The translations under genes were made by a program, and so were the position numbers. A model generated the notes under the pieces. The model saw only the letters and a list, made by a program, of their open reading frames with translations, ran no database searches and had not been told where the DNA came from. From positions 7,750,001-7,814,000 of the forward strand of contig NC_043016.1 in the NCBI RefSeq assembly GCF_006345805.1: 64,000 nucleotides of DNA, in the 5' to 3' direction. Of this stretch, positions 1 through 64,000 are shown piece by piece (the first letter of the stretch is position 1; each line of letters starts with the position of its first letter). The DNA comes from Octopus sinensis (Eukaryota).

Positions 1-27473: not shown

Positions 27474-28494
27474 TGTATTATGTATGTATGTATGTTAGTG
27501 TGTGTCTATGTATAAATATATCTAAGTCACAATATATCTCTATATCTCACAATATTCAGTTAATCCGGTGGTACTCATAAAACTTAATTTATCGTTCTAC
27601 AAAACATTTCATCATATATATTTTTTCTTTATTTATAATTCTAAATATATATACACATGCACACGTATATGTATGTATGTATGTACACTCGCGCTCGCGA
27701 GTAACCGAAATATAATGCATTATACGAATACAGTCTACAGGCAAATTTCCCTCTTATGCTGGGTGTGGTGCAAAACGATTATGGCAATAAAAATTTGAAA
27801 TGAAAGATTTTGATGGCATTGCTGTTAGAATTTCTTGTTTAAGCATTTGAACAGAGCGTTTTACTTTATCGTTTAAAGTCGAATGGAAAACAGATGATGT
27901 CAATCAAATGCTGACTGCTCACTTGGCTGCAAAATTGCTTAAATTTGGACGATATAAACTGAATTTAACTGTCGAATATAATTATTTTCATTGTATGACG
28001 ATATCGACCAGATCATCCGACGTTGTTATACACCGCTGATGGCAATGTTCTTCCTAGCATTGTTGAAGCGTTCAAACGATGTCACCCCTCTGGCTAGGCG
28101 GGCAGGCTGACATCTCCCCCCATCCACCACCCGGGTGGAAAGCCAGTCCATCGCAGAGTTGCCCAACTACAGAGAATCGACTGAAGAAATGTGAAACGAA
28201 GTGTTTTCCTCAAGGGTACGCTGTCGGTGTTGGAATAGAAATCAATTATTTTATAGAGTCCTTAAATGACGAAAATTTTACGGACAGTTATTAATGTTTC
28301 ATTAGCAATGTTGATGTCAACATAACATAGGAAACTTCGAGAATGAATCAATGGCAATAATTTGCATTTTATTGTGAAATGCCAAGCGTGCACCACACAC
28401 ACACACGCACACCAGCATATACACACGCAACCCCGCCCCCCACAAACAGTTGTTATGGTCCAGATGTTTTGGGCTATCTTTTATAATTTTTTTA

Positions 28495-28905
28495 TTACTT
28501 GTTCTAGTCATTGGATTGCGGCCATGCTGAGGCACCGCCTTGAAAGGTTTTAGTCGAATAAATCGAGCACAGGACTTCTTTTTCATTTTATTTATTCCAA
28601 CAGTCTCCTTTGCCGAACCGCTAAGTTACATGGACGTAAACAAACCAAAACCAGTCGTCAAGTAATGGTGGGGGGTTAAAAACAAATACACACACACAAA
28701 TTTTCACTCCGTGGCATAAGGTCATCGTGGTCCGAATGAAAGAAATGAATCGTAGTGATGGCTGCTGATGGAAAATACCATCGAATATAGATGTCTGTCT
28801 TCCACACAGCTTCCGTCTACGAAATCTTCCACCCACAAGTCATTGGTCAACTCGTGGCTAAAATAGAAGACACTTGCCCAAGAAAGTGCACCTTGGAACT
28901 GAACA
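28495..28905 (-). mobile_element. SINE family B, diverged
   Basis: CATTGGATTGCGGCCATGCTG...GAAGACACTTGCCCAAG. Confidence 0.75.
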
Positions 28906-29195
28906 TAGTTATAAAATTTATATATTTTTGTTGGTAATCAACTGACTATTTGAAAGCCACGTTGCTTTTCCTTAACGAAAATAAGGATACAGTAAAGTTT
29001 ATTTCATAGGCATATTTTTAATGAAATCCATATTTTCCCCAATGCAATCTTTAGCTAAATGTACTAAAGACAAAGGTATGACAATCTAACTTGCGATTAA
29101 AAATCTCCTAGAAAATGTCGTTTTTGTGACATTTTAAGCCATAATTTTGTAAACTAATTTTGATTAGATATTATTTCTAAAATTATATATTTATA

Positions 29196-29462
29196 ACGTA
29201 AAGTATACTAGCCATCAATATGGCTAACCACTAGGGGTGGGTGTTACTGTAGCTTTTAGCCCTAGGAGATCATCGTCTCCAGCTGGCTTTAGACACAATT
29301 TCTGTGCCCTTATGATATTTGCAAAGGGAGGTCATCCCCTCATAAGGGCACAGAAATTGTGTCTAAAGCCAGCTGGAGACGATGATCTCCTGGGGCTAAA
29401 ATGCTACAGTAACACCCACCCCTAGTGGTTAGCCATATTGAGATCCCTAGTATACTTTACGT
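29196..29462. repeat. Inverted repeat, ~120-bp arms with ~25-nt spacer
   Basis: AACGTAAAGTATACTAG...CCCTTATGA / TCATAAGGG...CTAGTATACTTTACGTT. Confidence 0.93.
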
Positions 29463-30177
29463 TGTCGAGCGCTTACTGTTTACATCTCGCTCATCTTGCT
29501 ATATATTTATAATTATTACACTATTATGTTTTCCCTCTTCCTTTAATTTTGCTCCCATTTTTTGCCAAGTGTCATCCCGAAACCCAGGTATTGTAGGCTG
29601 CAATGCGATCTTCTTAAGTATATAACCATAGTTCTTACCAGATATATTGATATGCTGGATATAACTTTACTACAGCGCCTGTATTCGATGTCATTTTCCT
29701 ATAGGAGCCGTAACTACGAGTCATTTTTTTCATTCGGGCCGTGCCACAGTGACCTTTTGCTATGGAGTTAATTTTTTTTTTCTTTTGGAATATTTTCACA
29801 ATAATTATTCTATAAAAATTGGTCTTCAAAATTTATAAATTCCTGTGATTATTATTGCATCACGATTTATCGATTATTATTTTAAATGCTTCATCTTCAG
29901 TATTTAGTTTCTCCGGCCAACCATTATTGACGAATTGATGAATTCGGATAATATTGATATCAGACTTGATGTTTGATTCGATTTACATTTTTCAGTGATA
30001 ACCAGCATTCCATCGTGATTTTTATTAATGATTTGGTTTATTTCGAATCCAGATGGAATATGATTTTTATGATTTTCCTCAAAATTGCAATCATGTCCGA
30101 TCGGCAGTTTTGATAACACGTCAGCATTTTCGTGTTACTTCGACCATTTATATCATATAGTACCGTATATTATAATA

Positions 30178-30352
30178 TCGGTTTCAAATTTTGGCAGAAG
30201 GCCAGCAAGTTAAGGGGGGGGGTGAAGCCTATTACATTATTCAACTAGTACTTATTTCACCAGCCCCGGAAAGATGAAAGGCAAAGTAGACCTTAATTGA
30301 ATTTAACTCGGAACATTAAGACGGACGAAATAAAGCTAAGCATTTTATCCGG
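30178..30352 (-). mobile_element. Degenerate SINE family A with the GCCAAAATTTGAAACC tail
   Basis: Same tail type as 7166-7390. Confidence 0.65.
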
Positions 30353-31129
30353 CGAATCGTATATCATAATACCATCACCCAACGATGTAGCCTCTGAGAT
30401 ACGTGTGTCGGTATATATTTATCCGGTGAAAATATCTGTATACATTCGAGGCTTCTTATCGTTGATTAAATCAAATATCGTCGATGTAGGAATCGATTGA
30501 ATTTATGTAGAGCCTATATAATAAGCAATATGATTTTATTTATTCGCAGATATCGCCACTGATGGACGTTTACCTCCATTTCCAAATTGTGTCAGAACCA
30601 CTCTAGCACTGACTGACAATGCATCTATCTAAAGCTAAAATTACTGGTAAATTTTCATTGTAATGAGTAAACTTTGTACCTTCAATAATTTGTTATTTCA
30701 ATCTGTAAAATATATTTGAACGACAATTTGAACGACACGTTAAGTAAATAAAGATACAGTAACGTTTGTTATTTCATATTTGTAATGGAATCGATATTTT
30801 TTCCCCTGTAATCTTTAGCTAAATGTGCTAATAGTAAAGCTAAGATAAACTAACTTGCGAAAAGAGAAGAAAACGTTTTTACATTTTAAGACACAATTGT
30901 GTAAACTGATTAGATATTGTCTCCCCCTTGTAAACATCAGGACACAGGTAATGTGTCAAGGCTGACAGGAAGTGGTGCTGCTTCCTAGGGCTAAATAGCA
31001 GTAGTATTATTTCTTTCATGGGACTGTCACATTAAGTTGACAGCATACAACTACTTTATCGTATCACTACTGCATAGATCTCTCTGAGAGATTTAGAAAT
31101 GTATTATTTCTATGATTAGAAATTATTTC

Positions 31130-31581
31130 TAAAATTTTTTATCTATAATTATTACATTATTATGTATTTTTCATTTTCCTTCAATTTTATTTCCATTTCT
31201 TTCCGAGTGTCTTCCCGACACCTAGGGCAAAGACACTCATTGTGTACATTGATAAGTCATTAAAATAAACACACCAGATTGTTCATTTACAAAATTAAAT
31301 TAAGTCGTATGCTCTTAACATTTCCCAGTTAGTAAATCTTCTAGTAGCTCAAAGCTTTCAAAGATGACTACATGGGAGGTAAGCGTCCTCACTGTGACAA
31401 GGTTCTTCTCAACAAGTGTGACGTACCAGTTAAAACATTTTTTTGCATTTCTCGCGGGGACGGTAAGCTATGGATAATTCTCAAATACCTTTCAGTTCCT
31501 TTTTTTTGGTCATTCTTAGAGTTCCTACAATCACTGGTATTGTGACAACCTTGAAATGCCACATTTTTTCATAAACACTTT
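31130..31581 (-). mobile_element. R4/Dong-like LINE 3' fragment (REL C-terminus + 3' UTR)
   Basis: EKMWHFKVVTIPVIVGTLRMTKK; 3' end CCTAGGTGTCGGGAAGACACTCGG...AATAATGTAATAAT, also present at 29510-29590 and 36153-36236. Confidence 0.78.
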
Positions 31582-34500
31582 CGACACCACTACTGCCACT
31601 ACCACAGACACAAACAAACACAGACACAATTACAGACACGATTACAGCAGTGAATACAAGAAACCAGGAACTGGTTGAGTATTTGAAAAACAAAACAAGC
31701 ACAAACATTACAGATTTCATAATACCTACACACAACACACCACCAGCACACATTCTCACAATAAAAATAAACAAAACAGTTTACAGCGAAATAAAACAAA
31801 TATTCCCTAACGATGTGGGATCGTTAGGGAAAAGTTTCTCTCAGAAACTTTACAAAAATATTATTGAAGCACCCGTGCAAAAGCACAAGGGAGCCACCCC
31901 CACCACCAACAACAGTAAGTAGAGCCTTTTTTCTCCTTTTTTTCCCCTAACTTTTGAAACATGGCAAATCTTAGAATCGGTTGCTTGAATGTGAGAGGCC
32001 TCGGGTCACCTTGGAAACAGGGTCACCTGTTAAACGACCTGAGGTTTCATGATGTGGATGTAGCAGCCATCAGTGAAACCAGGCTCTCCGACCCGCAGGA
32101 ACTCGCAGCCCTTTTCGGCGGATACGAGATATTTCTATCTCCGTGTCGGCCGGGAGCGGGCGGTGGTGGTACTGGGGTGTGTTGTTTCGGAAGGGCCTGG
32201 ACCTGAAAATAAGGACAGTCTTCTTGGATCCGGAAGGTAAGTTGGTGGTCCTCGACGTCGACGGTAGTGACGGCGGTGCTTTCAGACTGCTGGCTGCCTA
32301 CGCTCCGACAGGAGCAGGGCAGTCGGATTATTTCAAACGTCTGGAAGTTTTCCTGGGAACGTCACGCACTCTAGTACTAGTTGGGGATTGGAACGCTGTC
32401 TTAGACGAACGTTTCGATCGGGTGGGCAGGGGAGCGTCTGATAGGAGAGGGGGAGGGTGCAAGAGCCTCGCCAACCTACTCGGCCGCTTTCAGCTGTCCG
32501 ACAGGTTTCGACTAGACAACCCGAATGTGCCAATGTGGACTTGGACAAACCGCATCGGGTCGTCTAGATCGTACTTAGATAGAGTGTTTTGTAGGCCAGC
32601 GGATAAGGACAGCGTAGGGTGTCCACAATTCCACCTAGTCGAATATACGGACCACAAATTAGTGATCTGTACGGTCGACTTAGATAGGCTACATAGACAG
32701 GGACCCGGCTACTGGAAGCTGAACGCGTCGTTAACGGCGTGCAAAGCTTACAGAGACCGGATTAGTTTACTAGTTAAGCGGGCGCTCACGGGGGCAATCA
32801 TCAACAACAACTGGTGGTTTGCCCTCAAGAGAGCAATTAGAGTAGAGTCGATTAGGTATAGTAAGACTCTAGCTATTGAACGTAGGAAGAGAGAGCGGGA
32901 TTTAGTTAAGAAACTAGACGAGGCTCTTGACACTGGCATCGCGACCGACGTGTTGGCGGCAAGGTTGGCCCTCGACCAACACTTCGACGCCAAACACGAA
33001 GGCTGCGTTGTCAGAGCTAAGGCACGTTCGCTAAGCGGGGAGGGGACTAGAGCCGCTCGATGGGCCCGCGTGGCGGAGGCGAAGCGAGGCAACAGAGCAA
33101 CCATTCGGTCTTTGGTGGACCAGAACGGGCGCGAGGTTACCCAACCGAAGCAGATGTGTACGGTGCTTCAGCGGCACTTTGCTCAACTGTTTGGGACGAG
33201 CGGTGGAACGGACACCAACGGTACAGACTTCGGTGTGTACCTGGACGGACTGCCGCAACTCTCGGACAGCGAGGCAGAGTGCTGCGAAGGACCGATATCT
33301 GCCTGGGAAGTACAGGAAGCGATGAAGAGTTGCACGAGAGGTAGATCGCCGGGTTTGGATGGTCTGCCCTACGAGCTTTACTTTTCAATGCCAGACTTGT
33401 TTGCGGACCTGTTGGCAAACGTCTACTGCAACTGGCAGCAAAACGGGAGAATTCCTGCTTTTGTCTGTCGAGGGGTGGTGGCTTTGCTAAAGAAGGACCC
33501 AAACAAGGGGGACGTTATAGGGAATTTCCGGCCCATCACTCTGCTCAATGCAGAGTTGAAGATTTTGGCCAAGGTGCTAGCCAAGAGATTGGCGCTTGTC
33601 GTGGACAAGCTGGTCGGCGGGACGCAGACATGCGCCGTGCCGACCAGGTCGATACACGACAACCTCCATCTCATGCGCTACATCATAGAGAGGGTGGGTA
33701 ACGACGCTGGCGCGGGTGGGGCTTTGATCAACTTGGATCAGAGTAAAGCCTTCGATAGGGTCGACCATCGGTACCTGGCAGCTGTCCTCAGGGCAGCCGG
33801 CTTCGGTCCAGTCTCCGCGGGTGGATCGCTGCTTTATACAGCAACATCTGCTCGGTGATACGGGTGAACGGTCACCTTTCGGACCGTTCGACATCTCGCG
33901 TTCGGTCCGCCAAGGATGCCCTCTCTCCTCCCTCTTGTACATTTTGACTCTCGAGCCATTACTGCGCAAGTTGGAGGCTTTGAGGGGCATCCCGCGCGAT
34001 CTAGGAGGCGGAAACAGCGTGTCTGCTTATGCCGACGACGTCACCGTGGTGGTGTCGAGCCACAGGCACATTGGCCTGATTGGCGAGACGCTAAACCAGT
34101 ACGAAGCGGTGACAGGGGCAAAGATTAACGCGGAAAAGTCTGTGGGCTTGCAACTGGGCACCTGGAGAGGCAAGCCCATGCCGTCCAACAGCGTCGTAGG
34201 GCGCTGGACAGACGGACCCGTTAAACTGCTCGGGGTCTGGTTCGGTCCGGACCTCCAGGTGGATAAGAACTGGAAGAGGTGACGAGCAGGGTGGCACGTC
34301 TCACCCAGAAATGGGCCGAGAGGAAGCTGTCCCTGAAAGGTCGAGCGGAGGTGGCGAATGCGTACATCGCATCCGTCATCTATTACCGCTTGACCGTCGT
34401 CCCTTGTCCCGACCGCTGGTTGGCCAAGCTGGTACGCCTGCTCTTCGACTTTTTGTGGAAGGGTCAGGTGCCACTGGTCAGGCGATCCATCTGCTGTCAA

Positions 34501-35672
34501 CGACCGCTGAACGGAGGCCTTGGAATGCCGTGGTTGCTGTTGCGCAGACATGCGCTCAGGCTGCGGCATCTCAAGCGCTTCCTAGACGGTGAACAGGTGT
34601 GGTCGTCTTTTGTCAGACGCGATTTTCCGCAGCTCGTCTCTTTGACGGAGCTGCAGACCTGGATCAAACGTAGACCGAGAAAGGGCGCTTGGCACCTCGA
34701 GTGCCGTCAAGCCCTCTCCGCCCTCCGCCAGGCGGGCAATGCGGTCGGTTACAGCTCCACTCTAGCGTTCTATAGAGGGTTAGTGGAGGAAAAATGCGAC
34801 GACGTTCTCGGGGAAACTCTAGGCGTTGAAGACGACGAACTGAGCGGTCTGTTCGGAGGACTTTCGGGCGGGGCCGATGGATAATTTCCAGAGGTCTCTC
34901 GCCTGGCAGTGCTACCGAGGGGCTCTGCCTGTTCGAGATAAACTCTACCGGCACGGAAGTGCCGTCAGCCGGGCCTGCCCGAGGTGTTGCCAGGACGACG
35001 AAACCGTTCTGCACGCACTCGTCCAGTGCCCGAGTATTGCTGAAATATGGGTTTATGTCGAACAGCTACTGTCACGTGTAGGACGGATCCGACTATCGGC
35101 CGAATCCATAGTGAAGATTGCCCCGCCGACCTCCTTTAACAAGGAGGGCGAGGCCGTTTTCTTGTGCCTAGTGGCTGTGGCGAAAGAGGTGGTGTGGTGG
35201 ACTCGTTTGAAAGGGCTAAAGTCAGACACTTTCCTCTTTGGTCAAGGCCTCATCAACTTTTTCAAGTTTCACTTGAAAAGGAAGATGAGGTTAGAGAGGA
35301 AAGTGCTGTCCGATAGCAAGTTTTATGAAAGGTGGGTGAATTGTGCGAGACTGGCCTGTATAAATGGACCAGTTCTCAGGTTTCGCCTGTGATTTCAAAA
35401 AGGTAATACAAAAGGAGAAAAAAGGGGACTCTCTACACCCCCTTTTTTGACCAGGCTCCCGTTGGCTTTGTAGGGTTTTTTCCACCAGGAACCTTTCGAG
35501 ACGTCTCCCCCTTTTGGGAGTTTTTCATTGTTGAATTTTATAAGTTGTTATAAAGATTTTTACTCGATGTTTTTAAAAAAAAAAAACGGCAAAACCCTTT
35601 GTAACCTTTCGTCCTGTCTTGTCCCTTTATGTAATCATGCGTGTCAGCCCTTGTGGCCAATAAAAAAGAATT
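31582..35672 (+). mobile_element. Tx1-clade L1 LINE copy 3: ORF1 C-terminus, ORF2, 3' UTR, followed by (ATT)n
   Basis: ORF1 tail ends SK* at 31922; ORF2 starts at 31961; 3' end CCCTTGTGGCCAATAAAAAAGAAT. Confidence 0.95.
31961..35392 (+). CDS. Tx1 ORF2 (APE endonuclease + reverse transcriptase + C-terminal CCHC), ~1140 aa, split by about four 1-bp frameshifts
   Basis: MANLRIGCLNVRGL, AISETRL, AYAPTG, VGDWN, SYLDR, YTDH, SPGLDGLP, FRPITLLN, LDQSKAFDRVDH, RQGCPLS, YADDV, CPRCCQDDETVLHALVQC; no in-frame stop codons noticed within the segments. Confidence 0.88.
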
Positions 35673-35673
35673 G

Positions 35674-35706
<33 letters not shown>

Positions 35707-36293
35707 GAGTGAGAGAGCAGTGCATGCCATCAAAGTGACACTGGGGTAAAATATACGAAGCCCAGTATACCCATCATGACTATCCGCCTGATAAGTGTAT
35801 ACCAGGCACATGCATCACAACCATATGTGCGCGACATGGTGATCTCATATCAAGATAAACAGCGCATGACCTCACAGACGGGGCCCAGTTAGAATTTTCT
35901 TCAGGTCCCACTTAAAAGGCCCCTGAATAAGGGTTGTTTGAGGGAGGTAAACGAAATACCCATGTTTCCAGAGGTGAATTATTTAAACTCCAAAGAATGA
36001 TGTTCCCCCACTACTTCTACTCATAATCAGAGATGCACATATCATCAACCATTAAGGGACATGCTCAACTAGTTAAGGTCAAACAACTGACAAGCAAATC
36101 TGTGGTATTGAGCAGAATATTTGATGTAGCCCATCTTTTATACTAAGACAAAATTATTACATTATTATGTGTTTTTCTTTTTCCTTCTATTTTGTTTCCA
36201 CTTCTTGCCGAGTGTCTTCCCGACACCTAGGGCAAAGATAATACTTTCAGTCAAGATCAGAAACCATGAGAGTCAGTGCGGGTTCATCAGGGC

Positions 36294-36295
<2 letters not shown>
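35707..36295 (-). mobile_element. Copy (inverted relative to the 53.9-55.6 kb array) of the ~555-bp (AAT)n-flanked repeat
   Basis: Reverse complement of units at 53919-55593; (ATT)n on both sides; carries an 84-bp R4 3'-end insertion at 36153-36236. Confidence 0.88.
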
Positions 36296-36339
<44 letters not shown>

Positions 36340-36372
36340 GTTGTTGTTGTTGTTGTTGTTGTTGTTCTTCTT

Positions 36373-36403
<31 letters not shown>

Positions 36404-36560
36404 TTGTTATTGTTATTGTTGTGTTGTGTTCTGTTGTTGTTCTTGTGTTTGTTCTTGTTCTTGTTCTTGTTCTTGTTCTTGTTCTTGGCTTCTTCTTCTT
36501 CTTCTTTCTTCTCTTCTTCTTCTTCTTCTTATATTATTAATATTATTATTATTATTATAT
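36296..36560. repeat. (ATT)n-(GTT)n-(CTT)n compound microsatellite
   Basis: Direct reading. Confidence 0.95.
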
Positions 36561-37388
36561 ATTATTTAAAGCTCTTACGTACTAATTCAATTAGCAGGTT
36601 GTTATCTGAAGTTTGTTACAAGTCTATTCGTATCTCAAGAATATTTCTTATAATTCTTGCAGAACATAGGATGGTGCTTTTCTGCAGTTGACAATATCTC
36701 TCAGTCTCTGAGATAGCAGTTTAAGTATTATTTATTGCCCTTGTTGTTGTTGTTGTTGTTATTATTATTACTTCATCTCAGTGATGATAATAATATGGCC
36801 CAGCTATCAACACAGCGTTTTGTACTGGGTGACAATATATGGGTTTTATTTGCAATTTTGGTTTTGAGTAATTTCAGATGTAATATTTTAGACGTAATTC
36901 GCCGAAATTGTCGAGGTGACATCAATGTCGTTAGCCGATTTCATCGTACCTCTAATTAGAGATTTTACAACTTTCAATAAATTCCTTCCTCGAGAGATAG
37001 ATATTCGTTGCACTGACAACCACGTCATACTTCTTCGTACGCTGTGAACACGAGAATTCGATCACGTATCAGACAGTCAACGACATTCAATGCACAATTT
37101 TTCAAATATTCATTCATTGCCCAACGATCTCATCTCAGTTTTCCAATTACGGAATTGATTGATTGATTGATGAGTTTTTAAGAAAAGATTACAAAATACG
37201 ATGGGAATATTTTGGAGTTTCTTGAAAGAATTATCTTTTATCCTTTATCTGTCACTCGTTTCAGCAATTGAACAGTGACGATGCTGGGGCACCGCCTTTA
37301 GCAACCATTTTTAAAGCATAGCACTTATTCTATCGGTCTCTTTCTCCGAACAACTAGATTACGGAGACGTAAACAAAACAACACCGTC

Positions 37389-37620
37389 AGCGGTGAGCTG
37401 GCAGAAACGATAGCTCGCCGGGCGAGATGCTTAGCGGTATTTCCTCTGCAGTTACGTTCTGAGTTCAAATTCCGCCGAGGTCGACTTTACCTTTCTTCCT
37501 TTCGGGTTCGACAAATTAAGTACCAGTTACGCACTGGGGTCGATGTAATCTACTCAATTCCTTTGTCTGTCCTTTGTTTGTCCCCTCTATGCTTAGCCCC
37601 TTGTTGGCAATAAAGAAATG
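37389..37620 (+). mobile_element. SINE family A inserted into a SINE B, 14-bp TSD
   Basis: TSD AAAACAACACCGTC (37375-37388) / AAAACAACATCGTC (37621-37634). Confidence 0.9.
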
Positions 37621-38210
37621 AAAACAACATCGTCTGTCAAATGATGGTGTGAGACTAATGCGATACAAGCATATACATACATCGAACAGACATACACAAA
37701 CTATGTGTTGTTAGTTCATGGTTCGGTTTTTAGGAGTAACAGAATATATTCTCTATGCGCCTGGTGTAAAAATAAACACCTGAAAGTAAGAAACAGTCAA
37801 ACGAGACGACTCACGATTCTCTTTATATACCTCAACCTGCTTCTAACTCATATCTGAATTTTTTCCGTGGCTGGCATGAAACGTTGGGTCATGCCAAGAG
37901 ATAATGTTTAAAACATTTAGCATATACTCATAGTCAGCAATATGGCTTTCTGCGGGTCTTGTTCAGTATGCGGATTTGATTAGTCAAAACAATGACGAAA
38001 CATCGATGTCTGTCGATCAGAGAAGGGACGTGATATGAGTTGTCTCGCTTGACTGTGACTGTATCTTTTTACTCCAGGCACATAAAAAGCGCAGCCAACC
38101 CACGAACTAAAAAAAACACATAATTTGTGCATGTGTGTTTGATTTTGTCGATAAACCTCGAGCTGCTTTTAATTCATATTTGTATATATATATATATTTG
38201 CATATATATA

Positions 38211-38503
38211 TTAGGGCAACGGACTCGCGGTTGTAGGATCGCGGTTTCGATTTCCAGATCGGGCGTTGTGAGTGTTAATTGAGCGAAAACACCTAAAGCT
38301 CTACAAGGCTCCGGCAGGGGGTAGTGGCGATCCCTGCTGTACTCGTTCGCCACAACTTTCTCTCACTCTTTCTTCTGTTGGCCTGCTCGCTTAGCCAGCG
38401 GGGTGGCATCATTTGAAGGCTAAAACAATGCGAAGCGCATTGTGACCAGCGATGTATCGCAACATCTGATAGCCTGGTCGGTCACGGTGATCACGGTGAT
38501 ATA
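38211..38503 (+). mobile_element. SINE family C head/core with a different 3' tail, (TCACGGTGA)2
   Basis: Matches 758-1145 up to AACTTTCTCTCACTCTTTCTTC, then diverges. Confidence 0.82.
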
Positions 38504-38655
38504 TATATATATATATATATGTATAGTTGAGGTATGTTCTGTTAAGAACGTATAAGAGTATAAATAGAGCTCGTTCACCCTTAGAATTCCCAAATAGTCA
38601 GTAGTATTCTTATGGTATGCTACCAATTCTAGTCTTAGGTATTCCTTGTGTGTGA

Positions 38656-38856
38656 AAATAAAAAGTAATAAGTAAAAAGTAAAAGTGTCAAATGGAAGAG
38701 TAATTACGGCTAAGCAGCTTTTTAATCACTACAAATGTTTCGATACATACAAATCCTCATATATACAAGATTTAGAGTTACATGTAAATTAAATTATGTA
38801 ACGATTTACCTGTATAAGATCTATATGTATCTCCTCAGGCGATACTCAGTAAATCG
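38656..38856. repeat. Left copy of ~200-bp inverted repeat (partner 40648-40863)
   Basis: e.g. AGATCTATATGTATCTCCTCAGGCGATACTCAG vs CTGAGTATCGCCTGAGGAGGAGATACATATAGATCT; roughly 80% identity by eye. Confidence 0.85.
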
Positions 38857-39039
38857 GAAACCCACCACGGAACAAATGAATCAGCGAAACGAAGACAGAA
38901 GAGCCACCAAAAAGAAAAAAAAAATACACACACACACAAAACGTTGCGTAGTCGAAGTAATTTTTAAAAAAAAATATCCAACAAGAGTTCTTTGGAAAGT
39001 TCTTTTTTTTCTTTCCTCCGTTCCTTTAAAAAAAACATT

Positions 39040-39300
39040 TAACATTTAACAACACAAAGTTCTTTTCTTTTTTGTTTTTCTTTTGAATCATTTAACATTG
39101 CAAAGTTTTCTTTTCTTCTAAAACATTTAATATCACAACGTTCGTTTTCTTCTAAAACATTTAACAACACAGTTCTTTTTTTTTCTTTCTTTTCAAACAT
39201 TTAACAACACAGTTCTTTTCTTTTAAAAACACATTTAACAACTGAAAGCTCGTTTTCTCTTCAAACATAAGAACATTTACCGGCAACAAAGTTCTTTTCT
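39040..39300. repeat. Minisatellite, ~33-45-bp unit AACATTTAACAACACAAAGTTCTTTTCT, ~7-8 copies
   Basis: Direct reading. Confidence 0.8.
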
Positions 39301-40641
39301 TTTACCTCTGCAACTTCGGCAACCTAGCTAGCCGCAGAATCCCACTTCATCAACTTGCCAGTTTGCTTCAGCTGTCCGTGTCTCTCGGTCTGTCTATCTC
39401 TCTCTTCAAGCTGTAGCAATCCTGCCGCTTGTGTCCACCAAGTCTCCCACAGTGCCAGCAACACATACCAGTCATCTCTTCATTCTTCTCACATGGTCCA
39501 CGACAATTCCCAAGTCCTTCAGCTCCATGGATTTTTCCTCTCTTTGCCTGGAATCCGGAGCTGTAACTCACCCGGAAATTTCCGGTGCTAGATTTGATGT
39601 ACGATTCAAATTCCAGAGCCCTAGCCAGCGCACCCTGCCATAGTACTTGGCCGCATCTGCTTCACTTGGACCTTGAGATTTGCATTGTCCAGAGAATCTA
39701 TAAATTGTTCCTTCAAACGAAGAGACAAAAGGTCGGGGCTAGCTGTAGGGTAGGCTTTATGCACCGTGCCCTCCAAGTCCTGGACAAGCTGCTATAGGGG
39801 CTCCCCTCTAGACATAGGAGCGGAAGCGTGTCCTGTACATTTCACTCTGGCACATAGTGTCATATTTCCTCTGAAGAGCTTCTACCAGCGTCGAGTAACG
39901 ACCCCTGTCTACTTCTGACAGCCGGTCCAGCAACTTCAGTGCAGGACCCTTCAAACTGGTGGCAAACTGAACGGCTCTTTGCCCCTCGTCCCAATCATTC
40001 TGGTCCGCCAGCATCTCAAACTGGATTCGGTAGGCCTCCCAAGATACTTTGACATCAAATTCCTGTGGATTTTTCCTAATGGGGACTACGCAGTTACATT
40101 TAACCCGGGGAGACCCGGACCCAGACGTCGGAGCATTACAATATGGCGCAGCAACAGCAACTACTTCTGGCTCAGCAATCTTACGCTCAGTAGCACAAAG
40201 TTTCTCCACGCACTCCATTCTCTTGTCAAGCCTGTCCATTTGTTGCTTGCACCATGTGACATCATCACTCATTTCGCGTAACTCTTTCGTAAACTGTTGG
40301 TGACTTTCCTGCAATCGATGTTGCTCTTTCTCCATTATTCCCATAAAAGCTTCCAGCTGATCTTGAAGCTGCGTTTGCTGCGTTTGCAGCGTTTGCAGCG
40401 CCTTCTGCTTTGCTCTTTTAACATCTGCACAATTGTAGCCAGTGATGTCTCTTCCTTCCTTGCCCGTCTCCTCGTACGTGCTCCCTCCGAGGCCATAGCG
40501 GGTAACCGACTCACTGCAGCAATGAATATCCCACTTCTGACAATAGTTGTTGCGCTGCACGCGACCCTCCGATGCTACCACGGGTCCCCACACAAAGAGC
40601 CCGCAGTTTGCTGGCCCAGAGAAGCCCATGGATGTTGTAGC
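39300..40641 (-). pseudogene. Ty3/gypsy LTR retrotransposon 5' remnant: short LTR piece, tRNA-Leu PBS, gag with zinc knuckle; no pol
   Basis: PBS TGTCAGAAGTGGGAT (40528-40542), complementary to the tRNA-Leu(CAA) 3' end; gag FDVKVSWEAYRIQFEMLADQNDWDEGQRAVQFATSLKGPAL; CWHCGRLGGHKRQDC (39416-39460). Confidence 0.85.
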
Positions 40642-40988
40642 ATGGAAATCTAGATTTACTTACGGAGACAGCAACTGAGTATCGCCTGAGGAGGAGATAC
40701 ATATAGATCTTCTTAAATAGGTAAATCGTTGCATAATTAATTTAAACTCAACTTTAAATCTTGTATATACGAGGATCTGTATGTATCGAAATATTTGTAG
40801 CGATTAAAAAGCTTCCTAACTCTTCATTTTGACTCTTGACTCTTTTACTTTTTACTTTTTATTATATATATATATATATATATATATATCTATATAATAG
40901 ATAAATTTCCTCTATTTACATAATATTGAGGTCTCTTCTTTCTTTTGGTTTACCGTTTTATCAATATATATATATATATATATATATA

Positions 40989-41149
40989 TGGCTGTGCGGT
41001 AAGAAGCTTGCTTCCCAACCACATGGTCCGGGTTCAGTCCCATTGCGTGTTACCTTGGGTATGGTCTTCTACTGTAGCCTCGAACCGACCAAAGCCTTGT
41101 CAGTGGATTGGTAGACGGAAACAGAAAGAAGCCTGTCGTATATATATAT

Positions 41150-41181
<32 letters not shown>

Positions 41182-41425
41182 ATGTGTGTGTGTGGTGTGT
41201 GTGTGGTGTGTGGTGCGTGTACATATATTATCTGTGTGTGTGTGTTTGTGTCTGTGTTTGTCCACACCATCACTTGACAATTGATATTGGTGTGTTTATG
41301 CTCCCGAAATTTAGCAGTTTAGCAAAAGAGACCGATAGAATAAGTACTAGGTTTACAAAAAATAAGTCCTGGGGTCGATTTCTTCGACTAAAGGTGGTGC
41401 TGCAGTATGGCTACAGTCAGTGTCT
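40989..41425 (+). mobile_element. SINE family B
   Basis: Similarity to 14887-15291. Confidence 0.85.
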
Positions 41426-41849
41426 GATTCTTCCTAAAGAGAAGACGTGCATTTATCTGTCTCTTCTCAAAGCTTATTTTTACCAGCGTTCATCACTTCA
41501 CATCGCCTTGGCTTAACAGCCCTCACCGTTTGTTTTTACTGTTTTGTTGTCACTGTCCTTTTTTTGTTACCAGGTTCACCCTTCGTAAAAAATCCCAAAT
41601 TTTATTTAATTTGCTTTGCGGGAATGACTGTTTTAACGAAGTCGCGTCTTGTCTCTACCTTCAAAATGCGGAGTAGATAAAACAGGGAACAACTGATGAA
41701 GGGAATGTTCTTTATGTTGCATGTCTCGTTTCTCTGTTTTTTTTTCGTTGTTCAAAAAAAGGTCGTTTTCTATGTTTTTGTTTTTATGTTTTTGTTTTCT
41801 CATCGGGTCTACGTATGCATGTATATGTACATATATATGTAGGTATGTA

Positions 41850-42022
41850 CGTGTGATAAGTAGTTTGCTTACGAACCACATGGTTCCGGGTTCAGTCCCA
41901 CTGCGTGGAACCTTGGGCAAGTGTCTTCTACTATAGCCTCGGACCGATCAAAGCCTTGTGAGTGGATTTGGTAGACGGAAACTGAAAAAAACCCGTCGTA
42001 TGTATGTATATATATATTATAT

Positions 42023-42055
<33 letters not shown>

Positions 42056-42262
42056 TGTTTTGTGTTTGTCCCCCCCCAACATCGCTTGACAACCGATGCT
42101 GGTGTGTTTACGACCCCGTAACTTAGCGGTCGGCAAAAGAAACCGATAGAATAAGTACTAGGCTTACAAAGAATAAGTCCTGGGGTCGATTTGCTCGACA
42201 AAAAGTGGTGCTCCAGCATGGCCACAGTGAAATGACTGAAACAGAGTAAAAGAGTAAAAGAG
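41850..42262 (+). mobile_element. SINE family B
   Basis: Similarity to 14887-15291, GAGTAAAA tail. Confidence 0.88.
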
Positions 42263-42267
42263 AGAGA

Positions 42268-42315
<48 letters not shown>

Positions 42316-42558
42316 GTGAAATCCAGACAGGTTTTTTTTCTCTCTCTATTTATTCCTCAATTCATCTGTTTATTTCCTATTCATTTTGTAGAGGGGTGTA
42401 AGTTCGAAACTTCAAGGACTTTTCCATTTTTCCTAAACGCCAAACTAATACATCTTGTTGTTCCTCGCCTGTATCTGTCTTTGCTTCTTGTACATTTGAA
42501 ACCTACACACACACACACACACACATGCATATATATATATATATATATAATATATATA

Positions 42559-43579
42559 CTAGCAGTATCGCCGGCGTTGCTCGGGTTGTAAGGGAAATAA
42601 CTATATAAGCATTTTAGAGAGTTATAGCCAAAAAAATAGCAAAAAATGCATAAAAAATTGAAAAAAAAATTAAGGTAATTTTTTCTTTAAATCGTTGACA
42701 CATCGTAGATATTTTTAGAGAGTTACTTCCTTATATAAAAGCGAAAAAAATGCATTAAAATGGAAAAATATGATGGTAATTTTTTTTAAATCGTAGACTC
42801 ATCGTAGACGCGCGCTAATACCCAGAAGGGCTCGTTTGTTATTCTGGGTAACTTTCTGTAAAATTATTAAAATTTTGTTCAAACATCGCTATAGAAAATG
42901 GGTTATTAGGTAATATTCAATTGGGTATACAACAAAATTTTACAATAGAATTTGTATTCTGGGTAACTTTCTGATACCCATAATAATATTTATGGCAAAA
43001 TAGCCTTAATTTCACTTAAGGTTGTGGGAAATAACAAACTCTCCTTTCTTTCGGTTGTTTACGTTTAGCGTAATGATTTCAAATAGGCTCATTCGAAAAA
43101 GTAAATAGGAATAGTCTAAGGCTTACTCTTCTGGGAAAGTCTGTGGCTTGGTCCAGTTTCTTCAGAAAAACTCACCGAAAGAAACAGTTTTTAAATTTTC
43201 ACTCCATTCAGGTACCAATTCGTTTTCTTTATCGCTGTCGGATTCACTGTTTTCACTTTAATAGCTGCAAACTTGCAAAGACAAAGGAGGAGAAGGGGGT
43301 GATAGCGTCAGTGAAACAATTCGCTCCCTTTGTGTGTGTGTGCGTTTGCGTGTGGTGTAAACCAGACTAAGAAAAGATTTGCATGACACAACACACCAGA
43401 ATGTGAGTTTTCTGTAAATTTTGCTTAATTGGAGTTTAAATTTTAAAAACTGGACCTGGCATGACGCGATGCATTGTACTCTTAAAAATGGTAGGTAAAT
43501 TGTAATTGAAGAAATCCTATATTGTAGATTTGTAAACTCCCAAAGGGAGGCAGATAAAATCTGCCTTTATAATAAGAGA
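42559..43579 (-). mobile_element. Non-autonomous Helitron (chimeric)
   Basis: 5' TCTCTTATTATAAA; 3' CCCGAGCAACGCCGG hairpin + CTAG|T; 3' ~280 bp shared with 44987-45619. Confidence 0.8.
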
Positions 43580-43654
43580 TATATCTCTTATTAAAGATTT
43601 GTATAACTCCCAAAGGGAGGCAGATAAAATCTGCCTTTTATAATAAGAGATATA

Positions 43655-43922
43655 TCTCTTATTATAAAAGGCAGATTTTATCTGCCTCCCTTTGGGAGTT
43701 ATACAAATCTACAATATAGGATTTCTCAATTACAATTTACCTAGCAGTTTTAAGAGTACAAACGCATCGCGTCATGCCAAGTCCAGTTTTAAAATTTAAA
43801 CTCCAATTAAGCAAAATTTACAGAAAACTCACATTCTGGTGTGTGTGTCAAATGCTTTCTTAGTCTGGTTACACCACGCGCAAATGCACGCACACAGTGG
43901 GCAACGAATAAAGTGAAACTAG
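43655..43922 (+). mobile_element. Helitron-like 5' segment, head-to-head with 42559-43579
   Basis: A|TCTCTTATTATAAAAGGCAG start; ~240 bp inverted-identical to 43333-43579; possible CTAG end at 43919-43922. Confidence 0.65.
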
Positions 43923-44534
43923 ATGTAATATTTGTTTTCTCTCTATCACGCTGATAGATACATGAGTAAAATGTATGGGAAGCTAACACATAAGGGTGAG
44001 TGAAATGTTCTGGAAGAGAGTAAATAGCCAGAGAGTGATTTGAGGAAGACTACATTAAATAACCGTAGTGGCTTGGTTAGTAATAAAGTTAAAATACACT
44101 CATACATACATACATAAATACATACATACATACATACATACATACATACATACACACACACACCACACACCACACACATACATCATACACACACACATAC
44201 ATACATACATATTACATACATATACATACATACATATACATACATACAACACACACACAACATACACACACACACACAGTATTGAAGCTTGAGAACAATC
44301 AGATACATTTGCAACACATCTGTTGAAAATATCATTGTTCACACACATACATATACATATATACATACAGACAGACAGACCGATAGACACACACACACAC
44401 CACATGATCCAGCATGGCCACAACCTCAGGCTGGAAACATATAAAGAATAAAGAATATAAATGTGTGCATGTGTGTGAGAGAGAAAGTGTGTGTGTATAT
44501 GTATGTATGTATGTATGTATGTATACATATATAA

Positions 44535-44970
44535 TAATGCGGGTTTTTTCAACAGCTTGAACTAAAAGTCAGAGGGGAATGGGATAAACTACTTATATTA
44601 ATTGCTATAAAAAGCAGGTAGTAATTTTATCTTGTCCTTATTCATAGTGCAAGTTTGAAGAGTGCATTTCGATTTTAACAGCTATTTTTTTCAAAAGCTA
44701 TATTGGAACAGCCTAGAAGACGAGCCTCATCCTGAAAGATCTGTTAGAACTCGACAAGGACATCCTGAAAACCCTGGTGGAACAAAATCTCATCGTAACT
44801 GGTGAGGAACTAGCAGAGAAGCTTGGATTTGGTCATTTCAACCATTCATGAGACCTGTGTGCTATCGGAAAAAGTCAGCAAATTGGGTCAATGGGTTCCT
44901 CACGAACTTTCCGAGTCTAATTGCATGCAGAGAGTGAATGTATGCTTTTCTTTGCTGTCAAATCTCACCA
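44535..44970 (+). pseudogene. mariner transposase N-terminal (HTH) fragment
   Basis: SLEDEPHPERS...LKTLVEQN...EELAEKLG...GKVSKLGQWVPHELSESN. Confidence 0.8.
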
Positions 44971-44986
44971 TACTGCGCTATGTATA

Positions 44987-45619
44987 TCTATATATATAAA
45001 CTGTAGTTGTGTGAGTGTCTGTCCCTTCGATTTAGATTCCTAACTACTCCCACATGTTTGCGGGGTGCAGTTTAACCAAATTCGGGTAGCTTATAGTCGT
45101 GATTGATATCGAGCCGTCTGAGTATTAGCGCGCGTTCTACGATGAGTCTACGATTTTAAAAATAAGTAACATCTTTTTTATTCCATTTAATGCATAATTT
45201 TTCGTGTTCGATGGCGGCGGAGTTGGCGTCCACGCTCACACCTGCACACTGTGGGGAAGGGAGTGTTAAGGAATCAACGTCGTAATGCGTTGTCAAGGAG
45301 ACCAGCGTTCTTTTAGAACAACGACTTCATGGCTTGAAGACACCAAAACAGAAATGGCTAAGAAAGCGTCTACATGAGTCTACGATTAAAAAAAAAAATT
45401 TACCATCGTTGTTTTTCCATTTTAATGCATTTTTTCGCTATTATATAAGGGAAGTAACTCTCTAAAATGTCTACGATGAGTCAAACGATTTTTTCAAAAA
45501 ATTTACCATCATATTTTTTCCATTTGAATGCATTCTTTGCTATTTTGGGCTATAAACTCTCTAAAAATGCTTATAGTTATTCCCTTACAAACCCGAGCAA
45601 CGCCGGGCGATACTGCTAG
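44987..45619 (+). mobile_element. Non-autonomous Helitron, 633 bp, complete
   Basis: A|TCTATATATATAAA ... CCCGAGCAACGCCGGG hairpin, CGATACTG-CTAG|T. Confidence 0.9.
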
Positions 45620-45709
45620 TATATATATATATTATGATATATATATATATATAATATATATATATATATATACATATATAATATATACATATATATAATA
45701 TATATATAT

Positions 45710-45742
<33 letters not shown>

Positions 45743-45765
45743 TACATATATATAATACATATATA

Positions 45766-46030
45766 TAACGGGAAGCTTTATGAAAATAAACAAAAAGACG
45801 AAGGCAGGTGGAAGACCAAACGAACAATTGTATTAGATGGCGCTCAGGAAATATAATTAAAACAAGTCTTTAACGTTTCGAGCCTACGCTCTTCAACAGA
45901 AAGATACAAGAGAGAGAAAAACACAGAAAGAAGGAGAGAAAAAAATGCTGTGCAGTAGCTAACGAATCAACATGGCGATCTGATTTCGGCCAGAGGTCAA
46001 AGATCAACATGAGACGCGAGAGCGGAATAT
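45766..46030 (-). repeat. Penelope-type terminal repeat, second copy, with minimal hammerhead motif (45867-45904)
   Basis: Minus TCTTT-CTGTTGA-A-GAGC-GTAG-GCTC-GAAA-CGTT-AAAGA. Confidence 0.72.
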
Positions 46031-46049
46031 AATATATAGTATCTATATA

Positions 46050-46102
<53 letters not shown>

Positions 46103-46384
46103 ATATATATATGTAAAATATGTATATATATATGTATATATATGTATACATTAATCATATATATATATTTAATATAAATATATATATATTATATATAATA
46201 TATATATATACATATATATATATATAATTATATAGTATATATATATATATATATATAACAATATATAATATATTATACATATACTATATACCATATATAT
46301 ATATATATATATATACATTATATATATAATATATTATATATATATTATATATATATATATATATACATATATCTATTATATATT

Positions 46385-46426
<42 letters not shown>

Positions 46427-46427
46427 T
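46030..46427. repeat. (TA)n-rich array
   Basis: Direct reading. Confidence 0.95.
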
Positions 46428-47595
46428 TTGATAGGTTTCCGCCATTATTGGCCCAGGCCCATGTCTAAACTTAATAGCACCACCTGGTGAAGTCTTTCAA
46501 GTCAGAATTGGGCACTATGGCCACTCAAGTAGAGAGTTATTGTTACAGAGACATATCCGGGTGTTGTAGGGTGTTTATCCGGGATTTCTTGAAGGAATCT
46601 GTCCAAAGACTTCTTGAACCCTATAGGGTCAGTTTGTGTTTTAATGTGTTTTGGTGTAATGTTAAAGAGAGCGGGGCCAATTGAGGTGAAATAATTGTGC
46701 CCTCTTTTTGTTATGAGATGAGAGTGCGATTTTGTTTTGGGCGGATGGCACGGGGCCCAAGCCTTGGAGTACCTTGACGGTGATGCCAACATCATTGGGC
46801 AATGCTGATGGAATATTTTCCCACATCATGCAGATGATGTAGCGCTCACGACGACGTTGAGAGAGAAAAGAGTTTTAGCTTTTCTAGTCGACCCCAATAG
46901 TCGAGGCCTGTCATGCCATCTATCTTTTTTGTGATTGCCCTTTGAGGTGCTCAACTTTTATGATACCTTGTATTGTGTGGGGAGACCACAGTGGACAACA
47001 GTATTCAAGGTGGGGTCGGGCAAAAAGTGGAGAAGAAGAAGGAAATAATGGTGTGGATATCTCTCGACTGGAAAGTTCTGAGAATCCAGGAACACATTCT
47101 GCGGGCCATGTCAACTTTGGTTGTTTATATGAGTGGCCCAGCTTATGTTGTTGTCCACAATACTCCCAAGTCTCTGATGTTGTTGGACGCCGCGAGAGTT
47201 TCACTGAAGGAAGGGAGTTGGGAGTTTCAGGGCATCCTCTTTTCCAAGTGGATTAGCTCAAATTTATCCTCGTTCAGCAGCATATTGTTTTTTTCTGCCC
47301 ATTGGATAACAGCCAGTAGATCTGACTGAAGGCATGTCCGGTCACTCGCCTCATTTATGACCTTCTGTAGCTTGGAGTCATCTGCAAGATTTTTATGTTG
47401 CGTGGCTTGATGATGTCATTAATGTCATTAATGTAAATGATGAAAAGAAGTGGGCCCAGCACAGTGCCTTGCGGAACGCCACTAATGACTTTGGCTGGGC
47501 TTGATTTTACCCCTTCAACTACAACATGTTGAGATCTGTCTGTCAGGAAACAACTTGATCCATTTCAGTAACTTTCCAGAGACACCAATGTTGGA
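46428..47595 (-). pseudogene. CR1-clade LINE, 5'-truncated (RT C-terminal half + 3' UTR)
   Basis: SGVPQGTVLGPLLFIIYIND, ADDSKL, RPHLEYCCPLWSP, YWGRLEKLKLFSLQRRRERY, FKKSLDRFL. Confidence 0.9.
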
Positions 47596-47762
47596 TATAT
47601 ATATATACACGCGGGTGGGAAGGGGCTGGTGACACAATCTTTTCATTCACAATTGATTTGGTGATACTAGTTGCGGATTCTAGCTCGCTCTGATACTGAG
47701 TTGGAGTTGGTGCATTTCTAGTATATCAAAATTCAATATATAATCATTTATGATTATAGTAT

Positions 47763-47863
47763 TCTACGCTGAAGAGAAAAGAAGTTTTGGTGAGATAGAA
47801 TTATAATATTTAATTCTTATGCTTTCCTAAAAACTGATTCGAAACGAAACGTACGTCCGTAGA
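47763..47863 (+). ncRNA. Type I hammerhead ribozyme, unit 1 (extra CGAAA duplication)
   Basis: TCTACG-CTGAAGA-G..C-GAAA-CGTACGTC-CGTAGA; predicted cleavage after C47857. Confidence 0.8.
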
Positions 47864-48348
47864 TAACTTAAAATTGTTATGATAGATTGCCGTCAATTCA
47901 TTCTCTCTTACCTGTTTGTGTCTGCCTTCCAATTGCTGTTTTTTGAGATCTCCCTTTTTAGTAGAAGAAATAGCTATAACTCTTTGACTGCTATTTCTAA
48001 ATCGGTATGTGGTAAGGCAATTCGTTGCTAAAACTCTTTATTGCTTAGTATTACTTAAATTTTCCTCGAATGAGGCTTTTACATGCCGAAGACTACTTGG
48101 TGTAATGATAATTATTCAAATAATTAAGTTTCACCCTCATATTACGGATAACCATATTTTATCTCAGTAGATGACCACAGCATCTTGTTTTGGCTACACG
48201 CGGGTGGGAAGGGGTGGTGACACAATCTTTTCATTCACACATTGAATTTGGTGATACTAGTTGCGGATTCTAGCTCGCTCTGATACTGAGTTGAGTTGGG
48301 CCTTTAGTATCTCCAAATTCAATATATAATCATTTATGATTATAGTAT

Positions 48349-48445
48349 TCTACGCTGAAGAGAAAAGAAGTTTTGGTGAGATAGAATTATTTAATATTTA
48401 ATTCTTATGCTTTCCTAAAACGATTTCGAAACGTACGTCCGTAGA
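48349..48445 (+). ncRNA. Type I hammerhead ribozyme, unit 2 (complete canonical core)
   Basis: Stem I TCTACG/CGTAGA; CUGAAGA 48355-48361; G10.1-C11.1-closed long stem II; GAAA 48428-48431; palindromic ACGTACGT stem III; GUC 48437-48439. Confidence 0.88.
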
Positions 48446-48925
48446 ACTTAAAATTGTATGACAGATTGCCGTCAATTCATTCTCTCTTACCTGTTTGTGT
48501 CTGCCTTCCAATTGCTGTTTTTACTGAGATCTCCCTTTTTAGTAGAAGAAATAGCTATAACTCATTGACTGCTATTTCTAAATTCGGTATGTGGTAAGGC
48601 AATTCGTTGCTAAACCCTTTATTGCTTAGTATTACTTAAATTTCCTCGAATGAGGCTTTTACATGCGAAGACTACTGGTGTAATTGATAATTATTCCAAA
48701 TTAATTAATTTCACCCTCATTATTACGGATAACCATAATCTCAGTAGATGACCACAGCATCTTGTTTTGGTACACGCGGGTGGGAAGGGGCTGGTGACAC
48801 AATTTTCATTCACACATTGAATTTGGTGATACTAGTTGCGGATTCTAGCTCGCTCTGATACTGAGTTGAGTTGGTGCCTTTAGTATCTCAAATTCAATAT
48901 ATATCATTTATGATTATTATAGTAT

Positions 48926-49026
48926 TCTACGCTGAAGAGAAAAGAAGTTTTGGTGTGAGATAGAATTATTTAATATTTAATTCTTATGCTTTCCTAAAAA
49001 CTTGATTTCGAACGTACGTCCGTAGA
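48926..49026 (+). ncRNA. Type I hammerhead ribozyme, unit 3 (GAA instead of GAAA)
   Basis: Same fold; one A missing at 49010-49012; GUC 49018-49020. Confidence 0.75.
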
Positions 49027-49334
49027 TAACTTAAAATTGTATGATAGATTGCCGTCAATTCATTCTCTCTTACCTGTGTGTCTGCCTTCCAATTGCTGTT
49101 TTTACTGAGATCTCCCTTTTTAGTAGAAGAAATAGCTATAACTCTTTGACTGGCTATTTCTAAATTCGGTATGTGGTAAGGCAATTCGTTGCTAAACCTT
49201 TATGTTAGTATATATATATATATATATAGTCATCAAAAAAAGGGGTAGAATTAATTAATTGTTAATAAATTCGACCAAGCAGTATTCGGTATGTAAAGAC
49301 CATTACGGTTATTTTATATATATAATATATATGC

Positions 49335-49562
49335 TGGCGAGCTGACAGAAACGTAGCACGCTGGGCGAAATGCGTAGCCGTATTTCGTCTGCCGCTACGT
49401 TCTGAGTTCAAATTCCGCCGAGGTCGACTTTCCCTTTCATCCTTTCGGGGTCGATAAATTAAGTACCAGTTACGCACTGGGGTCGATGTAATCGACTTAA
49501 TTCGTTTGTCTGTCCTTGTTTGTTCCCTCTGTGTGTAGCCCCTTGTGGGTTAAAAAGAAACA
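49335..49562 (+). mobile_element. SINE family A
   Basis: Head, core, Tx1-like tail. Confidence 0.9.
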
Positions 49563-50261
49563 TATGTATATACATACACATATATAAATACACGCAAACA
49601 TAAATACATGTATGTATGTATATATAGTGGCAGCAATTAATCCGGTCCCTAGGTCTAATTATAGTGAGGAGAGAAGAATCGAACGGTTATGAGTGTGGAA
49701 GAGAGGGATTGAAAAGGGGAAAAGAGAGTGGGGGAAAGAAGACGGGGAGAAAGGATGGGGGGGGGGGAGAAACAGAAAGCGAGAAAAGAGATTTGGACTG
49801 TATACAAGTAAATGATGAAGGAACGGGAGTGGAATGAGTGCAGAGACGGTGGTGATAGAGTGGGTGTGGGGGGAGAGGAACAAATGTTTTGTGTGTGTGT
49901 GTGTTTGTGTGCGTGTGTTTCAGAAGTCTAGGGTGTGAAGTGGATAAGAGGTAGTGGGAGTGGGAAAAACTAAAAGTTGTAGAGGGTGGTGATGGAAAAA
50001 GTAGAAAATGAAATGAAAAAAATTGAGGTGTTCGTGTAAAAACGGGTGGGTGGGGGGGGGCGGGGGAAGGGGCAGCTGCGAGAAGCAGTTGCGAGAGGTA
50101 AAGTGAAACCGCACCTTACAGAAACGATTTGAGTATAAAGACATATATAGAATGGGATGTTCTTCGTTCGAAACGAAGGGAGTATCTAGGCACCTTTTTG
50201 TAAAATATGGGGTGTGCGCATCTGTGTGTGTGTGTGTATTGCGGTAAAAAAATTTGATTTT

Positions 50262-50720
50262 CAACCGCATGGTTCCGGGTTCAGTCCCGCTGCGTGGCAC
50301 CATGGACCAGTGTCTTCTATAGTTGGGTCAACCAAAGCCCTGCGAGTGGATGTGGTAGATGGAAACTGAAAGAAGCCCGTCAAATATATATATATTGAAA
50401 CGTTAAAACCTCCTTCCCTTCTTTCCTGAGCGTCAATATACTTTAATTGTTCACGTCCTGCGTTGCTGTGTTTTTTCTCTTTTTTTCTGTTGTTTCTGTT
50501 GGATTAACTATATATGTATATATTATATTTGTGGTGTGTCTGTTGTTTGTGTTTGCCCCACCCCATAATCATTGGTGTGTTTATGTCACAGTAACTTAGC
50601 GGTTCGGCAAAAGAGACCGATAGAATAAGTACTAGGCTACAAAGAATTAGTTCTGGGACCGATTTGTTAAACTAAAGGTGGTACTCCAGCATGGCCGCAG
50701 TAAAATGACTGAAAGAAGTA
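50262..50720 (+). mobile_element. SINE family B with a Penelope-type terminal-repeat fragment (50396-50515) in its internal microsatellite
   Basis: Insert begins GAAACGTTAAAA...TTCCTGAGCG, like the sequence downstream of the hammerheads at 25.8 and 45.9 kb. Confidence 0.7.
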
Positions 50721-51016
50721 AAAAAAAAACAAAACATCCTCCACTACCACCGTTTCACAATTAGAGTTTGTGTATTTGCGACCCCGTAAACTAGCGGTTC
50801 GGCAAACAAGACTGATATAGTAAAGACTAGGCTTGCAAAGAATAAGTCCTGGTGTTGATTTATTCGACTAAATGCCCTCAAAGGCGGTGCCCCAGCATGG
50901 TCACAGTGAAATGGCTGAAACAAGTAAAAGAACAAGAGAATATGTACACACACACACACGCACGAAAATACACGAAATATGAAAAAACGATTACCTATTT
51001 ACTAATTAGTTTCACT

Positions 51017-51832
51017 ACATAGGTAATCGATTTTTTTTTATTTCGTGTACTTTCATTTGTCTTGCTTATTTTTACACTTTGGTTTTTTGCTGAATTTTTT
51101 CTTGAGAACACATTCTTCGTGGAAAATGGCGAGTTTGACGTCTATATCTAGCAGATAGGCTGTCCATTTTTTTTAGTGGTCAGTCCTCTAAATTTTGTAT
51201 GTAAAAAAATGTTTAATCTTCGGATTTTTTTGTAAATATGTTAAGCCACTGGTTTTAATTGATCAATATCAATTTCTACCCTTATTTAATTTTAAATTAA
51301 AAAAATGTTCTCCAGCCGGTAAATTGACTGCTGTAGTTTATTAACTGCAGAGTAATTTCCGATCTTAGCGCGCCAAAGTGAAGGCATTTGAAAGATACAC
51401 ATAAATATAATTTGTGGGACTTTATACATGCTAGATTTCGGTCGAGCGTTTCTGTATCTAGTTCTGGAAATTGTGTTTTGTAAACGACAGACTATGCTGA
51501 TGATCTTGCAGATGTTTGCGTATCCATATACGTAAATATTAACAAGTGAAACTAATTAGTACATAGGTAATCGTTTTTTATTTTGTATATTTTCATTTGT
51601 CTTGCTTATTTTTACACTTTGTTTTTTTGCTGAATTTTTTCTTGAGAACACACTCTTCGTGGAAAATGGCGATTTTGACGTCTATATCTAGCATAGGCTG
51701 TCCATTTTTTTAGTGGTCAGTCCTCGAAATTTTGCATATAAAAAACTTTTAATCTTCGGATTTTTTAAAAATATGCTAGGTAACTGGCTTTAACTGATTA
51801 ATATCAATGTCTACCTTTATTTAATTTTAAAC
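51017..51832. repeat. Direct repeat of ~280 bp (51017-51298 and 51558-51832)
   Basis: TACATAGGTAATCG...TTTATTTAATTTTAAA present twice, roughly 85-90% identical. Confidence 0.85.
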
Positions 51833-51908
51833 GATATATATGTATATATATATATATATAATATTTTATAGTTGTAAGCACTTGTATTTAGTGGTGTAGG
51901 TGATAGAG

Positions 51909-52145
51909 TATATTAATCAAAATAAAAACATGATTCAAGGGATTTAGCGGTACATATGTTTCGGGCCTTTAATAGACGGTTTTATAACAATGCATAATTG
52001 ATGTAAATGTGTGTCTATGGCCTACACGGCTGGAGAAGGCCATAGACACACATTTACATCAATTATGCATTGTTATAAAACCGTCTAATAAAGCCCGAAA
52101 CATATGTACCGCTAAATCCTTTGAATCATGTTTTATTTTGATTAA

Positions 52146-52149
<4 letters not shown>
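51909..52149. repeat. Near-perfect inverted repeat, ~114-bp arms, 13-nt loop, TA ends (MITE-like)
   Basis: TATATTAATCAAAAT...CTATGGCCT-ACACGGCTGGAGA-AGGCCATAG...TTTTGATTAATATA. Confidence 0.93.
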
Positions 52150-52238
<89 letters not shown>

Positions 52239-52253
52239 TATAGATAGATAGAT

Positions 52254-52302
<49 letters not shown>

Positions 52303-52370
52303 TGTAGATAGATAGATAGATAGATAGATAGATATAGCTAGATAGATAGATAGGTAGGTAGATAGATAGA
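52150..52370. repeat. (TA)n and (GATA)n microsatellites
   Basis: Direct reading. Confidence 0.95.
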
Positions 52371-53029
52371 CAATGCGTTTATAGGTTATATGCTTGTGTG
52401 CGTGTGTTTGCATTACTTCGGCGATGTATTGCGATGGAAAAAAATAAAATAAAACACAAGAAACAAAACGTAGCCCGAAAAATAAGAAAAGAAACGATCT
52501 TATTGCAAATTTCTCGTTGCATAGCCAGTCCCTTATTTCAGTCCATCGTAAAAGTAAGGAGCCAGCGATTGGCCTTTAGTAAAATAGTAACCAACGTGCT
52601 ATTGTCCACAATTTCCAATATATTAAAACGATAGGGAGACCAAATAAATAAATAAATAAATAAATAATAAAAGGAAAAATAAGTATTGTGGAATGATTCG
52701 CCTATCGTGCATATTCTTTTTTTCTTTTGTTTTTGTTAGGTTAGACATCAGTACACACCCTGCTGCACTTAACTGTTCTTTTATGAGATTGGGAGGTGGT
52801 GTGACGGCAAAGGGTGTGGGATTGGATGCGAGTGGGGTGGGGTGGGGTGGGGTGGGTTGGGGGAAGCGGAGTGGGTTCGGTGGGACTGTTAGCATCTGTT
52901 GAAGTCATGATAAGGCGAATGCACACTGATTGGATGTGGTGGTGGTGGTGGTCACAATGTGGGTCTATATCTATGGGTGGGAGATAGTTCGGGTGTGCAT
53001 TATACGCGCGGTGTGCGTGTGTGTGTGTG

Positions 53030-53365
53030 CATGTATGTATGTATGTATGTATGTATGTATGTATGTATGTATGTATGTATGTATGTATGCATGTATGTAT
53101 GTATGTATGTATGAATGTATGTGTGTGTATGTGTGTGTATGTGTATGTATGTATGTATGTATGTATGTATGTATGTATGCGTGTATGTATGAATGTATGT
53201 ATGTATGTATGTATGTGTATGTATGTGTGTGTATTTATATATGTATGTGTGTATGTGCGTATGTATATATGTGTATGTATATGTGTATGTGTGTATGTAT
53301 GTATGTATGTATGTATGTATGTATGTATGTTTGTATGTATGTATGTATGTATGTTTGTATATATG
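53030..53365. repeat. (TATG)n microsatellite
   Basis: Direct reading. Confidence 0.95.
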
Positions 53366-53844
53366 TATTCATTTTTTAATTTTTTTTACTATTTTTAGTC
53401 ATTTGAGTGCGGCCATGCTGGAGCACAACCTTAACGGATTTTAGTCGAAGAAATCGACCTCAGAACTAATTCTTAGTAAGCCTAGTACTTATTCTATCGG
53501 AATCGTTTGCTGAACCACTAAGTTACGGAGAAATAAACACACCAGAATCGGTTGTCAGGTATCCAATGGTATGTATTTGAATCGAGTATCCAGTGGCATG
53601 TATTTGAAGAAGACAGTTAAGGGTTTATTAAATACAATACAACATAAATTAATAATTTATTAAAATTATCTCCAACTCTAGATAATGTGTCATAGTTATA
53701 TGTATATTGTACATATATATATATATGTGTGTTTATTTGTGTACGTATGTATACATGTCTATGTGTGTGTATGTGTACGTGTGTGTGTGTGTACTTGTAT
53801 AGTATGTGTGTAATAATGATATAATAATAATAATAATAATAATA

Positions 53845-53917
<73 letters not shown>

Positions 53918-53918
53918 T

Positions 53919-55593
53919 ATGCCCTGATGTAGTACCAGACAGTGGCTCTCATGGTTTCTGATCTTAACTGATTGGAAGTGTTATCATGTACATTGCTTTG
54001 TCTTGGTACAAAATATGGGCTACAGCAAATATTTAGCTCAATACCACAGATTTGCTTGTCAGTTGCTTGACCTTAACCAGTTGAGCATGTCCCTTAGTGG
54101 CTGACGATATGTGCATCTCTGATCACGAGCAGAAGTAGTGGGGGAGCATCATACCATGTGTTGAGAGGGATTCTTTGGGGTTTGAATAATTCACCTCTGG
54201 AAACATGGGTGGTTCTTTCAACATCCTTAAACAACCCTTATTCAGGGACCTTTTGAGCGGGATGGGCTACTCAACCTGAAGAAAATTCTAACTGGGCCCC
54301 ACCTGCAAGGTCATGTGCTGTTTATCTTGATATGAGATCACCATGTCACGCACATATGGTTGTGATGCATGTGCCTGGTGTACCCTTATCAGACGGGTAG
54401 TCATGATGGGTATATTGGGCTTCGTATATTTTACCCCAGTGTCACTTTGATGGCATGCACTGCTCTCTCACTCAATAATAATAATAATAAATGCCCTGAT
54501 GTAGTACCAGACAGTGGCTCTCATGGTTTCTGATCTTAACTGATTGGAAGTGTTATCATGTACATTGCTTTGTCTTGGTATAAAAGATGGGCTACAGCAA
54601 ATATTTAGCTTAATACCACAGATTTGCTTGTCAGTTGTTTGACCTTAACCAGTTGAGCATGTCCCTTAGTGGCTGACGATATGTGCATCTCTGATCACGA
54701 GCAGAAGTAGTCGGGGAGCATCATAGCCATGTGTTGAGAGGGATTCTTTGGGGTTTGAATAATTCACCTCTGGAAATATATGTGTTTCGTTCATCATCCT
54801 TAAACAAATCTTGTTCAGGACCTTTTGAGCGGGATGGGCTACTCAACCTGAAGAAATTCTAACTGGGCCCCACCTGCAAGGTCATGTGCTGTTTATCTTG
54901 ATATGAGATCACCATGTCACGCACATATGGTTGTGATGCATGTGCCTGGTGTACCCTATCAGACGGGTAGTCATGATGGGTATATTGGGCTTCGTATATT
55001 TACCCCAGTGTCACTTTGATGGCATGCACTGCTCTCTCACTCAATAATAATAATAATAAATGCCCTGATGTAGTACCAGACAGTGGCTCTCATGGTTTCT
55101 GATCTTAACTGATTGGAAGTGTATCATGTACATTGCTTTGTCTTGGTATAAAAGATGGGCTACAGCAAATATTTAGCTTAATACCACAGATTTGCTTGTC
55201 AGTTGTTTGACCTTAACCAGTTGAGCATGTCCCTTAGTGGCTGACGATATGTGCATCTCTGATCACGAGCAGAAGTAGTCGGGGAGCATCATAGCCATGT
55301 GTTGAGAGGGATTCTTTGGGGTTTGAATAATTCACCTCTGGAAATATATGTGTTTCGTTCATCATCCTTAAACAAATCTTGTTCAGGGACCTTTTGAGCG
55401 GGATGGGCTACTCAGCTTGAAGAAAATTCTAACTGGGCCCCAACTGCAAGGTCATGTGCTGTTTATCTTGATATGAGATCACCATGTCACGCACATATGG
55501 TTGTGATGCATGTGCCTACTGTACCCTTATCAGACGGGTAGTCATGATGGGTATATTGGGCTTCGTACATATGTCCTCCGGTGTCACTTTGAT
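53919..55593 (+). repeat. Three tandem ~570-bp units joined by (AAT)n linkers
   Basis: Units start ATGCCCTGATGTAGTACC at 53919, 54491, 55060 and end CTGCTCTCTCACTC; long (AAT)n upstream. Confidence 0.92.
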
Positions 55594-55846
55594 TGCACGA
55601 GTCGGGTTTTTACATGGAATGCTGATGAGGTGATTGCTTGGATTGTAATTATCCATCAAATATTATATTTATATATATATATCCTTTCGGAGTAGATGTA
55701 TAAATTAGTATCAGTTGAGCACTGGGGTCGATGTAATCGACTTAGCTTCTCCTGGCTGTGAGTATAAAAATTGCACCTCTCTCTCTCTCTGCCAAGCCAT
55801 TTCGAGCCAGTGTGACAGAGCAGACTCATTAAACCAGTTTGATATC

Positions 55847-56263
55847 TATTTCTTTACTACCCATAAGGGGCTACACACAGAGAGGACAAACAAGGACAGA
55901 CAAACGAATTAAGTCGATTACATCGACCCCAGTGCGTAACTGGTACTTATTTAATCGACCCCGAAAGGATGAAAGGCAAAGTCGACCTCGGCGGAATTTG
56001 AACTCAGAACGTAACGGCAGACGAAATACCTATTTCTTTACTACCCACAAGGGGAGCTAAACACAGAGAGGACAAACAAGGACAGACAAACGGATTAAGT
56101 TAATTATATCGACCCCAGTGCGTAACTGGTACTTAATTTATCGACTCCGAAAGGATGAAAAGCAAAGTCGACCTCGGCGGAATTTGAACTCAGAACGTGA
56201 CGGCAGACGAAATACCGCTAAGCATTTCGCCCGGCCTGCTAACATTTCTGCCAACTCGCCGCC
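55847..56263 (-). mobile_element. SINE family A dimer (full unit 56031-56263 + 5'-shortened unit 55847-56030)
   Basis: Junction GACGAAATACC|TATTTCTTT. Confidence 0.9.
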
Positions 56264-56606
56264 TTTACCGTTATCCTGTTCTACAAACAGCTACATTTCC
56301 TACTAGAATCGCCTAGCACATTCCAGACCTCCTGTTTCCAGAGGACTTGTTTAAGTCCTCCGTCGCCAAAGGACTTGTTTAAAAATTCAAGGTCCAATAT
56401 CCAGTGAGTTTGGAATAAGGCATTATAGTAGCATTAGGGTTTGCATTACTTACTATCATTATTTTTGCTGCGAAGGAACAGCATGGAGTTGCGAGTGAGA
56501 TTTATCAAAAGCAGGATTTTCTCTTCGCTGCATTTTCTCGCAAACAGTCTTAAAGCTATTGTGTTTGGGGAGAGTCATTTTCTTTTTGTGCCTTATTATG
56601 TAACAC

Positions 56607-56720
56607 ACTCACCGGTAAAATTTCCACGTTTTTCTTATTTTTATTGTCCTAAAATTTTCGTTGCGTCTTGCAATCTTTTCAATAGTTTTGACTCCGACCG
56701 CCATATCTTGCGTGTGTGTG
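56607..56720 (-). promoter_or_regulatory. Candidate 5' exon / promoter-proximal region of a minus-strand host gene
   Basis: Non-repetitive sequence; minus AAGATATGGCGG (YY1-like), ATG at 56704, 92 nt open to a CG|GTGAGT donor at 56613/56612. Confidence 0.3.
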
Positions 56721-57129
56721 TGTGTTACCGCTTTATGCTGCGCTCCCCTAAATTTTGTTCTTGGATTCACCCACATAGCCGAAGAACAATGATTCACAGA
56801 AGCCAAAGCATAATCATCAGGGTGGGCCTACTCACTGTACTTCTGCAGCCCTTGCTGTTCCTAGATCTCTTGCCAATTTAACCTTGAACTGCAAAGCACC
56901 CAGTTACCACGTGTGGAAGCGGGGAAGCTTGGCAAGAATCTTGGTGAGGGATAGGCCTGGCTGTCTACTGGCGGAGAAGACTCACTCACCAGATTGCTTT
57001 CCACCTCATCGCATAAGCCAGCTAGTAGCAGCAAGATTAAGCAAAAGTCTTACAAGTACAACACAAGACGCATTTCATCACGAACGCACATGTATGCATA
57101 ACACATATATGGGCATATATTTAAACGTG

Positions 57130-57270
57130 TGTGTGTGTGTGTTTGTACGTAATACATGCACCCATAAACATACACACACACACACACACACACACAGCCA
57201 TGACCATACACTCACAACGCACACGTAAACATATACACACATACACACACAGATAAACACAAAGCCATAA

Positions 57271-57301
<31 letters not shown>

Positions 57302-57332
57302 TAATCACACACAGATAAACACAAAGCCATAA

Positions 57333-57363
<31 letters not shown>

Positions 57364-58400
57364 TAATCACACACAAACACACACATACACCCATATACAC
57401 GTGCACATAAACACACACGCACCCACAAACCCCCACGCAAACACGCACGCACGCACGCACACACACATGCACACACACATAATCACACACAAACACACAC
57501 AAACGCACACATAATCACACACAAACACACACATACACCCATAAACACACATACACAAGAATATGGGTAAGTTAAATACCTTTCTGAATCGGAACTTCTA
57601 CAAAGTTTTTTTTTCTACCGTCAGTTCTCTTTCCCCCACCCCCTACTCCAGTGCCGACACATTTTTCTTATTAAACAGATTCGACTGCACTCGCCGCCGT
57701 CTCTCCCACGACCACCACCACCACTTCCGTTACCACCGCCATCACCATCACCATCGGATCAACAGGTCAATTTATAATTCACTATGTGGCCATCTGTCAT
57801 GCTAGAAATGACAGTTAACTTCCCTCAAGTTTTACGCGAGTGCTCGCATGCATACGCGCAAACACATACACACACGCTACACACACACAAATACACACAC
57901 ACAAATATACACACATGCGCACATACACATACATACACACGCACGCACGCACACACACACGCATACGCAAACACACATACACACATACACACACGCACAC
58001 ACATATACACGCGCTGCACACACACAACACACACACAAATACACACACACAAATATACACACATGCGCACATACACATACATACACACGCACGCACGCAC
58101 ACACACACGCATACGCAAACACACATACACACATACACACACGCACACACATATACACGCGCTGCACACACACAACACACACACAAATACACACACATGC
58201 GCACATACACATACATACACACGCACGCACGCACACACACGCATACGCAAACACACATACACACATATACACGCGCTGCACACACACAACACACACACAA
58301 ATACACACACATGCGCACATACACATACATACACACGCATGCACACACACACACAAACACACACACACGCACACACACAAACATACACTGACACACACAC
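57130..58400. repeat. CA-rich higher-order minisatellites (57130-57560 ~62-bp units; 57850-58400 ~110-150-bp units)
   Basis: Recurring anchors AGATAAACACAAAGCCATAAAC and CGCGCTGCACAC. Confidence 0.85.
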
Positions 58401-58599
58401 ATTACCGTCGTCTTAAAAAAAAAAAGGATTCTTTTTACAAGAATGTGGCTCTGGGTTTTCTGCACAATGGAAGCAAAAAGACAGGATGGTCATGCCTGGA
58501 ATGCTTTTGGCCTTGTGTATACTTGTGGTGTGTGTGCGTGCGTGTGTGTGTACAGTTTATCCCAAAGTTGATTTTGGGATAAACAGCTGCCTCCACTAC

Positions 58600-59725
58600 C
58601 AACGCTAACGACACTACCATCACTATCTCCATACAAACTACTTCCCTCCACCACCATCACCCTGACCACCACCACCACCACCACCACCACCACCACCACC
58701 ACCACGACCCATCATGACCGCCATGACCACCACCACTGCCACCGCCACCACCAGTACCACTACCACCATGTCCTACTTACTATGTCCTACTTACAAACGC
58801 CACCACCACCACCACCACCACCACCACCACCACCACCACTACCACCACCACCAGCACCAGCACCAGCACCGACACCACCACCACTATTTCCTACTTACAA
58901 ACACCGCCAACATCTCCAACGCCACCACCACCACTACTATTTCCTACTTATAAACACCGCCGCCATTTCCCTTGTCTTTTCAGCTATACTATTGCTACTA
59001 CCACCACCACCTGGACCACCATACCATCGCCACCACCAGCACAGTCACCACCACCACCACCATTACTGACACCACCGCCGACCAGCACCACCAAACATCA
59101 ACACCGTCGTCACTTCAGACATCAACACTTCCTATCACCAGTACCACAACACCACCACTGCCACCAGCACCAGCAGCCACCACCACAACCACCATCGCCG
59201 CCAAAACCACCACCACCACCACCACCACAACCACCGCCGCCACCACCGCCGCCACCACCACCACCACCATCACCACCACCACCACCACCACACCACCACA
59301 ACCACGATCACCACCACCACCACAACCACAACCACCATCACCACCACTACTACCACCACAACCACCACCACAACCACCACCACCACCACAACCACGATCA
59401 CCACCACCACCACCACCACCACAACCACCACAACCACGATCACCATCGCCATCATTACCACCAGAACCACCAGAACCACCATCACCACCATCACCACCAT
59501 CACCATCACCACCAGTACTACCAGTACCACAACCACCACCTCTATCACCACCTCCATCACCATGGCCACCGGCACCACCTTTACCATAACAACATCTTCA
59601 TCACTATCATAACACCAACACTACCACATTACTCTCGCAACTACTTCCGACCACCACCACCACCACCACTACAACAACAACAACAACAACAACATCAGCA
59701 ACAGCAACAACAACAACAACAACCA
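58600..59725. repeat. (CAC)n-rich degenerate trinucleotide tract ending in (CAA)n
   Basis: Direct reading. Confidence 0.93.
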
Positions 59726-60099
59726 CCTCCTTCGCCTTATTCTTCCAAGTACTAACTGTATTTATTGTTTACTCTTCAAATCTGTTGTTTATTCGTCTCT
59801 ACGCCATTTTAATACACAACCAGAGACACTCCTAAACCAATCCTTCACTTGCAGAAATATTTCTATCAGAAAAACTCCAATTCATTGGTGCTTTTGCACC
59901 GTTTTTTTTTTTTTTTTGCTCCCTTTCCTTTCTGTTACTGGTTTTAGTTATTGGACTGCGACCATACAGGAGTATAATTTCATTCTAGATGTCACCGCTA
60001 TTTATTTTCTACGGTTTTCGCTTATTTTACCGTACTCTAAATTTACTATTTCGATTAAAGATATCCTATAGTAGACTTTACGACACAAGGTCTGATATT

Positions 60100-60455
60100 T
60101 TCGGGGTGGGGACTAGTCGATTACATCGACCTCAGAGTTTCCGGGTACTTAATTTATCGACCCCGAAAAGTAAAGTCGACCTCGGTGGAATTTGAACTTA
60201 GAACGTAGCGACGGGCGAAATACCTATTTCTTAATTGCCCACAAGGGGTTAAACATACAGGGGACAAACAAGGACAGACATAGGTATTAAGTCGATTACA
60301 TCGACCCCAGTGCGTAACTGGTACTTAATTTATCGACCCCGAAAAGCTGAAAGGCAAAGTCGACTTCGGTAGAATTTGAACTCAGAACGTATCGGCAGAC
60401 GAAATACCACTAAGCATTTCGCCCGGCGTGCTAATGTTTCTGCCAGCTCGCCGCC
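60100..60455 (-). mobile_element. SINE family A full unit (60225-60455) joined to a 5'-shortened A-variant unit
   Basis: Junction GGCGAAATACC|TATTTCTT at 60224/60225. Confidence 0.85.
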
Positions 60456-60715
60456 TTTTTTTTTTTCATATAAGATATGATGCAAATCGATCACAAAAGA
60501 TTTTATTTATAAGGCACATGCATGGCTGGATAGTTAAGAAGATCACGTGGTTTCAGGTTTAATCTTACTGAGTGATACGTTGAGCAAGTATCTTCTACTA
60601 TAAGCTCGGGTGAACCAATGACTAGTGAATGGCCTTCCAAGGTGGTGCCCCAGCACGGCTGCAGTCCAATGACTGACACAAGTAAAAACAAACGATAAAA
60701 GATAACTATAAACAT

Positions 60716-60885
60716 AGGCACAGTTGTGTCTATGCGGTAAGAAGCTTAATTCCCAACCACACAGTTCCGGGTTCAGTCCCACTGCATGGCACCTTGGACA
60801 AGTGTCTTCTTCTGTAGCCTCAGACCAACCAAAGCTTTGTGAGGGGATTTGGTAGAGGGAAACTGAAAGAAGCTTGACGTATATA

Positions 60886-60927
<42 letters not shown>

Positions 60928-61085
60928 TCTGTGGTTTTCCCCGACCCCGCTTGGCAAGCGGTACTAATGTCCTTACATTCCCACAACTTAGCGGTACTTA
61001 TTCTATCGGACACTTTTGCCGAACTGATAAGTTACGGGGGACATAAACACACTATTACCGGTTGTCAAGTGATGGTGGGGAACAC
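60716..61085 (+). mobile_element. SINE family B, internally deleted
   Basis: Similarity to 14887-15291. Confidence 0.8.
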
Positions 61086-61129
61086 ACACATACATACACA
61101 CACACACACACACACATGCAGACATATGT

Positions 61130-62197
61130 CGGACTATTTTCTAGACGGCCGGTCGCTTGACTGTTCAAGAGCAAGCTAAGATAACTTTCTTTATTGGCCA
61201 CACAGGGCTGGACACAGAGGGGACAATTACAAATGTAGAGCTTTTCTTTTCGAAGATGGAAAAGGAAAAAGAAAAAAAAGGAAACAAATGTAAAATTTTG
61301 ACCAAAAGGGATCAGGAAAAAAAAGGCGATCAAAAGGGATCGTGTATCACAGAAAGAAAATTTTTTTTTTCTTTCTGTGATACACGATCCCTTTTGAGCA
61401 AGCTAAGATAGCAGCATGCAATGAAATGTAGAATTCCATTGTTTTGGTTCAGAGATCGTGGCGGGCATAGAAAAGTAAGCATGCGACCGGAGATAATAAA
61501 AAGCTGATGCAAAGCTGATGACCACGATGCAAGAAGAAGTGACCGTCCAACCACGTCCTGATCACTGGAGAACGTGGCAACAGTGCAGAAAATGTTTAAT
61601 CGTAGCTCGCAAAAATCAACAGGCCAAGCAACTCGTGAAAGTGGACTAACAAGACACACAATAGGTACGGTGTTGCATAAAGAACTGAATTTTCGTCTGT
61701 CAAAGCCCCATTATGTGAAGGAGCTAAAATCCGAAGACTGTCACCGCAGAATGGAATATCAAATGGCCTCTAAAATAAAATAGAATATGGCGACGATTTA
61801 CATTGTCAGAAAATGTCTTCGCTCGATGTAAAAGACATGATGTGTTGTAAACTAACGTTGGTCTCTAGCCCTCTCTTTCAACACCTATCTATCTGTCTAT
61901 ATGTGTATGTGTGTATTTGATTATGTGATTCTTACCTGTGGGGATACACAAAAGTGGTGTACTAGACAGAACCCTCGCACACTGGAGGACTTGGAGACAC
62001 GGATTCAGGAAGTTCTGAATGATACCCCAGACGACATCCTTCAGAAGGTTGTTCATTCTATCCCTGGTCGTTTGAGGAAACTGGATGCTGCCACCGGTGC
62101 TTACGTTGAAATAAAGAACATGTATCATTTGCTTCCATAAATTTGAAAAAGGAATATGGATTTTATAACCAATTTTTAATGCCTATTTCACCCACCC

Positions 62198-62201
<4 letters not shown>
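61130..62201 (+). pseudogene. Tc1/mariner-superfamily (DUF4817-type) transposon remnant, interrupted by a Tx1 fragment and lacking most of the DDD domain
   Basis: AGRLTVQEQAKI|AAC...SIVLVQRSWR; FNRSSQKSTGQATRESG...LHKEL; YLWG...PRTLEDLETRIQEV; right end CACCCACCCTATA. Confidence 0.8.
61184..61395 (-). mobile_element. Short Tx1 3'-UTR insertion with 5' foldback and 15-bp TSD
   Basis: TSD GAGCAAGCTAAGATA at 61169-61183 and 61396-61410; 3' end matches Tx1 copies 1 and 2; 29-bp inverted duplication 61332-61360 / 61367-61395. Confidence 0.9.
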
Positions 62202-62229
<28 letters not shown>

Positions 62230-62379
62230 TGTATGTATGTATGTATGTATGTATGTATGTATGTATGTGTGTGTATGTATGTATGTATGTATGTATGTAT
62301 CAATGTATGTATGTATGTATACACACACATTCACACACAAATATTTATATATACACACACACATATGTATGTATGTATG

Positions 62380-62412
<33 letters not shown>

Positions 62413-62470
62413 GTGTATGTGTGTATGTATGTAATCTATGTATGTATGAATGTAAGTGTGTATGTATAAG
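62198..62470. repeat. (TATG)n microsatellite
   Basis: Direct reading. Confidence 0.93.
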
Positions 62471-62516
62471 TGTGTATATGTATATGCAGGTACTACTACT
62501 ACTACTACCACTACCA

Positions 62517-62555
<39 letters not shown>

Positions 62556-62575
62556 ATAATAATAATAATAATAAT

Positions 62576-62788
62576 CCTTTCTACTATAGGTACAAGGCCT
62601 GAAACTTTGGGGGAGGGGATAATCAATTACATTAACCCCAGTGTTTTACTGGTACTTAATCTATCGACCCCGAAAGGAGGAAAGGCAAAGTCGACATCGG
62701 CGTAATTTGAACTCACAACGTAGCGGCAGGCGAAATACTGCTAAGCATTTCACCCGGTGTGCTAACGATCCTGCCGGATCGTCGCCTA
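62576..62788 (-). mobile_element. SINE family A head/core with a third tail type (...CAGGCCTTGTACCTATAGTAGAAAGG + (ATT)n)
   Basis: Head/core as family A; tail unlike the Tx1 tail. Confidence 0.8.
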
Positions 62789-63228
62789 AATAATAATAGT
62801 GAAACAATAACAATAACAACAACAACATTAACAACACCAGCAACAACAACAGCAACAGCTGCTATCAGCAATGCCCATGCAAGGTTTTAAAGTCCAGTGC
62901 GGCTTGTACAATATTACAACGACTCTCACTAGCAATACCAAGAAGCCAAGAGACAAGCAGAGTAAAAGAAATCCAGCGGGTTTTATATACGAGTTAGCCT
63001 TCTCTTAGAGGGATGACTTGACAAAGACAAGGGATCTCTCATTCTCAGTGGACCCACTGTACCCACCCTCAGGTATGCATATACATACATGCGTGCATAC
63101 ACATACACATACACTCACACACATAAATATGAATGCATATATATATATATGTATAAGTGTGTATGTATAAGTGTGTATATGTATATGCAGGTACTATACT
63201 ACTACTACTACTACTATACTACTACTAC

Positions 63229-63267
<39 letters not shown>

Positions 63268-63444
63268 TAATAATAATAATAATGATAATAATAATAATGA
63301 TAATAATAATAATCAGCCGAAATTTGCTATGATGATCCGGTTTCTGACTGAAGATTAAAGGCTTCGAATGACCCGTCTGTTTTCTGTGTTCGTCCCTTTG
63401 TGTATTTCACGTTCTTGTCCCTTTTTATATATAATTTTTATTCC

Positions 63445-63475
<31 letters not shown>

Positions 63476-63544
63476 GTGTGTGTGTGTCTATACACTCACA
63501 CACATATGTATGCATGCATATAAAAGAGGGTAAAAATAGAGGGT

Positions 63545-63852
63545 CAAGAATCTCTTCGGTCATGCATGGCCATGGGTATTGCACCTAGAAAGTTCCCCTC
63601 CAAGGCACAACGTGGGCAAGGTTGTTTATGGAAGACCAGCAGTCACCCTTTGGATAACATCAGTGGCCTCTTCTCTCTCCACCTCTGATGTTATCCAAAG
63701 GAAAGGCAAAGGGGCCGATACAGCTTGGCACCAGTGATGTCACAACTCATTTCTACAGCTGAGTGGACTGGAGCAACGTGAAAATAAAGTGTCTTGCTCA
63801 AGAACACAACACGCAGCCCGGTTCGGGAATCGAACTCACTGCCTCATGATTT
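63545..63852 (-). mobile_element. tRNA-derived CORE-like SINE (family D) with an internal 17-bp-arm hairpin
   Basis: Minus GTGAGTTCGATTCCC...TTGAGCAAGACACTTTATTTTCAC; CCTTTGGATAACATCAG / CTGATGTTATCCAAAGG. Confidence 0.75.
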
Positions 63853-64000
63853 AATACCATCACCAGGCACTTCTAGAACTTCCACCGCCAAACCCTTGGG
63901 TACCCTTTGCAAAATCCAATTCTAAGTCACGTCACGTATATAAAACACTTTCATAAGACGCTTCCATTCTCTAAAGGGTATAAGGTAGCTCGTCAGCCAC

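What the first reader, a model, noticed from the sequence alone, without database searches (positions are those of the whole stretch)
47606..49208. Hammerhead-ribozyme tandem array (retrozyme-like) predicted to release a ~581-nt circular RNA
Seen: three ~581-bp ORF-less units in tandem. Each contains a type I hammerhead: 6-bp stem I (TCTACG/CGTAGA), CUGAAGA, a G-C-closed long irregular stem II of ~65 nt (GAAA/TTTC, GTTTT/AAAAC, GG/CC, AGAATTA/TAATTCT), GAAA, a self-complementary ACGTACGT stem III and a GUC triplet. Predicted cut sites after 47857, 48439 and 49020 give monomers of 582 and 581 nt. Established: metazoan non-LTR retrozymes are tandem type I hammerhead repeats processed to abundant linear/circular RNAs and proposed to be mobilised by Penelope-like RTs; palindromic stem III favours dimeric cleavage. 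Inference: this is a retrozyme family with an unusually long monomer (reported animal monomers are mostly shorter, as I recall) and an extended stem II. Penelope remnants occur in the same window.
Basis: partly seen in the sequence, partly recalled or inferred. Interest (0 to 1): 0.92.

Follow-up and report, generated by a model that had tools for sequence, protein, structure and literature searches.

The report
Hammerhead-ribozyme tandem repeat in octopus
An octopus genome segment carries 2.76 head-to-tail copies of a ~581-bp non-coding repeat, each with a self-cleaving hammerhead ribozyme motif; this is an ordinary member of the known animal "retrozyme" class, notable mainly because it sits in a (TA)n microsatellite that is uninterrupted at the matching Octopus vulgaris site.

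Summary
Window 47606-49210 contains 2.76 tandem units of 575-590 bp with no conserved ORF and 35% GC. Each unit has a type I hammerhead motif on the + strand, and the predicted cut sites (after 47857, 48439, 49020) are correct. A strict hammerhead descriptor hits only this array and 0 of 100 shuffled windows. Rfam's Hammerhead_1 model scores only 18.9 bits against a threshold of 34, with a 68-nt insert in helix II where the model has 12 positions.

Cofolding predicts the classical double hammerhead through the ACGUACGU palindrome. The monomer RNA is unusually stable only in + polarity.

Only unit 2 has a fully canonical core. Unit 1 has a CGAAA duplication and unit 3 lacks one A of GAAA. However, nearly all differences between units are small indels, which looks like long-read assembly error, so these defects may not be real.

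The host is an Octopus. At the orthologous O. vulgaris locus a 6.8-kb composite segment (42559-49332), which includes the array, is absent and one uninterrupted (TA)n tract takes its place.

Best reading: a young non-LTR retrozyme array. The "unusually long monomer" claim fails, because published consensus lengths reach 972 bp. New member of a known kind; modest interest.

The parts
47595..47607 (.). Left (TA)n flank. Its last TA is shared with the first bases of the unit (TACACGCGGG), giving junction microhomology.
   Evidence: Sequence read.
47606..48195 (+). Repeat unit 1 (590 bp).
47763..47863 (+). Hammerhead motif 1. The core is present, but a CGAAA duplication lies between helix II and GAAA. 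Predicted cleavage is after C47857.
   Evidence: Rfam RF00163 at 18.9 bits; strict descriptor hit; sequence.
48196..48770 (+). Repeat unit 2 (575 bp).
48349..48445 (+). Hammerhead motif 2, fully canonical. Helix I is UCUACG/CGUAGA. The core is CUGAAGA, G10.1-C11.1 and GAAA. Helix III is AC[GUAC]GU and the site is GUC. Cleavage is after C48439. Helix II has a 4-bp base (GAAA/UUUC) plus an irregular extension of about 55 nt.
48771..49210 (+). Repeat unit 3, partial (440 bp). It ends at unit position ~445 in TTAGTAT, which merges into (TA)n.
48926..49026 (+). Hammerhead motif 3. It reads GAA instead of GAAA (a 1-nt deletion in an A run). The nominal cleavage site is after C49020.
49208..49228 (.). 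Right (TA)n flank.
42559..49332 (.). A 6,774-bp composite segment absent from the orthologous O. vulgaris locus, where a single (TA)n tract stands. It contains:
- a terminal-inverted-repeat (TIR) element, 42559-45619
- (TA)n tracts
- a short dispersed repeat, 45755-45946
- a 5'-truncated LINE on the - strand, ~46480-47590
- the hammerhead array
- an 85-bp unknown piece
25920..26165 (+). A diverged relative (~75% identity) of unit positions ~315-530. It has no hammerhead and ends in (TA)n, which shows that part of the unit is dispersed in the genome.
   Evidence: blastn; Smith-Waterman score 145 against shuffles of 66 +/- 10, maximum 95.

Best explanation
This is a young array of a non-autonomous, hammerhead-bearing retroelement of the metazoan non-LTR retrozyme kind, in an Octopus genome.

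Proposed mechanism:
1. The + strand is transcribed as a multimer.
2. Helix III of each hammerhead is only 2 bp plus a GUAC loop, so a single motif is weak.
3. The palindrome ACGUACGU lets two motifs pair into a double hammerhead, with an 8-bp helix III and helix I formed in trans.
4. Cleavage after GUC yields ~581-nt monomers with 5'-OH and 2',3'-cyclic phosphate ends.
5. An RtcB-type ligase circularises the monomers.
6. A reverse transcriptase supplied in trans copies the circle or multimer more than once round at a nick in a (TA)n tract. Penelope-like elements are the favoured source. This gives a tandem insert of non-integer copy number with TA microhomology at both ends.

Shown here: the motif, the tandem structure, the predicted dimer fold, the strand-specific RNA stability, the (TA)n context, and the absence from the O. 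vulgaris orthologous site.

Inferred only: transcription, cleavage, circularisation, and the identity of the reverse transcriptase.
For: - Tandem units with a type I hammerhead in each.
- The strict descriptor gives 0 hits in 100 shuffles.
- Helix III and both core strands match the Rfam Hammerhead_1 consensus (CUGA+GAG and CGAAACG..CGUC).
- The double hammerhead is predicted for every pair of motifs, ddG -10.6 to -13 kcal/mol.
- The monomer folded as a circle has z = -4.0 and -5.7 in + polarity but -1.3 in - polarity.
- No ribozyme was found on the - strand.
- GC is 34.7-34.9% and there is no conserved ORF.
- Both ends lie in (TA)n with microhomology.
- The orthologous O. vulgaris site has an uninterrupted (TA)n.
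- Substitutions between units are 0.5-1.2%, against 2.1% for the orthologous flanks, so the array looks younger than the species split.
- PLEs prefer microsatellites, including (TA)n for the Naiad clade (PMC8557442).
- O. vulgaris has 31 recently active PLE families (PMC13282606).
- Retrozymes are reported to be related to PLE terminal repeats (bioRxiv 10.64898/2026.07.22.740005).
- RtcB circularisation was shown for mussel and axolotl retrozymes (PMC7229834).
Against: - Rfam's gathering score is not reached.
- As assembled, two of the three cores are flawed.
- Helix II has no thermodynamic or covariation support.
- No second full copy of the unit could be found. There are none elsewhere in the window, none in 20.5 kb of O. 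vulgaris, none in metagenome or viral collections, and no protein-database trace.
- No PLE coding sequence lies near the array. The only GIY-YIG-like fragment is weak and 46 kb away.
- LINEs and a TIR transposon also sit in the same (TA)n tract, so the target site does not single out PLE machinery.
- Similarity between units could come from concerted evolution rather than youth.
- The absence in O. vulgaris could be a deletion or an assembly collapse between (TA)n tracts.
Confidence: 0.7

Rival explanations
1. The units are tails of an autonomous Penelope-like element. They would be heavily 5'-truncated head-to-tail PLE insertions (stacked pseudo-LTRs), made by the PLE's own insertion mechanism rather than by a separate non-autonomous family that cycles through circular RNA.
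For: PLEs carry type I hammerheads with palindromic helix III in their pLTRs, form partial tandems and prefer microsatellites. The 2026 preprint places retrozymes next to pLTRs phylogenetically. The window holds other hammerhead pairs in the inverted arrangement typical of PLE insertions.
Against: No PLE reverse transcriptase or endonuclease coding sequence lies beside or inside the array. Three consecutive units share the same ~581-bp period, rather than one truncated copy preceding a full element. I could not obtain any octopus PLE terminus to compare; the search seeded with the EN-like fragment found nothing.
Confidence: 0.15
2. This is a DNA-level local tandem duplication (satellite-like) of a single hammerhead-containing fragment, produced by slippage or unequal exchange in a microsatellite-rich region. 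The ribozyme would be a passenger with no RNA-mediated life cycle at this locus.
For: Only 2.76 units are present and no second full copy was seen. The region is full of (TA)n tracts and another ~570-bp tandem repeat lies at 53.6-55.7 kb. Two of the three cores are imperfect as assembled.
Against: The RNA structure excess is strand-specific. The array ends show TA microhomology to the target tract rather than flanking remnants of a single-copy parent. The palindromic helix III and dimer fold are the features expected of a repeat processed as a multimer.
Confidence: 0.1
3. The copy number, or the array itself, is an assembly artefact: a long-read mis-assembly of one unit, or a wrongly placed contig end inside a (TA)n tract.
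For: Differences between units are almost all small indels: 16-24 indel events against 2-7 substitutions per pair, 42 of 62 being 1 nt and 35 of 62 in homopolymer context. That is a long-read error signature. The region is missing from the O. vulgaris assembly. The window contains a 100-N scaffold gap at 15776-15875.
Against: The three units also differ by a few substitutions and multi-base indels, so they are not one read copied three times. The flanks on both sides of the composite segment are collinear with O. vulgaris. Even if the copy number were wrong, the unit and its hammerhead would still be real.
Confidence: 0.05

Closest known systems
Metazoan non-LTR retrozymes (Cervera and de la Pena 2020, PMC7229834; mussel, coral and axolotl examples)
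   Same: A type I hammerhead once per unit; a head-to-tail tandem array; no LTR and no ORF; low GC; a short palindromic helix III that implies dimeric cleavage; 6-bp helix I and a 4-bp base of helix II.
   Different: The monomer is ~581 bp, against the 170-400 nt described in that paper, though it lies inside the 51-972 bp range of the 2026 preprint. Loop 2 is replaced by an irregular extension of about 55 nt. Expression and circularity are untested here. Retrozymes have not been described in cephalopods in the searchable literature.
Hammerheads in Penelope-like element pseudo-LTRs (Cervera and de la Pena 2014, PMC4209133)
   Same: Type I topology, palindromic helix III, a conserved G10.1-C11.1 pair, a larger-than-usual helix II, tandem or inverted arrangements, and insertion into microsatellites.
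   Different: PLE min-HHRs usually lack helix III or have a 4-5 bp helix I. This one has the canonical 6-bp helix I and a 2-bp helix III with a tetraloop. No PLE ORF is attached.
Hammerhead satellites of newts (satellite 2, ~330 bp), Schistosoma (Sm-alpha) and Dolichopoda cave crickets (pDo500, ~500 bp); the last two are cited from memory
   Same: Tandem repeats transcribed and self-cleaved to monomers. The CGAAACG..CGUC signature is the same as the Rfam Hammerhead_1 consensus built from such sequences.
   Different: Those are very high-copy satellites. Here only 2.76 units are seen at one locus and the genome-wide copy number is unknown.

Membership tests
Hammerhead ribozyme, type I (Rfam RF00163) | Conserved core: C3U4G5A6N7G8A9, G12A13A14, the A15.1-U16.1 pair, and H17 at the cleavage site. 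| tested here: met
   Complete in units 1 and 2. Unit 3 lacks one A of GAAA as assembled; this 1-nt homopolymer indel may be an assembly error.
Hammerhead ribozyme, type I (Rfam RF00163) | Three helices around the core, with helix I open-ended. | tested here: met
   MFE folds keep the 6-bp helix I and the long helix II. With helix III enforced, or in the dimer, the full junction forms, including the G10.1-C11.1-closed 4-bp stem.
Hammerhead ribozyme, type I (Rfam RF00163) | Score at or above Rfam's gathering threshold (34 bits). | tested here: not met
   No hit at gathering. Unit 1 scores 18.9 bits, E=0.33, in a 2-kb search. The alignment places a 68-nt insert in helix II where the model has 12 positions, and the rest of the alignment matches the consensus core.
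Hammerhead ribozyme, type I (Rfam RF00163) | Helices supported by compensatory changes among family members. | tested here: inconclusive
   Only three near-identical copies are available. Their differences fall in loops and bulges. No further copies were retrievable.
Hammerhead ribozyme, type I (Rfam RF00163) | Site-specific self-cleavage. | not testable with these tools
   This needs in vitro transcription of monomeric and dimeric constructs.
Metazoan non-LTR retrozyme | Head-to-tail tandem repeat with one type I hammerhead per unit. | tested here: met
Metazoan non-LTR retrozyme | Non-coding, no LTRs, low GC (<45-50%). | tested here: met
   The longest open frame is 75 codons and is not conserved between units. 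GC is 34.7-34.9%. There are no terminal repeats other than the unit itself.
Metazoan non-LTR retrozyme | Monomer size within the described range. | tested here: met
   581 bp is outside the 170-400 nt of PMC7229834 but inside the 51-972 bp range of bioRxiv 10.64898/2026.07.22.740005.
Metazoan non-LTR retrozyme | Multi-copy and dispersed through the genome. | tested here: inconclusive
   There is one diverged partial relative at 25920-26165. There is no copy in 20.5 kb of O. vulgaris. No octopus genome was searchable.
Metazoan non-LTR retrozyme | Expressed as unit-length linear and circular RNA. | not testable with these tools
   No transcriptome access. The only indirect sign is strand-specific predicted RNA stability.
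Penelope-like element (pLTR of an autonomous copy) | A hammerhead-bearing repeat flanking an RT plus GIY-YIG ORF. | tested here: not met
   No PLE-type RT or EN motifs within the 6.8-kb segment or its flanks. The neighbouring RT fragment is LINE-type and on the opposite strand.
Penelope-like element (pLTR of an autonomous copy) | Sequence homology of the unit to PLE termini of the same genome. | not testable with these tools
   No octopus PLE consensus was available. The seed search from the EN-like fragment returned nothing.

The most novel reading that the evidence does not exclude
Octopus hammerheads may form a lineage-specific structural variant in which loop 2 is replaced by a 55-95-nt extension. 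At least three unrelated hammerhead-bearing element families in this one window share the feature: the array, the inverted-repeat element at 12.6-12.9 kb, and the pair at 38.7/40.7 kb. The extension might act as a functional module, for example a handle for the mobilising reverse transcriptase or a brake on cleavage. On this reading the array is a very recent insertion (absent at the O. vulgaris orthologous site, units no more than ~1% diverged by substitution), so retrozyme mobilisation would be ongoing in octopus. That would give a natural before/after insertion site in which to study the integration mechanism.
Probability: 0.25. Interest if true: 0.5.

Novelty: new member of a known kind. 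Interest (0 to 1): 0.3.

Why it matters
If confirmed, this extends retrozymes to cephalopods, where the searchable literature only records Rfam hammerhead counts for the giant squid. It also provides an apparently filled-versus-empty site pair between two close octopus genomes, with TA microhomology at both junctions of the array. That bears on the still-unproven model in which circular or multimeric retrozyme RNA is copied into microsatellite nicks by a reverse transcriptase supplied in trans. It does not change the known picture of what retrozymes are.

Tried and rejected
- TRF cannot see the array because its period limit is 500.
- Rfam at gathering threshold finds nothing in the window. 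The 218 sub-threshold hits in the whole-window E-value search are almost all microsatellite 'miRNA' matches.
- No further copies could be retrieved:
  - exact-product look-ups of two unit ORFs
  - a protein homology search with a 75-aa unit frame
  - two metagenome pattern scans and one viral scan
- A search seeded with the GIY-YIG-like fragment, meant to reach octopus PLEs and compare their termini with the unit, found nothing.
- A crude motif scan for PLE RT and EN motifs in six frames found none.
- I suspected the 85-bp piece at 49229-49313 was a second fragment of the unit that would define a common 3' end. Its alignment score (31) equals the shuffle mean (30 +/- 4.5), so I rejected it.
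- The hammerhead-like match inside the 53.6-55.7 kb tandem repeat has a U-G closure of helix II and a mostly G-U helix I. I judged it to be chance.
- There are no tRNA-like parts in or near the unit.
- The exact look-up of the window's own gag-like ORF, meant to identify the source assembly, found nothing.

Full report
**1. What is there**

Reading 47000-50000 and repeat finding show a head-to-tail repeat. The units are 47606-48195, 48196-48770 and 48771-49210.
- Unit 2 matches unit 1 at 92.8% and unit 3 at 94.0% including gaps.
- The total is 1605 bp, or 2.76 units of ~581 bp.
- Tandem Repeats Finder missed it only because its longest period is 500.
- The array is bounded on both sides by (TA)n. 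Both junctions show microhomology: the unit begins TACACGCGGG after ...ATATA, and the last unit stops at TTAGTAT, where the full unit continues TAC and the flank continues ATAT.
- The longest open frame is 75 codons and the frames are broken differently in each unit.
- GC is 34.7-34.9%.

**2. The hammerhead**

Each unit contains UCUACG CUGAAGA G[helix II]C GAAA CGUACGU C|CGUAGA. This is type I topology. Helix I is 6 bp. Helix II has a G10.1-C11.1-closed 4-bp base followed by an irregular extension of about 55 nt. Helix III has two pairs closed by a GUAC loop, inside the palindrome ACGUACGU. The cleavage triplet is GUC.

*Rfam.* Hammerhead_1 finds nothing at its gathering score. In a permissive 2-kb search it reports only unit 1, at 18.9 bits against 34, E=0.33. 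The alignment matches the core and helix III consensus and carries a 68-nt insert where the model expects 12.

*Chance.* I wrote a descriptor and ran it on 100 dinucleotide shuffles of the window, both strands.
- The strict form hits only units 1 and 2 and no shuffle.
- A loose form hits 11 places against 1.0 expected.

The motif is therefore not a chance match, and the window as a whole is enriched in hammerhead-like motifs.

*Structure.* The minimum-energy folds keep helix I and the long helix II but are not more stable than shuffles (z -0.6 to -1.2). Helix II therefore has no independent support.

*Dimer.* Helix III costs 2 kcal/mol as a hairpin. Cofolding two motifs gives exactly the double hammerhead: an 8-bp intermolecular helix III, helix I formed in trans, and the canonical junction. 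It is 10.6-13 kcal/mol better than two monomers for every pair tried.

**3. Integrity of the three cores**

Unit 2 is canonical. Unit 1 has CGAAACGAAACG, a 5-nt duplication at the junction of helix II and the core. Unit 3 reads CGAACG, one A short of the invariant GAAA. As assembled, then, only one of three ribozymes is intact, and release of a monomer needs two cuts.

The differences between units are very odd, though.
- With careful pairwise alignment there are 2-7 substitutions (0.5-1.2%) but 16-24 indel events (3.8-5.2%) per pair.
- 42 of 62 indels are single bases and 35 are in homopolymer context.
- The orthologous comparison with O. vulgaris shows 2.1% substitutions and only 0.8% gap openings.

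An indel-dominated spectrum confined to a tandem repeat looks like unpolished long-read error. Both core 'defects' are indels, so I do not trust them either way.

**4. The RNA as a whole**

Folded as a circle from cut site to cut site, the + strand monomers have MFE -152.7 and -140.8 kcal/mol. Shuffles give -117 and -118 (z -5.7 and -4.0). The - strand has z -1.3. No ribozyme family matches the - strand. This strand asymmetry is what one expects of an element selected as a + strand RNA. It is unlike a viroid-like agent that carries ribozymes in both polarities.

**5. Host and the orthologous site**

The gag-like ORF at 39808-40629(-) is 95% identical to an Octopus vulgaris protein, with weaker hits in O. 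sinensis and O. bimaculoides. Fetching that gene's locus gave L001 (O. vulgaris GCA_951406725.2, OX597829.1). It is collinear with window 29.0-57.8 kb at 95-98% identity.

Window 42559-49332 has no counterpart there. In O. vulgaris the sequence ...ACACACATGCA(TA)n runs directly into the SINE that starts at window 49333.

The 6.8-kb segment is a stack of elements separated by (TA)n tracts:
- a TIR element, 42559-45619, flanked by TA
- a short dispersed repeat, 45755-45946
- a 5'-truncated LINE on the - strand, ~46480-47590
- the hammerhead array
- an 85-bp piece of unknown origin

A LINE at 31.6-35.6 kb is also absent from O. vulgaris. O. vulgaris in turn has a ~500-bp element that the window lacks at 53.72 kb. 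Presence/absence differences of transposable elements therefore go both ways.

The array's substitution divergence between units (at most 1.2%) is below the 2.1% between the orthologous flanks. That fits an insertion after the two lineages split. Concerted evolution, a deletion between (TA)n tracts in O. vulgaris, or an assembly collapse there cannot be excluded.

**6. Relatives**

The only other similarity to the unit in the window is 25920-26165. It is about 75% identical to unit positions 315-530, has no hammerhead, and ends in (TA)n. No copy is present in L001. Searches outside the window found nothing. Genome-wide copy number therefore remains unknown.

**7. Penelope connection**

The nearest reverse transcriptase remnant is LINE-type (RVT_1, SGVPQGTVLGPLLF) on the opposite strand. 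The only PLE-like coding trace is a GIY-YIG-like fragment at ~1140-1350(-), interrupted by a SINE. Its Pfam E-value is 0.036, below threshold.

The literature supports the link in general.
- PLE pLTRs carry such hammerheads and occur in tandem or inverted arrangements (PMC4209133).
- PLEs prefer microsatellites, with (TA)n noted for Naiads (PMC8557442).
- O. vulgaris has 31 recently active PLE families (PMC13282606).
- Vertebrate retrozymes group with PLE pLTRs (bioRxiv 10.64898/2026.07.22.740005).

Since a LINE and a TA-targeting TIR element share the same microsatellite, the target site alone does not identify the mobilising enzyme.

**8. Comparison with what is known**

The element works like, and meets the testable defining features of, a metazoan non-LTR retrozyme (PMC7229834).
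- The monomer is longer than the 170-400 nt of that paper. It is well inside the 51-972 bp range later reported, so the size is not remarkable.
- Hammerhead_1 matches were already counted in a cephalopod genome: 235 in the giant squid (PMC6962438).
- I found no description of retrozymes in cephalopods.
- The long helix II is the most unusual trait, and it recurs in two other hammerhead families of this window. It looks like a habit of the lineage rather than a peculiarity of this array.

**9. Verdict**

This is a new member of a known kind. The most useful aspect is the apparent filled/empty site pair in a (TA)n tract. Interest 0.3.

Noticed in passing
window 12545-12960, both strands (hammerheads at 12674-12589 on - and 12825-12910 on +): An inverted-repeat element of ~400 bp with a hammerhead motif in each arm on opposite strands. 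Helix I is AUUUUC/GAAAAU and the core has CUGAAGA. Helix II is a 12-bp stem with a ~30-nt loop, closed by G-U instead of G-C. Helix III is the palindrome ACAUAUGU and the site is GUA. The - strand motif folds with z = -4.0. The element is flanked by TA-rich repeats, which matches the 'dual HHRs on opposite strands' described for PLE-related sequences.
   Followed up: partly
window 38844-38724 (-) and 40680-40805 (+): A third hammerhead family: UAUCGC CUGAGGA, an 8-bp-based helix II of ~95 nt, GAAA, helix III ACAUUUGU, site GUA. The two copies are in inverted orientation and flank a retrotransposon gag-like ORF (39808-40629, -). The + copy ends in (TA)n. Both copies are conserved at the orthologous O. 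vulgaris positions (L001 11527-11647 and 9656-9530).
   Followed up: partly
window 51491-51567 (+): A single hammerhead-like motif with CUGAUGA, a 10-nt palindromic helix III (ACUAAUUAGU) and a GUA site, but a non-canonical U/U at the base of helix II. It is identical in O. vulgaris (L001 5911-5835).
   Followed up: no
window 53600-55700 (+): A second tandem repeat of ~570-bp period. It has more copies here than in the O. vulgaris ortholog. Its hammerhead-like match (54667-54792, 55235-55360) has poor helices and is probably chance.
   Followed up: partly
window 31574-35669 (+): A LINE with long open APE and RT frames (571-aa ORF plus downstream frames). It is absent from the orthologous O. 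vulgaris locus and is apparently a recent insertion. An older, fragmented copy of a similar LINE lies at ~16.3-23.2 kb (-).
   Followed up: partly
window 42559-45619: A ~3.1-kb element with terminal inverted repeats (CTAGCAGTATCGCCGGCG...), flanked by TA and absent from the O. vulgaris ortholog. A ~500-bp element with both ends of the same family sits in O. vulgaris (L001 ~3010-3575) at a site that is empty in the window (53.72 kb).
   Followed up: partly
window 1140-1350 (-): A GIY-YIG-like fragment (NLIYCIISSQCNRKWIGETGIKLTSRVNIHK; Pfam E=0.036, below threshold), cut by a tRNA-derived SINE. It is the only candidate Penelope-like coding remnant I could find in the window.
   Followed up: partly
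window 49333-49560; also ~25025, 37390-37620, 55840-56260, 60115-60460: Many copies of one SINE family (GCTGGCGAGCTGACAG...GGGTCGATAAATTAAGTACCAG). ARAGORN finds no intact tRNA in the 45-52 kb stretch scanned, which includes the 49333-49560 copy.
   Followed up: no
window 47606-49210 compared with window-wide: Differences between the array units are about five times richer in small indels than the window-versus-O. vulgaris comparison, and poorer in substitutions. This suggests poor polishing of tandem repeats in this assembly. A 100-N scaffold gap lies at 15776-15875.
   Followed up: yes
window 25701-25922 and 45755-45946: A short dispersed repeat (85% identity between the two copies) that starts right after a (TA)n tract. 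At 25.9 kb it abuts the diverged relative of the hammerhead unit. Whether the two form one composite element is unknown.
   Followed up: no
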